A stretch of 64,000 nt of DNA from assembly GCA_963664015.2 (NCBI GenBank), contig CAXXLF010000002.1, positions 192,001 through 256,000 of the forward strand, read 5' to 3'. Under the pieces are notes generated by a model that was given only the letters and a program-made list of their open reading frames with translations, made no database searches and was not told where the DNA came from. A program made the position numbers and the translations under genes. This document shows positions 1-64,000 of the stretch, one piece after another. Source of the stretch: Candidatus Binatia bacterium. Its GTDB lineage: Bacteria; Desulfobacterota; Binatia; UBA9968; CAXXLF01. The number at the start of each line of letters is the position of its first letter. Position 1 is the first letter of the stretch.

Positions 1-126
1 TTTGGTCCCAATGACATTAATGGCAACGATTCGATTGAAAATCGCAGGTCCAAAGACTGCACGGATCAGTGAGAGGATCACGAGCAAGGAAAGAAAAAGC
101 ACCGAACCTAGAAGAAACCCTTCCAT
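1..126 (-). CDS. mnhF: Mrp/Mnh Na+/H+ antiporter subunit F (partial, runs off window start)
   Basis: Manual translation from ATG at 126: MEGFLLGSVLFLSLLVILSLIRAVFGPAIFNRIVAINVIGTK, with the MnhF-like 'R...GP...RI.A' pattern; directly follows mnhE. Confidence 0.8.
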   Translation of the reverse strand, partial: MEGFLLGSVLFLSLLVILSLIRAVFGPAIFNRIVAINVIGTK

Positions 127-131
127 GCACC

Positions 132-698
132 TTAGTCCTTTCGTGCCATCGGCCGCTTATCTTCCCTGTATATGGCGGCCACACGTTTTTCCATTTCACC
201 ACTGAGGAGATCATCAGCTACTTTTTGTGTGATGGCATGTACGCAAAGGGTGCCCTCTCGGACATCAGCGGTAATGGTGCCTGGCGTTAGCGTAATGGAG
301 GTTGCCAAGGTCGTCAATGCCCACTCACTTTTGAGGCCCGTGTGCAATTCCACAATACGAGGTGCTATGGGCAGTCTGGGGTGAAGAACCAATTTAACGA
401 CGTGTAGGTTTGCCAGAAGGATCTGATAGAACAACCAGGGTAGATAGCGGCAAAATCGAAGCAAAATTCCGACCGATCCTGCAACCTCATAGTTCGGTAG
501 TAATAGATCGTGCGAAAGATATGCCACTAACGTGGCACAAAGGAGCCCGAACCCAACATGAAAGAGATCGAATTGCCCGGACAATACCAGCCACAGAGCA
601 AAGAGTACGCAGAAGGTGAAAAAGAATGCGGCCCTGTTGAAGCGACGCGCTGATTTCGAATGATCAGATTTCACGCTCTTTATCCGAGTGGCGTGCAT
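132..698 (-). CDS. mnhE: Mrp/Mnh Na+/H+ antiporter subunit E
   Basis: LWLVLSG...ANLHVVKLVLHP...LATSITLTPGT motif typical of MnhE; start codon uncertain. Confidence 0.9.
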   Translation of the reverse strand: MHATRIKSVKSDHSKSARRFNRAAFFFTFCVLFALWLVLSGQFDLFHVGFGLLCATLVAYLSHDLLLPNYEVAGSVGILLRFCRYLPWLFYQILLANLHVVKLVLHPRLPIAPRIVELHTGLKSEWALTTLATSITLTPGTITADVREGTLCVHAITQKVADDLLSGEMEKRVAAIYREDKRPMARKD

Positions 699-839
699 GA
701 ATAGGCTTGGAGCGAAATTAAACTCATTTTGAGTCTTAGAGCTGAACTGGCCCTCCTATTTACCTGGTCCCAGATGATTCTGCAAGCATCTTTTTCCCTC
801 TTTCCGCGACGCCGGCCCCCAGGTGGAAGGAGCAAAATT

Positions 840-2747
840 TTAACTTTCATTTTCCTTAAATCCAAGCTTATACCATAACGGTATCAGGCCCAACCCGGAG
901 ATCAATAATAGGCCGATCCAGGAAGATTGCCATGGGAACCAGAACGGAGCCGGGCTACCTATGAGCCAGGAGCCGATTCCCACAAGCAGGCAAAACACTG
1001 ACAGTCCGCAAGACGTCATAGCTCCTATGGCGCGCCACAAGCGGCGGGGTCCATGATCCTTCTCAACACCCACTTCCCTGGCAATGGGCCCCCAAAAACC
1101 GATAGGCCTCACTTTGGTGTAAAAGGATAACAACCGACTCCTTTCCTCTGGACCAGCCAGTCCCATGGCCAGTAGGGCTGCTAAAGTGGACACCACAGCC
1201 ATAACCAGCAATCGCAATGCGTGTTGTTGATCGTCGACATAAACGAGTAATATGGGCGCAATGACTGAAGATACTAAGATTGCCGTAATTTCTGCCCATG
1301 CGTTCATGCGCCACCACACCCATCGCAGGATTAAAACGACTCCCATTCCTGCCCCCAGGAGAAGACTCAACTCCCAGGCTTGATGGATAGAAGTCAGTTG
1401 GGTCATAATCAGCAACGCAATGGTCAATATGAGAATATTGGAAAAACGAGCCACCCAGACCAGGGAGCGCTCACCGGGTTCTCGCCTCAGCCAAGCCTGA
1501 CAGATAAACCTTTTGTAAATATCATTAGTCCAATAGGAAGCCCCCCAATTCAAATGGGTATCCACTGTGGAGGCCAAGGCCGCCAGCATGGCGGTCAGCA
1601 TCAACCCCATCAATCCCGGGGGTAACAGTTCAGCCATTCCCCTCACGTAAGTTGCCTCTCGATCGGCGTGCAGGTACTCCTGCGTCAGGTTGGGGTCAGC
1701 AGGGAATAGAAGCAAAAGCCCTAACCCCAAGGGTAACCACAACAAACTTCTCAGTAGGACCTGGGCAAAGGTAAAGACAATGGCTGCGATTTTCGCGTCT
1801 TTTTCGCTGCGACAGGCCATGGATCTTTGAGCGAGATAACCCGTCCCGTCTGAATTGAGTTGGATGATCCACTGAAGGGCGAAAAGAAAGAGCAAGGCCG
1901 AGGAGGCATCCTTGGCCTGGTCCGGGGTGAAAGCCAATATCTGCTGGGGCAGAATACCACCGGGTCCCCCAGTAGCAAATTTCTCAAAAATTTGATTCTT
2001 GATCGCCTCTAACCCGCCCACCTTGCCAACCACAATGATAGTGAAGCTGAGGGTCCCCAGTAACATTATGAAAAACTGTACGATATCGGTAGCCACAACG
2101 CTTCTCAATCCCCCCGTGGCCGAATAAAGGGTCGTGATAAGGACAATCGATCCTATGGAAATCAGGTTGGCTGCGGACTTGACCCAAATCTCTGGATCGT
2201 TGGCCGGGGCTGCGGTCAAAGGAACTTCCACCCATCTTACAAAATCGACAACGGGCTGAAACATCGCTGATGGCAACCAAAGGTCCCAGAGGAGAAACGG
2301 TTCAGCGATCTTGGCGGCGGCAAATAGCACCCAAGCAAGGACGGTACAGTTGAAGATGGTACCAAAATAAACGGCCTTAACCCCTCGAAGGACGGCGGCG
2401 GGTGATCCTCCATAACGGACCTCAGTGAGTTCTGCGTCGGTAATGACCCCTGCCCGCCGCCAACTGGACGCAAGGACAAATCCCATGAGCAAAAAGGCAA
2501 GAGCATAAATCCATAATTGCCACAGCGCAAATATCCCAGCCGTCGCGATAATTCCGGTCACTAGCAAGGGGGTGTCGGCCGCGAATTGAGTTGCCGCCAT
2601 GCTCAGTCCAGCCTTCCATCCAGGGAGACTGCGCCCTGCCAGGAAATACTCTTCTATGTTCTTGGAAGCCTGACTACGGTTTTTAAGGCCGGAACAGATT
2701 GCGTAGATGACAAACAGGGCGATAATGCTCACATCGATCCAACTCAT
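840..2747 (-). CDS. Sodium:solute symporter (SSS family)
   Basis: EYFLAGRSLPGW, ATQFAADTPL, GGLRSVVATD, QRSMA motifs; many TM segments. Confidence 0.9.
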   Translation of the reverse strand: MSWIDVSIIALFVIYAICSGLKNRSQASKNIEEYFLAGRSLPGWKAGLSMAATQFAADTPLLVTGIIATAGIFALWQLWIYALAFLLMGFVLASSWRRAGVITDAELTEVRYGGSPAAVLRGVKAVYFGTIFNCTVLAWVLFAAAKIAEPFLLWDLWLPSAMFQPVVDFVRWVEVPLTAAPANDPEIWVKSAANLISIGSIVLITTLYSATGGLRSVVATDIVQFFIMLLGTLSFTIIVVGKVGGLEAIKNQIFEKFATGGPGGILPQQILAFTPDQAKDASSALLFLFALQWIIQLNSDGTGYLAQRSMACRSEKDAKIAAIVFTFAQVLLRSLLWLPLGLGLLLLFPADPNLTQEYLHADREATYVRGMAELLPPGLMGLMLTAMLAALASTVDTHLNWGASYWTNDIYKRFICQAWLRREPGERSLVWVARFSNILILTIALLIMTQLTSIHQAWELSLLLGAGMGVVLILRWVWWRMNAWAEITAILVSSVIAPILLVYVDDQQHALRLLVMAVVSTLAALLAMGLAGPEERSRLLSFYTKVRPIGFWGPIAREVGVEKDHGPRRLWRAIGAMTSCGLSVFCLLVGIGSWLIGSPAPFWFPWQSSWIGLLLISGLGLIPLWYKLGFKENES

Positions 2748-2801
2748 TGAATCCCTCAGAAACCGGAGTAGAAACGAAGTTCCCTCATGGGTGGAACCGT
2801 A

Positions 2802-3564
2802 TTAAGACGTCCAAACGCCCTTTGGGTCATATTTTCTCACGGCGGCGATCTCATCCATCGAAGGCGGAGTGGTTTCTTGAATCTCATCTGCAGGTTTTAG
2901 GGTCCAGGCCGTTTCGCGTTGGATCTCCTGAACCGTGCCACCAAGGTGATCGGAGCTCAGAACCATTTCACGGCTCGTGGAATCAAATGAAAAGATTCCT
3001 AGGCTCGTAATGACGCGACTGGGTCCTCCACCTCTAAGACCCTGCTTTTGTCGCCAATCATAACCGCTACCGTATCCTGGTGAGGTCATAAAGTGGACCT
3101 TAGGGGAAAACCGACGTCTCTCATGATTCATGATAATAATGCATCGGCCCGCCAGGGCCGCGATGTCTGCGGCCCCACCACTCCTGGGAAGCCGAGTTCG
3201 CTTCATTCGGTCTGCGACCCAGTGGGTGTTCAGGTTGCCCAACTGATCCACCTCGGCTCCACCGATAAATCCCAATTCGACTCGTCCGCTCTGAAGCAGA
3301 CCCATCACATCCAACAGGCCGCCGCAGGAGAGGGAACGGGCCACGTTGGGAGGATCGCTCATGGTGAAGATGGGGGTCCAGGGCGGGCCAATCCCGGATC
3401 ACCCCGTTTTCAAAGATTCCTATCGTCGTAGGGACGTGAAGTTCCTTTGCGACAACGAACCCAAGCAGAGGCAGCCGCATGCCGACAAAGGCCTTTTCCC
3501 CGTCGTGGATCTCACGAGCGGCGGCCACAACCATCAATTCTCTACGCGTATAATCCATCGTCAA
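2802..3564 (-). pseudogene. CoA-transferase beta subunit (glutaconate CoA-transferase B-like), frameshifted
   Basis: N-half in ORF 3121..3564 (AAREIHDGE..FVGMRLP..FENG); C-half in ORF 2802..3362 (GFIGGAEVDQLGNLN, RLP[R]SGGA). +1 shift in a C-run near 3375; conserved LPGSGG reads LPRSGG. Confidence 0.8.
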
Positions 3565-4471
3565 AGGCCGAAATTAACGGGTAGCGGGAGTAGTTCGGCC
3601 CGTGGCTTGAGGTTAGCCACCCGTTTTTGACCCAGTCGTTGAAGAAACTCCGAATGATCCCTAATGCCGAGCACCCAGTTATCCAGCCAACGCAAAGATT
3701 CGTCCATGCTTCGGGATTGCTTGTGGTAATCAAAGAAAAAATAGTCATCCCGACCAACGTAATCTTGCGTGGGCGAGGCATGGGAAGCAAAGGGTTCATG
3801 AACAACCCTGGATACGACAAATCCGGGGATGACCGTACGGTTGGGATCCGTAAGGATCTCTTCGTGAGTTACGATCTCCTCACAGGTCAGGATCACCCTT
3901 CGGGCCGCCATTGCCGCTTCCTGCACAACTCCTAGATTGCCCCAGAGATGGGCGTTACGCTCGGGGTCGCCCTCTGGACATGAAGAATGGCAACATCGGG
4001 AACAATGGACCGAACGACCAAAAGCTCCTCACCGGTATACGGACAACGGAGCGGTTTAAACTGGGTGTCGTGGCTAAAAGCGCTTTCCCGGATCGTCTGA
4101 GTTGGCAGGAAAGGTAATCCAATCGCTGCAGCCTTGAGACCCACGCGCAAGGTAAAATTTGAATGTTCCTCAATTTCCAATGGGCCGGGTATTTTTTCCT
4201 CCATGGCCCGTGTAAAGTTATGCCCCAAGCCTGCCGCCACATTTCCAACCCAGGCTGTGAGGACCTTTTTCGCACATCCGGCCCCTATGAGTTGATCAAA
4301 CTGAATATCGGAAATTGGGGCGATCAGCGTCAGGTTCCTTTTATTCTGCCTAACGATTTCATGACTAGCCGCGAATGGGATCAGAGATTCAAGCCCACAG
4401 CCCATAGCGACCGACATGCCATCCACAATTTCTTCGCCAATTGCCTCCTGCATTGAGCAGAGTTTCTCCAT
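3561..4471 (-). pseudogene. CoA-transferase alpha subunit (glutaconate CoA-transferase A-like), frameshifted
   Basis: ORF 3932..4471 (GLPFLP, PDVAILHVQRA) continues in another frame near 3970 as DPERNAHLWGNLGVVQEAAMAARRVILTCEEIV (ORF 3561..3926). Confidence 0.8.
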
Positions 4472-4501
4472 GGCCCTTCTATCTATCTGTTCATTTAAAA
4501 T

Positions 4502-4525
4502 CGGAACTTCCTAGTTTAAGGTCTT
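4502..4525. repeat. Terminal inverted repeat of the IS1595 element (transposase-distal end)
   Basis: Exact reverse complement of 7593-7616. Confidence 0.95.
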
Positions 4526-5744
4526 ATCTAACGCCATCGGATTTCAGTTTAGCGATTAGGAAAGCTTGATCCCTATCTCCCTTGGTGCTGTTACATGCCC
4601 CGCAGAGCAGTTGCAGGTTGTCCAAATGATCGCTCCCACCCTTACTCTGAGGAACCATGTGGTCCACCGTGAAATTGCGGAAGGGGAAGAACACCCTGCA
4701 ACCTCCGCACAGACCCTCTTGCTTGCCGAATAGTTGATGCTTGTGGGTCCGGTATCTTGGCAATTCTCCCTGGTCCGTCCGCTTCGGTATGTCGGATCGG
4801 CGGATCGGCTTGAAGTTGTGGAATAGGTCAATCTCCTTACGGATTCGTACCTGCACAAGATCGACTGCTTTCTCAGAAATGTCGATGCCTACCCACTGAC
4901 GGCCCAGACGTTCGGCTGCGACACAGGCCGTGGCGCACCCGGCGAAGGGGTCTAGCACCATATCACCATCGTTGGAGCTGGCCTGGATGATACGGGCCAG
5001 CAGGGCTAAGGGTTTTTGTGTAGGGTATCCGACCCGTTCTTTAGCGTTCGGGTTTATTATAGAAATCTCCCACCAATCGGGACACGGACTCTTGGCTTCA
5101 CTGTCTGTGGACGTTGCCAGCCTCATGCCATCTTGGAAAACGGCCTGCTGCTTTTTCCCCTTCCACCGCTTCATGGTGCCCTTCGACACCGGAACATACT
5201 GCGGGTTGAACGTCGCAAGGTCAGCATTGGAGTAGAAGAGGATGGTGTCGTGGTTTCTAACGAATTGTTTAGCTTCAACAGACCATTTCCTGTAGCACCA
5301 AGAAACCTCATTTCTAAACTCTCTCACTCCGAATACTGCATCCATGAGCAGCTTCAGGTAATGGCTCGCCGTGGGATCGCAGTGAAGGTAGACGGAGCCG
5401 GTGTCTTTGAGTATCCGCCGCATCTCTAGCAACCGGACGGCCATCATGATCAGATAGGATTTCATGCTGTCCCCATTCGCCAACCCCGCCGAACCGATAA
5501 CTGAGTACATAGTCGGGTTCTGCTCGGCGATTTCCCCGTGCCAAGCCACGTCTACATCGTCAAGGGTCCAGGTGTCCTTGAAGGCCGCTCCGGCTGCCTC
5601 CGAACCGATAGGAGCACTGTAGTTGCGGTCACTTTTGAACGGCGGGTCCAGGTAGATCAGGTCAACACTCTCGGAGTTCATACCCCGCATGATGTCCAAG
5701 TTGTCCCCGGTCCACATGGTTCGGTTTTTCCAGTTTGGTTCCAT
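4524..5744 (-). CDS. Beta-class N6-adenine/N4-cytosine DNA methyltransferase fused to a C-terminal HNH endonuclease domain
   Basis: DLIYLDPPF (motif IV), YPTQKP, VLDPFAGCAT (motif I); C-terminal CGGC...DHMVPQSKGGSDHLDNLQLLCGACNSTK zinc-HNH. Confidence 0.9.
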   Translation of the reverse strand: MEPNWKNRTMWTGDNLDIMRGMNSESVDLIYLDPPFKSDRNYSAPIGSEAAGAAFKDTWTLDDVDVAWHGEIAEQNPTMYSVIGSAGLANGDSMKSYLIMMAVRLLEMRRILKDTGSVYLHCDPTASHYLKLLMDAVFGVREFRNEVSWCYRKWSVEAKQFVRNHDTILFYSNADLATFNPQYVPVSKGTMKRWKGKKQQAVFQDGMRLATSTDSEAKSPCPDWWEISIINPNAKERVGYPTQKPLALLARIIQASSNDGDMVLDPFAGCATACVAAERLGRQWVGIDISEKAVDLVQVRIRKEIDLFHNFKPIRRSDIPKRTDQGELPRYRTHKHQLFGKQEGLCGGCRVFFPFRNFTVDHMVPQSKGGSDHLDNLQLLCGACNSTKGDRDQAFLIAKLKSDGVR

Positions 5745-6647
5745 TCAATCTTCTGTGTCCGGCAAGTCTAGATCAAGATTTGTATTAATTCTGGGTCGCC
5801 ACCTTTGCAGTCTACGCTTAAACTCACTCCATGCCCGTTCTGGGTCGTGATGGGTGACAGTATTCATGATGGCAATTGCGCCATGTAGATGTTGCATTAA
5901 TTCCAGATAGCCCACTTCCCTAGTCAGGTGTTGATGATGCTTGCCTTCCCTTTCTCCACTCTCCATCCTTGGGTTGAATAATTCCAGTTGATCTAGTAAC
6001 CCAGGCGCTAGTCTTGCGTACACAATGTCATTTGTGTAATAGCCTACGACTTGTGGTCTATTGATATTCATTCCTTGCCATGCCCACCCCTTGAGCCTAA
6101 AGATTTCCTTGTAAAACTCATCAGGGAATGTCTTGGCCCATGCTGCCCGTGTAGGCGTCAGGTATCGGTCCAGAATCGCTTGTAATGCCGCTTTGTCTCT
6201 GATTTCCTGATAGTTAGTGGCCTCATCGACTAATGCTGCGATTCCTACATGAGCAAATCCACGCAACAAGATTTCAGCTTGTTCTGCTATATGCGTCTGT
6301 GACTGATATAACGCATTCGCGTCACGGGCTTTAAGATATACCTCACAGACACCCGGCAAAATCTCTGCCGAATATCCAAAGATCAGATGTTTTTCGAACC
6401 AAAACTGTACAACACTTGTCGCCATCATTAAGTCTTTGGATATAAAGGGTTTTAGGTTGTTTTGGGCTAGAAATGGGGGCAGTTTGTCGCCACCCCCTGT
6501 CCCCCCTCTAATTGAACCAGACCTGCCTAAAGCACCTAAGACACCACGCTGACTCAAAATCCTGCGTCCATCAGCTAGTACAAAACATGTGAATCTTATA
6601 TCTCCTATCTTCAATTCCCCACTATGGGTAGCCTGTGGGACGTTCAT
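5745..6647 (-). CDS. P63C domain-containing protein
   Basis: VLADGRRILSQRG N-terminus; GFAHVGIAALVDEATNYQE...WAKTFPDEFYKEIFRLKGW...YTNDIVYARLAPG...KHHQHLT matches the P63C family pattern. Confidence 0.85.
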   Translation of the reverse strand: MNVPQATHSGELKIGDIRFTCFVLADGRRILSQRGVLGALGRSGSIRGGTGGGDKLPPFLAQNNLKPFISKDLMMATSVVQFWFEKHLIFGYSAEILPGVCEVYLKARDANALYQSQTHIAEQAEILLRGFAHVGIAALVDEATNYQEIRDKAALQAILDRYLTPTRAAWAKTFPDEFYKEIFRLKGWAWQGMNINRPQVVGYYTNDIVYARLAPGLLDQLELFNPRMESGEREGKHHQHLTREVGYLELMQHLHGAIAIMNTVTHHDPERAWSEFKRRLQRWRPRINTNLDLDLPDTED

Positions 6648-7534
6648 GCTGCCACCCCCAATCCAAGATTGATGGTGGAGTTAAAGGCCAGGAGAGGGTT
6701 TACCTTGCGTAGATTGTAGCGGTAGCAGAACTCATCAACATAGCGTTGCAGGTGCTTTCGGCTCACGCTGTGGAACTGGCCGAACATACCGCGCTTCAAG
6801 AGAGCCCAAAATCCCTCAATCGTATTGGTGTGAATGTCGCCGTCTACGTACCATTCTTGATGCTTGATGACGGAATGAGGCAGAACCTTGGACATACTGA
6901 GATAACCCTTGTATTCATCTGTGATTAAACGGGTGGTTGATGTATCAATCTTGCTTCGTACGAAGGCGCGCATGTGTCTGCCCTTCATCTTATCCTTAGC
7001 AACGGACTTAGCTGTAACCTTCCCCCCACGCTCCACAGCCCCGATTACCGGAGCTTTAGGGGTCCCGCGTCCTCTTTTGTGACTACCGCCAGGTCCATCA
7101 CCTGGGGTCCCTTTTCTTGGTTTCCCCCCTACATAAGTCTCATCCATCTCAACGATGCCTGTTAGCATCCCGCGTTGCTCGCTTTGAGTCATGGATTTAC
7201 GGATCTGCATAGCGATCCTCCAAGCCGTGTTTTTATTCACCTTGAGATCGCGGGAAAGCTGAAGTGATGAAAGCCCCTTCCTAGCGTTCAATACCAGCAT
7301 GACTGCAAGGAACCACTTTTGAAGCGGCATATGGGTATGGTGAAATATCGTGCCGACCATCACACTAAAAGATGTTTTACAATCGTAACAGCGGTGGCGA
7401 TGCTGGTTGCGTGCTGTATTGATTGATCGGCAATAAGGACAAACTGGCTTATCCTTCCAGCGGGCCTTTTCCAGGTGAGCTATGCAATCTTTTTGGGTTG
7501 GAAACTGCTCGAAAATCCTTGTAATATTCATCAT
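6644..7534 (-). CDS. IS1595-family DDE transposase
   Basis: Zn ribbon CPYC...CYDC, HTH, VEMDETYVGG, LITDEYKGY, HTNTIEGFW, YVDEFCYRYN. Confidence 0.95.
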   Translation of the reverse strand: MMNITRIFEQFPTQKDCIAHLEKARWKDKPVCPYCRSINTARNQHRHRCYDCKTSFSVMVGTIFHHTHMPLQKWFLAVMLVLNARKGLSSLQLSRDLKVNKNTAWRIAMQIRKSMTQSEQRGMLTGIVEMDETYVGGKPRKGTPGDGPGGSHKRGRGTPKAPVIGAVERGGKVTAKSVAKDKMKGRHMRAFVRSKIDTSTTRLITDEYKGYLSMSKVLPHSVIKHQEWYVDGDIHTNTIEGFWALLKRGMFGQFHSVSRKHLQRYVDEFCYRYNLRKVNPLLAFNSTINLGLGVAA

Positions 7535-7565
7535 GCTACGTCCTTTCCCATTGACTATAGGAAGG

Positions 7566-7594
7566 ATCGTACCATGAATCTAAATAGATGTCAA
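7566..7594 (-). promoter_or_regulatory. sigma70-type promoter for the transposon operon, overlapping the TIR
   Basis: Minus strand TTGACA (7594-7589), 17 bp spacer, TACGAT (7571-7566) with an extended -10 TG. Confidence 0.7.
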
Positions 7595-7616
7595 GACCTT
7601 AAACTAGGAAGTTCCG
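7593..7616. repeat. Terminal inverted repeat of the IS1595 element (transposase-proximal end)
   Basis: Exact reverse complement of 4502-4525. Confidence 0.95.
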
Positions 7617-8134
7617 TTTAAAATTGCGCAAATCCTATCACTTATAAATGTGTAAATCCCACTCTTGGCAGCTGTTCGCCTCATATGGCTTTCCAACCGT
7701 CGGTTTAAAACAGGAGGATACCATTTCTTGGATTTTGGTGTTCTCATGGATTGACGTGCTCGCCTGTCGTCATGCTCTCGAATTCGTTCACGGGCATACC
7801 CAAGGAACGCAAGATCTAGTGGTAATAGGCAGGAAAACACAATATCGACCCTACGGCCCATCAGGGCTCCAAATGTTCAGCGGAGAGTGCCCTAGGAAGC
7901 TTACCCAGTTATTGGTAAGTTATTGATTTGTAGTCATATTCGCAGCTTATGATTTAAGCAATACGCTGGCGAACGCTACTTTTGGCCCCCGTGGCTCTCC
8001 CCGAACCCACTTATGCACAACTTAATGAACAGATTTAGTGGAAACTTTAACGCCAGGTCAGTCAAAAAAGTAAGGATTTGGCCGCCTTGTTTTCCAACCG
8101 TGGAAATGCTACGTGAACTTCCTGGATTTAAACC

Positions 8135-8674
8135 ATGGAATCGATTGAAGAGTTGGCAAGGCTCCTGACGGAGCAGAATCGCGTGGATGAGAAATTGGAA
8201 GAGACTCAGGCCTCTCTTTCTTGTATTAGAAAAGAGATCTCAGAATCCCTCCCACGTGCCTCGTTGAACGAAAAAGAGGAGCCCCCATACATGGATGAAG
8301 GACTCGTACAGAAAGAACAGACCTTTGAACGCTTGCTTCAGGCGTTACAGGACATGAAGGGTGAGGTGCAGGCAAAAATTCGTCCCTTGAAGGAGCAGAT
8401 TGTTCAGGCCAACATCAACAATCTCTTAGAAGTCCACGCCAGTGAGGTAGACAGGCTGGAGAGTTGTCTCAACGCCATTGACCAGACGATTCTCGACTGC
8501 CGATCCCTTGTCGACAAGTCCGCTAAATCCCATGAAGAACTCAATAGTATAAATGAAAAATTTTCTCGCTTCGGTGCCGAACCCATGACCATCGCAAATT
8601 CCATCAGCAGCAACGAAATTGAAAAGACACTTCGAGAGCGCATCGAGCATTTGAGACTGCAAGGGAAGCTCTAG
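8135..8674 (+). CDS. Hypothetical coiled-coil protein
   Basis: 179-aa ORF rich in E/Q/L/K with heptad character; no recognised motif. Confidence 0.6.
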   Translation: MESIEELARLLTEQNRVDEKLEETQASLSCIRKEISESLPRASLNEKEEPPYMDEGLVQKEQTFERLLQALQDMKGEVQAKIRPLKEQIVQANINNLLEVHASEVDRLESCLNAIDQTILDCRSLVDKSAKSHEELNSINEKFSRFGAEPMTIANSISSNEIEKTLRERIEHLRLQGKL

Positions 8675-8869
8675 AACCACCCATCCTACGCTCTCGATCG
8701 AATCAATGCCGGATGTGAAGGGCAATGGACCGGTAACCCTTTCAATTTTCCCGACCACTCACCCGATTACCTTAGTTTATCATTCATCTACAGCCGAATT
8801 CCCTCTCAATTCGAGAGCCGTTTGAGTTCTGAGCCGTTTCGGGGAATACTTGCGTAGACCACCTATACG

Positions 8870-10138
8870 ATGCTCAGTTCCCTTCGTTATCGCAATTTCA
8901 GACTCCTCTGGATTGGAACCGGCCTATCCCATACTGGCGACTTCATGCAGGTCATGGCCCAGGGTTGGCTGGTCTGGCAATTAACCGACTCCGCCCTTCT
9001 TCTTGGAATTGTGGGTTTCTGCCAGGCGCTACCTCGCCTTCTATTGAGCGCCCTTGGAGGGGTGCTGGTTGACCGCACGGACCGGCGCCGGCTTCTCTTG
9101 GTAACCCAGAGTCTGGCCATGGCCCAATCATTCATATTCTGGGCGTTGGTCTACTTCGACCTTATTCAATATTGGCAGATTCTCGTCCTGGTCGTGTTTC
9201 TGGGAATCGTAAACTCGATTCATCAGACGGCACGTCATTCCCTTATCCGCCACATCATTCCTCGCGAGCAGATCGTGAACGCGGTGGCGTTGCATTCGTC
9301 CTTAGCCAACTTCACCAAGATCGTTGGACCCTCCCTGGCCGGGATATTAATCAGCACCATTGGTGTCTCCGGGTGCCTTTTTATCAACGCCCTAAGTTTT
9401 TCAGCAATCATTGTCTCACTGTCGATGATGGATCTGCCGCACTGGCAAAAGGAAGAGCGCCCCGACGGTTTTTGGTCTGAGTTCGGCGAGGGGTTTGAGT
9501 ACATACGGTCCAACCATCGTGTCTATGCCGCCTTGTTGATGGCTTATATCCTCGCCCTGCTGGGCTCCCCTTACTCTCGTTTCCTACCCATATTCGCAAC
9601 GGATATTCTTAATGTTGGCGCCACAGGATTTGGCTTGCTCATGTCGGCACCGGCCCTGGGTGCGGTGGTCGCCGGCCTCTGCCTCGCCTCCCTAGAAAAA
9701 CTACACATGCGGAACTACATTCTATTTGCATGTGTTATCATATTTTCACTGTTCCTCATCCTTTTTGCCCTGTCACGTTCGATGGTTATTTCCTTGGCCT
9801 GTCTGACCCTTGTAGGAGCCAGTCAGATGAGCTTCCGCTCTATGCTAAACGCAAGGCTTCAGATGGATACCCCGCCGCAGCTGCTGGGAAGAGTTCTGAG
9901 CCTGATGTTCATGGATCGAGGTCTCTGGTCCTTTGGGACGGTTCTCATTGGTAGTCTGGCGACTCTTATGGGAACGTCAATGGCCATCGTACTTTGCGGA
10001 TCGTGCTGTGCGGTAATGGGGTCGTTGTTTATGTATTCTGGGTCGATGCGGTCCAGAGCTCGGGCAAGTCTGAATTCCGAAGTCCCAGGTTATCTTCCAG
10101 GTCGTCCGAGGGAGGGCGGAATCAAAGGGGACAAATAG
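8870..10138 (+). CDS. MFS transporter (MFS_3/DHA3-like)
   Basis: SLRYRNFRLLWIG start, GGVLVDRTDRRRLL motif A, about 12 TM, LLGRVLSL. Confidence 0.9.
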   Translation: MLSSLRYRNFRLLWIGTGLSHTGDFMQVMAQGWLVWQLTDSALLLGIVGFCQALPRLLLSALGGVLVDRTDRRRLLLVTQSLAMAQSFIFWALVYFDLIQYWQILVLVVFLGIVNSIHQTARHSLIRHIIPREQIVNAVALHSSLANFTKIVGPSLAGILISTIGVSGCLFINALSFSAIIVSLSMMDLPHWQKEERPDGFWSEFGEGFEYIRSNHRVYAALLMAYILALLGSPYSRFLPIFATDILNVGATGFGLLMSAPALGAVVAGLCLASLEKLHMRNYILFACVIIFSLFLILFALSRSMVISLACLTLVGASQMSFRSMLNARLQMDTPPQLLGRVLSLMFMDRGLWSFGTVLIGSLATLMGTSMAIVLCGSCCAVMGSLFMYSGSMRSRARASLNSEVPGYLPGRPREGGIKGDK

Positions 10139-10141
10139 TCT

Positions 10142-11314
10142 TCAAGGGATAACGCTTTGATCCGATAATCCGGCGGGGGTGGTCCATTTCTTCAGGGGAC
10201 GTGCTTCGGCCAAGGCCTGAAGCTCCCGTTCCCAGATCTTTCGCAACAGAAAGGTTCCCACATCCGACCGCCCTAGGCATTCGCTCGAGCGGTCCGCAAC
10301 GGCCCCTTGCCCAACCTGTACCGCATAGTCTTCCGCAAGGAAGAGCTGATACATGTTGGTTTTCTGATCGATCTCCTTTAACTCCATTTTGCCTTTCAGC
10401 ACATCGTCGCCCAGATCCTTGTGAGACCTGACCATGGAAGAAAAGGTCGACCGAGCCTGAAGACGCCGTTCTTGAAAATCCGTGGCTGCCGGTCCCTGCA
10501 GCGGTATCCAATCAGTGGAGTAACTCACCGAGTGGTTGTCATCAACGGGTACCCTCCAGAAAAGCCGGTCTGACCACAGGGAACCTGCGTCTTCTAGAGC
10601 CCCCTCGATCATCACCTGGATTCGTACCTGATTGATATTGGGCATATGAAAATTGAGGTAAATCACTGGTTTACCAGGGACATTGATGGCCGTCTTGATC
10701 CCGTATTCAGTCTCTTCGGCAGAGATCTGCCGTACGGCCAACTGGTCAGGCCTGCCCGACCGGACGATAGAATCCCGGTGGGTGAAGATGACATGTCCCG
10801 CATCGCAGGCGTTGTCGATCCGGTTGAAGTAATTGCATGGCCAGTCCTCGACTGTGCCCGCATCGACAATGCCGGGTCTTTCAAAGTCCGGGAAACGCCG
10901 TAACGGAGGAGGCTCCCCTTCGCCCAGATAGGCAAATATGAGATCGAGGTACTCCTGGGTCGGATAGCTCTGTATTCGCACTTTACTTGAAGAGGACTCT
11001 TCTTCGCCGGGCTGTTCCACGCACTGCCCCGATGACTCGTATCGCCACCCGTGATACCGGCATCGAATCGAGTCCCCTTCTACCCAGCCCGTGGAAAGCT
11101 GGGTCCCACGGTGAGCACAGCGGAACGATACCACATGGGGTAGACCTGTATCGCCTCGATAAAGAGTCAGGTTCTCTCCCATGATGCGGATAGGAACGGC
11201 TCGTCCCCGCTCCAGGTCCTTGACCCGGTAGACCGGCTGCCAGAACATCCTCAAATAACGACCGGCCATCGTATCGGGTCCGGTCTTAACAAAATCAACA
11301 GCTGGAGTACTCAT
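10142..11314 (-). CDS. Rieske non-heme iron oxygenase alpha subunit (phthalate dioxygenase / LigX-like O-demethylase type)
   Basis: Rieske CAHRG...CRYHGW; mononuclear Fe site NACDAGHVIFTH...EDYAVQVGQG; TGPDTMAGRYLRMFWQPV N-terminus. Confidence 0.9.
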   Translation of the reverse strand: MSTPAVDFVKTGPDTMAGRYLRMFWQPVYRVKDLERGRAVPIRIMGENLTLYRGDTGLPHVVSFRCAHRGTQLSTGWVEGDSIRCRYHGWRYESSGQCVEQPGEEESSSSKVRIQSYPTQEYLDLIFAYLGEGEPPPLRRFPDFERPGIVDAGTVEDWPCNYFNRIDNACDAGHVIFTHRDSIVRSGRPDQLAVRQISAEETEYGIKTAINVPGKPVIYLNFHMPNINQVRIQVMIEGALEDAGSLWSDRLFWRVPVDDNHSVSYSTDWIPLQGPAATDFQERRLQARSTFSSMVRSHKDLGDDVLKGKMELKEIDQKTNMYQLFLAEDYAVQVGQGAVADRSSECLGRSDVGTFLLRKIWERELQALAEARPLKKWTTPAGLSDQSVIP

Positions 11315-11439
11315 TATCGTGCCCTATCTATGGTCACGCTTTATGCTTTGGAATCGTGGTTGGATATTCGAAGCAGTTCAGCGACATCGCAAATTCATGT
11401 ATAACGTATGGTTACTGCTTATATCTAACTAATGTTACT

Positions 11440-12273
11440 CTATTTATTTCTATCTTGTACGGCCAGTAGCCGAAGGCCGGCTGCGACCAGCTGCTCGGTT
11501 ATTGGAATATCAACGCCGTACTTTTTCCCCAATTGAGCCGCCAACGGTAGATCCTTGTCGTAAAGATTCATCCCTACTTTCGGGGTTGAACCTTTTCCTG
11601 ATGGGTCGAACCTATTCTCCCATTCCGTGATCATGCTCCCCGTATAAACCCGCTTCATCATTTCAAGGGCGTCGCAATACTTGATGCCGCAGGCCTCGCC
11701 AATCTTGATAGCCTCGTGAACGATGAGGGTTTCGGATCCGGTCAACAAGTTCTTGATGAGTTTTGCTGCATTCCCCGCACCTAGCGGTCCCATATGCATC
11801 ACGGCCTTACCCATTGCGAGCAGATGGGGACGAGCGCGGTCCACCAACTCAACCGCTCCCCCGGCCAGAAAGGTGACCTCCCCTTTCTGTACCACTCGGG
11901 GAACACCAACCATGCAAGCATCAATGACCTCGACTCCCTTGTCACGGGCCGCCTCGGCTACTTTTTTGGTCGTCGTTGGTAAAATCGTACTGTGAAGCAA
12001 GACAAGGGTTCCCTTCTTTGCACCCTTCAAGATACCGGACTCGCCTAAGGTGCAGTCCAGAATTTCATCGTCGGTCCGCACCACCACATCGATAATTGAG
12101 GCGCTTTCGGCAACGGCAGCGGCCGAAGGCGCTGGCACTGCACCCATCCCGCGAGCTTTCTCGAGAGCCGGTTGGGCCGAATCGTACACGGTGACCTGCA
12201 AATTGGCCAACCGCAGGCGACCCAAAAGCGAACTGCCCATTGCACCGACGCCTACCATTCCGAGCTGTGTCAT
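11440..12273 (-). CDS. NAD(P)-dependent beta-hydroxyacid dehydrogenase family oxidoreductase
   Basis: GMVGVGAMG Rossmann motif, HSTI.P, GAGNAAKLIKN, KDL. Confidence 0.85.
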   Translation of the reverse strand: MTQLGMVGVGAMGSSLLGRLRLANLQVTVYDSAQPALEKARGMGAVPAPSAAAVAESASIIDVVVRTDDEILDCTLGESGILKGAKKGTLVLLHSTILPTTTKKVAEAARDKGVEVIDACMVGVPRVVQKGEVTFLAGGAVELVDRARPHLLAMGKAVMHMGPLGAGNAAKLIKNLLTGSETLIVHEAIKIGEACGIKYCDALEMMKRVYTGSMITEWENRFDPSGKGSTPKVGMNLYDKDLPLAAQLGKKYGVDIPITEQLVAAGLRLLAVQDRNK

Positions 12274-12367
12274 CTGTGCCTCCCCTTGGATTGTTCTCTA
12301 GATCCGGTTATTTGAAATAATCCTGGCTGCATGGTGTCTTTTGGAAGAAAAATCCAGCTTCTCTGAT

Positions 12368-13297
12368 TCACCGTTTCATCCCGCCAATCAGTTGATCGAT
12401 AAACCCCTCGTCATCAAGCCGCTTGACCCAATAGAGATCCCAGGGTGCCAGGGGGTTTTTCAAAGCCTTGCCCGCGGGCCATTCATCGGTGGAGATCTCG
12501 TGAGTATTGATAATCGCATCCGACGTGGGATAGGGTTTAACCTGCAATTTTTCGGTCATGGAGTCAACCTGCCGCTCCAGTTCCTTCCTATCCTGGATCT
12601 TCATCAGCCTCATGGGTTCCTGTGCGGCGATTTCTATGGCCTCCTCCCGCCGGAATTTTAACAGGCAGAGGGCATGGATGACAGATCTCACGTAGCTCCC
12701 CAGGACCTCGTGCTTTTTTAGGGCGAAAACGGCGGTACAGGCCTGCGCGAAATGACCGATGGATGGGAGTTCGGGCGTAGGCAAGACCTTCAAGCCTGCC
12801 TCCAGCGCGTCGGGTAGATAAATCGAATCCATGTAGGTCGCGATGCATTCACCGCTGACGACTTTTTTCCACTGTCCCCAGCGGCCCACCTCATCATCGG
12901 TGACAATGACCCTTTCAACGTCATTTTCCAGCCCGATCATTTTGAGCCTGAGAAAGATCGTATAGGGCCTACCGGAAGATCTGACGGCTATCTTTTTACC
13001 CTTGAGATCATCAATGCTCGAGACATGGGGGGGGACCACCAGGTTCGCGGCACTTGTGATGACGGGAGCACAGAACATGGTGACCTTTTTACCCTGGGCC
13101 GCCTCACCAAAGAGATAGTCCAGACGCTCGATAATGATGTCGGCCATGTTGTCGAAGATGGCCGCTTCATAGTCGCCGGCGCCGCGTATCTGCAACACCT
13201 TGACGTCCAGGTTGTAATGCCGGCGGGCCATTTTCTTGATACAATAGATCACCGGAGTCCGGTCGTTGTCTCGGTAAGCAAGTCTTACTTCTTCCAT
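12368..13297 (-). CDS. NMT1/SsuA-like substrate-binding-fold protein lacking a signal peptide
   Basis: SSIDDLKGKKIAV motif; C-terminal KPYP...LDDEGFIDQL; paralog of 20345..21328. Confidence 0.7.
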   Translation of the reverse strand: MEEVRLAYRDNDRTPVIYCIKKMARRHYNLDVKVLQIRGAGDYEAAIFDNMADIIIERLDYLFGEAAQGKKVTMFCAPVITSAANLVVPPHVSSIDDLKGKKIAVRSSGRPYTIFLRLKMIGLENDVERVIVTDDEVGRWGQWKKVVSGECIATYMDSIYLPDALEAGLKVLPTPELPSIGHFAQACTAVFALKKHEVLGSYVRSVIHALCLLKFRREEAIEIAAQEPMRLMKIQDRKELERQVDSMTEKLQVKPYPTSDAIINTHEISTDEWPAGKALKNPLAPWDLYWVKRLDDEGFIDQLIGGMKR

Positions 13298-13357
13298 GAA
13301 TCGGTCTCCCCTCGCCTAGAGTGTAACCAGTCAAAGCATTTGAAAGTTAAAGATGAC

Positions 13358-13425
13358 TCGCCCCGTGGAATATTACCCCGGCTCGAGACAATCCAACTCG
13401 GTTGAGCTGTTACTCCACGGGGCGA
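13358..13425. repeat. 68-bp inverted-repeat element, copy 1
   Basis: TCGCCCCGTGGAATA, 38-bp core, TACTCCACGGGGCGA; same length and near-identical arms as 57760..57827. Confidence 0.75.
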
Positions 13426-13471
13426 TAAACTTTGTTGAAGTCGTTCTGTTGATCATATCAAAGATAAGAAT

Positions 13472-14668
13472 CTAGGCCCGTAATCTCGGACATATCCGCA
13501 GCGCGTTTCCGCCGAGAATCTTAGCCTTGGCCTTTTCTGACAATCCCGGTAGATCGACGATTTGCTCCACGCCCTTGGGCCATTGAGTTCCCTTATGCGG
13601 ATAGTCCGTAGCAAATAACCAAATATCCTCCCCCATGCTCTCCACACTCTGTTGAATACTACTCTCCCAGGTATCCAGTGCATGTGCATAACGGCCGTCA
13701 GTTACGACCTCCCGGGGCAGACGGTTCAGATGGGGGACATGATCGGGAGAGGCAAGATAGTGGGAATCCAAACGGTCGACGATGACCGAGACCCAACCCC
13801 CACTGGTTTCTATGACGGCAGCGCGGAGTTTTGGAAAGAGATCAAAGATTCCACCACCCACCAGGGCCGCCATGGCAGTCATCCCGGCCCAGGGATTCAA
13901 AAGGCTCTGAATCATGAACCACGCACCGTCCATTTCAAAGGTCCCGGGGGTGTAGGGAGGCCGTCCTGTCCCTGGGTGAACCAGGAGAGGCAGATCCAGG
14001 TCCTGGGCCACTTGATAAATGGGATGATAATCAAGATTATCAAGGAGTTTTCCCTCAGGGCCGACCTGGGGCAGGTAGATCCCGATCATATTCATGTCGC
14101 GGTCAGCCCAATGTTTAATTTCCGCTACCCCCGCCTCAATATCGCGCATATTAATTGCGAGAGTCCACTTGAGCCGACCGTTACCCTGCGAGCAGAAGTC
14201 GGACACCCAACTGTTATAGGCGCGGTAAAGGGCCGTTTCGAACCCCACATCCCTAAGGGCGCAGTAACTCGATACATGGGTCGCATAGATTACGTTGATA
14301 TCCGTTGACGCCTGGTCCATATCTTCCAGTCGTGCCTTGGCATCCCAGCTGACTTCCGGCCGAATGAGCTGGGTTTGCCGAGAACTGCTCTTTTCTTTGA
14401 TAATCCTCTTGCCGGAACCCCGTTGACGGCTCAAGCCGAATGAATCACGGACTCCGAGAGCCCGGCCAGCCTCAAAGGGCTCAATAACCGCGTGACGTGT
14501 ACCAAATAGCGAGTAACTTAGCCCCGCCTCCGCCTGTTTTTCAATAGCCGAGCACAACTGTTGATAGGGCTCTTGATAGGCCAAAGGGATATATTCCCCA
14601 TACATACGGTCCGGTCGTTCATAAACATGAGTATCCATATCGATCACTTTATGGCCGTTCCAACTCAT
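13472..14668 (-). CDS. Amidohydrolase_2 family protein
   Basis: IDMDTH, RAYNSW, VHPG, IETSGGW, FATDYPH, KILGGNA. Confidence 0.9.
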   Translation of the reverse strand: MSWNGHKVIDMDTHVYERPDRMYGEYIPLAYQEPYQQLCSAIEKQAEAGLSYSLFGTRHAVIEPFEAGRALGVRDSFGLSRQRGSGKRIIKEKSSSRQTQLIRPEVSWDAKARLEDMDQASTDINVIYATHVSSYCALRDVGFETALYRAYNSWVSDFCSQGNGRLKWTLAINMRDIEAGVAEIKHWADRDMNMIGIYLPQVGPEGKLLDNLDYHPIYQVAQDLDLPLLVHPGTGRPPYTPGTFEMDGAWFMIQSLLNPWAGMTAMAALVGGGIFDLFPKLRAAVIETSGGWVSVIVDRLDSHYLASPDHVPHLNRLPREVVTDGRYAHALDTWESSIQQSVESMGEDIWLFATDYPHKGTQWPKGVEQIVDLPGLSEKAKAKILGGNALRICPRLRA

Positions 14669-14831
14669 AAATGCCTCGCTTTCTAACTAAACGGATTACG
14701 ATGCTCGCAGCATATATGACACAGGGGCTTGAGATGCGTTATCTTTGCTATCTTAAGGAGAACAGGTTGTCAAATATTGGAGCAGATTAGGCAGGTTAAA
14801 CTAGTGACACTGGAGCGCGGTAAGAGTAACG

Positions 14832-16319
14832 TTAACCTTCAAACACAAGGCTCTTGACCACGACCGGGACATAGGAATCGGGGCCTGTGGGACTGCCGAT
14901 ATCAATAAAATCCAACTCGGATAGCGAAATCTCATCGATGGACAAAATCTTGAGGTCATCTCCCAGCGATTCTCCAACCACTCGACCAATATTTTGATCA
15001 AAGACCAATGCCCGGGGACGGTTCTCTGGGTCCACCGACTCCAATGCTCCCCGAAGCCCCTTGGCCAGTTCCAGGGCCGTACCGTATCCTATAAATGGCG
15101 GTGACAGGACGGCAAGGGCGAAGGGCTCCCCTTTGACCACTGGATCCATGCCTTGGATTGTATTTAATATGACTCTCTCCGCTTTTTCCGAAATCGCTTT
15201 CCCCCATTCCACCGACACCACGACGACACGGAGATTCCTGAACGGGAGCACACTGGGATCCGGGATGTGAATGGTCTCGCCGCTTAACTGCAAGGAATAC
15301 TGGGACGCACCAATAACCGTGGCTCGGAGTCCTTCAGTGCCGTCAAGGATCCTCAGGCCAACCCGTTCTGCCCGTGCCTTTATTTGCAGACCCAAGTAAG
15401 GCCCCAGATCGCCATAGTTAGTTTGCTCACGGCCATAGATATACTCGGAGACACCCCCGGAAAAGACGACGCCATCGATCCCGGCGAGTTGCGGCGAGAC
15501 CTCAAAGGGAGAGACTACGAGTTCGTCTGCCGGCTTTTCCCCCCCGAGGATCTCAAATAAGACATCGGACATCTTCTTAGATACCAGTTCGCAGATGTCC
15601 GTATCTATTGCCTCTCCAACCCGATGGGGCTTGCCTACCTGTTCCAAAAAATATCGTCCGGTTTCTTCCAGGCGTTTAAGGACACCGTCTTCATAGGCGA
15701 TCACCCGCGCACCTATATTAAAAATTCCGCCATCCACTAACCTGCCGTTTTTGATCAGTCCGATCTTGGTGGTCCCGCCTCCAACATCGATATTGAGCAG
15801 GGTTAATCCCCTCTCCCGACTCACGAGAACGGCGCCAGACCCATGGGCCGCCAGCAGCAATTCCAATCGGGGGCCCGCGGTGGCACAGACAAATCGACCG
15901 GACTCGTCCGAGAACAGGTCAACGATAGCCCGAGCGTTACTTCTTCGGGCCGCCTCACCGGTAATGATCACTGCGCCGGTATCAACCTCACTGGGCTTCA
16001 AATCGGCCTGATCGAAGGCCCTCTTGATCAGATCCTGTAATGGCTGTGTCTCAATAGTCCAGTCCTGAGTGAACGGCGTGAGCAGGACGGTTGATCGACT
16101 AAGCACGCTACGCTCGAGGACCTCGGGACGGCGAGTATGAAGGGACGGATACCCGATCCGTATACGGGAGAACATCAAATGAGAGGTCGAAGAACCGATA
16201 TCAATCCCGACGCTCGTCAGGTTTCCCAGATTAACCCCTTGCAACTCATCATGGTCATGGGAATGGCCATGGGAGCCTTCATGGGAGTGGGAATGTTGGT
16301 CGTGCTTGTGCTCAGCCAT
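14832..16319 (-). CDS. EutA-like reactivating factor (ASKHA ATPase) with a His-rich N-terminus
   Basis: SVGIDIGSSTSHL, TGAVIITGE, NIDVGGGTT, FSGGVSEY, LRATVIGASQ, VPVVVKSLVF are EutA hallmarks. Confidence 0.8.
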   Translation of the reverse strand: MAEHKHDQHSHSHEGSHGHSHDHDELQGVNLGNLTSVGIDIGSSTSHLMFSRIRIGYPSLHTRRPEVLERSVLSRSTVLLTPFTQDWTIETQPLQDLIKRAFDQADLKPSEVDTGAVIITGEAARRSNARAIVDLFSDESGRFVCATAGPRLELLLAAHGSGAVLVSRERGLTLLNIDVGGGTTKIGLIKNGRLVDGGIFNIGARVIAYEDGVLKRLEETGRYFLEQVGKPHRVGEAIDTDICELVSKKMSDVLFEILGGEKPADELVVSPFEVSPQLAGIDGVVFSGGVSEYIYGREQTNYGDLGPYLGLQIKARAERVGLRILDGTEGLRATVIGASQYSLQLSGETIHIPDPSVLPFRNLRVVVVSVEWGKAISEKAERVILNTIQGMDPVVKGEPFALAVLSPPFIGYGTALELAKGLRGALESVDPENRPRALVFDQNIGRVVGESLGDDLKILSIDEISLSELDFIDIGSPTGPDSYVPVVVKSLVFEG

Positions 16320-16376
16320 GGGCTGTTCTCACCTCAATTATGCAAATATTGAGCTGGCTTGGAAGGGCTCAGCCGA

Positions 16377-17348
16377 TCACAACTCGTGGCAGGCAGCGTA
16401 GTGTTGGGGGCGTTTATCTTCCAGAAGGGGCTCTTCTCCCTTGCAACGCTCAACCCGAATCGGGCAACGGGGCTCAAACCGGCAGCCCAAAGATGGGTTA
16501 ATGGGGAGAGCAACCTCGCCCCAGAGAATCTCTTGCTTTGTTATGTCGGCGTTGGGATCGATGATAGGGTTCGAGGCAATCAATCCCTTGGTATAGGGAT
16601 GGAGCCTATGGGTGAACAGTTCTGAGGTTGCGGCGATTTCTACCATTTTACCAGCGTACATGACGGCTACCACATCCGCCATGTACTCCACGACGTTGAG
16701 GTCATGAGAGATGAAGAGGAGTGTCAGGTTGAGCTCCCGTTGAAGCCTCTTGAACAGGTTGAGAACCTGGGCCTGAACCGAGACATCGAGGGAAGATACG
16801 GGTTCATCGGCGATGATCAGTTTGGGCTGGGGCGCCAGGGCCCGCGCAATACCGATTCGCTGGCGCTGCCCGCCACTGAATTCATGGGGATAACGATTCA
16901 TCTGATCCGGCTGGAGCCCAACAAGCTCCAGCAACTCGCCCACCGCGAGGGCTTTTTTCCTACCACTCAACCCGCGATAGAGCGTCAGGGGGCGGCCCAC
17001 AATGTCTAAGATACTCATCCGGGGATTTAGCGAGGCATAGGGGTCTTGGAAAACCATCTGGATATGTCGCCTGAGGTCACGGACCTCCCTTTTGGGAAGA
17101 GTGAGGATGTTCTGCCCCTGAAAGAAGACTTCGCCTCCGGTCGCTGGAACCAGCCGAGTAATGAGGCGGGCGGTGGTGGACTTGCCGCAACCACTTTCAC
17201 CCACCAGGCCGAACAGGGCCCCTTCTTCAATGGAAAAACTGACATGGTCGACTGCTTTTAAGATGCGTTCGCCATATATTAATCCTGTGACAAATCCTGA
17301 ATTGAGATCAAAATACTTGGTAAGATTACGAATTTCTAAAAGTTTCAT
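16377..17348 (-). CDS. Oligopeptide/dipeptide/nickel ABC transporter ATP-binding protein (OppF-like)
   Basis: GESGCGKST, FSGGQRQR, ADEP, HPYT, GCRFEPRC; probable ATG at 17348 overlaps the stop of the upstream gene. Confidence 0.92.
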   Translation of the reverse strand: MKLLEIRNLTKYFDLNSGFVTGLIYGERILKAVDHVSFSIEEGALFGLVGESGCGKSTTARLITRLVPATGGEVFFQGQNILTLPKREVRDLRRHIQMVFQDPYASLNPRMSILDIVGRPLTLYRGLSGRKKALAVGELLELVGLQPDQMNRYPHEFSGGQRQRIGIARALAPQPKLIIADEPVSSLDVSVQAQVLNLFKRLQRELNLTLLFISHDLNVVEYMADVVAVMYAGKMVEIAATSELFTHRLHPYTKGLIASNPIIDPNADITKQEILWGEVALPINPSLGCRFEPRCPIRVERCKGEEPLLEDKRPQHYAACHEL

Positions 17349-18331
17349 TACTTTTGGCCTCCGGGAAAATAACAGGCCACCGAACCGCTCGCTGACTTGG
17401 TTTCCAACTCTGGAGACTCGGTCTTGCAGATTTCTTTGGCTTTGTAGCAACGGGGGTGGAATTTGCAACCGGAAGGAGGATCTAGAAGATTGCAGATGGT
17501 CCCCGGTACCGCCGTTAGGGGTTTATCACGGTATTCAGGCCTGGGAATCGCCTGCATAAGCCCCTGGGTGTAGGGGTGGAGAGGATTGGTAAAGAGATTT
17601 TTCTTATCTGTCAACTCCACCAGGGATCCCGCATACATTACGCCGATACGGTTGCAGAGCGATGCAACAACGCCCAGATTATGGGAGATGAAGATGAGGG
17701 CCATCTTGAATTTTTCCTGTAGTTCTTTGAGCAATTCCAGGATCTGAGCCTGGATGGTTACATCCAGGGCCGTGGTCGGCTCGTCGGCGATCAAGACCCT
17801 TGGCTGGCATGCCAACGCCATCGCAATCATCACTCGTTGCCTCATCCCGCCGCTGAGTTCGTATGGGTAGCGATCTATCAGCGTCTTGGGTGATGGGACA
17901 CGGACCGAGCTAAGAACTTCCTCCGACCGTTCACGGGCCACCTTCCTCGAGTCTCCCATATGGATCCGATAACATTCGGAGATCTGGTTGCCGATGGTAA
18001 AAGAAGGGTTCAATGATGTCATCGGTTCCTGGAAGATCATCGAGATTTGACTTCCACGTATCTTTTGCATCTTTTTATCGCTCTTTTTAAGTAGGTCGGA
18101 GCCATCAAATATGATCTCCCCATTGGCGATGCGTCCTGGGGGAGACGGGATGAGGCTTAAGATGGAAAAGGCCGTGACACTTTTGCCAGAGCCCGTTTCC
18201 CCGACGATACCCAGGGTCTCACCTTCACGGAGAGAGAAGGAGACGTTATTGACGGCTCTCAGAATTCCCTGTTTGAGTTGGAATTCAACGGTGAGATTGC
18301 GGACGTCGAGAAGCGGTGTGTTAGAGTTCAT
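17348..18331 (-). CDS. Oligopeptide/dipeptide/nickel ABC transporter ATP-binding protein (OppD-like)
   Basis: [42 protein letters not shown]. Confidence 0.92.
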
Positions 18332-18332
18332 A

Positions 18333-19235
18333 TTAACGATCGTATTGCCTCGGATCAAAGACGTCCCGGAGTCCATCTCCGAAGAGATTAAAACCTAGAA
18401 TCATGAAGGATATTGTCAATCCGGGGAAAAATGCAGCCCATGGTTGTAGCTCCAGAAAGGGACTGACCTCCTTTAACATAAGGCCCCAGCTGGGCGTAGG
18501 AGGCGGAAACCCCAGGCCAAGAAAACTCAGGGACGATTCGGTCAAGATGGCATTTGCAAAATCGAGGCTAAGGCGCACCAGCAGCGGTGGTAGACAGTTG
18601 GGCAGGATATGCCTGAACATGATCAAGCTGTCCGTTTCACCGGTCATGCGGGCGGCCTCCACGTATTCCTTTTCCTTCTGGGTCAGCACGGCGCCGCGCA
18701 CGATACGGGCGAAAGATGGTATAGAGCTCACACCAATAGCCAGATATAGCGAAAAAAGCCCCCCTCCAAGGGATGCCACCAGGGCGATGGCAAGGAGACG
18801 CCCGGGGAAGGCCAGGATGGAGTCCATCACCCGCATCAGCGACATGTCGACCCAGCCCCCAAAATAACCCGCAAACATACCAATGGGTATCCCTAGTAGC
18901 GCCCCCAGCATTACGGCTCCGATGGCAACCAGGAAGGCCGTCCGGGCGCCAAATATCATCCGGGTATAGGTGTCCCGACCCATGAAATCCGTCCCGAGCC
19001 AGTGAGGCCGGCTGGGACCCTGAAGCCGCTCGGAGATGTTGATCTCAAAAGGATCATGGGTAACCAGGAATGGGGCGAAGACCGCCGCAAAGAGCCCGAC
19101 GAGAATAATTACCAAACCTATCAAGGCGAGTCGATTGCGCGCAATGACCTGGAAGCCGGCGGTGAAACGCAAGGCTGCCAATCTCAAACCCGCGGGCGAG
19201 GAAGATCCATTATTCTGTAAAGAGACAGTTTCCAT
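18333..19235 (-). CDS. Peptide/nickel ABC transporter permease (OppC/DppC-like)
   Basis: HWLGTDFMGRD, EYVEAAR, ILPNC, LSFLGLG, NLFGDGLRDVFDPR. Confidence 0.92.
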   Translation of the reverse strand: METVSLQNNGSSSPAGLRLAALRFTAGFQVIARNRLALIGLVIILVGLFAAVFAPFLVTHDPFEINISERLQGPSRPHWLGTDFMGRDTYTRMIFGARTAFLVAIGAVMLGALLGIPIGMFAGYFGGWVDMSLMRVMDSILAFPGRLLAIALVASLGGGLFSLYLAIGVSSIPSFARIVRGAVLTQKEKEYVEAARMTGETDSLIMFRHILPNCLPPLLVRLSLDFANAILTESSLSFLGLGFPPPTPSWGLMLKEVSPFLELQPWAAFFPGLTISFMILGFNLFGDGLRDVFDPRQYDR

Positions 19236-19238
19236 TAA

Positions 19239-20204
19239 TTATTCCAACTTGATCCGGGGATCCAGCCATTTATAAAGGATGTCAACAATCAGGTTAATCG
19301 CGACGTAGGTCAAAGCGATAATCAGCACCGCCCCCTGGACAATGGGATAGTCCCGGCCATAGATCCCCTCCAGAAGAAGGCTAGCGACGCCAGGCCACGT
19401 GAAGACCGTTTCAATAATCGTAGATCCTCCCAGCAAACGTGCGATGTCCAAGCCAAGTATGGTGACGATCGAAATCATTGAGTTTTTTGCCGCGTGTTTG
19501 ACAATGACCATTTTGGGTGGGAGTCCCTTAGCGCGGGCCGTGCGAACATAATCCTGGCTCAGCTGCTCGAGCATCTCTGCTCTCATATAGCGGGTTACGG
19601 AAGCCGCCATGGAGGTTCCAAGCACAATAGCGGGTAAAGAGACGTGCTGCAGGAACTTGAACGGGTCTTCCAATGGGCTTGCGTAACCGATGGACGGGAC
19701 GATTCCCAGCTTGAGGCTGAAGAGTAAAATCAACATAAGGGCCAACCAAAAGTTGGGTATGGCCATTCCCCACATGGCGTACCCCATGGCGCTGTAATCG
19801 ACAAGAGTGTTCTGCCGGACAGCGGCAATGATACCGGCCGGCAGTGAGATGAAGATGACCGTGATAAAGGCCGAAAAGGCGAGATAGATGGTCGCGGGAT
19901 AACGCTCGAGTAATATGTCTAAGACGGGACGCCGGGATTGGAGCGAGAGCCCCAGATCCCCATTGAGGACTCTTCCCAGCCAACGGAAATACTGGACATA
20001 CACAGGCTGGTCAAATCCCAATTGTTTTTGAAGCGCTCGGTACTGGTCCTCACTATAAGAGGCGCCAACCTCCGGGTCAACGCCTAGCATAACCAGGATC
20101 GGATCCCCGGGGATTATGTGAACGATTAAAAAGACGATCAGGCTTACCAGGAAAAGAACCGGGATAAGCTGCATGATGCGCTGGATGATGTAACGGCCTA
20201 ACAC
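19239..20204 (-). CDS. Peptide/nickel ABC transporter permease (OppB/DppB-like)
   Basis: PGDP, GDLGLS, YVRTARAKGL, ETVFTWPG, RDYPIVQG, LDPRI. Confidence 0.92.
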   Translation of the reverse strand: MLGRYIIQRIMQLIPVLFLVSLIVFLIVHIIPGDPILVMLGVDPEVGASYSEDQYRALQKQLGFDQPVYVQYFRWLGRVLNGDLGLSLQSRRPVLDILLERYPATIYLAFSAFITVIFISLPAGIIAAVRQNTLVDYSAMGYAMWGMAIPNFWLALMLILLFSLKLGIVPSIGYASPLEDPFKFLQHVSLPAIVLGTSMAASVTRYMRAEMLEQLSQDYVRTARAKGLPPKMVIVKHAAKNSMISIVTILGLDIARLLGGSTIIETVFTWPGVASLLLEGIYGRDYPIVQGAVLIIALTYVAINLIVDILYKWLDPRIKLE

Positions 20205-20344
20205 AAGAAAAAGTCCATGGAAATAGTATTACTTAACCCTGCAGATTGATGACCATCGCCCACTTGACGTTGCGTCACGCCCCCACTCATGAAACACCCA
20301 TCCGAAACAAACTCAAAGACTCAATTCGTTTTTATCCTTATTTT

Positions 20345-21328
20345 TTAGCCGTTCCCCTTCGCGTACAGCGCATCGATAAAACCGGTATCATCGATCTCCC
20401 TGAGATAGTGGGTATCCCAGGGCTCCATCGGGGCAATAAAGTTAACTTTCGGATCATGGGCCACATCCAGGTTGTAAACGTTCCAAATGGCGACCGGATG
20501 GGGATAGGGCTTTTCACTAAGAAGCTCGCTCCACTCCTGATGTAAATGTTCAACCTCATCGTCGGACGTAACCTTAATCATAGGAGCCAGTTCACGTTTC
20601 AGAATCTCGCATACCTTCTGTTTCTCGGTCTTAAAAAAGTGAACTGCTTCGATAAACCCCTTTAAGAAAGCGGTCACCTTTTCCTCGTTTTTGAGAGTGA
20701 AATCAGTACTGGCACAGATCGTCGTGTTATGAATAACAGGTACGGAAGGGAGCTTAACCGGATGGAACCCTTTCTTTTTACCCTGAAGGTCAAAGGGGAT
20801 ATCCACATTGGCCGCGTCGATCTCACCGCGGGAGAGCATTTCGATCGCTGTATTTCCCCTGTCAGCCATCGTGACGTTAGGCTTATTGTAGATAAATTCT
20901 ACCTTTGAGGTATCCACCCCGGCTAACGCTAATGAATGTTCCAGATTTCCCCCTACGCACGGGGCACGATTGGTCAAGATCCTTTTGCCCTCTAAATCTT
21001 TGGCCTCTGGAAACTCCGGTCTGGCTATCAACCGGTCGTCCCAGTCATTTTGTGCCTGTCCTAAATAGACAAATCGCTTGTCTCCTTTGGCGCGGTAGAT
21101 GTAGGTTTCATGGTGGAGCCCGCTCAAGAACTCGTATTCTCCTTCGAGAAGAGAAGTAGCACGTTCTTTCATACTCCGAACCGGTCGCCCGCTCTTGGGT
21201 GGTATCGTGGCCACGTCGACTTCGAGATCGAAGCCGTGTTTTTGTGGTGCCCCACAGTCACGAAACACAGAAAGCAGCGCCATATGGGAAATATCGCTAC
21301 AAAGCATGCTCATTTTGCCAAAATCCAT
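20345..21328 (-). CDS. NMT1/SsuA-like substrate-binding-fold protein lacking a signal peptide
   Basis: KDLEGKRI, AFLKGFIEAVHFFKT, KPYP...IDDTGFIDAL; paralog of 12368..13297. Confidence 0.7.
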   Translation of the reverse strand: MDFGKMSMLCSDISHMALLSVFRDCGAPQKHGFDLEVDVATIPPKSGRPVRSMKERATSLLEGEYEFLSGLHHETYIYRAKGDKRFVYLGQAQNDWDDRLIARPEFPEAKDLEGKRILTNRAPCVGGNLEHSLALAGVDTSKVEFIYNKPNVTMADRGNTAIEMLSRGEIDAANVDIPFDLQGKKKGFHPVKLPSVPVIHNTTICASTDFTLKNEEKVTAFLKGFIEAVHFFKTEKQKVCEILKRELAPMIKVTSDDEVEHLHQEWSELLSEKPYPHPVAIWNVYNLDVAHDPKVNFIAPMEPWDTHYLREIDDTGFIDALYAKGNG

Positions 21329-21563
21329 TGATATAATTCTCCTTTCACTCCGATAACTAGCTTAGGTAAGACCCTACCTGTAGGGATTTTAGATTAATAG
21401 TGGAAGGAGGATGTATATCGGCAAAAAGGTACAGTTGTCAACCCCATTTGAGTGTCATCGAGCAAGAAAAGCCTTGCAAGAAAAGAACGATTGGGAGGAT
21501 GAGGAGGTGTTTTATCGACCATCATTGAGAATTGGGTGTCTCAGGAGCCTCCGGCCTGCCGGA

Positions 21564-22763
21564 TCATAAGTGACCCACCTTTTGCTCCTCATGCCTAACC
21601 TTTCGCCCGGCCTTTAAAACCCACAAACGGCTCCCTAGGGCCACCAACAGGAAAAAGGTTCCCGTAACCAAAAAGGTAAACTTGAAACCCTTCGAGTCTG
21701 CGAGCCAGCCAAGTATTAAGGGTGAGATCATAAGGGATAAAGGCCATCCCAGCGAAGTGGTCGCCATGGCCATAGACCGGTCCCTCGCCTCACTCAACTC
21801 AGTAGCCTGCATTTGATACCACAGGTCCAACACACCGCCGCAGGCTCCCACGGCCATAATGCAGGGGCTAAGGAAGTAAAGCCCTTCCAGAATTCCACTA
21901 CCGGTGATGAAAATGCCCAAACCTCCCATTCCTAGAGCAAAAAATCCCATCAGCCGAGGTGGCGTAATCAATGGACCCAGGATCAAGACCATGGTTATTG
22001 TCCCCAGGGCCCGCCCCGAGACCGCGAGTCCTATCCACTGCTCGCCATAACCCATCTGGGACAAATAGACCGGAAAGAGGGTCTGGGTGAGCGTCGAAGG
22101 AAGTGCAGCGCCGAACGATGCGAAGATCCCCAGCCACACTGGCCGATGCCCGAGGAAACGTCCGATTCCGGCCGTAATCTGCCACACAGTCCTACCACTT
22201 GGTTTTCTTGCCACATGGGGGATCATCAGACCAAGGAGAACACACGCGACGGACATACCGGCCAATATAAGAAACGATCCATAGTATCCTATCAAGGCCG
22301 CGAGGGCTCCACCCATGCTCATACCAAGCAGGTTCCCAAGATGGTTCCAGGCGGAAAGGTGCCCAAGTCTTTTCCCCATGCTGGGGCCTGGGAGCTGGGT
22401 GGCCAATGATTGAGCGGCTATCCAGAAAATACTCCGCGAAATATTGGCGGCCCCTTGACTAACCAGCAAGGAAGCAAAGCCATCCGCTTGAAGCAACAGA
22501 ATCGCCGCCAATACCAACAACAGGTAGCAGATCTGCAAAATCAAACGCTCGCCAAAACGGTCGCAAAGCGCTCCGCCCACGAATCGGACCGCGAGCATAA
22601 CCAATACGGGAATTGCAATAACACTGCCGATCTTTAAGACGGAGAAGCCCAGTGAAAGAGCGTAAAGAGGAACCAGTATCATCATCATGCCATTTACGAG
22701 GTTCCACAGAGCCACGCTGCTGTAAAACAGGATAAGACTAATGACCGGATTGTGAAATTTCAT
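21564..22763 (-). CDS. MFS transporter
   Basis: GALCDRFGER motif A; about 12 TM; GWLADSKG. Confidence 0.88.
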   Translation of the reverse strand: MKFHNPVISLILFYSSVALWNLVNGMMMILVPLYALSLGFSVLKIGSVIAIPVLVMLAVRFVGGALCDRFGERLILQICYLLLVLAAILLLQADGFASLLVSQGAANISRSIFWIAAQSLATQLPGPSMGKRLGHLSAWNHLGNLLGMSMGGALAALIGYYGSFLILAGMSVACVLLGLMIPHVARKPSGRTVWQITAGIGRFLGHRPVWLGIFASFGAALPSTLTQTLFPVYLSQMGYGEQWIGLAVSGRALGTITMVLILGPLITPPRLMGFFALGMGGLGIFITGSGILEGLYFLSPCIMAVGACGGVLDLWYQMQATELSEARDRSMAMATTSLGWPLSLMISPLILGWLADSKGFKFTFLVTGTFFLLVALGSRLWVLKAGRKVRHEEQKVGHL

Positions 22764-22853
22764 TTAACCCTTTCCTTAATAATGTTCATCGGTCTCTAAA
22801 AACTTAACACAGTGTTTCGCGGATGGATTCAGAAGGATATCCCTTTAATAATA

Positions 22854-23056
22854 TCACCGCAAAGGCGCCCCTCGACCCCACTCGGAACCCGGAACCCGTC
22901 GAAGGGCAGAGGGCACAGGGAATTAAATGTTGGTCGTTTGCGAAACGCCGACAAACAAAAATATTACTCAGATTAGAGCTGTAAGTGTTTGCCCAATCGT
23001 CGTCTCCCGATTGGGCAAAAGGGATTCTCTCAGTGTGCTCCGCGTCTCAGCAGTGA
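22854..23056. repeat. Intergenic palindromic (REP/MITE-like) element
   Basis: Imperfect outer arms TCACCGCAAAGGCGC...CAGAGGGCACAG / CTCAGTGTGCTCCGCGTCTCAGCAGTGA; perfect inner 12-bp stem TTTGCCCAATCG/CGATTGGGCAAA at 22988-23019. Confidence 0.55.
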
Positions 23057-23285
23057 AATGTCCGAATCCTTATCTGCGTAAATCTGCATTAACATCTTTT
23101 GATGATTTCACGACTGAGGTTGGCTATCAGCTGTTCCCGGCCCTAACTTTTCGACCATGCTCAGGGTCATGGCGCGGCATTCGAACCATGAGGCTCTCGA
23201 AGGGCTGTGCTCACCACTTTAAGCGCCCTTTGTTGACGTTTGCGATTTTCCTCTTGTATGGTGGCTTTAGAAAGGAAACCCATCG

Positions 23286-24725
23286 GTGGACCCACGAATC
23301 AATCTCTTGCTTCTTTGCAACACGATGCTGGGAAACTTCATGTCCGGCCTGGCATCGAGAATCTTTGCCATTTCCCTGCCTACGGTAGCCAATGCCTTGA
23401 AAACTGATATTGCGGGAGTTTCCTGGGCCCTTATCGCCTTTAATCTCACAAGCCTCGGGCTGGCCCTCGTCTTTGGGAGGTTGGGTGATATCTATGGGAG
23501 GGGTAAACTTTACGGGTTCGGATTTGCAATCTTTGCAGTGAGCTCGCTCCTATGCGGCCTGTCCCAATCGATTTTCCAGTTAATTCTGTTCCGGATCCTG
23601 CAAGGGGTTGGCGCCGCCATGACTCAATCCGTAGGGCGGGCTTTGGCCGCAGAGGCCATGCCGGAGGATCAGGGCAGCAAGGCGCAGGGTTTTATGACAA
23701 CGGCCTTCCACTCGGGCTTTCTCTTGGGACCAACTCTGGGTGGGCTTCTCATCGATAATGTCCACTGGCGGGCGGTTTTCTTTGTTCTGGTCCCGGTGGC
23801 GGTCGTCGGTTCGATTCTCGCCTTCGTGCAAACCAAGTCCTTCCAGCGGCCTAGTAAAGTGCAGCCCATCGATTATCTTGGAGCGGTGCTTTTAATCTCG
23901 ATCACGACCTCGTTGATTCTGCTTTTGGACCGGAGCACGAGAGAGGCGTTGCCACCCGAATTCACGTATTTTGTATTCCTCGCTATCCCGGTCCTCTTGG
24001 TCGCATTCTTTTATCGAGAACTTAAGATTTCAAGCCCCATCGTCAATCTTAGTCTGTTTAAGAATCGAATGTTTTCCTTCAGCTGCGTCTCCCTACTGCT
24101 CGTCACCCTGTCGCATTCCATGTCGGGGTTTCTCTTGCCCTTCTATTTGCAGGAGGTGCTCTTTATGACTCCAACCTTTATGGGGGTTCTCTTCATGTCT
24201 GCCCCCATCTTTACGGTCATGCTGGCTCCGGTCAGCGGGCAGATAGCCGACCGTATCGGACCGAGAATCCCGGCGACCACGGGAGCCGCCATGATGTTCT
24301 TTTCGGCTATTGTAGGGATACTTCTACGGCCGAACTCCCATTGGTTCCTTCCAGCGGCCATGCTGGGATTTACAGGGTTGGGATCGGCTTTCTTCAATTC
24401 GCCCAATCACGGGGCCATGATCGGCTCGGTTCCCAAGGAACACCGGGGTTTTGCTAACGGGGCGATCCAGGTTTGTTTTAACCTGGCCCATATGTTTGGG
24501 ATTTCCCTGGGAACCTTTTTGATGACTTTAAACTTTCAGCGTTATGTGGGCCGCGGGGCTGCCGTAACCACCACCAACCCAACGGCCTTCGTTTCATCCC
24601 TGAATGCCACCTTCATGATCGGTGGTGTGGTCTCTATGATTGCCGTGATAACGTCTTCCATGCGGGGAAAACCCGAGCAGCGAGTGGCGGGAGGAAAAGC
24701 AGATTTAGATAAAGCCAAGCCTTGA
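23286..24725 (+). CDS. MFS drug:H+ antiporter-2 (EmrB/QacA-like, 14 TM)
   Basis: GRLGDIYGRGK, RILQGVGAA, GPTLGG, WRAVFF, IDYLG, LSLFKNR. Confidence 0.9.
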   Translation: MDPRINLLLLCNTMLGNFMSGLASRIFAISLPTVANALKTDIAGVSWALIAFNLTSLGLALVFGRLGDIYGRGKLYGFGFAIFAVSSLLCGLSQSIFQLILFRILQGVGAAMTQSVGRALAAEAMPEDQGSKAQGFMTTAFHSGFLLGPTLGGLLIDNVHWRAVFFVLVPVAVVGSILAFVQTKSFQRPSKVQPIDYLGAVLLISITTSLILLLDRSTREALPPEFTYFVFLAIPVLLVAFFYRELKISSPIVNLSLFKNRMFSFSCVSLLLVTLSHSMSGFLLPFYLQEVLFMTPTFMGVLFMSAPIFTVMLAPVSGQIADRIGPRIPATTGAAMMFFSAIVGILLRPNSHWFLPAAMLGFTGLGSAFFNSPNHGAMIGSVPKEHRGFANGAIQVCFNLAHMFGISLGTFLMTLNFQRYVGRGAAVTTTNPTAFVSSLNATFMIGGVVSMIAVITSSMRGKPEQRVAGGKADLDKAKP

Positions 24726-24876
24726 ATTTTGGACGAGTGGGAGATAATTACTCTGATTTTATCCGCCTTCCAAATGGACCATGGCCATGCGGGAACTCCC
24801 AGCCGAACAGGCATAAACCCGTCGCGGCTTCATTTTAAATTACCAACTCGACGATAGCTTGCTTGGCTAACCCTGC

Positions 24877-25905
24877 TCAGGCGGTAGAAGCCTGTTTTTT
24901 CCCCTCGGCTAACCCCATTGCAACCTCGACGATCTGGTCCTCCTGTCCTCCCACCAGCTTACGCTTGCCGATTTCCACCAGGATGTCCCTGGCCTCGACG
25001 CCAAACTTTTCGGCCGCCCGGTCCGCGTGCAGCAGAAAGCTGGAATAGATCCCCGCGTATCCCATAGTCAGGCTCACCTTGCCGATTCGTACAGGCTTCA
25101 GCATCATCGGTCGCACCACATCTTCGGCCACATCCATGATCTTCCACATATCGATGCCTGTGTCATACCCCAATTTGTCCAGCACCGCTGAAATGACTTC
25201 CGTCGGGGTATTTCCCGAACCGGCTCCTAGCCCACAGGTGCATGCATCGAGCCAGCGGGCCCCCTCTTCAATCGCAGCAACCGTGTTGGCCACCGCAAGC
25301 GAGAGGTTGTTATGACCGTGAAATCCGATATCGATCTTGACAGATGCTCTTAGGGCTGCGATTCGCTCCCTCGCCGTATGGGGCATGAGGGCACCAGCCG
25401 AATCCGTGACGAGGACCACGTCTGCCCCGTAACTTTCCACCAGTTTTCCTTGTTCGGCGATCTTTTCAGGCGAGCCCATGTGGGACATCATGAGCATGGA
25501 GATCACCTTCATGCCCATCTTCTTGGCCAGGCCGATGTGCTGCTCGGCGATATCCGCTTCGGTTACATGGGTCGCAATCTGCGCTACTTTTGCTCCAAAA
25601 TCAGCGGCCATTTTCAGATCTTCTTTGGTCCCGATTCCAGGGAGAAGCAACACGGCTAGCTTGGCCCTCTTGATTACGGACGCAGCCGCTTTGAGCAGCT
25701 CCATTTCAGATTGCTTCGAGAAACCGTAGGTAACCGTTGAGCCTCCGAGCCCGTCTCCATGAGAGACCTCGATGATCTCGAGGCCGGCCTCATCCAAACC
25801 TTTAACCACCTGCATCACCTGCTCAGCCGTAAACTGATGGGCCAGGGCATGGCTTCCATCTCTTAACGTGCTGTCTAGAATATGGATCTTGGTCATCTCG
25901 CTCAT
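24877..25905 (-). CDS. mhpE: 4-hydroxy-2-oxovalerate aldolase
   Basis: [46 protein letters not shown]. Confidence 0.95.
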
Positions 25906-26828
25906 ACCCGTGCCTCCATGGTCTCCTTTTTTTGCCAGGTCCCTGCTACCAGGTGTTTGCCGATTTCTTCTCCCACCTTTACGGCAGCCGAGGTCATGAT
26001 GTCCAGGTTTCCCGCATACTTGGGTAGATAGTCGCCGGCTCCCTCCACTTCGACAAAGACCGTGACCTTCTTTTTCCCCTTGCCACCGGGAAAATCCTCA
26101 ACCAGTGGTTTGGCCTTGAGTCGATAACCTGCAACGTACTCCTGGGTCCGTCGGACCATCGCTTCAATGGATTGCCGAAGCTTCTCTGGATCCGCTTCTT
26201 CCACAATACCGTAAACCGTGTTTCTCATTAGGACGGGCGGCTCCGCCGGGTTCAAGACGATAATTGCCTTGCCGCGGCTCGCCCCGCCGACAGTTTCCAA
26301 CCCGTGGGCGGTCGTGTTCGTAAACTCGTCGATATTTTGCCTTGTCCCCGGCCCGGCGCTCTTGCTCGCGATGGATGCGACGATCTCAGCGTATTCGACC
26401 GGTGCCACCTGCCCCATGGCATGGACACAGGGGATCGTGGCTTGCCCACCACAGCTGACCATATTGACGTTGGGCTCGCCGACATGCTGGTTAAGGTTCA
26501 CCAGCGGTACCACGTAGGGCCCGATTGCTGCCGGCGTCAGGTCTATGGCCACCTTGTTGGCCTTTTTGAGCAGCGGCGCATGCTCCAGATGGGCACTTGC
26601 GGTGGTCGCCTCAAATACGATATCGAACTGGTCCGCAAGGGCAAGAAGCCCCTCGATCCCCTCATGAGTTGTGACCAACCCATTGTCCCTCGCCCGTGCC
26701 AATCCCTCCGACTCGAGTACGATACCAGCCATCACGGTGGCATCCAGGAATTTGCTCCGCTTCAGTTTGTGCATAAGATCGGTGCCGATATTCCCGGAAC
26801 CTAAAATTGCCACTCTTGCGTTCTCCAT
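25902..26828 (-). CDS. mhpF: Acetaldehyde dehydrogenase (acylating)
   Basis: [52 protein letters not shown]. Confidence 0.95.
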
Positions 26829-26862
26829 GAACTCCTCCGATAAAATTTTCAAGTAAACTAAT

Positions 26863-27654
26863 TTAGATAAATCGTACTGAGACCGTGCCTAACCCATCAA
26901 AGTTAGCACGAATTGTATCTCCTGGAGCCACATCGGCAGCGGCGCAAAGGGCTCCCGGCATGATGACCTCGCCGGCTTTCAGGGTCACACCGAACTCTCC
27001 TACCACGTTGGCCAGCCACGCAACGGCGTTGGCCGGGTGACCCAATGCGGCTGCGCCGGCACCGGTCTGAACCACTTCGCCGTTCTTTTCCATCACCATA
27101 CCTATCAGCCTGAGATCCACCTGATCCACACGCCGAGGGGTCTCGCCTAAAACGATACGGGCAGATGACGCATTGTCCGCAATGGTGTCACTGAGTTTGA
27201 TCTTCCAACTCTCGAACCGGCTGTCGATAATCTCCAGTGCTGGAAGGACAAAGGCCGTAGCCGCAAGGACCTGGACAGTCGTCACTCCCGGTCCTTTTAA
27301 ATCTTTGTCCAGGATGAAGGCGATCTCGGGTTCGATTCTCGGCTGTATCAGATCTTTGGCTGGGAATTGGGCCCCGTCTTGCAAGACCATGCCGTCCAGG
27401 ATATGCCCGTAGTCCGGACTATCCACGCTGAGCATCTTTTGCATGGCCGTGCTCGTGAGGCCGATCTTTTTCCCGACTACCTTTGCCCCGTCCTTTTTCT
27501 TCAGCTCTATAAGCGAGAGCTGGATCCGATAGGCGTCATCGGGAGCGATGCCCTCGTATTGCTCGGTAAATTGACGGATCGGCCGACGTTCTTTTTCGGC
27601 GACGTAGAGGTCCTTCGCCGCCTTTTCGATAGACTGTTCATTCAGGCTGGCCAC
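26863..27654 (-). CDS. mhpD: 2-keto-4-pentenoate hydratase (FAH family)
   Basis: [41 protein letters not shown]; order mhpD-F-E. Confidence 0.85.
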
Positions 27655-27835
27655 GTGTTCAACCCTCCTCTATCTGCGTGAATATATAAAAGGTGAGAAT
27701 GCCTACCTGATTCCCTACCAAGGGAGCTTTTCCGGGTCAAGACAAACCCCTAACTCCTTATTAAAGCGCCCCAAGCATAGCCTTTTATAAAGGACGGGTC
27801 CAGGTCTAGCCCCACAGACACAACCGGAACAAGAT

Positions 27836-27938
27836 TGCTCGCGCAAAGAACCCAAAGGGCGCAAAGTTCGCCAAGGTAGGAAAATTTAGGATCTAGGAAA
27901 TTGTATTTCCCTTTGCGAGCTTGCCCGCCTTGGCGCGC
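27836..27938. repeat. Intergenic imperfect palindrome (REP-like)
   Basis: CGCGCAAAG...GGGCGCAAAG / CTTTGCGAGCTTGCCCGCCTTGGCGCG arms. Confidence 0.45.
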
Positions 27939-28330
27939 TCTTCTTCGCCCAGAACGGTGGGGCTAGCCGCTTGGATATCGAATCGATGGCGGTCACCCCC
28001 CGACAAGGAATTCCATAACAGGAGATAGTCGAGTGTTTTATTTCAGACTTGCGACACTTGCGTGTCTTCATCAGTAATATGGTTCGGACCTGATATCTCT
28101 TATTTAAGAATTTGTGTAGAGGGATCACTGGAGCGATAAAACTTTTCGAAATCTTATCCTTGGAAGTGGCCCCAAGTTGACATATAAATGGATACCATCT
28201 TGTACTCCTAGGCCAAGGGTGGGTGAGTCGGCTATCGTTGGATTCTTGTTGACTATATTTAAAAAACAAGCTCTATTAAGTTCTAGTTATTTCCGATCAG
28301 AATGAAGGGGTTGCGTTTTGTGATTAAGCT

Positions 28331-30301
28331 ATGCTAACCGATGCCGCCTTGAATCTCACCGATTGGGGTTTCTGTCAGCGGTCGCTGAAGGAGGTCTCCC
28401 GTACTTTCAGTCTACCCATCGCAATGTTGCGCGAGCCGCTCGAGCAAGCAGTCACCTGCGGTTACCTACTCTGTCGAATTGCCGATACCATTGAGGACGA
28501 GCCCAACCTTGGGCTGGCAGAGCGGGACGCCCTCTTTTCGTCGTTCCTCGCCTGCCTGGAGGATGAGGCTTCAGCGTCGGCCCTCGCAAGCCGGTTCCCT
28601 GATAATGACCAAAAACCGGCGAGTGCCGAGCGTCGACTTATGCAAAATCTGCCGCGCCTCCTTGGCGTCTTCGCCGAGCTGAACGATACAGCCAAGCAAG
28701 CGATTCGACGAAGCGTGTGCGAGATGGTCCGCGGGATGGCCATCTACAACCGGCGCCCTGCCGGTACAGATGGAATCGTGGCATTGACCACGATCGCCGA
28801 CCTCGAACGTTATTGCTACTTTGTCGCAGGGACGGTTGGGCACATGCTTACCGACTTGTTCACGTCCACCTGCGATCTCGATGCTGAACGGACCCACACC
28901 TTGCGCACCAACGCAGAGGAGTTTGCCGTTGGCTTGCAGCTGACCAACATACTCAAGAACATCACTGAGGACTGGGAGCGCGGCGTCTGCTATGTCCCAC
29001 GCACGATCTGCAAGGAAGCGGGCCTCGAGGTTGCGGAATTGTTGCAACCGGACTCCCGAGAGCGAGCCCACATGGCACTAGCTCCCCTGTTCCAAAGAGC
29101 CGAGCGCTCGTTCGAGCATGCACTCACCTACTGCTTGGCGATCCCGGCTGTGGAGCGGGACATGCGCCTGTTTTGTCTCTTGCCCTTGTGGATGGCGGTA
29201 CGCACCCTTGCCTACGCCCGGAGAAACGACGCACAGATCATCCGCGGCCAGGAAGTGAAGATTTCACGTGCAGAGGTCGAGCAGCTGATCCAGGATTGTG
29301 CCAACCATGTGGACAACGACGAAGCGCTACGCGCCAGTTTTCACCGCCTGAATCGGGACCCCCTGACCATCACAGCACCCCGCCGGAGCACGGCCATAGT
29401 CGAGACGTCGACCGAGTTGATGAGCAGCTACATGACTGCTAGGCGGGAGCTTGTTGAAAAAGCTCTGGACCTATCGCTCCCGAGCGGGGCGACGCCCTAC
29501 CAACTTGCCGACGCGGTTCGCTACCCGGTACTGGCTGGCGGTAAACGGTTGCGGCCAATCCTGGCAATTGCGGCTGCGGAGTCCGTGGGGGCCACCGCGA
29601 ACGACGCGATGTTGCCAGCGCTTGCGGTCGAGCTCATTCACACCTATTCGTTGGTGCACGACGACTTACCGGCCTTGGACAACGACGATCTGCGTCGGGG
29701 CAAGCCAACCACTCACAAGGTATACGGCGAAGCGATGGCAATTCTTGTCGGGGACGCGTTGCTGACCCGTGCTTTCGAGCTACTGGCAGATCCGGCGCTC
29801 TCAGAGCGCATCGGATCCTCCCGAGCCATTCGTCTCGTTTATGAGATCTCATCTGCTGTAGGAGCCCACGGTATGGTAGGCGGGCAGGTCATTGACATCC
29901 TCTCCGACGGACAACAGCTCGACACCGACACCCTCATACGCTTGCACCAAATGAAAACTGCGGCACTCCTGCGCACATCTGTTGTAGCGGGCGGTATCGC
30001 GGGCCGCGCCACCGATGAGCAGCTCAGACAGCTAGCGATTTACGGCGAGCGCATCGGCCTCGCGTTTCAGATCGTCGATGACATCCTCGACGTTACCGCT
30101 ACCACCGAAAAGCTCGGCAAGCCGCAAGGCAGCGATGAGCGCCACCGCAAAGCAACATTCGTAACGGTACTTGGCATCGAGGTCTCCCGCCAGCGAGCCA
30201 AGCAGCTTATCGAAGAGGGGAAAGAGGCGATCAGTTCATTCGGGAACGATGCTCGTGTGCTTCATGCGCTGGGGGACTTCATCGAAGAGCGGACCCACTA
30301 A
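28331..30301 (+). CDS. Fusion of squalene synthase (N-terminal) and short-chain polyprenyl (FPP) synthase (C-terminal)
   Basis: N-half: VSRTF, YLLCRIADTIED, RYCYFVAGTVG, GLQLTNILK, FCLLPLWMAVRTL. C-half: GGKRLRP, HTYSLVHDDLPALDNDDLRRG, GQVID, KT, FQIVDDILD. One uninterrupted 656-aa ORF. Confidence 0.9.
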   Translation: MLTDAALNLTDWGFCQRSLKEVSRTFSLPIAMLREPLEQAVTCGYLLCRIADTIEDEPNLGLAERDALFSSFLACLEDEASASALASRFPDNDQKPASAERRLMQNLPRLLGVFAELNDTAKQAIRRSVCEMVRGMAIYNRRPAGTDGIVALTTIADLERYCYFVAGTVGHMLTDLFTSTCDLDAERTHTLRTNAEEFAVGLQLTNILKNITEDWERGVCYVPRTICKEAGLEVAELLQPDSRERAHMALAPLFQRAERSFEHALTYCLAIPAVERDMRLFCLLPLWMAVRTLAYARRNDAQIIRGQEVKISRAEVEQLIQDCANHVDNDEALRASFHRLNRDPLTITAPRRSTAIVETSTELMSSYMTARRELVEKALDLSLPSGATPYQLADAVRYPVLAGGKRLRPILAIAAAESVGATANDAMLPALAVELIHTYSLVHDDLPALDNDDLRRGKPTTHKVYGEAMAILVGDALLTRAFELLADPALSERIGSSRAIRLVYEISSAVGAHGMVGGQVIDILSDGQQLDTDTLIRLHQMKTAALLRTSVVAGGIAGRATDEQLRQLAIYGERIGLAFQIVDDILDVTATTEKLGKPQGSDERHRKATFVTVLGIEVSRQRAKQLIEEGKEAISSFGNDARVLHALGDFIEERTH

Positions 30302-30588
30302 TATATTGTGTTCCTTGACCACTCAAGCAGAAAGATTCTCCCGACTCCGCCCCTCATACTTACCCGTCTAAGACTTCCAGGCGCGATTTCATTAGGCGCT
30401 ACCTCTAATTTGGCTCAAAACCGGTATGGGCTTGGGTTTGCTCGGCATTAGATCCCCGGAACGCATTTAATGAGCTAATCTGTTGCGTCTTACTGATATA
30501 AGGATCGAAGGAAATGACGAGAGCCTGCTCATTCCGTGTTAAGAAGAAATGGACAGTCGCAATGAGTTACCGGGGCTTTTGCGTACGC

Positions 30589-30795
30589 TTACGCGTCAGG
30601 ACACGGCGATCGCGGGCGTAACCGACCATAGCGGAAGGACGGGCTTTTATCGTGCTTTGTTGGCCCCTCCTTTTGGCGAACCGTGGAGGTCCGAATCACG
30701 CTCTGCATCACCTTGATCTGCTGGTCTATCCTTGCTCTCAGTGCCTGCAACTCTCGCAAAACTCCCTTGAGGGTTGGAGTGAAGTTGATGGCCAT
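30589..30795 (-). CDS. Small hypothetical protein (short coiled coil plus basic tail)
   Basis: 68-aa ORF with strong RBS GAGGAGG before the ATG. Confidence 0.5.
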   Translation of the reverse strand: MAINFTPTLKGVLRELQALRARIDQQIKVMQSVIRTSTVRQKEGPTKHDKSPSFRYGRLRPRSPCPDA

Positions 30796-30900
30796 TGATC
30801 CTCCTCATAGGGACAGTATTCAACACCGTGCAGTTATGTCAACTCGACCTAGCAATTAAACGACGCTTTAATTGAGTCCTACCAAACTGAAAAAGGAAAC

Positions 30901-31011
30901 TTGACAACCCACTGGAACTCATCGATATTACGGGTGACCTTGCAGAGCGGGCATTTAAATTGTTCCCGAGATAGGCTGCGAGGGGGAGAGCCGTATTCCT
31001 AATAGTTAGAT
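30901..31011 (+). promoter_or_regulatory. Promoter plus attI-like site, copy 1
   Basis: TTGACA, 17 bp, GATATT; then a segment shared with 58255..58365 ending in the core site GTTAGAT (GTTRRRY, 31005-31011). Confidence 0.65.
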
Positions 31012-31422
31012 AGACCTACTGTCACAGACGAGGAGTCATGCCAAAAGTCGTATTTACACACTCTGTTAGTGATCCTGCCCATTGGGCGAGCAAGCACTCG
31101 GAGCGAGTTGAACGGTTCGCTTCGTGGGGATCGAACGTGCTCGACTACCTCAGCGCTGACGGCAGCAAAAACGTGGCCGTGAGTGTGAACGTTCACGATC
31201 TGGCGGCCGTACAGCCGGCGCTCGACTCGCCCGAGATCGAGGCCGCGAAGCAGGCTCACGGGGTCCTGGAGCCCCTTACGATCCACGTCGAGAAAACTTA
31301 AGCAAGATTGCGGAGACGCTCTACGACCTGGGAATTTCTAACCAGCGATTGAACTCGACAAAGCTCGCACGTCACTTCGCAGTTGTTCGAATCCTGTAGT
31401 GTCGCGGGTTAATCGCTAATCG
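31006..31422 (+). mobile_element. Integron gene cassette
   Basis: Begins at the GTTRRRY core site; single ORF 31038..31301 followed by an attC. Confidence 0.75.
31038..31301 (+). CDS. Small hypothetical protein (possible dimeric alpha-beta barrel) in a gene cassette
   Basis: RBS GAGGAG; MPKVVFTHSVSDPAHWASKH...AAKQAHGVLEP, 87 aa. Confidence 0.75.
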   Translation: MPKVVFTHSVSDPAHWASKHSERVERFASWGSNVLDYLSADGSKNVAVSVNVHDLAAVQPALDSPEIEAAKQAHGVLEPLTIHVEKT

Positions 31423-31428
31423 TTAGGG
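31336..31428 (+). other. attC recombination site
   Basis: R'' TTCTAAC, 5-bp spacer, L'' ATTGAACT ... L' GGTTAAT, 8-bp spacer, R' GTTAGGG; arms pair CTAAC/GTTAG, AGCGATT/AATCGCT, AAC/GTT with one unpaired G, CGAC/GTCG. Confidence 0.8.
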
Positions 31429-31764
31429 TTGCTACCAATTTTTATCCCCACGATGCAATTCAACGATGCCTCAATTGCATCCTAAAGATTAAATATTGGG
31501 TGTCAGACTAGCCTAGCTGGGCTTACTTGGCCGATTTGCCTGATCAGACTCACAATTTGATTCAGGCCTGAGATTTATCATTAAATACTTCGGATGCTTC
31601 GACCAGGCAACACCCTATCGATCGCGTCTCTTTTCGCCGAATGCTCTACATGCTAGTAAATGGAACCCGCATCCGTCTAATTGGGGGCTCCAACAACAAA
31701 CAAGCGAACCTGCACACCAAGACAGTAGACCAATGAGTTTTTTCAAGGATTCACGGAGCTTACC

Positions 31765-33849
31765 GTGATTCAGCACCACCGTTCCCCAATGATGGGCATC
31801 CTGCCGTACGTGGTAACTATTTTTGTAGGCGCGTTCCTTCTATTCCAGGTGCAGCCCCTGATCACGAAGTACATCTTGCCGTGGTTCGGTGGTGGCCTGA
31901 CGGTATGGACAACCAGCATGTTGTTCTTCCAGGTCTTGCTTCTTGGGGGATACCGTTACGCTCACTTGAGCATCTGTCGGTTTAGACCGCGGCTCCAGGC
32001 ATTGCTCCACGGAGTTTTGTTGCTGGTGGCACTCCTCCAGTGGCGATCACTCCCGACAGCAATTGGAAACCCCTTTCCCCCGCCACCCCGACCTGGGATA
32101 TCCTTCTGGTCCTTGGTGCTACCGTTGGCCTCCCGTACTTTACACTCGCCTCAACCGCGCCATTGATGCAGGCCTGGTTTAGCCAGCATCACCCTGGAGT
32201 TTCACCCTACCGGCTCTACGCCCTCTCCAATACCGCCTCATTGCTGGCACTACTGAGCTATCCCTTCGTGTTCGAGCCGATATTTTCCAGGAGCGTACAG
32301 TCCACGTTGTGGGCCATCGGGTTCGGCGTCTTTGTCATCGCCTCCATGATCGGCGTCTGGGCTACCTGGAAGCGCGGGTCGATCCCGTCCCTCGCACAAG
32401 ACAGCACGAACCTGACCCAACAGGAACTCCCCCATCCAACCACAGGAATCCGTGCCCTTTGGCTAGCGCTTCCGGCCTGTGCGGTAGGGCTGCTTCTGGC
32501 GGTTACCAACCAGATCACTATGGACCTGGTTATTGTCCCCTTTCTCTGGGTATTGCTTTTATGTCTGTACCTCTTGACCTTTATATTAAGCTTCGAGGGC
32601 GAGCGCTGGGACTCCCGCCCGGTCTTTTTGTGAACATCTTTACCAGCGCTGATCGGAGCACTGGTCATGCTGACCGTCAGGGAAGATGCAGACGTCATCT
32701 TGCAGATTGTGGCTTTCTCCGGGATACTTTTCGTCTGCTGCATGATATGCCACAGAGAACTCAGCCGTCTCAAGCCGCATCCAAGGTGTCTGACGGGCTA
32801 CTACCTTATGATCTCTCTAGGTGGCGCCCTGGGTGGTGTGTTCGTTACCCTTATCGCGCCGGTGATCTTCCTCAATTATCTGGAGCTCCACGTCGGCCTG
32901 CTGGGTACCGGGGCCCTTTCCTTCTTGGCCCTTTATAAGGATAACGGCTCCTGGTTCCATCAGAAACGGGTGTCCTGGGGTGTCATCCCGTTGATCACCG
33001 TTTATGTTATCGTTGCGGCGCTGTTTATCGCAACGCCAGGGCAACACATCCGTCCGCCATCGCCCGAGCACGGAATTTCTACGGTGTCCTCACGGTGCAG
33101 CAGCACTTCCGAGGCTCCCCTAATGAGCAACTCCATCTCCGCCACGGACGAATTCTCCACGGGACACAGTTTATGGCCCCTGGCAGGGGCGTGTGGCAAG
33201 CGGCTATTACGCTGAAAACAGTGGGGCGGGCCTGGTTTTTCGATACTTTCCACGAAAGCGCGAACGTCGAATCGGCGTCGTAGGCCTGGGGGCGGGTTAC
33301 CTTTCCCTCTATCACCGTGAGGGAGATACGATGAGGATTTACGAGATTAACCCGGAAATCCGGCGTTTAGCCGAATCGCACTCTACCTATCTGAAGGATT
33401 CCCCAGCCGAAATTGTGATTGTCATGGGGGATGGTCGTTTGGCGATGGAGCCTGACCTGCCTCAGGAGTTCGATATCCTAGTCCTGGACGCCTTTACTGG
33501 AGATTCGATTCCTGTGCATCTGCTAACCATTGAAGCTTTCCAGACGTACCTTCGCCACCTCACGACCGATGGCGTCATCGCTATCCTGATCGACACAATC
33601 CACCTGGATTTCGAGCCCGTGATCAGGCGGCTTGCGGCCCATTTCGGATTGGAGTCCATTAGAGTCGACTCTCCACCAGAGACCGACAATGAGGCGGGAA
33701 CCAGCTGGATGCTGCTATCCCGGGCTGGGGAGTTTTTCAGCTTGCCGCCTGGAGCCGGGGCTGCCACTCCCGATCACGTAAAATACGACGACCTCCAGTT
33801 GTGGACCGGTGACTACGTAAGCCTTTTTCCCTTACTCCAGTTCCGATGA
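31765..33849 (+). pseudogene. Fused membrane / spermidine-synthase-like SAM methyltransferase, broken into at least 4 fragments
   Basis: AFLLFQVQP..K.ILPWFGG, SPYRLYALSN, CMICHRELSRLKP, HGRILHGTQ, IGVVGLGAG, GDGRL, LVLDAFTGDSIPVHLLT spread over different frames with stops. Confidence 0.85.
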
Positions 33850-33944
33850 TCGCGGCTCCGGGACACACGTCTATTCATTCGCCTTAAACCTAACTGAAAA
33901 TTGAGCCCATGCTTTAAATACAGGGGAAGGGTGTAGCCTGATCA

Positions 33945-34172
33945 TTAGCGGCGCTTGAGGATCTTGTCGAGATCCTTTCTCTCCTGTTCCCGAATCTCTT
34001 CTTGAGATGGTTTTGTGACTTGGCGTGAGATGGGTAGTATCCGTTCCGGTTGGATAAATTCTCTGATATGGCTCCAATTGATCCAGAGGATAACGCCAAT
34101 GGAAAAAGCAGCTATGATCAGCAAGAGCCGCGGGGGCAGTTTATGTTTTGGCTTGGCCCTTTTTCTCTTCAT
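33945..34172 (-). CDS. Small single-TM hypothetical protein
   Basis: Basic N-terminus, one hydrophobic helix, EEIREQERKDLDKIL tail; follows glpX on the same strand. Confidence 0.55.
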   Translation of the reverse strand: MKRKRAKPKHKLPPRLLLIIAAFSIGVILWINWSHIREFIQPERILPISRQVTKPSQEEIREQERKDLDKILKRR

Positions 34173-34194
34173 GAAGGATGGAGGACGAGCTTAA

Positions 34195-35148
34195 TCAGGA
34201 CTTAGGCTTATATTCGAAGTGATGGGTGGCCTGAATAATCCGAACGGTCCGTGTCTTGGATCTCATGACCACCGATTGGCTGTGCGCCCCACCAGCAAAG
34301 AAACGGATGCCACTCAAGTATTCGCCGTTGGTCACTCCGGTTGCGGCGAACATCACCTCTCCCGCCGCCAGCTCATCGATAGCATATTTTCTTTTAATAT
34401 CATTGATCCCCATAGCTTGGGCCCGTTCGATCTCTTCCGGATTTCTGGGATTCAAGCGGCCCTGCATTTCACCGCCTATGCAGCGAAGAGCCGCCGCCGC
34501 AAGAACACCTTCCGGCGCTCCCCCGGTGCCTAGCATCAAATCGATACCGGTCTCCGGTTTCGTCGTTGCGATAGCCGCTGCAACGTCCCCATCGCTGATT
34601 AGATTGATCCTTGCGCCGGCGCGGCGCACCTCTTCGATGAGGGCCTCGTGACGGGGCCGGTAGAGAATAATCACCGTGAGATCCTCGACCTTCCGTCCCT
34701 TGATCTCGGATAATAGTTTCAGGTTTTCCGTAGGGCTTTTGTCTAGATCCAGAATCCCCTTGCCCTCGGGCCCGACCACCATCTTATCCATATAGGTATC
34801 CGGGCAGTGTAGAAAATTACCCCGCTCCGCAATTGCAATAACCGATAGGGCGCTGGGACCTCCGTTGGCACAGATGGATGTCCCCTCTAAAGGGTCCACG
34901 GCGATGTCGACCTCGGGACCCGTACCGTCCCCGACCGTCTCACCGATATAAAGCATCGGCGCCTCGTCCCTCTCCCCTTCCCCTATGACCACCGTCCCTC
35001 GCACGGACACACCATCGAAGGCCTGGCGCATGGCGTCCACCGCGGCCTGGTCGGCGGCCTTCTCATCGCCTTTGCCCAAATAGCGTGCAGAAGCGAGGGC
35101 AGCGGCCTCAGTTATACGAACAACTTCTAAGGCTAGGTTTCGATCCAT
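34195..35148 (-). CDS. glpX: Class II fructose-1,6-bisphosphatase
   Basis: MDRNLALEVVRITEAAA, VIGEGERDEAPMLYIGE, AVDPLEGT, DGDV, GGAPEGV. Confidence 0.97.
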   Translation of the reverse strand: MDRNLALEVVRITEAAALASARYLGKGDEKAADQAAVDAMRQAFDGVSVRGTVVIGEGERDEAPMLYIGETVGDGTGPEVDIAVDPLEGTSICANGGPSALSVIAIAERGNFLHCPDTYMDKMVVGPEGKGILDLDKSPTENLKLLSEIKGRKVEDLTVIILYRPRHEALIEEVRRAGARINLISDGDVAAAIATTKPETGIDLMLGTGGAPEGVLAAAALRCIGGEMQGRLNPRNPEEIERAQAMGINDIKRKYAIDELAAGEVMFAATGVTNGEYLSGIRFFAGGAHSQSVVMRSKTRTVRIIQATHHFEYKPKS

Positions 35149-36353
35149 ACTTTGCTTCCTTCAATGAGCCCCTCGATGAGCCTGTGGGCGTCTTTGACAA
35201 CCACACCGCTCGTTTGTGCGTCCCGCTCGTTAAAACCGAATGGCCTAGGAGTCGATTCCGCGGTGGAGGAATAGAGTACAAACGGCACCGGTCCCATGGC
35301 ATGGGTCTTCAGGGCAACGGGAGTCGCGTGGTCTGGCAACAGAAGAAGCCTCCACTCATCCCAGTGCTGCATCCCCTCGATCATGGTCCCTACCACCTTT
35401 TCATCAAAGGACTCGATGGCCTTCACCTTCTCCTCAGCGTTTCCCATGTGGCCAGCCTCATCGGGGGCCTCCACGTGGATAAAGATCAAGTCTGTTTGAT
35501 TTAACGCGTCGAGCCCGTAGTCGGCCTTCCCCTTATAATTGGTGTCAAGAAAACCCGTAATTCCTGGGACCGCGATCCGTTCGAGTCCGGCGTATACACC
35601 CAGCCCGCGGACAAGATCAACGGCTGATATCACGGCTCCATTGATTCCAAACCGATCCTGCAATGACGACAGTTGTGGGGCCTTCCCCTGCCCCCACAGC
35701 CAGATGGAGGTTGCCTTTCTGTCACCCCTCTCTTCCCGTCTACGATTGACCGGGTGGCGGGCCAAAAACTTCCTGGAAGATTCCATGAGCTGACGGAGAA
35801 AGTCGGCGCCATCTCCCCGGGGCAGATGAGGTTCCGTCTCTCGGTCTGTGATGTCATGGGGTGGTGTGGTCTCCATCTCCTCTTTGCCATTGCGCCAAAC
35901 CATCAGGTGGCGATAGCTCACTCCCGGATGAAACTCCACGCCGTAGCTATCCAGGTGGCGTCCAAGATCCTCGATCACCTCTGCCGCCTCTTCACTGGAG
36001 ATATGCCCGGCGGCAAAGTCCTCCATAATGTGTCCGCTTCCCTGCTCTTTCAATGTCACCAGATTGCACCGGAAGGCCACGTCGTTGCTGCCCAGGGCCA
36101 CTCCCATACTGGCCGCTTCAAGGGGGGCGCGACCTGTGTAGTGCTTCCTTGGATCGTAACCAAGGATGCTCAGGTTTCCCACGTCGCTGCCCGGCGGCAA
36201 GCCCTCTGGAATGGTATAGGCAAGTCCGAAATCCCCGTTTGCCGCAAGCCAATCCATGTGGGGTGTCTTCGCCGCCTCAAGCGGGGTTTTATCGCCCAAA
36301 CTCTCTATGGGGAAATCGGCCATACCGTCCCCCTGGAGAATCACAAATTTCAT
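35133..36353 (-). CDS. apgM: Cofactor-independent phosphoglycerate mutase (ApgM type)
   Basis: GDGMAD, TPLEAA, PPGSDVGNLSILGYDP, HVEAPDEAGH, DHATP. Confidence 0.93.
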   Translation of the reverse strand: MKFVILQGDGMADFPIESLGDKTPLEAAKTPHMDWLAANGDFGLAYTIPEGLPPGSDVGNLSILGYDPRKHYTGRAPLEAASMGVALGSNDVAFRCNLVTLKEQGSGHIMEDFAAGHISSEEAAEVIEDLGRHLDSYGVEFHPGVSYRHLMVWRNGKEEMETTPPHDITDRETEPHLPRGDGADFLRQLMESSRKFLARHPVNRRREERGDRKATSIWLWGQGKAPQLSSLQDRFGINGAVISAVDLVRGLGVYAGLERIAVPGITGFLDTNYKGKADYGLDALNQTDLIFIHVEAPDEAGHMGNAEEKVKAIESFDEKVVGTMIEGMQHWDEWRLLLLPDHATPVALKTHAMGPVPFVLYSSTAESTPRPFGFNERDAQTSGVVVKDAHRLIEGLIEGSKVWIET

Positions 36354-36379
36354 TCAGCCTGCCATTCTATCCTTATGAA

Positions 36380-37774
36380 TTACTGATTCCCCCAAATAGG
36401 GATCCACATGGGCTCAACCAGGATAAAGTCCTTCTTGCGAATAATTTCCAGGGCTTCTTGTAGCTGGCCTACCTTTGTCCGTTCCAGGGTAATCACAAAG
36501 GGGAGAAGGTTTCCAGTCTTCGCCCTGAGTCGGTAGCCAACTGCCAAACTTTTCAGCTCTTCTCGTGTGTGGTTCAACTGCCAGATCTCCGCGATATGAA
36601 TGCTTTTTTCACCGAAAACTCGGCAGATATCGCCGACGATTCCGCTTTGATTCTTGACAACGAACCGCACATAAAAATCACCCTGGATTTGGTCCTTGGG
36701 CAGAACCCGCAGGTCGCCGCGAGTGATCAGCGGCCCACCCGTGCCCTGAACCGTGGTGCTTATAGAGAATACGTCGCCGAGCACCGCGATGGCCGTAGGA
36801 CCTCCGCCGGCTCCAGGGCCAATAAACCCATAGTTCCAGTCCTGTTCATCGCCGTTGTCCATTCCTTGGCGGCTTCGCTTTCCATTGAAGCATACCGCGT
36901 TGGTAACGCCATCGACGGTAGCTAAAAAATGATTTTTCGGCACGAGAACCGGGGCAACAAAAGCCTGTACGGCACTACCGTTTTCCCGTGCCACCGCAAG
37001 GTGTTTGATCGTTCCCGAGCCTTTGCTCTGGGCATACTGGAAGTCGATGGGATGGATCGCCTCTATTCCTTTGCGAAGGATCATGCCCGACTCAAGCTGC
37101 AAGCCGAAGGTTACGGCCCCCAGGAGAATCAACTTGGCCTCCGAGTCTTTCCCGCTGATATCGGCCTCCGGGTTGGTCTCCGCATACCCAAGCTCCTGCG
37201 CCTCACGCAGCGCTTCCCCGTATGATTTGCCGCTAGACCTCATGGCCGACAGAATGTAATTGCATGTCCCGTTGACGATCCCGTAAACGGATTGAGGCTC
37301 CTCGGCCGACAGGCTCTGCTGCAGGGAACGGATAATGGGGATTCCCCCTCCCACGCAGGCTTCGAATCCGATGGCCTGTCCATGTCGCCTGGCGGCGGCC
37401 CATATCTCAGCACTGAATTTAGCCAGGACCGCCTTATCTGAAGTGACAACGGACTTTCCGCCCTCCATCGCACGAATCAGGTAGCCTTTAAAAACTGACA
37501 GGTCCTTTTCCTGTTGCGCTCCCAGGACTTCTACCACGATGTCGACGTCCGGGTGATCGATTACCTCGTTAGCCTTCGTGGTAAATAGGGACGGATACTT
37601 GCGGAACCATTTTTTTCCCTTGGGATGACGGGTATAGATCTTTACGATCTCAACCGTCACTTCCGTCTTGGCTTCGAGCCGACCCTCGAAGACGAAGGTT
37701 TGCACCGCCTCTCCGACGGTCCCAGAACCCAACAAGCCGATCCTGATTGATTTTCTTTTTCTCGAGGGACTCAT
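36380..37774 (-). CDS. hom: Homoserine dehydrogenase with C-terminal ACT domain
   Basis: [48 protein letters not shown]. Confidence 0.93.
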
Positions 37775-38964
37775 GGTGTACGGGATTTTTCCGTATATTT
37801 ACTCAGAGCCCGGCGTATGGTCCGAACCGCCTGACGCGTTCGGTGTTCGTTTTCGATGAGGGCGAAGCGAACAAAGTCGTCCCCGTATTCCCCGAATCCC
37901 ACTCCTGGAGAGACCGCCACCTTGGCTTCTTCCAACAGGTACTTGGAAAAATCCACGGATCCCATGTGGCTGCAGGGTTGAGGAATTCGTGCCCAGACAA
38001 ACATGGTCGCCTTGGGCTTGGGAATCTCCCAGCCCACCCGTGCGAGTCCATCCACCAGGGCATCCCGCCGTTTGCGATAGGTCTCCCGGACCTCCTCCAC
38101 ACAATCTTGCGGGCCGTTCAGCGCATGAATCGCTGCGATCTGGACAGGCTGAAAAATGCCGTAGTCAAAGTAGCTCTTGATCCGCGCCAAGGCATTGATC
38201 ATCTCCTGGTTTCCCACGCCAAAACCCACACGCCAGCCCGGCATGTTATAGCTCTTTGACAATGAGTAGAATTCCACGCCCACGTCCTTGGCGCCCGGGA
38301 CCTGAAGTAAACTGGGCGGTTGATACCCATCGAATGTCAGGTCCGCATAGGCCAGATCATGGATCACTAGAAGCCCGTGTTCCTTGGCAAACTTGACGAT
38401 GCGCTCGAAAAAGTCGAGATCTACCACCTCTGTGGTCGGGTTGTGAGGAAAATTTAAAATGAGCAGCTTTGGTTTGGGCCACGTCTGCTTGATCGCTTCT
38501 TGCAAATGGAAGAAGAAGCTCTCACTGGAGTGCAGTGGAATACTGCGAAGATCCCCGCCAGCAATGATGACCGAATACTGATGAATGGGATAGGTCGGAC
38601 TCGGGCAAAAGACCACGTCGCCCGGGTCCAGAATGGCCAGAACGAGATGCCCCAGACCTTCCTTCGAACCAAGGGTGACAATGGCCTCCGTGTCCGGATC
38701 CAGGCTGACCTGAAAGCGATTTTTGTACCAATCGGTGATTGCCAATCGTAACTTATAGATTCCCCTGGAGACCGAGTAACGATGGTTGGGTGATTTCTTG
38801 GCCGCCTCAATCAGTTTATCGACGATATGGGGCGGACTCGGTTGGTCCGGATTACCCATCCCGAAATCAACGATATCCTCCCCGCGACGTCGCGCCTCAT
38901 ACTTCAAATCATTGATTATGTTAAAGACGTAGGGGGGGAGTCTGTTTATTCTGTTGAACTCCAC
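37771..38964 (-). CDS. alaC: PLP-dependent class I/II aminotransferase (AlaC-like)
   Basis: [46 protein letters not shown]. Confidence 0.85.
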
Positions 38965-39192
38965 ACTCTTTACCTCAGAACAATAGTTTTCAGCATTCAG
39001 CTTTCTAGCAATAGTCCATTAGTTGCTATGAGCAGTCATATTAATACAAAAGGATTTCTCTTCTTCCTGCTGAAAACTGATTGCTACGTGTCGTAAGCTA
39101 CCTATTTTATAAGCTATACTCTCCTTCGGTGCAAACCAGGCGTGTCCAACCTCATTCGAAGATTGGATTCAGCAACGGTCGAACACTCCTAA

Positions 39193-41394
39193 CTAACCCA
39201 TGCGACCGAGTTCGAGTTTATCTCCCCAACGATGTTTCAGCACCTCTCTTAAACCCCTGGATGCTTGACTTCGCAAAGAGGGATCGCGGGAAAGCCAATC
39301 CAGGGCTTCCCGTCGTGCTGCCATGAGGAGCTTGGCGTCTCGTGCAATATCGGCTAGCCGAAAGTCCGGTAGACCCGATTGCCGGGTACCCAGAACCTCG
39401 CCGGGTCCTCTAAGCTGCAGATCGATTTCCGAAATCTTGAATCCGTCCTGTAGTTTTTCTATGGCACGAAGTCTTTTCGCGGCTTCGGGACTCTGCCCCC
39501 CGTATTGCACGAGCAGGCACTGGGAGGGATCCTTGCCCCTTCCAACTCGACCCCGCAATTGATGCAATTGAGACAAACCGAATCGCTCGGCATGCTCCAC
39601 GACCATCACCGTAGCCTTAGGAACATCGATGCCGACTTCAATGACCGTGGTCGCCACCAGGATTTGAAGTTTACCTTCCTTGAAACGCCGCATGACCTCG
39701 TCCCGCTCCTCCGCTGCCATCCTTCCGTGTACCAACCCAACCTGGAACTCCTTGAACACGACCCGTGAAAACTCCTCGGCCATTCCAGTAGCGTCCTTTA
39801 ACGGAAGGCGCTCGGAACTCTCTACCAATGGATAAACAATATAGGCCTGGCGTCCCTGGCGGACTTCCGAGCGCACAATCTGGTAAACGGAAGATCGTTC
39901 CCCCTCTCGAAATAGCCTGGTTCGGATCGGGGTCCGGCCCGGAGGCATCTCGTCAAGGGCCGACACTTCGATATCTCCGTAAAGAACCATCGCGAGGCTT
40001 CTGGGAATGGGCGTGGCCGTCATGAGCAGGATATCGGGGGGAGGAAGCGATGGGGTCGTGGTCCTTCTCCAACTTGAGAGCCGTTTAAGGGCGACCCGTT
40101 GGGCCACACCAAAACGGTGCTGCTCATCGATGATTCCCAGCCCCATTCGGGGAATAGACACTCCCTCTTGGATCAGCGCATGGGTCCCAACGACAAAGGA
40201 TATCTCACCACGAGAGATGCGGTCGAGGGTTTCCCTTTTTTGCTGGGCCGGCAAAGAACCGACGAGTAGGACGCACGTAACTTTCAACTTATCGGCAAAA
40301 CCTTTGAGATTGTGGAAGTGCTGGGCGGCTAGAAGCTCTGTTGGAGCCATGAGGGCTGCCTGAAAACCGTTTTCAATGGCCCTTAGTGCGGCAAACCAGG
40401 CGACGATGGTCTTACCCGATCCGACGTCTCCCTGCACCAACCGGAGCATGGGGTGCGGGGCCTCCATGTCGCTACCGATCTCCTTCAAGACCCGTTGCTG
40501 TGCCCCAGTCAAGCGGAAAGGAGTCAAGGCAAGCATCGTCCTGATCAATGGGCCCGTTGATCTTGAAAAGGAGAGTCCTTTTTCTGCCGTTCGTCGCTTT
40601 CTCTGCAACTCCATTCCCAACTGCAGGTAAAAAAACTCGTCAAAGATAATGGAACGATGGGCCTGTGAACGGAAGTCGTTTAAGGCCAATAAGTCGGAGC
40701 CCGTATCGGGGTGGTGGATCTCGGTGAGGGCCTGTTTCAAATCCGTTATGCGTTGACGGGTGGTAATCTCTTTGGGTAAATAACTCGGAAGAAAATCGCA
40801 ATAGGCACTTAACGCCTGGGGAACCCATTGTCGGAGCATTCCCATGGGGATCCCGCCCGGTCGCAAGTAGACTGGAAGAATCCGCTCCCTCGCGTCCTGA
40901 TCCCCCAACTCGACGGCCTCGAATTCGGGATGGGCGATTCTTAACTCCTTCCCTTTGCCACGGTCGACCTTCCCGTGCACCATGAAGTCCTGGCCGAGCT
41001 TCAGGCGGTTTACAATGTAGGGCTTGGGATAGAACCATATGAGCCCGAGTTCTCCAGTACCGTCATCCAACCGTGCCGTAAGGATCTGGCGCCTTCCCTT
41101 CTGAACCGTTTTTTTTTCCAGATCCACCAGGGTGCCGATAAAAGACTCCTCGTGCCCCATGACGGCGTCGCGAATCTTTTTAGTTTTACGGCGGTCTTCA
41201 TAGCGAAAGGGAAGATGATAGAGAAGGTCCTCTACAGTGCCGAGGCCCAAGCCTTCCAGGACTAAAGCTCGGGTCGGTCCGACGCCTTTTATAAATCGAA
41301 TGGAGGTCTGCAGTGAATGCCAGCACTCACGGGGATGATAGGAACAGCCCAGGTAAGGATGTTGCTCGCGGGGGGTAGTATCCAACGAACTCAT
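39193..41394 (-). CDS. recG: ATP-dependent DNA helicase RecG
   Basis: [50 protein letters not shown]. Confidence 0.97.
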
Positions 41395-44300
41395 GCAAGC
41401 TTATTTCGAACCCTATTGTGGGCCATACCCAGGTAGTCCTGCAGCGCTTGAACTTCCAGCCCATGGGATCGCAGTAGACTGATTCCTTCAATCGCCGCAC
41501 CCGCACCCGACATGGTTGTGAAATAGGGCACCATAAAGTCCAAGGCACTCCGACGAATATAATAGGAATCCGCTTGGGAGTGCGTATCGGTGGGGGTATT
41601 GATGACCATCGCCACTTCGCCGCGCTGTATGGCATCGGCGATATGGGGACTTCCCTCCTGAATCTTATTAACCACATCGGAAGGTATTTTCTGCTGGTGA
41701 AAACTCGCCGCCGTACCCTTGCTAGCGATGAGTTGAAACCCCATGTCGTAGAGCTTCCTGGCAATGGCGGTCGCCTTCTCCTTGTGCTCGTCGCGGACGC
41801 TGATAAACACCTTTCCTTCCAGAGGCAAGCGCATGCCGCTGCCCAGTTGGGCTTTCGCAAAGGCCCGTCCAAATGATGTATCGATCCCCATAACTTCACC
41901 GGTTGACTTCATTTCGGGCCCGAGAAGGGTATCCACGCCGGGAAATTTATTGAAGGGGAAAACCGCCTCTTTAACGGAAATGTGTGCTGGAAAGACCTCC
42001 TCGGTCACACCCAGTTCCCTCAGGCTTTTTCCACCTATAATTCTTGCAGCCAACTTGGCCAACGGCAGACCGACGGCTTTGCTGACGAAGGGAACCGTAC
42101 GAGAAGCCCGGGGATTAACCTCCAAGATAAGGACCTCGCGATCTTTGACCGCAAATTGGACGTTCATCAGTCCCTTCACCTTGAGGGCCCGGGCGAGAGC
42201 CCGGGTCTGGCGTCGGATCTCCTCTTGGATCAAACCATCAATCGAGTAGGGGGGCAGAGCGCAGGCACTATCACCCGAGTGAATTCCGGCTCTCTCTATA
42301 TGTTCCATGATCCCGCCGATGATGACTCGCTCCCCGTCACAGAGGGCATCGACGTCCACTTCCACAGCGTCATCGAGAAACTTGTCGATCAGGACCGGAT
42401 GCTCCGGTGACGCCGCCACCGCGTTTAACACGTAAAGCCTCAGATCATCCTGGTCGTAAACGATATCCATGGCCCGACCCCCGAGGACATAGGAGGGGCG
42501 CACCAGGACTGGGTATCCAATCTGGTTAGCAATCTCCAAAGCCTGCTCATACGAACGGGCGGTTCCGCTCACCGGTTGTTTCAGACCGAGGCGGTTGAGG
42601 AGATCTCTAAATCTGTCCCGATTCTCAGCGAGGTCGATACTGTCTGGCGACGTCCCGATCAACTGTACTCCGGCCTTTTCCAGGGCGAGGGCCAATCTCA
42701 GCGGCGTTTGACCGCCGAACTGGACGATGACGCCGTCGGGTCGTTCCACGTCCGTAATATTCAGGACGTCTTCAAGTGTCAGCGGTTCGAAGTAGAGCTT
42801 GTCTGAAGTGTCGTAGTCGGTGCTAACGGTTTCGGGATTGCAGTTCACCATGATAGTTTCGTAACCGTCTTCCTTTAGTGCAAAGGCAGCGTGTACGCAG
42901 CAGTAGTCGAATTCGATGCCCTGGCCAATCCGATTCGGCCCCCCTCCCAAGATCATAATTTTCTTACGACTGGTTCGATTGGACTCGTCCTCTCCTTCAT
43001 AGCTGGAGTACAGGTAAGGGGTATAGGCGGCAAATTCAGCGGCGCAGGTATCGACTGTCTTGAACCCGGCGCGGATCCCCTTCTCTATCCTAACGGCACG
43101 GACCTCATCCTCGTGCCGGCCCATGAGGAAAGCCATCCGGCGGTCGGAAAAACCCATCTCCTTGGCACGGAGAAGCAATTTGTAGGTGACGGCCCCCCAC
43201 TCTTTCCCGGCACGGCGAAGCTCCTCTTCCATGGTTACAATCTGCCGGATGTGCTCCAGAAACCAGGGATCGATCTTGGCTAGTTCATGGACCTCTTCCA
43301 CAGACATTCCCATTCGGAAGGCATCGGCCAGAAACCACAACCGCTGGGCATTTGGGGTGGTCAATTTTTCGCGTATCAGGGCCTGGTTGTGTTGATCCTT
43401 ACCGGGTTCGCGGTTTACCTTCTCCTCGAAACCATAATTTCCTATCTCCAAGGAACGGATAGCCTTGTGTAGGGATTCCTTGAAAGTGCGCCCGATGGCC
43501 ATAGCCTCACCCACGGATTTCATCTGCGTGGTGAGGATATCCCTGGCCTGGGGAAACTTCTCAAAGGTAAAACGCGGTATTTTTACCACGACGTAATCAA
43601 TGGTCGGTTCAAAGCATGCGGGCGTTTCCCGCGTGATATCATTTGGGATTTCGTCCAGGGTGTAACCCACTGCTAGCTTGGCCGCTATTTTGGCAATAGG
43701 GAACCCAGTTGCCTTGCTGGCGAGGGCCGAACTGCGGGACACTCGCGGGTTCATCTCAATGACAACCAAACGTCCGTCTCCCGGATGCACGGCAAACTGG
43801 ACATTGGAGCCTCCCGTATCCACGCCGATCTCACGGATGATTTTTAATGTTGCGTCACGCATCAACTGGTACTCTTTATCCGTAAGGGTTTGAGCCGGGG
43901 CTACAGTGATAGAGTCCCCCGTATGGACTCCCATGGGATCAAAGTTTTCGATGGTGCATACGATGACGACGTTGTCCTTGTGGTCTCGCATCACCTCCAG
44001 TTCGAACTCTTTCCAACCCAAAACCGATTCTTCGACGAGAAGCTCGTGGACGGGAGAAAGCTTCAAGCCCGAGGAAACTAGCTCGCTGAAATCCTCCGGT
44101 CCGTAGGCAATGCTTCCACCGCTCCCCCCCAGGGTACGTGAGGGGCGGAGAATCACCGGGAATCCGAGCTCCCGTTGAATTGCCTCCGCTTCCTTAACGC
44201 TGTGCGCGCATCCGCTTAGCGGTACATTCAGACCTGCTTTTTGAATGGCATTTTTAAACAGGGCCCGGTCTTCCGCCTTCTTGATGGATTCCAACTTGGC

Positions 44301-44651
44301 CCCGATCATCTCGACGCCATATCGCTCCAGGATCCCATTGTCGGCCAGATCGATAGCGAGGTTTAGAGCCGTTTGCCCTCCGATGGTCGGCAGCAGGGCG
44401 TCAGGGCGTTCCTTACTTATGATCTTCTCGGCCATGTCCAGGGTGATGGGCTCAATGTAGGTTCGATCGGCAAAGTCCGGGTCGGTCATGATTGTTGCAG
44501 GATTGGAGTTGATCAGGATTACACGGTACCCCTCTTCTTTGAGTGCTTTGAGGGCCTGGGTACCGGAATAATCAAATTCGCAGGCCTGTCCGATGACAAT
44601 CGGCCCGGATCCTATAACAAGGATAGTTTTTATATCTGTTCGCTTGGGCAT
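41391..44651 (-). CDS. carB: Carbamoyl-phosphate synthase large subunit
   Basis: [26 protein letters not shown], two ATP-grasp halves, MGS domain. Confidence 0.99.
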
Positions 44652-44751
44652 AAGGGCTAAAAACCCCTAGGATCCTCACCTCTAAGGATAGTACGTAAAA
44701 TATCAATTAACACTTTCATTGCAATGTCATAAGTTACTATAACCAAAAGGG

Positions 44752-45876
44752 TTACTGTTCTAAAGGTTTCCCTTTCATTAACTCCAGGAACCTACGAAAG
44801 AGATAGCTTGCGTCATGGGGACCAGGAGAGGACTCAGGGTGATACTGGACTGAAAATATGGGTAGATCCTTGTGAGCCAATCCCTCCACCGTGCAGTCAT
44901 TTAAGTTGACATGGGTAACCATGGCTGTCCCTTCCAACGAATGGGCATCCAAAGCAAATCCGTGGTTCTGTACGGTAATCTCTACTTTCCGGGTTGTAAG
45001 ATCCATGACCGGTTGATTGCCGCCATGATGGCCGAATTTGAGCTTAAAGGTCGTGCCCCCTAGGGCCAGGCCGAGTATCTGGTGGCCCAAACAAATACCG
45101 AAAATGGGTTTCTTGCCGATGAGCTTACCCACAATCTCTCTTGCATAGGGTACCGCATCGGGATCACCGGGACCGTTGGAGAGGAAGATGCCGTCGGGAT
45201 TCCACCCAAGGACTTCCTCCGCCGGTGTCGATGCCGGGACCACATTGACCCGACACCCCGACTCGACAAGATTCCTGAGAATCGTGCTTTTGATTCCGTA
45301 GTCATAGGCAACCACAAAGAAATCCGAACGTTGTGCGTAGGGGTACCCCTTGCCTAACTCCCAGGTCCCATTTTCCCAGACGTAGGGCGACTGACAGGTC
45401 ACTTCCCGAACCAGATCCCTTCCCACGAGGCCGGGAGAGGCCTTGGCCATAGCAACGAGTTCTTCCGAACTGCGATCGAGTGTCGAGATGATCCCCTCCT
45501 GGGCACCATGATCTCGAATATGTCGGACCAGTGAGCGAGTATCGATTTCTTCAATGCCCACAATCCCGTGCTCACCCATATACTCATGCAACGGTCGGGC
45601 GGATCTCCAGCTACTGGGGATAGGGCAGTACTCCTTAACGATAAATCCGCCCATAAAGGGTTTCCGAGACTCGACGTCTTCTAAATTGACACCCACATTA
45701 CCGATCTCCGGACAGGTCATGGCCACCATCTGTCCCTGGTAGGAAGGGTCCGTGAGTATCTCCTGGTAGCCGGTCATGCTCGTATTGAAGACGACCTCAC
45801 CTCGTGCCTCCCCCTCACCGCCAAAAGACCGCCCCGTATAGGTCCGCCCATCAGCCAATGCCAGCATCGCCTTCAT
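44752..45876 (-). CDS. carA: Carbamoyl-phosphate synthase small subunit
   Basis: [35 protein letters not shown]. Confidence 0.98.
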
Positions 45877-47831
45877 CTGACAACGTTATCCTTACCGGGC
45901 TTCGTTGGATTGATGAGCGAATAGATAACCACTTTGTCCCGTTCCCCCTTTTCGACCTCCCGGAGTTTAACTCGAACCCTTTCCCGTTGCGAACTGGGAA
46001 TATTCTTGCCGATGTAGTTAGGCTTGACCGGAACCTCTCGATGGCCCCGATCAATCAAGACGGCCAGACGTACCGATTCTGGGCGGCCGGATTTGAAAAC
46101 TATACTGAGCGCTCTCTTCACGGTTCTGCCCGTATGGATCACGTCATCGACAAGCACGACGGAGCGACCCTGGAGGTTAATTGGCGCACCGTCGGAATCC
46201 ATTATGGAAGGCCCCGATGGTTCCTCGCCCGTGGCACTATAGACCTCAACCTCCCCCATTTCGATATTTCGCCCCTCACGCTCCTCCATCCGTGCGGCAA
46301 CCCGCTTGGCAATGTATACTCCCTTGGTGCGTATGCCGAGCACAAGTAGACGGTTCAAGTCCTTTGTCTCGCTCTGGATTTCCTCGGTCATTTTATCGAT
46401 AGCTGCCTGGATTTCACTTTCGTCCATAACGCTACGTTGAGGTCCGCTCTTATAGGGTTCATACCCCAGCTCTTCGGCCTGTTTGATGGAGTCGAATACG
46501 GAAAGCTCGCCGAGCCCGATCCAACTACGCGCGGTTTCCTCGAGCATGAGGTCGTAGGAACAATACCGTTTGGATTTGGAATGGCCGATGAGACGAATCT
46601 TGAGTTGATGATCACAATAGAGGCAGCGAAGGAACAGACCGCTTACCGGACTCGTAAAGAGGATCTCGAATCCAGCCTGCGTGGAGCCGGGCTCGTTGTG
46701 AGTCACACAATTGGCGTTGGTACATCGAGGGCCCGATGGTTCCGGGCTCTGGTAAAGAGCAAGCTTAACTGCCGGCCTCTTTGACTTCCCTGCGCCGAAC
46801 CGGTCCAGTAGGAATTTGATTAGCGCCATGCGAACCGGAACCCCATAGGCGGCTTGCTTGAAATAAATCCCCCGCGGGTCCTTATCGACCTCCGGGGCAA
46901 GCTCGTCCACCCGTGGCAATGGATGCATCACCAGCGTTTCCTTGAAGCCCTTGGCCTTGAGGAACCTCTCGTCAATTCTGGGGTAGTCGGATTGGCCTTC
47001 CGTTGTCTCCTGGGACCCCCGCTCCTTCTGTTGCCTCGTGACGTAGAAGGCATCCAACTTGCGCCCCGTTGCCATCTGGTTCAAACGGTTATGGATCTCC
47101 GTGTTGGCTTGGGTAAATAACGCTAGTTGATGGGGTTGACTGGGAGAAAGGTACACGGCATCTGTCGAGGTGACTACGGTTTTGAGATCGTCCGATATGA
47201 CAGGGATTGGACTATAGTGAAATTGGGTGTCCAGCCTTTCAATCACGTACTGAGGGATCTCCATCCCCGGGGCTGCCAGAATGATGACATGGGCGCCGAA
47301 TCGGGCCAGCGCGTAAACCAGCGAATGAATGGTTCGCCCGTGCTTCATATCTCCGCAGATGACCACTGTCAGACCGTTAAGTTTCCCCTTTTCTTTTCTA
47401 AGGGTATAGAGATCGCAGAGGGTTTGAGTGGGATGCTCATGGCTCCCGTCGCCGGCATTGATTATCGGGACATCGGCATGTTCCGCCATGGCTTTCACGG
47501 CGCCATCCCAATAATGCCGGATCACAAGGAGATCCGCATAACTGGACACTACCTTGGCCGTATCCGCTATGCTTTCTCCTTTAGTCGCTGACGAAGACTT
47601 CATATCGGGACAGCTGATAACGGCGCCGCCCAAGCGGTGCATGGCTGACTCGAAGGAAAGTCGAGTCCGGGTGCTGGGTTCATAGAAAAGCGTGGCCATG
47701 ATCTTTCCCATCTCCATGGTGTGTGCCACCCGCCCGGAATCGGTCGGGTTCATCTCGTCAGCCAGGGAAAAAATTTCTTCAATTTCCTGGTTGGAAAGAT
47801 CGGCAATGGTTATGAGATCCCGTCGGTCCAT
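45873..47831 (-). CDS. pyrB: Aspartate carbamoyltransferase fused to a PyrI zinc domain and a C-terminal PyrR-like phosphoribosyltransferase domain
   Basis: [32 protein letters not shown] (PyrB); CTNANC...CLYC (PyrI Zn domain); [30 protein letters not shown] (PyrR-like). Confidence 0.92.
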
Positions 47832-47840
47832 TGAACTCCT

Positions 47841-48413
47841 CTAAGATTGACTCGGTGGCCGCACCTTCCGGGGCTGGTCCCCTCCCACGACAACCCGGTC
47901 GATTCCGTCCGCTTCGCGAAACAACACATTGACCCGTTGGCCCTCCGAAACGCGGACATTCTTCCCTACGATGTCTGCCTTAATGGGCAACTCCCTGTCC
48001 CCACGGTCAACCAGAACCGCGACGAGAATTTTTATCGGATTTCCCATTTGAGTGATCAGATCGAGCGCTACCCGGGTGGTCCGCCCCGTGTAGATCACAT
48101 CGTCTACTAGAAAAACGACCCGGTCATCTAGGGAAAACGGAAACGAAATAGGGGATTGGAGCCCCGTACCCACGTCTCTTGCCAGGTCGTCCCGGAATGA
48201 CGTCACATCCATACTTTCCACGGCAATTACGCTAGAATTTAAGGCTTCTATCCGTTGCGCGATCCGCTTCACCAGATAGCCGCCTCGGGTTTCGATACCC
48301 ACGACGGCGAAGTTCTGCCCTTTCTCAATCTGCTCGAGGATCTCATGGGCCATGCGGGTGATCGCCCGCTCCATATCCTCACCCTCTAAAAGGATCTCTT
48401 CTTGGTTTTCCAT
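47841..48413 (-). CDS. pyrR: Pyrimidine operon regulator / uracil phosphoribosyltransferase PyrR
   Basis: RAITRMAHEILE, VGIETRG, SFRDDL, LVDDVIYTGRT, DRGDRELPIKADIVG; probable ATG at 48413. Confidence 0.9.
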   Translation of the reverse strand: MENQEEILLEGEDMERAITRMAHEILEQIEKGQNFAVVGIETRGGYLVKRIAQRIEALNSSVIAVESMDVTSFRDDLARDVGTGLQSPISFPFSLDDRVVFLVDDVIYTGRTTRVALDLITQMGNPIKILVAVLVDRGDRELPIKADIVGKNVRVSEGQRVNVLFREADGIDRVVVGGDQPRKVRPPSQS

Positions 48414-48426
48414 AAATATACTAGGC

Positions 48427-48460
48427 AAAAAAAGACCCCAACGGGATTACCGCCAGGGTC
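48427..48460 (-). terminator. Intrinsic terminator (attenuator) in the pyr leader
   Basis: Minus strand GACCCTGGCGG-TAATC-CCGTTGGGGTC followed by 7 T, just upstream of pyrR. Confidence 0.8.
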
Positions 48461-48515
48461 ATTTTGAAGACAAGGTGAATGAATATTATAGAATTTATAC
48501 TTATGAATCATCGTA

Positions 48516-48550
48516 TCCCTTCCCAACCTCACTGGATTGGTTTTAAAGGA
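48516..48550 (-). promoter_or_regulatory. PyrR-binding loop RNA element
   Basis: Minus strand CCUUUAAAACCAAUCCAGUGAGGUUGGGAAGG contains CUUUAA and the ARUCCNGNGAGGYU consensus. Confidence 0.85.
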
Positions 48551-48558
48551 CCATCATT

Positions 48559-48587
48559 TGTATATTCCCTACCCGGTTGGATGTCAA
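48559..48587 (-). promoter_or_regulatory. Putative sigma70 promoter of the pyr operon
   Basis: Minus strand TTGACA, 17 bp, TATACA just upstream of the PyrR loop. Confidence 0.55.
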
Positions 48588-48699
48588 GGTCCGCATTTCA
48601 AGACCTTGACCGCCAACCGGGGCTATAGTAAAAGGCCCCTTTGGACCGAAGGCCTCATGTTTAAAGACTAATCGAACTATCCCAATTGGAGGTACCATT

Positions 48700-49794
48700 A
48701 TGAACTTAATGAAAGGATTGGGAGCAATCCTGAGCATTGCCTTTTTGACGGTTACGCTTGGTTTTACTCCAACCATCACAGAAGCTGCTTCATTACGTGA
48801 TCAAATGATCGCCAAGGCCAAGTAAGGAAGGCCAGTTCGTCGTGGCTGGCAACAACGCCCACAACTTCCGCGACGAGTTCAAAGGGTTTAAGAGGAAATA
48901 CCCGTTTATCACCGTTAAAGCCTTAACGGCCGACACCGGCGACACCATTAACCGGAGCTCCGCCGAAGCAAAGGCAGATAAGCTTAGCCTTGATTTGCCC
49001 GCTATCAGCAGCGACGGCTTGGAATTACTCGCCAAGGCTATCTTCGTAGACAAGATGGAGTTTCCGCGCCTGAAGGACTTTGCAGAGGGGACCAAACCGC
49101 GTAGTGGAATCTATGTGCAAGCTTTTTTTAACTCAAGGGTACAAGGCCTCTACAATACAAAGATAATCAAACCAAGTGAAGCACCCAAGTCCTGGGAAGA
49201 CATGGTGGATCCCAAATGGACCGGGAAGACCATGCTTTCTCGCTCTTCCGAGGACCTTCCTGCACAGCTGACCTATCTTTGGGCCAAGGGTGGGAAGCTG
49301 AACTGGGAGCGTGCCTTCGACCTGTTCAGAAAGTTGTAGTCCCATAATCCTGTTATTGGACGCGGGTACAGCGGCGGTGCGCAGAGGGTTGCCGCAGGCG
49401 AGGTGCCATCTTCTGGTTTTGCCCTGCTACTCTTCCTGCACTGTTAAACCTGGAAAAAGGGGCTCCTGTAAGCCTCATCGCGTTGACCAAGTACTTCGGC
49501 GGCCTGCGATCTTGGAGCGTATTTAAGGATGCTCCCCATCCGGTTTCGGCCTGGCTGTTGATGGCATACATCACTTCCCCCCAGGGGCAATTTGAATTTA
49601 CCGACAAGGTGGCCGGCTTTATCCCGCTGAACCGGAAGGCCAAAACGGGCGCGTTGGCGCAATGGATGGTTGATCGTGGCGGCAAGGTCGAGAATATGGA
49701 CTTGATAGATCTGAGTAACTTGAAGGAGATTTATTCTGACGAGATCCAGAAAAAACAGGAGGGGTTCTTCTTCAAGCTTTTGGGCCTCAGGTAA
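48700..49794 (+). pseudogene. Fe(III)/polyamine-type ABC substrate-binding protein, disrupted
   Basis: Signal peptide MNLMKGLGAILSIAFL..., AKAK then stop/frameshift near 48823, APKSWEDMVDPKWTGK, TAG at 49337, APHPVSAWLLMAYITSPQGQ. Confidence 0.8.
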
Positions 49795-49869
49795 CGACTT
49801 TTTTACCCCTGTCATTCGGAAGTGGGGTGGGCCGTGTAAGCTAAAAACTTGCTGAAGGCCAATTGGAGA

Positions 49870-51629
49870 ATGGAAGCTACTGTTAATATACAGGCCTTCC
49901 GCGCCATGCGGTGGCTCGGTCTCGATGGCAAGCGCCTTGTTTTCTGGAGCTTGACCCTAATCTTAGGTGTCTTCGTCTTGGTTCCCCTGAGCCTTTTGGT
50001 CTTGAACAGCCTGGGCATGTAGGTATAGGGGAACTGGGTTTTGGCCTGAGCAATTTCAACCTCGGCAACTACATCGAAGCCTACTCCAATCCGTCGACCT
50101 TCAAAATGCTCCTGAACTCGTTCCTGTTTGCTTTTGGATCGATAGGGGTCCCGTCTTCTTCGGGGGGACTTTGGCATTTTTGTCCGAGCGTACTAATTTT
50201 CGCTGGCGTGCGCTCATCCCCTTATTGGTCATGGTCCCCCTCATCATGCCTTCCGTGGTGAAGGGAACCGCCTGGATTTTTCTTCTCTCGCCCAGGATCG
50301 GCTTGCTCAACATGGCCGGGATGTCCCTGGGCTTCGAGTCACCCTTGTTCAGCGCCTACTCCCTACCCGCCATGATCTGGGTGGAAGGGATCAGCATGAG
50401 CACCCTCGCCTTTCTTTTGGTTGGGGCCACTCTACGGCAGATGGATCCGTCCTTGGAAGAGGCTGGCTTCGGAAGTGGAGCGTCGTCAGGGACGGTGTTG
50501 ACTCGGGTGACCCTCCCCCTGATGGCACCCGGGCTTGCAGGCGTAGCGACTCTGCTGTTTATCCGAGGGCTCGAGACCTTTGAAGGGCCTATGTTATTGA
50601 GGTTCAGCAATGGTATATTTGTGTTCAGCACCAACATTTACTACTCCCTGCGTACCTCCCTCCCTCCCAACTATGGGCTGGGGTTTGCCTACAGCATGAC
50701 GTTGGTGGTGATGACTCTGGGGGCGCTTATCATTTACCAAAGCAGTTCAAGCGTTCCGAGCAGTACACGGTCGTTACGGGAAAAGGGTACCGCCCTCGGA
50801 CCATCGGCCTGGGCTCATGGCGCTATCAGGCCTGGGGCTTTGTGGGATTTTACCTGATATTCGCTATCTTGTTACCGCTCTTTATTTTGATCTGGGGATC
50901 CTTGCTGCCTTATTATAAACCGCCTTCTGCAGTGGGCCTATCTCTAGTGAGTTTGGAAAACTACAGGGAACTCTTCGAATCTGAAAGCCTAGTGCCTGTG
51001 ATCATGAACACAATCATCTTGGGTGGGGTGAGCAGCGTTACCATCATGTTTCTTTCGGTACTGTCATCGTGGTTCATTTACCGGACTGACATTCGCGGCC
51101 GCAAGGTGCTCGATTTTATAGTGTTTCTGCCCTATGCGGTCTCCAGGCTTGCCGTAGGGGTGGCCTTTATGATCGTTTCCCTCTCCTTTCCCAACCCGAT
51201 CATAATACCATCTGGATAATTGTACTGGCGTAAATCGTAAACTATCTACCCATCGGTACACGATTTACCAATGCGGCCATCGTACAGGTCCATAAGGAGT
51301 TGGAAGAGGCGGCCATGGCCAGCGGGGCCGGTTTTTTGACCAGGGTACTGCGAATTTGGATGCCTTTGTTGCCCCCCGCCTTGATCAACGGTTTTCTTTT
51401 TGTCTTTATTCTGAGTTTTAAGATTATGTCCATCGCCACTCTGCTCCAGAGCTCTGACAATATGGTGTTGGCGGTGTTTTTATGGCGTCTTTGGGACACC
51501 GGAGATTCGGGCCAGGCCGCAGCGCTAGCGGTACTGATGATCGTTGTTTTGGGCACCTTGACGTCATTAGCCCGCTATTTCACCCGTAGCACTTCCGCTT
51601 TCAAAGAGATCTCAGACGAATCGGGTTGA
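49870..51629 (+). pseudogene. Fe(III)-type ABC permease (two-repeat), disrupted
   Basis: ERTN, MDPSLEEAG, GKGYRP, ELEEAAMASGA fragments in different frames. Confidence 0.8.
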
Positions 51630-51708
51630 TAGGACACCAAGTCATCCCTTTCTCTTTCTAAATTGTGATCGAATTTGGTAAGGCGAAAGATAGAGCACGG
51701 AAAGTGGA

Positions 51709-52452
51709 TCAGTAATGCTCGCCCTCTTTGAGTGTCTTGATGGAGGCACGAATCCGGGCAGGAGACTTCACTTTGTGTTTATACAGGAGGAAGGGCCAGG
51801 CACGATAGGGATTTTCCAACCTCGCTTCGACCCGACCTCTTTCCGCGTCCGCAAAGGGTTTGGGAGTCGTGAAGCTCATGAGAAAGAGCTGGTCTTCGCA
51901 GGCTCGCTCCAGTTGAATTGCCGTAATAGAGGTCCCCTCCACACCCGGTCCACCCACGACGATTCCGTGTCCCTTTAGAAACATCGCGTAGTGTTTTCCC
52001 AGGGCCTTTGCCATCAGCTCGGCCAATCCTTCATTGTTGATACCTTTGCTATTGGGGAAGATCGGCACACCATCAGCAAACATCCTCGCCTCGCGGTTAA
52101 ACGGGATCAATCCCTGTTCCTGCAGTCCCATAAGGATCGAGTAGCGGGCATGGCAATGAAGAACGCTTCCGATGTCGGGCCGGTTGCGATAAGTTGCAGT
52201 GTGGATCGGAGTTTCAGAGGGGAGCGGTCCCTTGCCGGCGATCCGTTTGCCCCCAAAGTTGACGGTGCAAATATCTTTAGGGGTAGCTAAAACCCCGGGA
52301 AACCGGGGATTGATCAAGAAGGTCTCTGTTCCCGGGATCCTAACACTCAGATGGCCCGACCCGGTTAGGATTCCCTCACCTGTCAATACCTTCAATCCTT
52401 CCACCAAACGTTCTTTTAAACTGGAGACACTGGTCTTTTTCACTGAAGCCAT
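51709..52452 (-). CDS. Class II aldolase/adducin family protein
   Basis: SGHLSVR, PSETPIH, VLHCH, FLKGHG. Confidence 0.9.
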   Translation of the reverse strand: MASVKKTSVSSLKERLVEGLKVLTGEGILTGSGHLSVRIPGTETFLINPRFPGVLATPKDICTVNFGGKRIAGKGPLPSETPIHTATYRNRPDIGSVLHCHARYSILMGLQEQGLIPFNREARMFADGVPIFPNSKGINNEGLAELMAKALGKHYAMFLKGHGIVVGGPGVEGTSITAIQLERACEDQLFLMSFTTPKPFADAERGRVEARLENPYRAWPFLLYKHKVKSPARIRASIKTLKEGEHY

Positions 52453-52599
52453 AGGTTTAAATCCCCATTCTAAATTGTCTTAACACAATGGGACAGCGTC
52501 TATTGAACTTCCTCTCAGGCGACGCTCCCCAAAGATCAGTTATAAGCGTAAACGTTTCGTATTCTTAGTGTCAAGTTCGGAGGTCGATAGGTCCCCGAT

Positions 52600-53409
52600 C
52601 TAATCCTGCCCGAGAACGAAGTAACGATAAACAATATCGTGGCGCGTTTCGTGGTTGTCCCATCTGAACCTGGCCGCCGCCATGGCCTTGCGTTGAAGTT
52701 CCTGTGTGGTGCAGTATTTCCTTAGAATATTTTCGCAGATGTCGCCGTGCTCGTCATTGGCGTTACCGTGAACGGTATAAAATTCCAGAGCGGACTCGGG
52801 AAGGCCGTAGAATTTCTTTAGTGCTTCTCCCTCACCCATGAGTTTCCGATCTCCGTGTTCTTCTTTAGGAGTATAACGCCGCCACATCTGGCCTTCCGTA
52901 GCGTAGGTCGAGGCCAGTCCCTCCAGCCAGCCATGGTGCTTCGCAAAACTGAAGATCGCGTCAACCGTATACCGATATGCGGGTACCACGTCGCTAAAAC
53001 TCGCTAGCTCATCCCTGGAGATCCCAAGTCCCTCGGCTACCTTGACCCACATTTCGTAGTGTGCACCCAGTTCCCCCCCAAAGAGGTCCTGGCCCTCTTC
53101 GTCGATATATTTTCTCATCAAGAGTCTCCTGGCATCGGAAATAGGACAATTGGCGATAATCTGAGCATCCTTTCGATTGATGTTGGCAAGAAAATAGTAA
53201 CGGTTCTTCACGTACTCAACCACGGCCTTTTTTGATACGCTGCCCCCTGCCAGGGCAATATTCCACGGATGGGGTTGCTTGATTCGACCTTCCTTGACGT
53301 ATCGTCTGCGTTCCAGCCATATATTGGCAATAAACTCGGCCGGTGCCAGTCCAGGGGTTCCTTCTTCAAGTTGTAGATCCGAAGACATGGTAAGCACAAC
53401 GTTTTCCAT
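52600..53409 (-). CDS. PqqC/CADD-like heme-oxygenase-fold (iron-containing redox) protein
   Basis: PqqC-like HPW...NRYY...KDA.IIANCP...RR...VVPAYRYTVDA; candidate metal ligands DEEG, GAH, ATE, HGNANDEH. Confidence 0.8.
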   Translation of the reverse strand: MENVVLTMSSDLQLEEGTPGLAPAEFIANIWLERRRYVKEGRIKQPHPWNIALAGGSVSKKAVVEYVKNRYYFLANINRKDAQIIANCPISDARRLLMRKYIDEEGQDLFGGELGAHYEMWVKVAEGLGISRDELASFSDVVPAYRYTVDAIFSFAKHHGWLEGLASTYATEGQMWRRYTPKEEHGDRKLMGEGEALKKFYGLPESALEFYTVHGNANDEHGDICENILRKYCTTQELQRKAMAAARFRWDNHETRHDIVYRYFVLGQD

Positions 53410-53581
53410 CGGTTACCCTCCAGTTTCAACTGTGTGTATATTTCGCCCTTCGTTAGCGTAATGTCAAGGGACTCTAAACTCTTGACTCACTTTGTTTCGC
53501 ATGATAGCGCTACCTACAAGTATCCAAAAAGATTAAGAGAATCATTGTAATACATTACCTTATTTAAAGGAGGGATAGTCT

Positions 53582-54622
53582 ATGGCGGCAATACTTTACA
53601 TGGGCACACGTAAAGGGGTTGTGACTCTTAAGAGTGATGACGGGCGATCATGGAAGACCGAGAATCATGCCTTACAGGACTGGGAAATACCCAAGATAGC
53701 CGTGGATCCCTCTGCCCCCAATCGAATCTTTGCCGGCACGAAAGGAGATGGGGTTTGGCTCAGCGAAGACTTCGGTAATAAGTGGAGAAAACCCTGCTAT
53801 GGAAAGCGCGGACCAGGTAAGGTCAGGGGCATTACTATTGATCCCCATGATTCAAACACGATCTATGCGGGCACCGAACCCATCGACATCTTTGTAAGCC
53901 GGGACGGGGCCAAGAGTTGGACCCGGTTGGACGCTGTCTGGGATATTCCTTTTGTCGCAACGGTTCCGTACCCAGTGTCGACTGTCGAGCCCCACGTCAG
54001 AGAGGTCACCATTGACCCCAAAGACCCCAATACGATCTATGCCGCTCTTCAAGTCGGTTATATCTTAAAGAGCACCGACGGAGGAGCCAGTTGGAAACTC
54101 CTGGATAAGGAGCTGGATTGCGATGTGCACACCATTGTGATCGATCCGGACAATACCAACAATATTTTCATCGCAACCGGAGGCCATGACTCCAGGCTCG
54201 GTAAGGCCAAGGGACGGGCCCTCTACATGAGCACCGACGCTGGCGAGAAGTGGAACCCCATCGCCATGGAGTTCACCCAGGAGTATTCCGTCCCGCTTAT
54301 CATGCATCCCAAGAACCCCAAAGTCATGTTAGCCGGCCTGGCTCATGGTCAGCCGAACCAGTGGCGCCGGGACACGGGCGCAGAGTCGCTGATCGTCAGG
54401 ACCGGTGACGGTGGATCCAAATGGGAGAAGCTGGACGGTGGACTTTCTGCGGTCGCCCAGGGCTTTCCAGAGGCCATTGCCTTCGATGGCTCTAACCCGG
54501 AACACCTTTACACTGCGACAAGGGGTGGGGAGCTCTTTGGAAGTAAAGACAACGGTGTGTCATGGGCAAAGTTTGATGTTAAAACCCCATCGGTAGCTGA
54601 TTTGAAATGCGTCCACGCGTAG
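53582..54622 (+). CDS. BNR/Asp-box beta-propeller protein, no signal peptide
   Basis: Repeated S.D.G..W boxes (SDDGRSW, SEDFGNKW, SRDGAKSW, STDGGASW, STDAGEKW, SKDNGVSW). Confidence 0.85.
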   Translation: MAAILYMGTRKGVVTLKSDDGRSWKTENHALQDWEIPKIAVDPSAPNRIFAGTKGDGVWLSEDFGNKWRKPCYGKRGPGKVRGITIDPHDSNTIYAGTEPIDIFVSRDGAKSWTRLDAVWDIPFVATVPYPVSTVEPHVREVTIDPKDPNTIYAALQVGYILKSTDGGASWKLLDKELDCDVHTIVIDPDNTNNIFIATGGHDSRLGKAKGRALYMSTDAGEKWNPIAMEFTQEYSVPLIMHPKNPKVMLAGLAHGQPNQWRRDTGAESLIVRTGDGGSKWEKLDGGLSAVAQGFPEAIAFDGSNPEHLYTATRGGELFGSKDNGVSWAKFDVKTPSVADLKCVHA

Positions 54623-54685
54623 ATATGACTTAGAAGCTATGCATTCCTCGAAACTACAAAATGTAAAAAGGGCTAGGAGGTTTTT

Positions 54686-55840
54686 ATGACATGGTTGTTT
54701 AAAACTTCCGCCTTCGGCTGGTCGATACGGGCCCTTATCTTCTTAATGATTTTTGGTTTTGGAGCATCCACCGCCACAGCTAATTCGCAGGGCGAGAAAC
54801 TCCTCAAAAACCTGATCGAAAAAGTGAGGAAGTAAGGTACTCTGGACACGGCTACGGTAACCCAGCTCGGGCCCGTAGTTCCGAAGCTGGTTGCAGCCTT
54901 CAATAAAACATTTGCCCTTGATCTCAACATCAATGTAGCGTTAGGCGATCAGGCCGGGAAATTCGCCAAGATGCTGATCACTCTTCGAGCCGGTGGCCGG
55001 CCCCAGTTCCACAGCCTGACCGGTGGAGCCAACGACGCGATCGTTACAGTTGACAAGGGTTATGCGATCCCGATCAAGAATTAGAAGCCCTTGCTGGCGG
55101 CCATCAACCCGCAGGTGCGTTCCGGCTAAACTAAGGCCAGTGAAGTCAGCCCCGACGTGGTTGGCGGCAAGGCCTTCATTTGGGGTACCCGAACCAAGGT
55201 TATGGTTTATAATTCGGAGCTTGCCACTGAGAAGACCATTCCTCGCCGCATTAAAGATCTGGCCGATTCCAAATTCAAGGGTAAGTTCACCGTTGCACCC
55301 TGGACGGATATCTTTGAACAGGGCGTTCTGGTTTACGAAAAAACTAAACGGCTCAAGAAGATGGACAAAATCGGCAAGAACGCGATGGGAGTCATGCGTT
55401 TTCAGCCGGCCCTCAATCGAATACTGTTGAAGGAATTTGCTTACACATACATGAACAGCGCCGCGTACTGGGGCGTCAAGGCGAAGGATCCATCGGCGCC
55501 GATCAAAGTGCATTGGTTCTCCGATTATACCCCGCTTTCCCCCATGATGTATATCGTCCCCAAGGGCTCCCGACACCCGGCGGCTGCCACACTCTGGGCC
55601 CTATGGATGACGACCAAGGAGGCCCAATCGATTTTCCAACAGACGAGTCCGCAGGAGATCCTGCTCTTCGGGCAGAGCGATATCGACAACCGGTCCCGGG
55701 CCGCTATTAAAAAAAGTGGAAGCAAGTTGGTATCGTATCTGAGTTCTCCCGAGAACGTGGCAGTGTTGAAGTGGTGGGCCACCGATGAAGGTAGAAAGTA
55801 TCGTTCCAAGATGAAGTCGTCGGTGACCCAGAGACGTTAA
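54686..55840 (+). pseudogene. ABC substrate-binding protein with three in-frame nonsense codons
   Basis: Single frame from ATG 54686; stops at 54833 (TAA), 55082 (TAG), 55127 (TAA); IPRRIKDLADSKFKGK, SRHPAAATLW. Confidence 0.8.
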
Positions 55841-55877
55841 CTGACGGCGGAACGACCTTTAGTAATCAGGACCCATA

Positions 55878-57677
55878 GTGGCAGGGATTCAGACAACGAC
55901 AACAGGAACCGAAGCTACAGGCTGGTCCCTGCCATTTCAGAATTGGTATGGCCGCATCGTCGGCTCTCATACAATTCCGGTTTTCCTGTCGTGGATCTTA
56001 TTGGGGGCAATCGTATTGATGTCCCTCATCGCTCTGTAAATGAGCTTTGTCCCTTTCCTCCCCACCGAGCCCGGCTTGACCCTGGAACACTGGACGAACC
56101 TGGCTAGGCCCTATGTATTCAAGCGGGTCCTTCCTAATACCCTAATCGTCGGGACCGGAACGGTTTTGGTCTCCCTGTTCTTTGCCGGGCCGCTGGCATG
56201 GTTGATCAATCGTACGGCTCTCCCCTTTCGTAGCACCTTCATTTCCATTCTAGCCGTCGTGGTTCTGATCCCGGGTTTTGTCAAGGCAATGGGTTGGATC
56301 CTATTGATCAATCCCAAAATTGGTCTCATCAATAACACTCTTGCCGGTCTATTTGGAATGGAGTCTTTCCCCTTGAGTCTGGCCAATCCCTATGGGATGG
56401 CCTGGGTTATGGGCCTTTCTCTCACTCCTTCCATGTTTTTTCTCCTTTCTGTCTCTATGCGCTCGATGGACCAATCCCTGGAAGAGGCAGGCAGTGTATC
56501 AGGCGCCAGCAGGTGGTGGACATTTGCAAAGGTCGGGATGCCACTGGTATGGCCGGCCATTCTGGGCGGTTCCATTTATCACTTCATGACGGCACTTTCC
56601 ATGTTCGAAGTCCCGGCCATGCTGGGCACCGCCGACGGCCAGTCTCCGGTCCTGGCAACCGAGCTTTTCTATGCGGTTCGTCCCGCTACCGGTGAAGCGA
56701 GCATGATCAGCTACGGGGCGGCGGGAGTCTACGGTGTTATGATCGCTACGCCGTCTCTGGTAGCACTCTACTTTTACCACCGGGTACTGGAGAAGTCCCA
56801 TCGCTATGCCGTCATTTCCGGTAAGGGTTACAGGCCTCAGGCATATGATCTTGGAAAGTTTAAATATGCTGCCTTCGGCTTTGTTCTCATATATATTGTA
56901 CTTGTCGCCGTCCTGCCCATGCTCGTCCTTGGATGGATGTCTCTGTTCCCCTACGTCCATATGCCATCGGTTGCAGCACTGTCCAAGGCCACTTTGAAGA
57001 ATTACGATCCGGAATACTTCATGGCAATCATTGGTGGGAGCCATGTCATCTGGAACACGTTCAAACTCATGGTCACGGTACCCATCCTGGTCTTATTCTT
57101 CAGTGTGACCATTTCCTGGGTGGTCGTACGAACCCGCGTACGGTCACGCCACATTATGGACAACATCGCCATGCTTCCCCATACCATACCGGGCCTGGCC
57201 TTCGCCTTTGCACTGTTCATTACGGCACTTTTATTGGAGGTATGGGCATCATGGATAGTGCTGAACCGGACCATAACCATTATTGTGTTCGCCCATCTGA
57301 TGGAACGAATCACCTATTCGACCCGCATCACCAATGCCTCTTTTATTCAGGTGCAGCACGAGCTGTAGGAATCTGCCCATGTGTGCGGAGCAACAACCGC
57401 AACTACTATCTGGCGAATCCTTGTCCCGCTCATCAAGCCTTCTATGGTTTTTGTCGGGATTTGGACGGCCATGTCGACCTTCCGAGAGGTCAGCATTGCT
57501 CTTTGCCTGTCCGGTCGGCGCAATGAGGTGCTAGTAGTAGGGGTTTGGAACGCCTGGGATGCTGGGAATATTGGGGCGGCCTCGGCAGGCGCCGTGATAA
57601 TGGTGTTATCCGTCGGTCTAATCCTTTTGATTACTTTACCTCTTACCGGAGGGCTCCTCCGAGCGTCGGGTCGGTAG
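55878..57677 (+). pseudogene. Fe(III)-type ABC permease with two in-frame nonsense codons
   Basis: Single frame; TAA at 56037 and TAG at 57366 (EL*ESA, expected ELEE); MDQSLEEAG, GKGYRP. Confidence 0.8.
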
Positions 57678-57693
57678 GCTCCAAAAGAAGCCT

Positions 57694-57881
57694 CCACGGG
57701 CTTAAGCCCGTGGTATCCATCATTTCTTTGGCGGAATCCGCCGAAACACCCTCCTTCGCTCGCCCCGTGGAGTAGGTTCTTATTCGTGGGGTCTCGTCTC
57801 GATCATGGAAAGTACTCCACGGGGCGAATTGAGCTTCGGAGGGTCCAACCGTCGCATTCATCCATGGGCTTACGCCCATGG
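57694..57881. repeat. Composite palindromic element (terminal 20-bp hairpins around a 68-bp IR element)
   Basis: CCACGGGCTTAAGCCCGTGG (57694-57713) and CCATGGGCTTACGCCCATGG (57862-57881) flank TCGCCCCGTGGAGTA...TACTCCACGGGGCGA (57760-57827). Confidence 0.75.
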
Positions 57882-58254
57882 TCTTCTGGGAAAGCGGATC
57901 AAATCCAAGGCATCACTCCAGCCTAAGTCCTCCTGAGAAACCCAAACATTTCAAAACCCACAGGTATCCCTAATGGGGCTTAAATCGCTCATGCCTACAC
58001 TGAATCAGGCACATTCTGTGCACAGTTATCAGGATATTTAATGCCGGGAGCGTTAGAGGTTCAATTCTGTCAATTCTGTCTGCCTCCAATCCCGCTCTGG
58101 GCCAGGATTTGCTCTGCATCAGACTGTTAAGACTCAATTCCTTAGCTAATTAACTGCCGCTTGCGGCCCTGCTGGTCTGTTCCAACATTTGTTTGTGATC
58201 CTGGATATAATCGGGACAGATTGCCAATCGGCGGTGTTTCCCAATACAAGAATC

Positions 58255-58365
58255 TTAACAAACTGCTAGAAAGCAATCGATATTACGGGTGATTCTGCAA
58301 AGCGGGGAATAAAGGGTTTTCGAGATAGGCCGCAAGGGCGAGAGCGGTATACCTAATAGTCATGC
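58255..58365 (+). promoter_or_regulatory. Promoter plus attI-like site, copy 2 (degenerate)
   Basis: About 70/86 identity by hand alignment of 58276-58360 to 30921-31006; -35 TTAACA, core GTCATGC. Confidence 0.55.
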
Positions 58366-58645
58366 ATATTAAAACAATACGAAAATTAATCATCATTATA
58401 AGCATCCTTGCTCTGTAGATGTATCGCATGCCACAAGGCTGGAAAGAATATCGACTGATGATCTATTTACTCGTGCAGATCACGTATTCACAGGGAAAGT
58501 AATTAAGATTGAGTTAATCGACAGGAAGAGCGGTATTGTTCAAAGTGAAGCTTCTCCAACCGGATCACGAAGTGGTAATAAAATACGAATGTCTATCGAA
58601 ATATATGATGTAATTAAAACAACATCCAAAACAGAAATCCCTCTT
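58362..58645 (+). pseudogene. AT-rich remnant of a secreted-protein gene (likely cassette remnant)
   Basis: MHIKTIRKLIIIISILAL, frameshift, then VDVSHATRLERISTDDLFTRADHVFTGKVIKIELID...; the ATG lies inside the core-like site. Confidence 0.5.
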
Positions 58646-58745
58646 TCCCATGCCCGGGGAGAGGAGTGTTTGCCGGAATTGAGGACTGCTTGCTCCACTC
58701 GATATACAATTCAAGCGCGCGAGGCACGCCCTTTCCCTTCTATGG

Positions 58746-59450
58746 CTAAAACCCATTCATGTGAAGGGTGAGGACAAAGGCCTTTCGCATCCCGTCCTGA
58801 AGTTCCGGCGTATTGATGTATCGCCTAACGACGTCCGCTCCTAGTTCGGCGTGTTCGATATCCACATCGGCGTGCTCGATCTTGAACGCCAGGGCCCGCT
58901 CTACATCTTTTATGCCCATCTCTGCGTATTCTTTGCGTAATACGTCAATGTTATCCAAAAGTCGTTGTCTGATCTCCGGGATCCTCTTCTCCCCCTCACC
59001 CACAAGCGAACTGCCGATGGCAACCGCCCAGTGCCCGGTGCGATGCAGATTGACCCGCCAACCCCATATGATCAGCTTTTCCGGACTGCAGTCTTCCTGT
59101 TCCAGCCGTGTGATTTCTTCGTCAGTCAGGCCGAACTCCTGCGATTCCCACCGTGCCAGGATAGGGTGACTGGGCGTTTTACCACCCACTGTGGTTTGCC
59201 CACCCTCGTCGATCAGCTTACGTAGTTGCCGGCGGCGGATTTCCTTGTCCGTACAGTTTAGATACCGCTCACCCTCGAATCTGTGGTTATTATCTCCTCC
59301 ACGGTGGTATCTACGCCGGGCTTCGAGGATTTCCCCTTTGCTCTTGTAACGGGGGCACGGTCGGAGCAGCCCGCCTCCGAGGTGGTTTTTTCTATGTTGC
59401 TCCAATTCTTCAAGTAATTCGTCGCCGGTGATCAATTTCTGCTTCTCCAT
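58746..59450 (-). CDS. Heme-oxygenase-fold iron-containing redox family protein (divergent)
   Basis: NC.D.EIRR..LRKLIDEGG...SHP...GEGE...EHADVDIEH candidate ligands; probable ATG at 59450 with RBS GGAGAG. Confidence 0.7.
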   Translation of the reverse strand: MEKQKLITGDELLEELEQHRKNHLGGGLLRPCPRYKSKGEILEARRRYHRGGDNNHRFEGERYLNCTDKEIRRRQLRKLIDEGGQTTVGGKTPSHPILARWESQEFGLTDEEITRLEQEDCSPEKLIIWGWRVNLHRTGHWAVAIGSSLVGEGEKRIPEIRQRLLDNIDVLRKEYAEMGIKDVERALAFKIEHADVDIEHAELGADVVRRYINTPELQDGMRKAFVLTLHMNGF

Positions 59451-59496
59451 AAAACTCTCCTTCGTTTCCTGATGGGGATACAGAGAACCCTTTTCT

Positions 59497-60204
59497 CTAA
59501 TCGAACACACCTCTCTTCTCAGCCACGGTCACAAAATAGTTCCATACCTTCCAGGTCCGTTTTCCACCCAAGGCCCCCAGGGTCTGCTTGGGCGCTGTTT
59601 TGAGATCATCCGCCGAAAACGGTTTCAGGTTGCCCAGCAACATGAGCTCGTACTGGTAACGGGCGTTTTGCTCGAGCTGATAGGCGGTCTGAAAGAGCCC
59701 TTCGAGGACTTCTGAGACCACGACGGCACCGTGGCCTTTCATGAGGGCCGCTCGCCGACCGCCTAGTGTTTCCGCCAGAACCTCTCCCCGTTTCGTGCTA
59801 CCGATGTTCCACGGGTGCGGAAAGAGGGGAACTCCATCGCGGGCAAACATGACCCCATCGTTACAGACCGGGGCGAAATCAACCCCGCTCATGCTGATCA
59901 GGACCGAATAGTGGCAGTGGAGATGAGCGACTGTCCCAACGTCCTGGCGGGCCCGGTAGATGCACGTGTGGATAGGAGTCTCGCTCGGAGGCTCGTCTTC
60001 CCCCTCCAAAAGTTTGCCCTCCATGCCGACCGTAACAATGTCTTTGGTGGTCAGGGTTGCCCTACTCGAAAAACGAGATTGAATGAGCACCTGGTCCATT
60101 TCGGGAACCCGTGCGCTCACGTGGCCGTTGTGCTCCACGAGGCCAATCATGTCCATCATCCGGATACAACGGACCAATTTTTCCTTGAGCTCGTTTTTAT
60201 CCAA
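59497..60204 (-). CDS. Class II aldolase/adducin family protein
   Basis: NGHVSAR, PPSETPIH, AHLHCH, LMKGHG. Confidence 0.9.
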   Translation of the reverse strand: MDKNELKEKLVRCIRMMDMIGLVEHNGHVSARVPEMDQVLIQSRFSSRATLTTKDIVTVGMEGKLLEGEDEPPSETPIHTCIYRARQDVGTVAHLHCHYSVLISMSGVDFAPVCNDGVMFARDGVPLFPHPWNIGSTKRGEVLAETLGGRRAALMKGHGAVVVSEVLEGLFQTAYQLEQNARYQYELMLLGNLKPFSADDLKTAPKQTLGALGGKRTWKVWNYFVTVAEKRGVFD

Positions 60205-60252
60205 TTGATTCCTCTCGCAGGTTTTTGACCAGCCTCTTTTGGTGAGACCTCA

Positions 60253-61032
60253 TCATGGAATCTGAAGGGGAACCCGTTCCGAGGTTACCGCCCTCTGTAC
60301 GGCCACCAGCAATTGGTCCTCGATGTCCAGCCTCTTGCGAAACGCCCGTGCCACCGTCAACTGCCTCTCCTGGGTGCAGCACCAGTAGGAAAGGGCCTTT
60401 TCTTCCCATGGTAGGTGGGATTCTACATCCTCCTGGTAGGCTCGAAAGAACTCCAGATGTTTTTGCGAGACGCCATAGTGTTTCTGGAGTGCCGCCCCCA
60501 CCTTGCCTAAGGTGTCACGTCCATGCAGGTCTCCCGCATAGATGCTCGCGATCCCGTCCAACCAGGTCCATTCCCACCACCGAGAAAGCATGCACAACGT
60601 CGTAATCGCATAGTGGCTTCGGGTAAGGGACTTCCAGGAAAGGATCTCCTCCCGTGTTAGTCCGAGGCCTTCCCCCAGTCGTAGCCAGAGCTCCTCATAG
60701 GCAGGGGTGGTCAAGCCGGTCAAGTCGTTGACAACGTCTTTCCCTTCCAGGTCGACCATTTTTCTTAGGATTTGGGTTCTTGCCTCTTCATCATTGGTCT
60801 TGATATAGATCGCCCCGGTGCTGTAGACCATGGCATAATCCCAATAGGTGTACATGTCCTTGAGCCAGATTTTCACATGCTCCTTTTCCATCATGCCTTC
60901 GAATATGCCCTGATAGAATGGCGGTGGTTGGGGATATTTTCGCGATCTTTCGTCCTTAAGAAAGCGAATAAACGCTTCTCCCGTAAGAGGTGGTTCTTTC
61001 AAATCTTCAGGCCCATAGGGTAACTCAGACAT
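60253..61032 (-). CDS. TenA/PqqC-like heme-oxygenase-fold protein
   Basis: PPFYQ...WLKDMY...ELWLRLGEGLGLTREE...WLDGIAS...LQKHYG...LEFF; probable ATG at 61032. Confidence 0.72.
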   Translation of the reverse strand: MSELPYGPEDLKEPPLTGEAFIRFLKDERSRKYPQPPPFYQGIFEGMMEKEHVKIWLKDMYTYWDYAMVYSTGAIYIKTNDEEARTQILRKMVDLEGKDVVNDLTGLTTPAYEELWLRLGEGLGLTREEILSWKSLTRSHYAITTLCMLSRWWEWTWLDGIASIYAGDLHGRDTLGKVGAALQKHYGVSQKHLEFFRAYQEDVESHLPWEEKALSYWCCTQERQLTVARAFRKRLDIEDQLLVAVQRAVTSERVPLQIP

Positions 61033-61344
61033 AAATCCCCCTTCGATAGTACGAGCTCTTGAGTTGGCAATGGGGAGAACTAAGGGAAAAACAAAATCAT
61101 CATTACGCTTCATGCACCTGATCAATTGTCCACCCAAATCTTAGGACTCATATCGTTTCGAGAAAGCTACGTCAAGCACTCAAACTCCTGAAATGACGAA
61201 GGCTTATCAGGCCCCGGGGAGAGTTGACAGAAAAGCCCCTATCGGGTAGTGTCGGTTCAATTATGAAAATCCTAGCCCATAGGGAATGGGGAGCCGGTAA
61301 CACTACGTATAAGTAAGCCGTCGTCAAAAATTTAGGAGGGCATT

Positions 61345-62481
61345 ATGGAATTATGGCAGTATCCAGTAATCGATTGTGATGGGCATCTCGTTGAATCCAT
61401 TCCCGAGTTGACCGAATTCATGTCCCCCCATATGCGAAAATCGGTCCTGGAAGCGGGTCGCCAAAGGGAGGGTGCTTTCCCATCCCTGGACGGCTTTCAC
61501 GGCCCAAGGATTCGCGGTGCCGAACAACCCCCCAGTGGGGACGAACGTCCCTACGTTACCGCCAGCACCCATCGGAAGGGATCGGCGGAGGATTTCACGG
61601 CCTTCTTAGAAAAGGCCGACGTCAATGAGGCTATCATCTTTACCAGTGAGGGGCTATCCGCCGGATTCATTCAGAACGCCGATTACGCCGTAGCCATCTG
61701 CCGGGCCTACAATGACTATGTCTACGAACGTTATGCACGTGTCAGTGACCGCTTGCACCCCATGGCGCTGATCCCCTTTCAGGATCCGGGGCAGGCCAAG
61801 CTGGAGCTCCGTCGGGCCGTAAAGGAACTTGGTTTTCCGGGGGCGATGGTTCCCTCTTCCGGCCTCTCCTTACATATCGGCCACGAGTACTACCTTCCCA
61901 TCTACGAAGAAGCTGCCAATTTGGACTGTGTCCTTGGGGTCCACGGGGGTTCGGTCATGGGCATCGGTATGGATACCTTTACGGCCAGACGCTCCATATC
62001 CGGAACCCACCATTCCCTCGCATTACTCCTCGGCCTTACCGCCATCATTGGCCACGGAATTATGGAGCGTTTCCCCACCCTGCGTGTGGGGTTTTTCGAA
62101 GGCGGTTGCGCTTGGTTAGTCCTCTTGCTGGACCGAATGGAACGGCATGAGAGGGTTACGGGGAGAATCGATGTGGGAACGTTGACAGAATGCCTGGAAA
62201 GCGGCCGAATTCTCGTCGGCTGCGAGGGCAACGATGGCAGCCTGGTACATTTAATTGAAAGGGTAGGACCAGGTGTATTCAGTTGGGCGTCCGACTACCC
62301 CCACGAAGTCGATCTGGAGGCCGCAAAACAGATGATTCAAGACACGGTCGACGACGATCGGCTATCCGCCACTGACAAGGCCGGGCTGCTCGGGGGCAAC
62401 GCCCAACGATTCTTCAAGTTGCCTGTAAGGGAGAACCACCAAGTCAAATCCACTCAGGCGGGCCATGTCCAACACGCCTGA
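61345..62481 (+). CDS. Amidohydrolase_2 family protein
   Basis: IDCDGH, CRAYND, VHGG, FFEGGCAW, ASDYPH, LGGNA. Confidence 0.9.
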   Translation: MELWQYPVIDCDGHLVESIPELTEFMSPHMRKSVLEAGRQREGAFPSLDGFHGPRIRGAEQPPSGDERPYVTASTHRKGSAEDFTAFLEKADVNEAIIFTSEGLSAGFIQNADYAVAICRAYNDYVYERYARVSDRLHPMALIPFQDPGQAKLELRRAVKELGFPGAMVPSSGLSLHIGHEYYLPIYEEAANLDCVLGVHGGSVMGIGMDTFTARRSISGTHHSLALLLGLTAIIGHGIMERFPTLRVGFFEGGCAWLVLLLDRMERHERVTGRIDVGTLTECLESGRILVGCEGNDGSLVHLIERVGPGVFSWASDYPHEVDLEAAKQMIQDTVDDDRLSATDKAGLLGGNAQRFFKLPVRENHQVKSTQAGHVQHA

Positions 62482-62496
62482 TTCATAATTGACCGC

Positions 62497-62530
62497 GAGA
62501 GGGACGGATTCACTCTCCTCCGTCCCTCTC
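62497..62530. terminator. 12-bp stem-loop between amidohydrolase and dehydrogenase genes
   Basis: GAGAGGGACGGA / TCCGTCCCTCTC; no clear U-tract. Confidence 0.4.
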
Positions 62531-62631
62531 CACTCAAGGCTTTCTCACTTTCGTTTATCCCCAACACCGAGAGCGCCCCATCGGCCCATCACAATTGACT
62601 TATTAACAACCGGTTTAAGGAAAAGTACGGA

Positions 62632-63690
62632 ATGAAGGCGGTTCGATTTAATGAATATGGTGGACCTGAAGTCCTGCGCTTGGAGAAAGTCCCTGTGCCG
62701 GACCCAACCGACGGGGAAGTTCTGCTGCGGGTCCATGCAACCAGCGTACGTAGAACCGACCTGGAAATGCATTCGGGGACCGGCAGTTATTTTCGAGCCC
62801 CCGTCCCCTTTCAACTGGGCCGCGAATCCAGCGGGGTCGTTGCCGGTGTAGGACATGGCGTGACGGATTGGAAGGAGGGCGATGAGGCCATCACCCAGAA
62901 TATCACTCCGTGTGGGATCTGCGATAATTGCCGCCGGGACCTGCCCGAAGCCTGCCGAAAACCCCGCTATCAGGGGGTATCGGCCTGGGGAGGCTATGCG
63001 GATTACATTACGCTGCCTGCAACGAGTCTGATTCGTAAGCCTAAGGACCTGGGGCACGATCAGGCGGCGGCGTTTCAAGGCGGTACGTTGACTGCCTGGC
63101 ACAGCCTGATTACACGTGCACAGTTACAGGCAGGTGAAACGGTTCTGATTCGTTCGGCCAGTGGCGCTGTCGCCAGTGGGGGTGTCCAGGTCGCACGCCA
63201 CGCAGGCGCCCATATCATCGCTACGACCAGCGGACCGAAAAAGGCGCAGCTCGTCCAAGCCCTCGGAGCAGACGAGGTCATCGACTACACCCGAGAGGAT
63301 GTTCTGCAAAAGGTCCGAGAAATAACCAACGGTCGCGGTGTCGATATCTTTTTCGAAACTGTTGGTGGCGAGGCTTTTCAAGACCTGGCCAAATGCCTTA
63401 TGTGTGGTGGAAGAATCGTTGTACCAGGCAATGCGGCGGCATCTGAACTTCGCTTCCATCTCGGCCCACTGATCCAAACCCAAGGCACGATCCTCTTTTC
63501 AAAGGGGAGTCGTCCGGATGAAGCCCTGAAAGTCTTGGGCTTGATGGCCGCAAACCGAATAAAAGTCGCTATAAGCCACATCTTCCAACTGGAACGGGCA
63601 GCCGATGCCCACCGCATTCTTCAAAGGCGAGAGCAATTTGGACGGGTTCTGCTGGACGTTGCCGGGGCCGGATACCGGCCGAACATCTGA
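62632..63690 (+). CDS. Zinc-binding alcohol dehydrogenase / quinone reductase (MDR) family protein
   Basis: YGGPEVL, CGICDNC...C structural Zn motif, TAWHSL, GADEVIDY, GRGVD. Confidence 0.88.
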   Translation: MKAVRFNEYGGPEVLRLEKVPVPDPTDGEVLLRVHATSVRRTDLEMHSGTGSYFRAPVPFQLGRESSGVVAGVGHGVTDWKEGDEAITQNITPCGICDNCRRDLPEACRKPRYQGVSAWGGYADYITLPATSLIRKPKDLGHDQAAAFQGGTLTAWHSLITRAQLQAGETVLIRSASGAVASGGVQVARHAGAHIIATTSGPKKAQLVQALGADEVIDYTREDVLQKVREITNGRGVDIFFETVGGEAFQDLAKCLMCGGRIVVPGNAAASELRFHLGPLIQTQGTILFSKGSRPDEALKVLGLMAANRIKVAISHIFQLERAADAHRILQRREQFGRVLLDVAGAGYRPNI

Positions 63691-63759
63691 TTTTGCCTCA
63701 CGCTACCAATACGGCCGAGAACTCGGTCAGGCGCCGATCTTCTGAAGGGCGAAGTATAG

Positions 63760-64000
63760 GTATACGAATTCGAGCGAATGAGGCTCAGCATCGATTCCAC
63801 TAGATCCTCATTGGTGCAACATCGTTTGAGGGAAGTGTAACGGGCGCCTCGGGACATCAGCCCCTCATAGTTTTCACCCAACATCTTTTTCATCCAATCC
63901 CCTTCGAGCCAACCGGGGCGACTGCGTTCACGCGCACCTCGAGTCCCAGTGCATTGGGCAGGGTCTTCATCAAATTGCCCAGGGCAGCCGTTGCTTGCTG
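63760..64000 (-). pseudogene. Degraded C-terminal part of an SDR oxidoreductase (partial at window end)
   Basis: Manual translation AALGNLMKTLPNALGLEVRVNAVAP, frameshift, GWLEGDWMKKMLG...TSLKRCCTNEDLVESMLSL. Confidence 0.6.

Follow-up and report, generated by a model that had tools for sequence, protein, structure and literature searches.

At this locus, which lies in a 64,000-nt window (the whole stretch of DNA that was analysed), a transposase gene, a P63C-domain gene and a gene for a DNA methyltransferase (MTase) fused to an HNH nuclease are found between inverted repeats. The question raised is whether these three genes constitute a single mobile element, and what the two companions of the transposase may do. 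Taking anatomy, clade and gene content jointly, the element is probably an intact, single-copy IS1595-family "transporter IS" (tIS) belonging to a widespread clade whose members carry a variable cargo slot.

Limits, genes and insertion of the element

The 3,115-bp element spans positions 4502-7616 of the window and its features are collected in Table 1. Both ends carry the sequence CGGAACTTCCTAGTTTAAGGTCTT, in inverted orientation, and pair at 24/24 positions. No perfect extension of the repeat was found past 24 bp. With up to 3 mismatches allowed, a third copy was not detected in the window, and 0 matches were obtained in 100 shuffles. The distal end differs from the family consensus CGGAATTTCCTAGTTTAAGGTCTT at one position, where a C replaces the sixth base. 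The exact 8-bp target duplication TTTAAAAT sits directly outside each end, so that all three genes are enclosed.

Table 1. Positions of the features of the element in the window
Feature	Position	Strand	Remark
Target duplication, left copy, TTTAAAAT	4494..4501	.	same letters as 7617-7624, direct read
Terminal inverted repeat, distal (cargo side), 24 bp	4502..4525	+	0 mismatches to partner
DNA methyltransferase with C-terminal HNH nuclease (fusion), cargo, 406 aa	4524..5744	-	PF01555, PF01844
P63C-domain protein, core companion gene, 300 aa	5745..6647	-	PF10546
tnp, IS1595-family transposase, 296 aa	6644..7534	-	zinc ribbon N-terminal, DDE domain
Putative promoter, -35 at inner edge of proximal inverted repeat	7566..7594	-	sigma-70-like consensus match
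Terminal inverted repeat, proximal (transposase side), 24 bp	7593..7616	-	0 mismatches to partner
Target duplication, right copy, TTTAAAAT	7617..7624	.	direct read

The transposase matched PF12762 (113.8 bits, cutoff 27), PF12760 (33.5 bits, cutoff 25.4) and NF033547, "IS1595 family transposase" (198.3 bits, cutoff 75). The three genes are intact and all read from the minus strand: tnp and the P63C gene overlap by ATGA (the plus strand reads TCAT at 6644-6647), the ATG of the MTase gene (5744-5742) immediately follows the P63C stop codon (5747-5745), and the MTase stop codon (4526-4524) overlaps the distal repeat by 2 nt. The original prediction of an IS1595-family element that is intact and carries passenger genes, with perfect 24-bp repeats, an exact 8-bp duplication and three tightly coupled genes was therefore borne out.

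A promoter had also been proposed to lie partly within the proximal repeat. A putative minus-strand promoter agrees with this proposal: TTGACA (7594-7589), the candidate -35, lies across the inner border of the repeat and is followed, after a 17-nt spacer, by a TG-preceded TACGAT, with 10/12 consensus matches in total. At the -35 position, TTGA is invariant in 15/15 aligned family members, with a TGnnAnnAT-like -10 about 17 nt further on. The pair is the sole sigma-70-like site within 4300-7800, a number that does not exceed chance as shuffling of this segment gave a mean of 3.8 such sites. This promoter would probably serve all three genes, and transcription may continue into the host gene downstream of the element. 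RNA-library contigs cover the P63C gene of a variant copy and are of a kind from which transcription or strand cannot be read.

The insertion point is an AT-rich intergenic 8-mer located 22 bp upstream of a CoA-transferase-like gene. As had been anticipated, the element is inserted and not ancestral at this site, because in a genome of the same family (G004) the flanks are syntenic and only 653 bp apart, compared to 3,714 bp here, and the element is absent. The left flank of G004 can be aligned right up to the insertion point and the genome thus provides an empty site at the level of synteny. The cargo genes, which might have been present at this locus in relatives devoid of the repeats, are absent from it in G004.

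A clade with a core gene pair and a variable slot

Related loci were gathered either through P63C (best 80 of 409 relatives kept, 85 loci scored) or through the transposase alone (best 80 of 453 relatives kept). In the P63C-selected sample, a co-oriented IS1595 tnp gene was located directly upstream of P63C in 41 of the 85 loci; both ends were recognised in 31 loci and exact 8-bp duplications in 19 of these 31. In the transposase-selected sample (54-92% identity to the transposase of the window), P63C was found directly downstream of tnp in 72 of the best 80 of 453 loci and, as L238 and L257 also have P63C downstream, in 74 altogether; both ends were recognised in 57 loci, with exact duplications in 31. 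The best plasmid-borne relative was 41% identical, and close relatives of the transposase bear no source name more specific than "IS1595 family transposase". Lengths across the clade range from 1,871 to 5,623 bp, and the smallest elements, of about 1.9-2.0 kb, contain tnp and P63C alone. The 39 distinct target duplications have a mean A+T content of 77%, and at least 120 stretches of the genome collection contain the end motif. The clade is marked by the common end sequence CGGAATTTCCTAGTTTAAGGTCTT, by 8-bp duplications and by a core operon of tnp and P63C, the frames of which overlap or lie close together. P63C had originally been regarded as cargo. This did not hold: because it accompanies tnp in 74/80 loci chosen by transposase alone (best 80 of 453) and because minimal tnp-P63C elements exist, P63C is a core gene.

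Units with the order tnp-P63C-MTase-HNH and the same ends were found in MAGs labelled Terriglobia, Acidiferrales, Acidobacteriota, Dehalococcoidia, Rhodospirillaceae, Myxococcota and Vicinamibacterales. This architecture is not unusual and recurs across bacterial phyla.

The variable slot is located between P63C and the far end, and its restriction-type or toxin-antitoxin modules differ from member to member. The MTase-HNH fusion is intact in the window, in L060 (=L280), L092 (=L266), L040 and L290, and in L240 on the opposite strand; it is N-terminally truncated in L282, decayed in L239, L241, L062 (=L243), L090 and L093 (=L267), and carries another inserted IS in L058 (=L279) and L066 (=L242). 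Truncated, frameshifted or IS-disrupted copies of the fusion are more numerous than intact ones, and the cargo is therefore often lost while the IS stays. Other slots contain an N6_N4 MTase with an Eco47II-like restriction endonuclease (REase) (L251, L252 and L254, three 3,595-bp copies in one MAG), a C5 MTase with a HindVP REase (L255), an MTase with a BglII-like REase (L018), an MTase with a separate His-Me nuclease (L281, PADLOC REase_II, 5e-43), an MTase-Mrr_cat fusion (L024=L227), a methyl-directed REase (L260, 2.5e-48), SocA/Panacea antitoxin modules (L048, L278) or a CapP/ImmA-like peptidase (L038). Of the loci selected by transposase (best 80 of 453), only about 18 have any methyltransferase in the slot, and many slot ORFs belong to no recognisable family. 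Since sister slots hold type II restriction-modification (R-M) pairs, MTase-nuclease fusions and toxin-antitoxin modules, the earlier reading of the cargo as an R-M-like, defence or addiction module appears strongly supported by this genomic context.

Siguier, Gagnevin and Chandler reportedly described IS1595-family tIS with passenger genes in 2009, ISNha5 being a named example. The element resembles such tIS in its zinc-ribbon and DDE transposase, its inverted repeats, its 8-bp duplication and the extra genes inside its ends. Members of the ISNha5 subgroup have CGGnnTT ends, which would fit the clade consensus CGGAATT, and lengths of about 3.4-7.9 kb, whereas the present element measures 3.1 kb and its minimal relatives 1.9 kb. 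In a published review, ISNha5 is a tIS of the IS1595 family with a "transcription regulator" passenger (PMC11891212). Transposon-like R-M units with inverted repeats and 8-bp duplications figure in sections of Furuta, Abe and Kobayashi (2010, PMC2853133), a study whose supplementary tables list 24 repeat-flanked cases. The units described hold either a type IIG gene together with a homologue of an S subunit or a type IIP pair, the latter with repeats of 65 bp; in a Neisseria gonorrhoeae unit the inverted repeats pair at 26/26 positions and one of the three ORFs bears the transposase motif COG3677. R-M genes within inverted repeats, an 8-bp duplication and an empty site in a related genome are shared with the element described here; in contrast, a P63C gene and a family-wide cargo slot are not mentioned in those sections (PMC2853133). 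As these portions of the literature attest, both passenger-carrying IS1595 elements and R-M or solitary M genes linked to an IS have been published before. A description of P63C as a constant companion gene of IS1595 elements was not found in the literature.

The role of P63C

The P63C protein matched PF10546 over residues 158-250 (100.6 bits, gathering cutoff 26.1) and phrog_2384 over its full length (7e-95). Its AF2 model (pLDDT 77) gave weak Bro-N/KilA-N-like fold matches in the N-terminal third to half; VIA-align yielded weak Z scores of 3.6-5.8 against the CpGV Orf22 N-domain, DdrC, Dachshund/Ski and the Swi6 N-domain. Phage proteins (Mx8 p63 of a Myxococcus phage, 933W ST933Wp35, phrog_2384) have this Pfam domain and belong to this full-length family too, but differ in having no adjacent transposase.

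Most likely, at a level of confidence that falls slightly short of an even chance, P63C is a DNA-binding accessory or regulatory partner needed by the IS lineage for its own life cycle. A rather unlikely alternative is that P63C is itself a payload, a BstA-like abortive-infection or anti-repressor-like protein which aids the host or manipulates resident phages, and that the IS lineage keeps it because it pays for its carriage. Several observations point in this direction. Temperate phages carry full-length homologues, 38-44% identical, in their accessory regions; that of phage 933W belongs to the nin region and is flanked by a DNA methyltransferase gene, a neighbour it shares with the present P63C, and by the anti-repressor gene roi. 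Three P63C loci adjoin S24/LexA/CI-type repressors. BstA, a prophage-encoded abortive-infection protein with an N-terminal KilA-N-like DNA-binding domain (Owen et al. 2021, PMC8585504, from which its domain limits are taken), is like P63C encoded by a mobile element and about 300 aa long, and the N-terminal domains of the two align weakly (hhalign, E 0.002, probability 13.6%, 111 columns, spanning columns 20-150 against 41-163). Among named Atlas clusters, BstA_C proteins come closest (0.88), followed by ORF6N, Bro-N, AntA and KilA-N, and the BFVD matches after Mx8 p63 are BRO, KilA and anti-repressor proteins (E 0.01-0.3 for BRO/KilA). P63C also diverges far faster than the transposase, a pattern typical of conflict genes: in pairs of elements with transposases 85-95% identical, the median P63C identity is 49%. 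The identities of the two proteins are largely decoupled, which one would not expect of a mechanistic partner in tight co-evolution.

However, BstA homologues carry BstA_C, whereas the C-terminal domain here is called P63C by Pfam, and hhalign, the one program used for this comparison, aligned nothing of the BstA C-terminal domain with it. A PADLOC search of P63C matched no defence family, and the fold and profile matches listed above are all weak (Z at most 5.8, probability 13.6%). Furthermore, P63C is paired with a second, unrelated DDE family (about 280 aa) in 16 further loci. Together with its position directly after tnp, with the ATGA overlap in the window, and its presence in 74/80 transposase-selected loci (best 80 of 453), this pairing makes a transposon-linked role likelier than that of a freely exchangeable defence gene.

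The accessory or regulatory reading can be extended to a broader proposal, for which we claim clearly less than an even chance. P63C proteins, with a DNA-binding head of Bro-N/KilA-N-like type and a helical body that bears a conserved DExTxYQ, may form a class of obligate DNA-transposon partners tied to the cross-phylum IS1595 clade and, independently, to the second DDE family, and the IS1595 clade, the transposases of which are 70-90% identical across distant phyla, may act as a dedicated shuttle of modules. If so, IS-encoded accessory factors would include a class that has escaped recognition so far, and the modules shuttled from one phylum to a distant one would be of the minimal R-M, methyl-directed restriction and toxin-antitoxin kinds.

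The methyltransferase-HNH cargo and movement of the unit

The cargo protein matched N6_N4_Mtase (PF01555, residues 27-297, 1.4e-44, 153 bits), HNH (PF01844, residues 346-391, 5e-13, 49 bits) and PADLOC MTase_II (1.4e-69), and its length of 406 aa agrees with that of intact homologues (402-407 aa). The nearest solved chains of the methylase part are of the M.MboIIA/M.RsrI/CcrM type and the C-terminal domain is most like Cas9/IscB-type HNH. In an alignment of 8 sequences the DPPF and DPFAGCAT methylase motifs are conserved, the region between the MTase motifs is hypervariable with indels, and the HNH residues C346, C349, D361, H362, N376, C381, C384 and N385 (two CxxC pairs and DH) are invariant.

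On balance, MTase-HNH would most likely act as a single-chain R-M enzyme, a reading held to be a little likelier than not. One chain would combine an N6-adenine or N4-cytosine methylase, a hypervariable target-recognition region and an HNH nuclease of the zinc-finger type. Host DNA would be marked at the enzyme's sites by the methylase part, and DNA lacking the mark would be cut by the HNH domain. Loss of the element would be penalised and incoming DNA restricted, which would favour retention of the IS. Single-chain type IIC/IIG-like R-M enzymes likewise have methylase and nuclease in one polypeptide with a single variable recognition region. In the characterised ones a gamma-class methylase usually follows an N-terminal PD-(D/E)XK nuclease, whereas here an M.MboIIA/M.RsrI/CcrM-type methylase precedes the HNH domain. 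No characterised restriction enzyme with such a methylase and C-terminal HNH was matched in searches that did not extend to REBASE.

It is quite unlikely that the protein is instead a phage-captured orphan or protective methylase, with an HNH domain for nicking, packaging or homing, carried by the IS as neutral baggage or as an anti-restriction aid during transfer. A homologue in genome G002 lies in the head module of a Mu-like prophage, with the Mu-type portal gene on one side and the Mu F gene on the other, and in genus g5 homologues are found beside a different IS1595-type transposase, at loci where inverted ends were not detectable; because of these settings a phage "protective" methylase origin is possible. 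The best PHROG match is phrog_67, a phage DNA methyltransferase, many IS-borne copies are decayed or interrupted as described above, and the element has no separate specificity or control gene. In contrast, classical MTase and REase pairs occupy the slot in sister elements, the separate nuclease of L281, of the His-Me/HNH superfamily, scores as a type II restriction enzyme, and the slot of L024 holds an MTase-Mrr fusion. Moreover, the catalytic and zinc-ligand residues of HNH are invariant in 8/8 sequences while the recognition region varies, as expected if cleavage specificity matters.

The host genome of the element (3.51 Mb, 2 contigs, 97% complete) contains only one full copy, with one decayed tnp-P63C remnant, and neither a read of an empty site nor an excision joint was observed among the sequencing-run contigs. 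These two observations would suit a unit that is not mobilised whole, made of simple IS ends with chance neighbour genes or of an assembly chimera. This is highly improbable, as the target duplication flanks both ends and brackets all three genes, both junctions are bridged exactly and without mismatch by contigs from runs of two studies, and recurrent bounded copies already contradict it: units of like order and like ends, each with exact duplications, occur at other sites (L060, 3,100 bp; L062, 3,150 bp; L290, 3,127 bp). Multi-copy relatives were also found inside single MAGs (L028-L031, L251/L252/L254 and L090/L092/L093), the last group consisting of three copies of the unit, each about 3,159 bp long, that share one genome.

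Structure and insertion of the element

The IS1595-family element is bounded by two inverted copies of the 24-nt repeat CGGAACTTCCTAGTTTAAGGTCTT, each bordered directly on its outer side by the octamer TTTAAAAT, so that the element proper measures 3,115 bp. Repeats and exact 8-bp duplication, both reported in the original prediction, were confirmed by direct read and by a mismatch scan in which no further CGGAACTTCCTAGTTTAAGGTCTT site was found in the 64-kb window at up to 3 mismatches, with 0 matches in 100 shuffles. The interior is filled by three minus-strand ORFs, and the gene junctions proved to be coupled exactly as first described: tnp and the P63C gene overlap by ATGA, the P63C stop codon TGA abuts the ATG of the methyltransferase-HNH (MTase-HNH) gene, and the stop codon of the latter shares 2 nt with the distal repeat. 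Domain assignments of the three proteins are unambiguous. The transposase matches PF12762 and PF12760 as well as the NCBIfam model 'IS1595 family transposase' (198 bits, cutoff 75), the second protein matches PF10546 (P63C) and the third PF01555 and PF01844; each equals its intact relatives in length. The GC content of the element is 50.0%, compared to 53.0% (sd 1.7) in equal-sized windows, with 46.1% in P63C, a mild departure that is not decisive.

Positions of the element's parts and of the adjacent gene in the window
Feature	Position	Strand	Description
CoA-transferase-like gene	3561-4471	-	3' of the element
ORF with PF01144	4471..3932	-	part of the CoA-transferase-like gene
ORF in another frame	3926..3561	-	part of the CoA-transferase-like gene
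Target duplication TTTAAAAT	4494-4501 and 7617-7624		octamer
Distal terminal repeat	4502-4525	+	24 nt
MTase-HNH gene	5744..4524	-	406 aa ORF
P63C-domain gene	6647..5745	-	300 aa ORF
tnp	7534..6644	-	296 aa ORF
Proximal terminal repeat	7593-7616	-	24 nt

Comparison with G004, a genome of the same family, indicates that the element is an insertion at this site. Both flanks are kept there in order and orientation, 653 bp apart compared to 3,714 bp in the window, a difference that matches the size of the element, and the alignment of the left flank reaches the insertion point exactly. The empty site was thus found at the level of synteny; the unduplicated TTTAAAAT was not seen at the level of bases, the intergenic DNA of G004 beyond the left flank being too diverged for its demonstration. 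Both junctions are crossed without mismatch by public contigs from runs of two studies, and one of these runs may be the source sample. From a third study, one run contains a variant element that lacks the flanks of the window, and one of its contigs breaks off precisely at the final base of the repeat. In metagenomes holding the organism, the summed depth is 600-700 in the end-repeat bin compared to 4-10 in the flanks, which indicates that many elements with the same end are present in those communities. No contig joining 4493 to 7625, as expected of an excision or empty allele, was found among the joints listed from public runs, though contigs cannot prove its absence.

Other copies and other cargo, which the original prediction proposed to look for, were found: relatives hold many copies with varied contents, and the element's own genome (3.51 Mb, 2 contigs, 97% complete) has, besides the present full copy, one decayed remnant. 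In the remnant (G000:C2:431605-432433, loci L002 / L023) tnp is frameshifted into several frames (84% amino acid identity) and followed by P63C fragments (50% identity), and no end repeat was detected at up to 7 mismatches. The copy in G004 (locus L022) is the closest relative of the element; its far end is undetectable, as a search across 16 kb that allowed up to 7 mismatches gave no distal repeat. About 400 bp past its P63C gene lies an IS21-like unit of two ORFs (L022 6243-8822, G004:C7; 553 and 256 aa), named IstA/IstB by eye from the protein ends and not by family search.

A single sigma-70-like site was found in the region. Its -35 box, TTGACA, lies on the inner border of the transposase-side repeat and is followed after 17 nt by an extended -10 box. 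A lone match of this kind does not exceed chance expectation; across 15 aligned family members, however, TTGA is invariant at the -35 position and a TG-extended -10-like box lies at the same distance. The putative promoter, originally proposed to lie partly within the proximal repeat, has a conserved position in the family. In one RNA-library run, a variant copy is represented by small contigs over its P63C gene and tnp/P63C junction, which may stem from DNA carry-over. At the other end, the CoA-transferase-like gene begins on the same strand 22 bp past the duplication. No terminator-like site separates it from the last stop codon of the element, and read-through into it is therefore possible. 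This gene is split between two frames, and is either frameshifted or affected by an assembly error.

An IS1595 clade with a P63C partner and a variable slot

Two samples of relatives were analyzed. When loci were selected by P63C (the best 80 of 409 relatives which, with a first scan, gave 85 scored loci), a co-oriented IS1595 transposase gene lay directly upstream in 41 of the 85; two of these transposases are C-terminal fragments only and three are of a distant type (33-38% identity). Both ends were located in 31 loci, with the consensus CGGAATTTCCTAGTTTAAGGTCTT, and 19 of the 31 have exact 8-bp duplications. When loci were selected by the transposase (the best 80 of 453 relatives, 54-92% identity), a P63C homologue was immediately downstream of tnp in 72/80, and the total rises to 74 with L238, where it lies further down, and L257, missed by the parser. 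The six remaining loci have truncated transposases (L286, L289), end 70 bp past tnp (L299) or are the most distant ones at 54-57% identity and lack the end sequence of the clade (L296, L302, L303). Both ends were located in 57 loci of this sample, 31 of them with exact duplications. The smallest elements consist of tnp and P63C only (L035=L275, 1,871 bp; L054, 1,923 bp; L032, 1,968 bp; L025=L261, 2,009 bp). Combined, the 74 of 80 loci and these minimal elements indicate that P63C is a core gene of the clade; the original interpretation, right in outline, was not borne out where it took P63C for cargo.

Sizes in the loci sampled range from 1,871 to 5,623 bp, and the 39 distinct duplications have a mean A+T content of 77%. 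Two copies in one MAG (L233 / L250, also L030 / L031) carry swapped octamers, ACGCAAAA/ACCGAGGT and ACCGAGGT/ACGCAAAA, as expected from recombination between copies, for instance by inversion of the DNA between them. A degenerate end motif occurs at no fewer than 120 places in the genome collection, the records listed being MAGs labelled Acidobacteriota, Binatia, Alpha- and Gammaproteobacteria, Dehalococcoidia, Nitrospinales and others. At one locus (L157 101-487), only 366 bp separate two inverted family end repeats, a structure resembling a non-autonomous, MITE-like version of the IS.

The ORFs between P63C and the far end, here called the cargo slot, were annotated with Pfam and PADLOC. Their content varies and includes many pairs of small ORFs without recognisable family; a methyltransferase is present in about 18 of the 80 transposase-selected loci.

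Recognisable contents of the cargo slot in relatives of the element
Content	Loci	Remarks
Intact MTase-HNH fusion	L060=L280	3,100 bp, own duplication TAGTTTAA
Intact MTase-HNH fusion	L290	3,127 bp, duplication TTTAAAAA
Intact MTase-HNH fusion	L092=L266; L040; L240	L240 on opposite strand
MTase-HNH, N-terminally truncated	L282	
MTase-HNH, decayed	L239, L241, L062=L243, L090, L093=L267	
MTase-HNH split by another IS	L058=L279, L066=L242	
N6_N4 methylase and Eco47II-type enzyme	L251, L252, L254	three 3,595-bp copies, one MAG
C5 methylase and HindVP-type enzyme	L255	
Methylase and BglII-like enzyme	L018	
Methylase and separate His-Me/Endonuclease VII-type nuclease	L281	PADLOC type II restriction enzyme, 5e-43
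Methylase-Mrr_cat fusion	L024=L227	
Methyl-directed type II enzyme	L260	2.5e-48
RAMA-domain protein	L237	
SocA/Panacea antitoxin modules	L048, L278	
CapP/ImmA-like peptidase	L038	

It has long been asked how restriction-modification systems pass between unrelated bacteria. The clade is an abundant and very compact vehicle of 2-4 kb in which complete restriction-type and toxin-antitoxin modules lie between ordinary IS ends, and the genomes that carry it are labelled as many different phyla. This family-level picture merits pursuit: IS1595 elements of one clade, spread across phyla, that keep P63C as a constant partner and collect such modules in a slot. IS1595 elements with passenger genes were reportedly defined as 'transporter IS' in 2009. 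The ends of the ISNha5 subgroup, which we take to be CGGnnTT, would fit the family consensus. Only passing mentions of ISNwi1, ISNha5 and ISSod11/ISPna2 were found in the literature searched, the protein names of transposase relatives were uninformative on identity with ISNha5, and no publication that links P63C with insertion sequences came up in the search; one paper mentions the domain in a phage network. ISNha5 appears in an excerpt of a review as a transporter IS with a 'transcription regulator' passenger (PMC11891212). Sections of Furuta et al. 2010 (PMC2853133) cite the 2009 work for IS-linked restriction-modification and solitary methylase genes, and describe restriction-modification units with inverted repeats and 8-bp duplications, one of them with a transposase-motif ORF.

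The methyltransferase-HNH protein

The cargo of the window occupies the position in which sister elements hold recognisable restriction-modification or addiction modules. We lean towards reading MTase-HNH as a one-polypeptide restriction-modification enzyme, mainly from this slot context, and the alignment fits: the methylase motifs DPPF and DPFAGCAT are kept throughout, the zinc and catalytic residues of the HNH domain (two CxxC pairs, DH and two Asn) are invariant in 8/8 sequences, and the presumed recognition region between the methylase motifs is hypervariable in length and sequence. Among solved methylases, the nearest are of the M.MboIIA, M.RsrI and CcrM type; for the HNH domain, the resemblance is to the Cas9/IscB type. 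That many IS-borne copies are decayed shows that the IS can do without this cargo.

A phage-derived protective methylase is a live alternative. A frameshifted MTase-HNH homologue (L305 7505-10938, G002:C1) lies between Mu-type portal and Mu F-like genes, that is, inside the head module of a Mu-like prophage. Several genomes of a sister genus within the order also carry the fusion outside P63C-type elements, behind a different IS1595-type transposase. In these pairs, P63C is absent, the transposase is 33-37% and MTase-HNH 47-63% identical to those of the window, no inverted ends were found where looked for, and similarity between genomes runs from the ribosome-binding site of the transposase gene to just past the MTase-HNH stop codon. 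A transposase gene directly upstream of an MTase-HNH homologue was observed at L009, L012, L014, L006 and L011 (G048, G042, G060, G054 and G040, respectively) and at L304 8832-10250. As a three-gene construct, the element is a tractable system for asking whether the methylase-HNH protein acts as a one-protein restriction system stabilising its carrier, and what P63C does.

Possible roles of P63C

The P63C protein matches the phage family phrog_2384 over its whole length (7e-95). The protein collection contains no fewer than 2,896 relatives, almost none of which is named. Many temperate phages encode the domain, the Stx2-converting phage 933W among them, and the phage homologues sit in accessory regions. 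PADLOC and NCBIfam gave no match, a PDB sequence search found nothing meaningful, and a permissive Pfam scan of four family members returned the P63C domain only. In an AF2 model (pLDDT 77), a helical body follows an N-terminal domain rich in beta structure; Foldseek found no PDB match to the model at E <= 0.001. With a wider structural aligner, residues ~5-150 weakly matched the N-domain of CpGV Orf22 (Z 5.8) and, more weakly, DdrC, Dachshund/Ski and the Swi6 N-domain (Z 3.6-5.0). A polar cluster, D141-E142-x-T144-x-Y146-Q147-xx-R150, is conserved, as are T205, D207, R212, R233, H253 and R282.

Our first choice, held tentatively, is that P63C would serve the element as a DNA-binding accessory or regulator. 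A role linked to the transposon is suggested by its near-universal presence in the clade, its place directly after tnp and its association with a second DDE-like family. This family, of ~280 aa, is encoded at 16 further loci next to and divergently upstream of a P63C gene whose product shares 46-54% identity with that of the window. It has weak Pfam matches to IS1/IS240 DDE domains and may be an undescribed transposase family also travelling with P63C. It was seen at L046, L047, L051, L053, L061, L068, L072, L083, L086, L094, L095, L098, L099 and L100, as fragments in L043 and L097, and nested in L036 (6831-7439). Prediction of a transposase-P63C complex scored 0.00 against a mark of 0.32 with controls not run, and has no bearing either way. 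If P63C is required for transposition, it would be a new kind of accessory protein for the IS1/IS1595 group.

Ranked second, and rather doubtful, is a BstA-like or anti-repressor-like payload; what likelihood is left falls to something else. The pattern of divergence is what a conflict-type role would predict, as P63C diverges far more rapidly than the transposase, with little dependence on it: in 56 intact pairs (1,540 comparisons, not independent) the identities of the two proteins correlate with a Spearman rho of 0.31, transposases 85-95% identical go with a median P63C identity of 49%, and the window and L224, its closest relative among the best 80 of 453, share 92% in tnp and 44% in P63C. 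In a search of viral models, the best match was an unnamed protein (1e-8), followed by Mx8 p63 (3.5e-7) and by BRO, KilA and anti-repressor proteins (E 0.01-0.3). BstA_C-bearing clusters were nearest to P63C in a protein atlas, at 0.88, under the level counting as more than a lead. With hhalign, P63C gave a probability of 3.4% against one BstA sequence and of 13.6% (E 0.002) against a 36-row BstA profile, where only N-terminal parts align; the aligned region corresponds to the KilA-N-like domain described for BstA in PMC8585504. The similarity to BstA is treated as a lead, and membership in that family was not adopted. Were P63C a defence or anti-repressor protein, the clade would be a line of insertion sequences with a phage-interaction gene of its own.

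The nin region of phage 933W (L318 4127-6759, record 16823-19455) has its P63C gene flanked directly by a DNA methyltransferase gene on one side and the anti-repressor gene roi on the other, so that the neighbourhood of methylase and P63C also exists in phage. Three other P63C loci adjoin S24-type repressors.

Follow-up and report, generated by a model that had tools for sequence, protein, structure and literature searches.

A fusion of ATCase with a PyrI-type zinc domain and a PyrR-like PRTase domain, a candidate nucleotide sensor

In the window, that is, the whole stretch of 64,000 nucleotides analysed here, one uninterrupted open reading frame (45873..47831, minus strand; 652 aa plus stop) encodes an ATCase catalytic chain, followed by a PyrI zinc domain, a conserved linker element and a PyrR-like PRTase domain. 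In Pfam the frame matches OTCace_N (residues 4-145, 175 bits), OTCace (two separate stretches, 80 bits), PyrI_C (369-412; 26.9 bits against a cut-off of 23.4) and Pribosyltran (473-615, 88 bits). The NCBIfam matches are asp_carb_tr (TIGR00670; 301.2 bits, cut-off 236.95), NF002032 (295.6 bits, cut-off 263) and, for residues 465-636, the PyrR equivalog NF003549 (159.5 bits, cut-off 138). The intact frame and these matches, together with a 94-sequence family alignment (A2), bear out the PyrB-PyrI(zinc)-PyrR-like fusion proposed in a preliminary description of this DNA. NCBIfam release 20 contains no model of this architecture, and our literature searches found no description of an ATCase-PyrR fusion. 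Judging from sequence, we incline slightly to the view that the PyrR-derived domain acts as the nucleotide sensor of the ATCase, replacing the PyrI allosteric domain, and that the free PyrR attenuates the operon via a leader RNA.

The fusion is the sole ATCase of the genome. OTCace_N occurs there in two copies, one in the fusion and one in a 309-aa open frame, which is taken to be a putative OTCase. The linker and the PRTase domain look constrained about as strongly as the enzyme part: the mean top-residue frequency is 0.79 and 0.78, respectively, against 0.83-0.84 in the catalytic parts and 0.46-0.54 in the tether and tail.

The catalytic chain (residues 1-345; 46797..47831, minus strand) is of the PyrI-partnered (HPLPR) type, as follows from TIGR00670 and the invariant columns. 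In E. coli numbering the ATCase active site comprises STRTR, K84, R105, H134, Q137, R167, R229, Q231 and HPLPR. In the 94 family sequences S53-T54-R55-T56-R57, S81, K84, R105, H133, Q136, R166, R266, Q268 and H303-P304-L305-P306-R307 are invariant, and these active-site residues, with the TIGR00670, PF02729 and PF00185 scores, agree with the earlier claim of a full catalytic chain. Among structure chains the catalytic half scores 262 bits with 1ML4, 256 with 2RGW and ~211 with E. coli, versus 131 bits with the unregulated B. subtilis 2AT2 and 102 bits with the DHOase-bound 3D6N; the solved chains closest to it are those of 1ML4, 2RGW, plant PYRB, CAD and E. coli. By these scores, it is nearest to the PyrI-partnered ATCases.

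The Asp domain carries an insertion at residues about 202-257 (47061..47228, minus strand), visible as a gap against 1ML4 and preceding the YVTRxQ motif. Residues 4-201 align with 6-203 of the 1ML4 chain and residues 258-342 with 221-305, leaving ~39 extra residues. The insertion before YVTR that had been noticed earlier is thus real, only somewhat longer than the ~35 aa given then. It has a conserved core (...QPHQLALFT...; mean top-residue frequency 0.78) and low confidence in the predicted structure, and the ordinary pyrB of a class relative is devoid of it; as far as these alignments go, the insertion is family-specific and conserved. With the pyrB of fusion-less class relatives the catalytic half shares 32% identity, a comparison by which the two are assigned to different ATCase subfamilies. 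The entire fusion gene appears to have taken the place of an ordinary pyrB.

A variable tether (residues 346-369; 46725..46796, minus strand; mean top-residue frequency 0.54) leads from the catalytic chain to the zinc domain, and its residues 349-356 have pLDDT <50 in the predicted structure. The PyrI-type zinc domain itself spans residues 370-412 (46596..46724, minus strand; PF02748, 26.9 bits). Its ligands C370, C375, C403 and C406 are invariant in 94/94 full-length relatives; N372, also invariant, and N374, conserved in at least 90%, align with N111 and N113 of the E. coli r-chain. Profile A3 finds PyrI chains (for instance 1D09_B 107-150 at E about 5e-6), the fold matches are the PyrI chains 2BE7_D (Z 5.5) and 2YWW_B (Z 4.8), and Foldseek returns PyrI chains at probability 0.97-0.99, but with E of 0.06-0.5. 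PF02748 occurs once in the genome, within the fusion ORF. The PyrI N domain (PF01948) is absent from the ORF, and searching the entire genome (97.3% complete) in six frames did not find it either, although the T. maritima control of this search gave a match; the earlier reading, in which PyrI is represented by its C-terminal zinc domain alone, extends to the genome. By analogy with E. coli-type holoenzymes, the zinc domain most likely docks on the catalytic chain.

Residues 413-466 (46434..46595, minus strand), previously regarded as a plain linker, instead form a conserved and confidently modelled alpha/beta element of ~50 aa, as seen from the conservation and the predicted structure (pLDDT about 76-89). 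Strands 414-417 and 422-425 are followed by helix 428-439, strand 443-446, helix 449-454 and a G-P-Q-R hinge, and W437, F446, A452, P459, Y460 and R466 are invariant in the family alignment. The element has no Pfam match at E<=10. Its fold resembles N-Ada weakly, as seen with 1U8B_A (Z 4.4, 46 residues aligned at rmsd 2.5) and 1EYF_A (Z 4.3, 50 residues at rmsd 2.8); these matches cover model residues 55-109, and a Z below 8 may reflect a common arrangement only. We rejected an Ada-type zinc domain (PF02805), as residues 413-466 have neither a Pfam match nor a conserved set of cysteines; a six-frame genome search for PF02805 also found nothing.

Short forms consisting of PyrB, the zinc domain and the linker, without the PRTase domain (460-502 aa overall), occur as proteins of 460-482 aa and in 8/301 genomes of a second phylum, and come from Dehalococcoidia-labelled and other uncultured genomes. 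They share with the fusion the insertion region, the zinc domain and the linker with its W...F...A...G..P core, but stop directly after the linker element. Since such forms exist, the zinc domain and linker have a role independent of PyrR; the PRTase domain might have been added later, with another role. The scan of named genomes was flooded by ordinary PyrR genes, one of its two patterns being a generic PRTase motif, and L018 and L079 are its informative results; pyrR lies upstream of the L079 short form.

The PyrR-fold type I PRTase domain occupies residues 467-637 (45921..46433, minus strand), as assigned from NF003549, the PyrR structures, residue statistics and its clade, and scores ~140 bits with 1A3C, 4P80 and 4P82. 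D562, D563, G568 and T570 of the PRPP loop are invariant in the 94-sequence family. The preliminary description of a complete PyrR-like domain is hence correct for the PRPP loop, but the flexible-loop motif YRDD is lost: it is found in the consensus of 92 free PyrRs, whereas the consensus of the 94 fused domains reads ...EIYG.GD.... The divergent long forms P0257 and P0275 retain an FRDD/YRDD-type loop, so catalytic competence could persist across the family.

Residue statistics of the 94 fused domains versus the 92 free PyrRs, given in B. subtilis PyrR numbering, show which positions are kept. D105, D106, G111, T113 and R141 of the pocket are each found in 94/94 fused domains, R138 and H140 in 93/94 and K152 in 90/94 (R138, H140, R141 and K152 are R595, H597, R598 and K609 of the fusion); D148 is N in 88/94. 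The changes at helix 1 concern R15, T18, R19, H22 and R27, which we take to be the helix-1 residues of the PyrR RNA-binding face. Savacool and Switzer (2002) are said to have found that T18, R19, H22, R27, R141 and R146 act in RNA binding by PyrR. R15 is R in 89/92 free PyrRs, but R is not among the four commonest residues of the fused set. At R19, also R in 89/92 free sequences, the fused domains have E38/Q26/R9/K8; at H22 the free proteins have H69/Y17 and the fused ones E34/R34; at R27 the free R45/K30 (R/K 75/92) is replaced by D54/E37 (D/E 91/94); and T18 is not conserved in the fused domains. The earlier comparison of AIDKMTEE (fused) with AITRMAHE (free PyrR) is confirmed by the alignment, and the lack of the N-terminal helix residues holds for the 94 fused domains as a set. 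The net charge of the helix-1 segment is -2.05 in the fused and +1.52 in the free proteins, and the mean net charge of the whole domain +2.9 and -3.0, respectively. As the whole fused domain is more basic than free PyrR, the charges support lost nucleic-acid binding locally, at helix 1, only. According to the accessible part of the review PMC7430163, PyrR binds RNA with a basic concave surface and binds UMP/UTP for this purpose, GMP being the antagonist.

The fused domains form a clade of their own (94/94; support 0.857 in FastTree, aLRT 89.9 in IQ-TREE). The co-resident free PyrRs are among the free sequences most distant from them (patristic distances of 2.39 and 1.92, the median being 1.48), and the fused domain shares 36% identity with its co-resident free PyrR. 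The separate clade and the large distances speak against the 'duplicated PyrR' supposed earlier, if this is taken as a copy of the adjoining gene, and both trees rule out that the domain arose from that gene by a recent duplication. PyrRs labelled as Chloroflexi and actinomycete come closest to the fused domains, by patristic distance only.

Upstream of the fusion lies the stand-alone pyrR (47841..48428, minus strand), a 195-aa ORF from TTG with 178 bits for NF003549; an ATG five codons into the ORF is the likelier start. In the alignment to PyrR structures its product keeps R15, T18, R19, H22 and the FRDD loop. A candidate PyrR-binding leader RNA (48426..48553, minus strand) is located directly upstream of pyrR and has a terminator hairpin and a U run; it scores 51.9 bits with RF00515 (gathering score 54; E 5e-5), and no second site of this kind was found in the genome. 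The leader is found in 7/13 related loci, with compensatory changes in 9/23 pairs. On the other side, the ATG of carA (44752..45876, minus strand; Pfam CPSase_sm_chain and GATase) overlaps the fusion stop codon by four bases, which makes co-transcription likely and translational coupling possible. The ORF of carB (41391..44651, minus strand) ends the pyrR-pyrB*-carA-carB cluster. The order pyrR, fusion, (pyrC), carA, carB is observed in 13/13 loci. In fusion-less relatives pyrR is directly upstream of pyrB in 4/5 cases, and the adjacency is thus not fusion-specific.

The conserved architecture, the retained PRPP/nucleotide loop and the lost helix-1 residues make a sensor role the best reading of the PyrR-derived domain. 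The candidate ligands are uridine nucleotides, PRPP and guanine nucleotides, because these are known PyrR ligands. The earlier suggestion that PyrR replaces the PyrI allosteric domain agrees with the missing PyrI N domain and the kept nucleotide loop, but the replacement is not like for like: the PRTase domain is C-terminal to the zinc domain, beyond the ~50-aa element, whereas the PyrI allosteric domain is N-terminal to it. With the domain order reversed, the signal path is not simply inherited from PyrI.

We propose that the fusion works as follows. The catalytic half, predicted to be a fully competent ATCase, is on one chain with its regulatory parts. The zinc domain would dock on the catalytic chain, and the small alpha/beta element would carry the PyrR-derived PRTase domain beyond it. 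This domain, with its RNA-binding face apparently gone and its 5-phosphoribosyl/nucleotide pocket kept, may bind the effectors, namely uridine nucleotides and perhaps also guanine nucleotides or PRPP. The occupancy signal would then pass from the PRTase domain through the linker and the zinc domain to the catalytic trimer. The PRTase domain probably pairs with a partner domain, which would tie two trimers together. The free PyrR would separately attenuate transcription of the same operon via the leader RNA, and pyrimidine supply would be controlled at two levels by two diverged PyrR-family proteins. The full picture, in which PyrR-derived PRTase dimers on the PyrI zinc adaptor bridge two catalytic trimers, uridine nucleotides versus guanine nucleotides or PRPP set the ATCase activity, and PyrR-family control reaches both transcript and enzyme, is more tentative, and we put its chance at a little below even. 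The complex prediction for two zinc-linker-PyrR modules (alignment A1) weighs neither way, with a median of 0.38, a mark of 0.42 and controls at 0.00. Residues 594-652, the last 59 of the PRTase domain and tail, have pLDDT <35 in the predicted structure. The listed top Foldseek matches of the full-length model are all ATCase catalytic chains and do not inform on the domain packing; an ESM Atlas search gave no usable match.

The fusion might alternatively be a bifunctional enzyme, whose C-terminal domain is an active uracil phosphoribosyltransferase (UPRTase) and thereby joins salvage to the first committed step of de novo synthesis; the UMP produced there might or might not act on the ATCase as a product inhibitor. 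The intact and invariant PRPP loop, the score above the NF003549 equivalog cut-off and the FRDD/YRDD loop of the divergent long forms are all in keeping with it, and PyrR is one of the two UPRTases of B. subtilis in the accessible part of PMC7430163. However, the YRDD motif is replaced in the main fused family, the neighbouring free PyrR with FRDD could supply the activity, and a salvage enzyme has no need of a zinc adaptor and a conserved linker. A search of the genome for a dedicated upp (PF14681) found none, which would also fit, but the absence of upp does not track the fusion: full-length upp (202-213 bits) is present in 20/301 class genomes, all of one fusion-less genus, and apart from that genus's own family the fusion-less families lack it as well. 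Since most of the class has no upp, with or without the fusion, the gene is uninformative on a UPRTase role. Taken together, we consider the bifunctional enzyme unlikely.

The PyrR-like domain could also be purely an assembly module, which dimerises and so links two catalytic trimers as a hexamer, to the benefit of stability or cooperativity, and senses no ligand. The PyrR structures 1A3C, 1NON, 1UFR and 4P80-4P86, presumably dimers, tetramers and hexamers, offer a precedent for such pairing. In E. coli-type ATCase, too, regulatory dimers bridge the trimers, as stated in the accessible part of the review PMC4581275. Against this, the residues of the nucleotide/PRPP pocket vary little or not at all across the 94 sequences, which argues for selection on ligand binding, and the short forms do without the PRTase domain; we find a purely structural role distinctly improbable.

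No better are the chances that the fused domain mixes with oligomers of the free PyrR or binds the leader RNA, so that the amount or state of ATCase feeds back on attenuation of its own operon, the alternative raised in the preliminary description. Such cross-talk could draw on the PyrR fold common to the two proteins, on the free pyrR directly upstream in 13/13 loci and on the leader in the window and in 7/13 loci. But the adjacency is shared by 4/5 fusion-less relatives, the fused and free PyrRs are far apart in the tree at 36% identity, the fused domain has not conserved the helix-1 residues of RNA-binding PyrRs, and the six loci from f6, the family richest in fusion genomes, gave no leader at E<=0.1.

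The idea that an error of sequencing or assembly merged two or three neighbouring genes, for which the broken ABC-transporter frames 1-4 kb upstream could speak, has next to no chance and is already refuted by relatives, which have the same frame in 111 of the best 120 listed homologues, in 94/301 class genomes and in 13/13 loci, the shorter database proteins being truncations. Among the 301 sampled genomes of the same class, the fusion module is present in nearly all members of five families, and in other genomes, single-contig ones included, it lies within open frames at least about 640 aa long; the 111 homologues, counted among the best 120 listed for the C-terminal half, are 629-673 aa long. 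The relatives thus have a single frame where separate ORFs had been considered as a test. Shorter proteins begin inside conserved motifs or lie on 1-3 kb contigs, and we read them as truncated or frameshifted calls. A separate zinc-PyrR regulatory chain was rejected, as the best shorter matches are on ~1-3 kb contigs or start inside the HPLPR motif or the zinc domain. The ABC-transporter operon 1-4 kb upstream is split into several frames, which points to pseudogenes or indel errors in the assembly.

ATCase is a classic model of allosteric regulation. The known prokaryotic ATCases, as listed in the accessible part of PMC4581275, are bare trimers, PyrI-regulated dodecamers with separate or fused chains, and DHOase-associated dodecamers. 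The fusion shares the HPLPR catalytic subfamily with the E. coli-type (class B) PyrB6-PyrI6 enzyme (E. coli ~211 bits, 1ML4 262), and its four-cysteine zinc domain has the same fold as E. coli PyrI residues 107-150, with which it aligns. Unlike PyrB6-PyrI6, its genome has no PyrI N-terminal domain, the zinc domain is fused to the catalytic C-terminus, the putative effector domain follows the zinc domain and has the PRTase fold instead of the PyrI N-domain fold, and there are the extra ~39-aa Asp-domain insertion and ~50-aa linker element. The fused PyrB-PyrI ATCase of Thermotoga maritima (Chen et al. 1998), reported as an allosteric enzyme in the accessible part of PMC4581275, likewise has catalytic and regulatory functions on one polypeptide. 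However, it carries a complete PyrI including the allosteric domain (PF01948 match), which the present fusion lacks; the model for bifunctional PyrB-PyrI, NF009916 (PRK13376), gives 91.1 bits (cut-off 800) and covers residues 45-202 only. With PyrR (B. subtilis 1A3C, B. caldolyticus 1NON) the fused domain shares fold and family, the PRPP loop and R138/H140/R141/K152, but it is part of an enzyme, its R15, T18, R19, H22 and R27 positions are unconserved or acidic, and YRDD is lost. In the DHOase-associated ATCases of the same source, again in its accessible part, namely that of Pseudomonas with an inactive DHOase and the ATCase-DHOase dodecamer of Aquifex, the non-catalytic holoenzyme partner is likewise recruited from the pyrimidine pathway, as it may be here; there, however, the DHOase or pseudo-DHOase is on a separate chain with another ATCase subfamily, whereas the fusion recruits a PyrR paralogue via the PyrI zinc domain.

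If the proposed regulation is true, the fusion is a fourth ATCase solution, in which the PyrI zinc adaptor is kept and the effector domain is swapped for the fold of the pathway's RNA-binding regulator. It would then be a natural experiment in exchanging allosteric domains on a fixed adaptor, with the fold of an RNA-binding attenuator co-opted for allosteric control and a PyrR paralogue that traded RNA binding for enzyme control. The short forms, with zinc domain and linker but no sensor, would be a plausible intermediate.

The architecture has consequences for annotation as well, and NCBIfam has no matching model. Full fusions are named just 'aspartate carbamoyltransferase (catalytic subunit)' in public records, and fragments appear there as 'pyrimidine operon attenuation protein'.

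The anatomy of the fusion product is well supported: it is an ATCase on a single chain, with a PyrR-fold domain attached through a PyrI zinc adaptor and a conserved linker. The 652-aa open frame at 45873-47831 (-) lies where the preliminary description placed it, and its Pfam matches follow the order proposed there: OTCace_N at residues 4-145 (175 bits), OTCace in two stretches (80 bits), PyrI_C at residues 369-412 (26.9 bits, cut-off 23.4) and Pribosyltran at residues 473-615 (88 bits). NCBIfam recognizes the first part as aspartate carbamoyltransferase (TIGR00670, 301 bits, cut-off 237) and the last part, residues 465-636, as PyrR (NF003549, 159.5 bits, cut-off 138). Hence, the initial observation was correct. 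The model of the known fused PyrB-PyrI type, NF009916, gives just 91 bits on the fusion versus its cut-off of 800, and NCBIfam has no model for the fusion architecture. PyrI_C occurs in the genome (3.51 Mb, 2 contigs, 97.3% complete) only in this frame, and a search of the same genome for the N-terminal allosteric domain of PyrI found none. OTCace_N occurs twice, in the fusion and in a 309-aa open frame on the other contig, which is taken to be a putative OTCase; PyrR also occurs twice, once free and once fused. The fusion is the sole ATCase of the genome.

The four cysteines of the Zn domain (C370, C375, C403 and C406) are invariant in the alignment of 94 full-length relatives. A profile built from 15 genomes over residues 358-466 matches the ATCase regulatory chains of the PDB with E ~5e-6, for example 1D09_B at 107-150 with the two Cys pairs superposed, and the match stops three residues short of the C-terminus of the E. 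coli chain (153 residues). The AlphaFold2 model of the same residues has a mean pLDDT of 77.7. Its top Foldseek matches are PyrI chains (42 columns, rmsd ~2.0, probability 0.97-0.99, E only 0.06-0.5), and a structure search independent of Foldseek also places PyrI chains first (2BE7_D, Z 5.5; 2YWW_B, Z 4.8; model residues 1-55). We suggest for the Zn domain the same docking on the catalytic chain that E. coli-type enzymes show, since N372 (invariant) and N374 (at least 90% conserved) align to N111 and N113 of the regulatory chain. The Zn-ribbon part is also matched in 10 repeated stretches of P0262, a 2097-aa large secreted-type database protein (Por_Secre_tail); this protein is unrelated to ATCase and merely shows the ribbon motif recurring elsewhere.

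Residues 413-466, at first regarded as a plain spacer, turn out to be a folded and conserved element of about 50 residues. In both models it folds as strand-strand-helix-strand-helix at a pLDDT of ~76-89, and W437, F446, A452, P459, Y460 and R466 are invariant among the 94 relatives. Pfam returns nothing for the linker even at E<=10. Structurally it comes nearest to the Ada N-terminal domain, with only a weak likeness (1U8B, Z 4.4; 1EYF, Z 4.3); the linker has no Cys ligands, and PF02805 has no match anywhere in the genome.

The catalytic half is closest to chains of PyrI-regulated ATCases, plant PYRB and CAD. It scores 262 bits with P. abyssi 1ML4, 256 bits with M. jannaschii 2RGW and ~211 bits with the E. 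coli chain, versus 131 bits with B. subtilis 2AT2 and 102 bits with 3D6N, the Aquifex chain bound to DHOase. A Foldseek search with the full-length model gives the same picture. In the 1ML4 alignment, query residues 201 to 258 stand against 203 to 221 of the chain, which places an insertion of ~39 residues before the YVTRxQ motif. Much of this segment (...QPHQLALFT...) is at least 90% conserved in the 94 relatives, and the ATCase active-site residues are invariant. The mean top-residue frequency is 0.83-0.84 in the catalytic parts, 0.78 in the insertion, 0.74 in the Zn domain, 0.79 in the linker and 0.78 in the PyrR-like domain, versus 0.54 in the tether (346-369) and 0.46 in the C-terminal tail. 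The fusion gene occupies the slot of an ordinary pyrB and yet belongs to a different ATCase subfamily: its catalytic half shares only 32% identity with the ordinary pyrB product (HPGP...NRG type) of one fusion-less genome of the class, PyrI_C was found in none of the five fusion-less class genomes checked, and in four of these five a conventional pyrB lies immediately downstream of pyrR.

The fused PyrR-like domain aligns over its full length to B. subtilis PyrR (1A3C, ~140 bits). It retains the phosphoribosyl/nucleotide pocket, and its helix 1 has lost the residues that are conserved there in free PyrRs. The ligands that we suggest for the domain are uridine nucleotides and, less surely, PRPP or guanine nucleotides; PMC7430163 describes the binding of UMP/UTP by PyrR and the antagonism of RNA binding by GMP. 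Ligand occupancy would then be relayed to the catalytic trimer, and the domain may pair as PyrR proteins do, so that two trimers would be bridged. On balance we favor this reading as a whole, with a docked Zn domain and a nucleotide-sensing, trimer-bridging PRTase domain, at somewhat better than even chances.

An active UPRTase fused to ATCase is an unlikely alternative. No upp was found in the genome; however, upp is also absent from most of the class with or without the fusion, and its absence thus does not discriminate between the readings. It is quite improbable that the PyrR-like domain is a pure assembly module; the PRPP loop residues D562, D563, V564, G568 and T570 are invariant in the 94 relatives. 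When the 94 fused domains are compared with 92 free PyrRs from the fetched loci in 1A3C numbering, D105, D106, T110, G111, T113, D137, R138, H140, R141 and K152 are common to both sets. D148 is D in 90/92 free proteins versus N in 88/94 fused ones, and the YRDD flexible-loop motif is gone from the fused set.

Cross-talk between the fused domain and either free PyrR or the leader RNA is as improbable as the pure assembly module. T18, R19, H22, R27, R141 and R146 reportedly matter for RNA binding, according to Savacool and Switzer in 2002. The loss of N-terminal helix residues, noticed earlier in the window pair, holds across the two sets. R15 and R19 are each R in 89/92 free PyrRs, versus S29, E28, A13 and D4 at position 15 and E38, Q26, R9 and K8 at position 19 in the 94 fused domains. 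Position 18 is mainly T57 and S10 in the 92 free versus R25, E21, Q17 and H11 in the fused proteins, position 22 is H69 and Y17 versus E34 and R34, and position 27 is R45 and K30 versus D54 and E37. The free copy of the window retains R15, T18, R19, H22 and FRDD, and in the fused copy positions 15, 18, 19 and 22 are occupied by A, D, K and E. The helix-1 segment alone is more acidic in the fused set (net charge -2.05 versus +1.52 in the free one); the whole domain, however, is more basic (+2.9 versus -3.0), which cuts the other way. PyrR binds RNA via a basic concave surface, as stated in the accessible text of PMC7430163. Two divergent long forms, P0257 and P0275 (653 and 658 aa, 46% and 44% identical overall), retain a flexible loop of the FRDD/YRDD type in the PRTase domain with T18, R19 and H22 already absent, which suggests that the RNA-face residues were lost earlier than the loop. 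The free PyrR of the window (47841-48428, -) is an unusual one: it has D at the H140 position, versus H in 86/92 free PyrRs, and Q at R27, and forms the longest branch among them.

An artefact has a negligible chance: residues 345-652 alone give 529 matches at E<=0.001 in a search of proteins of similar total length, and 111 of the best 120 listed are 629-673 aa long. The fusion is no artefact.

With the whole C-terminal module as a query, 168 of 201 genomes of the phylum match, and the Zn and linker part is covered, among the matches listed, only in this genome and in a class relative, G174, whose copy ends at a contig end. The Zn-linker segment alone matches 94 of 301 sampled genomes of the class (91/298 without G282, G408 and G403, which are flagged unpublished), nearly always in open frames of ~640 aa or more. 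The matches fall in families f1 (3/3), f86 (21/25), f89 (1/1), f6 (49/49) and f91 (19/19), and fifteen other families have none. Family f87, of the same order as the window's genome, has the module in 0/21 genomes; in G224, a single-contig genome of 99% completeness and the one f87 member checked, no ATCase reaches the TIGR00670 cut-off, and the best-scoring protein (145.7 bits) is probably an OTCase.

Exhaustive phmmer over 1.84 billion cluster representatives finds only 45 with the Zn-linker segment at E<=0.001. They show a long architecture (PyrB, PyrI_C and PRTase, 653-658 aa) and a short one (PyrB and PyrI_C, 476 and 482 aa). The Dehalococcoidia-labelled genome L079 has a short form of 460 aa, preceded by a normal pyrR, and 8/301 sampled genomes of its phylum have short forms, each time in an open frame of 470-502 aa. 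The insertion region, Zn domain and linker element are common to the short forms as well. Just 5' of the L079 pyrR, two ORFs of 151 and 164 aa (3111-4118, +) look like putative transposase/integrase-like genes. The long forms carry the public names Candidatus Binatia, 'Deltaproteobacteria' and, for one representative, Candidatus Acidoferrales, with generic ATCase product names throughout. Enzyme, adaptor and fold are each known, and we regard their regulatory combination as new. Our literature search, with most subscription journals and InterPro outside its scope, found no description of the fusion, and the ATCase family review PMC4581275, in its accessible part, names for prokaryotes only three types of quaternary structure, along with the Thermotoga fusion.

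The fused domains form one clade (94/94) with no free PyrR inside (FastTree support 0.857; IQ-TREE aLRT 89.9). Of the free sequences, the PyrRs that share a genome with a fusion lie among the farthest (patristic distance 2.39 and 1.92 versus a median of 1.48), and the two copies of this genome are 36% identical. The separate clade, the large tree distance and the low identity argue against a recent duplication of the neighboring pyrR, so the earlier idea of a duplicated PyrR is not supported in the sense of a copy of the gene next door.

The fusion belongs to a tight cluster headed by a leader RNA (48426-48553, -). It begins 9 nt past the free pyrR and is followed by carA (44752-45876, -) and carB (41391-44651, -). 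The ATG of carA shares four bases (45873-45876) with the fusion stop codon, which suggests that translation of ATCase is coupled to that of carbamoyl-phosphate synthetase. The order free pyrR, fusion, carA, carB on a single strand is found in 13/13 loci examined (12 fetched from five families, and L018). Nine of them (L114-L122; families f6, f91 and f89) have a gap of ~1.1-1.4 kb before carA, which in the one locus checked, L114, is filled by a dihydroorotase-like gene of 455 aa. In the window's order pyrC lies elsewhere, and in its genome on the other contig.

The Rfam PyrR-binding element immediately 5' of the window pyrR scores 51.9 bits (gathering score 54, E 5e-5), and no second site of this kind was found in the genome. 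The element also lies upstream of pyrR in 7/13 loci; in the six f6 loci it was not detected at E<=0.1. All eight leaders share the binding hairpin, followed by a terminator hairpin and a U run, with compensatory changes in 9/23 predicted pairs. The hairpin loop of the window, AAUCCAGUGAGGUU, is near the recognition sequence ARUCCAGAGAGGYU given in the accessible text of PMC7430163.

An Rfam match to the Yersinia sRNA Ysr141 at 40233-40496 (+), with 32.8 bits versus a gathering score of 196, is most likely due to chance. An ABC-transporter operon at 48842-51629 (+) is fragmented, with at least five ORFs. Two of them (48842-49336 and 49483-49791) are pieces of the solute-binding protein (SBP_bac_8), two more (50171-50854 and 51300-51626) are pieces of the permease (BPD_transp_1), and an unassigned ORF separates the permease pieces. 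The fragments are either pseudogenes or assembly indel errors.

Follow-up and report, generated by a model that had tools for sequence, protein, structure and literature searches.

Orphan attI-like sites with putative internal promoters in a Candidatus Binatia genome as probable relics of integrons that lost their integrase gene

Introduction

In atypical integrons of the Treponema type, the integrase gene intI is transcribed toward attI (PMC3607928), and the attI site itself has been described in terms of L and R boxes (PMC12614218). Outside class 1, attI is poorly described and is not detected by IntegronFinder, according to the account given in PMC9024848. Integrase-less loci that consist of one attC site or a small attC cluster are reported to outnumber complete integrons, and the same report treats as open whether small integrase-less loci are remnants or the result of genomic insertion (10.1101/2022.09.11.507474).

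Here, we analysed a window of 64,000 nt, which is the whole stretch of DNA under study (G000:C2:192001-256000; GCA_963664015.2 CAXXLF010000002.1), from a Candidatus Binatia bacterium whose 3.5-Mb assembly consists of two contigs and is 97% complete. Positions given without a contig are those of the window. An earlier note, made from the sequence alone, had described two dispersed copies of a promoter plus attI-like module in this window and read them as satellite attI platforms that a single integrase loads in trans; integron relics devoid of intI, or a conserved leader RNA, were named as alternatives. Comparison with related genomes points to the relics. The module is very probably an attI that contains its own cassette promoter (Pc) and no longer has an integrase beside it, and copy B a fossil of such a site.

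Results

The two copies of the module were compared by global alignment. Module A (30921..31006, plus strand) and module B (58276..58360, plus strand) were identical in 70 of 86 columns with one 1-nt gap, in agreement with the hand count of about 70/86 in the earlier note, and the 17-nt run ATCGATATTACGGGTGA and the block CCTAATAGT were identical in both. Within-genome BLAST aligned the two copies with 81% identity (E=1.8e-16). Module A comprises the -10/start region, the repeat CGAGATAGGCTGC (30967-30979) and the core CCTAATAG|TT, in which G 31005 is the crossover point; module B comprises the -10/start region, the third repeat CGAGATAGGCCGC (58321-58333) and the core CCTAATAG|T (58352-58360). 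Over the ~45 nt upstream, which take in a sigma-70-like promoter, the similarity was lower (28 of 49 columns). A consensus scan placed a Pc-like promoter at 30901..30929 on the plus strand for A (TTGACA-17-GATATT, 10/12 matches) and at 58255..58284 on the plus strand for B (TTAACA-18-GATATT), the latter directed toward the cassette position. Among the public runs listed for the B stretch there was no RNA run.

The similarity between A and B stopped at ...CCTAATAGT, with identity lost after ...AATAGT, beyond which copy A reads TAGATAGACC and copy B reads CATGCATATT. Sequence comparison of the left and right flanks found nothing further in common. The homology therefore ends at the GT of the core, as had been claimed, and A continues as the core GTTAGAT; B, however, reads GTCATGC and so is not a GTTRRRY core site, which leaves A as the sole copy that qualifies. 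Accordingly, a crossover inside the GTT of a GTTRRRY-like core marks the 5' cassette boundary at A and was not found at B.

Exactly two copies of the A/B form were found in the 3.5-Mb genome by BLAST. A two-sequence A/B profile searched against the whole genome with nhmmer --max gave the same two matches below 1e-38, the next having E=0.79. In relatives, BLAST with the module returned no match in 40 genomes, and in 400 genomes of the phylum it returned two short matches of 30 and 44 nt that were judged to be chance in context, one lying inside an apparent coding region and the other being a 43-nt patch without further module similarity. The exact 17-mer occurred in 60 metagenome stretches, none of which extended past the neighbourhood of the 17-mer; 13 of the 60 gave nhmmer matches of at most 20 bits, none beyond profile position 95 of 136. 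Moreover, the module profile gave no match at E<=1 in 30 intI loci of the phylum, and the best match in the genome that carries copy A's cassette (G041) had E=1.22. The module was also absent upstream of all 29 other loci that encode copy A's 87-aa protein. Many copies followed by cassettes, one of them beside intI, had been named as support for the satellite proposal; what was found instead was two A/B copies leading into different genes, neither with an adjoining intI, of which A leads into a cassette with an attC and B into a gene without one.

The gene behind copy A lies in a cassette at 31006..31422 on the plus strand, with an 87-aa ORF at 31038-31301 and an attC-like site at 31337-31428 (TCTAAC...GTTAGGG). 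When 30800-31500 was compared with a locus (L022) of G041, a metagenome-assembled genome whose record is labelled Deltaproteobacteria bacterium, the homology began exactly at GTTAGA (G 31005) and ended exactly at CGTTA (G 31422), covering the 87-aa ORF and the imperfect inverted repeat TCTAAC...GTTAGGG. The bottom strand of this attC-like repeat folds as a stem of R-box, unpaired spacer and L-box. Among the 29 other 87-aa loci, only L022 shares the last ~35 nt of the leader and the attC repeat. G041 has a full integron integrase (457 bits vs. a cut-off of 265) with a GATAGGC-type attI after its stop codon. Judged by its ends, which are fixed by the comparison with L022, the gene behind copy A is a true integron cassette. 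One attC-like site without a nearby integrase was found at A, as in the SALIN/CALIN class; B has no attC candidate and therefore is not itself a member of that class.

Several observations concern the genes around the cassette. The 87-aa protein had 172 protein matches at E<=0.01, and the 120 listed were 66-89% identical and almost all 87 aa long. The 30 loci that were fetched carried the labels Acidobacteriota, Gemmatimonadota, Binataceae, Gammaproteobacteria, Flavobacteriaceae and Actinomycetes, and in 28 of the 29 other loci the gene lay outside a recognisable cassette. Pfam returned nothing for the 87-aa protein, the gene remnant behind copy B or the small flanking ORFs. Downstream of cassette A (31765-33849), four overlapping ORFs (31765-32166, 32040-32633, 32667-33215 and 33193-33849) are the pieces of a membrane spermidine-synthase-like gene, which either is a pseudogene or contains indel errors.

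Integron integrases scored above the cut-off in 136 of 401 genomes of the phylum. In G000, the best TIGR02249 match (260 bits) lies at C2:382429-383309 on the minus strand (L014 1361-2241), 127-160 kb from the modules of the window, and is the sole intI of the assembly; no other TIGR02249 match near the cut-off was found in the genome. Its product is 62% identical to the G041 IntI over residues 6-251, followed by a frameshift and by residues 256-303, after which the homology ends, so that ~55 C-terminal residues including the catalytic end are missing. The 5' end of this pseudogene abuts a dnaE2-like ORF, with intI directly downstream, and nothing attI-like and no cassettes were found after its 3' end. 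The intergenic sequence of relatives was too diverged to fix the breakpoints of a supposed inversion parting intI from attI. In the window, no TIGR02249 match was found, and tblastn with a full IntI gave a best E of 0.38 with nothing beside the modules. This result upheld the earlier statement that neither copy has an adjacent integrase. It also counts against attI identity, since a position adjoining intI is what usually defines an attI. An intact intI could lie on an unassembled replicon, the assembly being 97% complete.

The attI family of the window's order was defined by comparison. The IntI fragment of G000 was matched at E<=1e-50 by 39 of 123 genomes of the order, a tally that counts two unpublished genomes whose loci were left out of all analyses. 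The 330 nt after the intI stop codon were read in 28 intI loci of the order, and 17 of these showed short direct repeats, a TTGACA-type promoter, another repeat, a core ...GTTAG/GTTAT, and then an SD sequence and ATG. Two more showed the start of this layout before the contig end, five had no sequence after the stop, and four had nothing recognisable. In the layout of the order, intI is transcribed toward attI and the cassettes, on the same strand. A GATAGGC subtype with the core TCACTTAATAG|TT was formed by four loci (L183, L188, L189 and L191) and by G041's own locus. The promoter of the L191 attI, TTGACA-17-GATATT, has the same hexamers and spacing as that of module A, and ...CACTTAATAGT of L191 also resembles the module. 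Beside the 30 phylum intI loci, the tripled GATAGG motif was seen at G041-type loci alone.

Across 123 genomes of the order, the pattern GATAGGC..CTTGAC..TCACTTAA was matched 16 times, in 12 genomes, and a reversed control gave no match; the 16 include one unpublished genome whose locus was dropped, and 13 are the matches in other published genomes. Upstream of these 13, a full intI was present in five cases, only its last 110-150 residues in two, a stub of at most 62 residues in three, and none by tblastn in three. This decay series, from full intI through stubs to attI alone, indicated that loss of intI with attI and Pc kept recurs in the lineage. In two related genomes (locus L205 of G515 and locus L210 of G519), the attI core leads into a sequence common to both and then into a second tyrosine recombinase only ~30% identical to IntI.

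A profile was built from the four foreign attIs L183, L188, L189 and L191, from promoter to core, and searched against the whole of G000 with nhmmer. The first two matches were C2:2237107-2237249 (E=1.7e-6) and C1:657491-657634 (E=3.3e-6), and the third was module B over profile positions 6-135 (E=3.3). The first two belong to complete attIs outside the window, attI-1 (C2:2237025-2237249, in a unit at C2:2237025-2237960, L193 4025-4965) and attI-2 (C1:657411-657634, in a unit at C1:657411-658360, L194 4411-5360). The gene behind each is DUF1993 (Pfam E=6.6e-49), and after it comes a short attC hairpin of very high stability (z -4.6, with 0 of 200 shuffles folding as well). The two units are 93% identical over 984 nt, lie on different contigs and share a left edge, AATAG|TTAGGGAGGCC (AATAG|TTAGGG), that resembles a cassette-type junction; folded as possible attC, the left flanks of attI-1 and attI-2 gave z -0.92 and z +0.09, the second being a negative result. 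No integrase was found near attI-1 or attI-2, the neighbours being ordinary, unrelated genes. The presence of the same DUF1993 cassette at both sites indicated duplication of the unit and not independent loading. In total, G000 has four attI sites without intI and one intI without attI. About 2.5 kb after attI-1, at L193 6700-10400 (C2:2239700-2243400), there are long tandem repeats of ~340 nt with 63-98% identity, which occur both inside a gene whose product has a Big_5 Ig-like domain and beyond it.

The homology of the modules to these attIs was evaluated by profile and pairwise comparison. In the window alone, B was the top match of the foreign-attI profile (E=0.061, and 0.0077 with attI-1 added), and its genome-wide support was weak (E=3.3 or 0.43). 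Module A was not recovered at E<200 in the attI profile searches, and the A/B two-copy profile touched C2:2237125-2237249 weakly (E=18). In local alignment to attI-1 with +5/-4 scoring, B reached a score of 199 against 108+-15 for shuffles, with 0 of 2000 as high, and A reached 142, with 20 of 2000 as high. With strict +2/-3 scoring, the match to attI-1 shrank to the GATAGGC motif and was not significant (111 and 52 of 1000 shuffles as high). Homology to attI was thus found by profile and pairwise comparison for B and by pairwise comparison for A; because the profiles do not recover A, its link to attI rests on its homology to B and the modest pairwise test. The motif GATAGGCNGC occurs at 28 sites in the genome, which is the chance frequency.

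A four-way alignment brought the modules into collinear register with attI over the -35 and -10 boxes, the core and the third repeat, which reads CGAGATAGGCYGC in the modules, and the positions of the -35 and -10 boxes of A and B are conserved in attI-1, attI-2 and the foreign attIs. Relative to attI-1, both modules lack 12 nt between the third repeat and the core. The homology of module A stops ~20 nt before the -35 box. Furthermore, the alignment extended attI-B upstream into a decayed 5' half (58166..58254, plus strand) that keeps a GGCRGYRWTTG box, GGCGGTGTTT (~58228-58240), and mutated remnants of the two upstream GATAGGC-type repeats. The profile alignment of this left part begins at 58231 and the local alignment to attI-1 at 58228, and similarity is weak to the left of 58228. 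These findings bear out the promoter plus attI-like module of the earlier note, which is homologous to attIs lying directly 3' of intI in relatives.

The stretch behind copy B (58362..58636, plus strand) is what is left of a foreign AT-rich gene whose product would be a small secreted protein, with an ATG at 58362, a signal peptide and a frame broken at ~58415. The GC content after B is 0.34-0.44 in 100-nt windows vs. 0.54 for the genome, and the stretch is an AT-rich gene remnant, as had been noted. An intact relative, P0121 (145 aa, 93% identical), matches the gene over its residues 19-92 only, in the second frame, and the homology ends at about residue 92; therefore, the gene of B has shifted out of frame and its 3' third is gone. 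No P0121-like gene was matched in the 122 other genomes of the order. Our own crude scan of 58300-58800 yielded no attC-like candidate; this scanner, which uses R''/R' boxes and arm alignment, is unspecific (613 genome-wide candidates at a score of at least 7 on both strands, with a true attC scoring 8). The frame break and truncation were unchanged in contigs of public runs from two studies, a confirmation that is not fully independent because the source of the assembly may be among them. A second contig, ~2.4 kb long and present in three public runs, matches just the 45 nt of 58165-58209 with four differences; it has the hairpin repeat before and unrelated sequence after this stretch, and represents another copy of the repeat-attI junction, or a relative's.

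In class 1 integrons, positions 2 and 3 of the GTT tolerate mutation in one partner site, as reported in PMC2811028, so the GTC of B (AATAG|TCATG) is by itself no proof of inactivity. The whole picture, with mutated repeats, GTC, a broken gene, no attC and a dead intI, points to inactivity, and copy B looks like a fossil.

The genomic context was examined in two genomes of the same family (G002 and G004), which retain the genes flanking A and B at 72-81% nucleotide identity. The intergenic gaps at A and B are ~126 and 208 nt in G002 vs. 1563 and 1125 nt in G000, indicating that both modules lie inside genome-specific insertions of ~1.0-1.4 kb. A dispersed repeat of ~80-100 nt with a hairpin end (GAC.CAATT...AATT..G.C; 58070..58165, plus strand) was found by BLAST in at least three other places and aligned in eight members; it abuts the 5' end of the decayed attI-B, and a repeat of the same type lies before module A (~30405-30500). 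In addition, a 33-nt palindromic form from this repeat family, GCAATTAAACGACGCTTTAATTGAGTC... (30852..30884, plus strand), abuts the 5' end of module A. It has 15 genome matches including itself, on both strands, and its motif also occurs ~45 nt after the attC of attI-2's DUF1993 cassette. Further short repeats (~60-75 nt, dozens of copies) lie at 57700-57905, and 30418-30854, the 437 nt upstream of module A, has an 87% identical copy at C1:748655-749090. The hairpin repeats may have mediated loss of intI or relocation of the platform.

Discussion

The results argue that the module covers the 3' two-thirds of an integron attI in which a cassette promoter is embedded. In the working layout of this order, the stop codon of intI is directly followed by two GATAGGC-type repeats, a GGCRGYRWTTG box, a TTGACA/-10 promoter, a third GATAGGC-type repeat, the core ...C(A/C)(C/T)TAATAG|TT and, on the strand of intI, the first cassette. 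This scheme, which places Pc between the second and the third of three GATAGGC-type repeats, is a description drawn from the alignments here and not a published attI model. IntI would have bound the repeats and the core and recombined a circular cassette, through its attC, at G|TT; Pc, if it fires as predicted from its boxes, would have transcribed whatever was inserted.

Of the readings offered beforehand, relics of integrons without intI fit best, as relatives show every stage of the decay. The scatter of several intI-less attIs was borne out, with four in the genome, but the part of that claim that made them working platforms loaded in trans was not supported. Two processes could have produced the scatter. 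One is the loss of intI from separate integrons, as suggested by the decay series and by the truncation of A and B at unlike 5' points. The other is the copying of a unit without intI, to which the left edge shared by attI-1 and attI-2 points.

Copying could be carried further, such that intI-less attI-Pc-cassette units were copied to new intergenic sites and became dispersed platforms for capture and expression, used in trans. The identity, common edge and unrelated neighbourhoods of attI-1 and attI-2 would then mean that an intI-less unit was duplicated after intI was lost; the integrase would be encoded elsewhere, either now decayed in this genome or on an unassembled replicon, and A and B would be older products. 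We consider this extended version unlikely.

Working satellite attI-Pc sites that still capture cassettes through an integrase acting in trans, as the earlier note proposed, are improbable as well. In their favour, the first gene differs among the four intI-less attIs (DUF1993 at two of them, the 87-aa gene and the P0121-like gene at one each), A and B carry different genes although they are sister sites with the 12-nt deletion in common, the third repeat and core are among the best-conserved A/B blocks, attI-1 and attI-2 look intact, and another intI could be missing from the 97% complete assembly. However, had A and B each possessed an intI at one time, their differing cassettes would be expected just as well, and the same cassette at attI-1 and attI-2, 93% identical over 984 nt, reflects duplication. 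Moreover, the sole intI is a frameshifted pseudogene without the catalytic C-terminus, with no other TIGR02249 match near the cut-off, and B is decayed, with a GTC core and a frameshifted, truncated gene that lacks an attC. No observation here favours working platforms.

Chance insertion of cassette A at an attG-type site, next to an ordinary duplicated promoter and with a coincidental GT end, is very improbable. Integrases do insert cassettes at many non-att sites, giving single attC loci without an integrase (10.1101/2022.09.11.507474), and A is formally such a locus. However, the module aligns end to end with the attIs of related integrons and with attI-1 and attI-2. Such an insertion implies an unrelated target and an empty site whose sequence continues after the cassette, and neither was found; the sequence after cassette A is unlike that after B, which rules out B as the empty site.

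A conserved 5' leader RNA or riboswitch-like element that, together with its promoter, controls two unrelated genes would account for the good promoter before both copies and for the ~75 nt conserved between the -10 box and the genes. However, no Rfam family matched at the gathering score in the window (at E<=10, three spurious matches for B and none for A), the folds were no better than those of shuffles (z +0.47 and -1.04), the two minimum-free-energy folds differ, and the module is homologous to attI regions. The leader RNA, which had been raised as an alternative to attI, was rejected given the absence of the module at the 29 other 87-aa loci, and is scarcely credible. Finally, the end of an insertion sequence or MITE, which the dispersed hairpin repeats directly 5' of both copies might bring to mind, has practically no claim on a module that exists in two copies without an inverted partner or a nearby transposase, next to repeats that are separate elements with many copies of their own.

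With the module read as an attI that lost its integrase, an attI specific to a lineage and defined by comparison was sufficient to assign four integrase-less loci an integron-platform origin, and the same approach could sort integrase-less loci in other lineages. Each orphan site has kept a promoter, which suggests that expression of captured genes can outlast the integrase, and the duplicated intI-less unit hints that platforms, beyond cassettes alone, may move. A limited literature search found no description of several intI-less attI-Pc-cassette units in one chromosome.

Several described systems share parts of this arrangement. Fragments of attI away from intI, and attI-bounded units movable by IntI1, are reported for the Delta-attI-type cassettes of mobile integrons (PMC12901181). 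In that account, however, the fragments lie in class 1 and class 2 plasmid arrays with intI, whereas here whole attI-Pc-cassette units stand alone in chromosomal intergenic regions of an environmental bacterium. Like CALIN/SALIN loci, A, attI-1 and attI-2 each have one cassette and one attC and no integrase nearby. Unlike them, they keep a recognisable attI and Pc before the cassette, which favours an integron-platform origin over attG insertion, and copy B, without an attC, would be missed by attC-based tools. The Treponema-type layout is shared in having a site at the 5' edge of the first cassette, a G|TT crossover in a GTTRRRY-like core (copy A), a predicted promoter reading into the cassettes and, in the order, a homologous site after the intI stop on the cassette strand. 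In contrast to that layout, no intI adjoins the sites described here, the upstream repeat pair is decayed (B) or replaced (A), and four such sites occur in one genome whose sole intI is dead and elsewhere.
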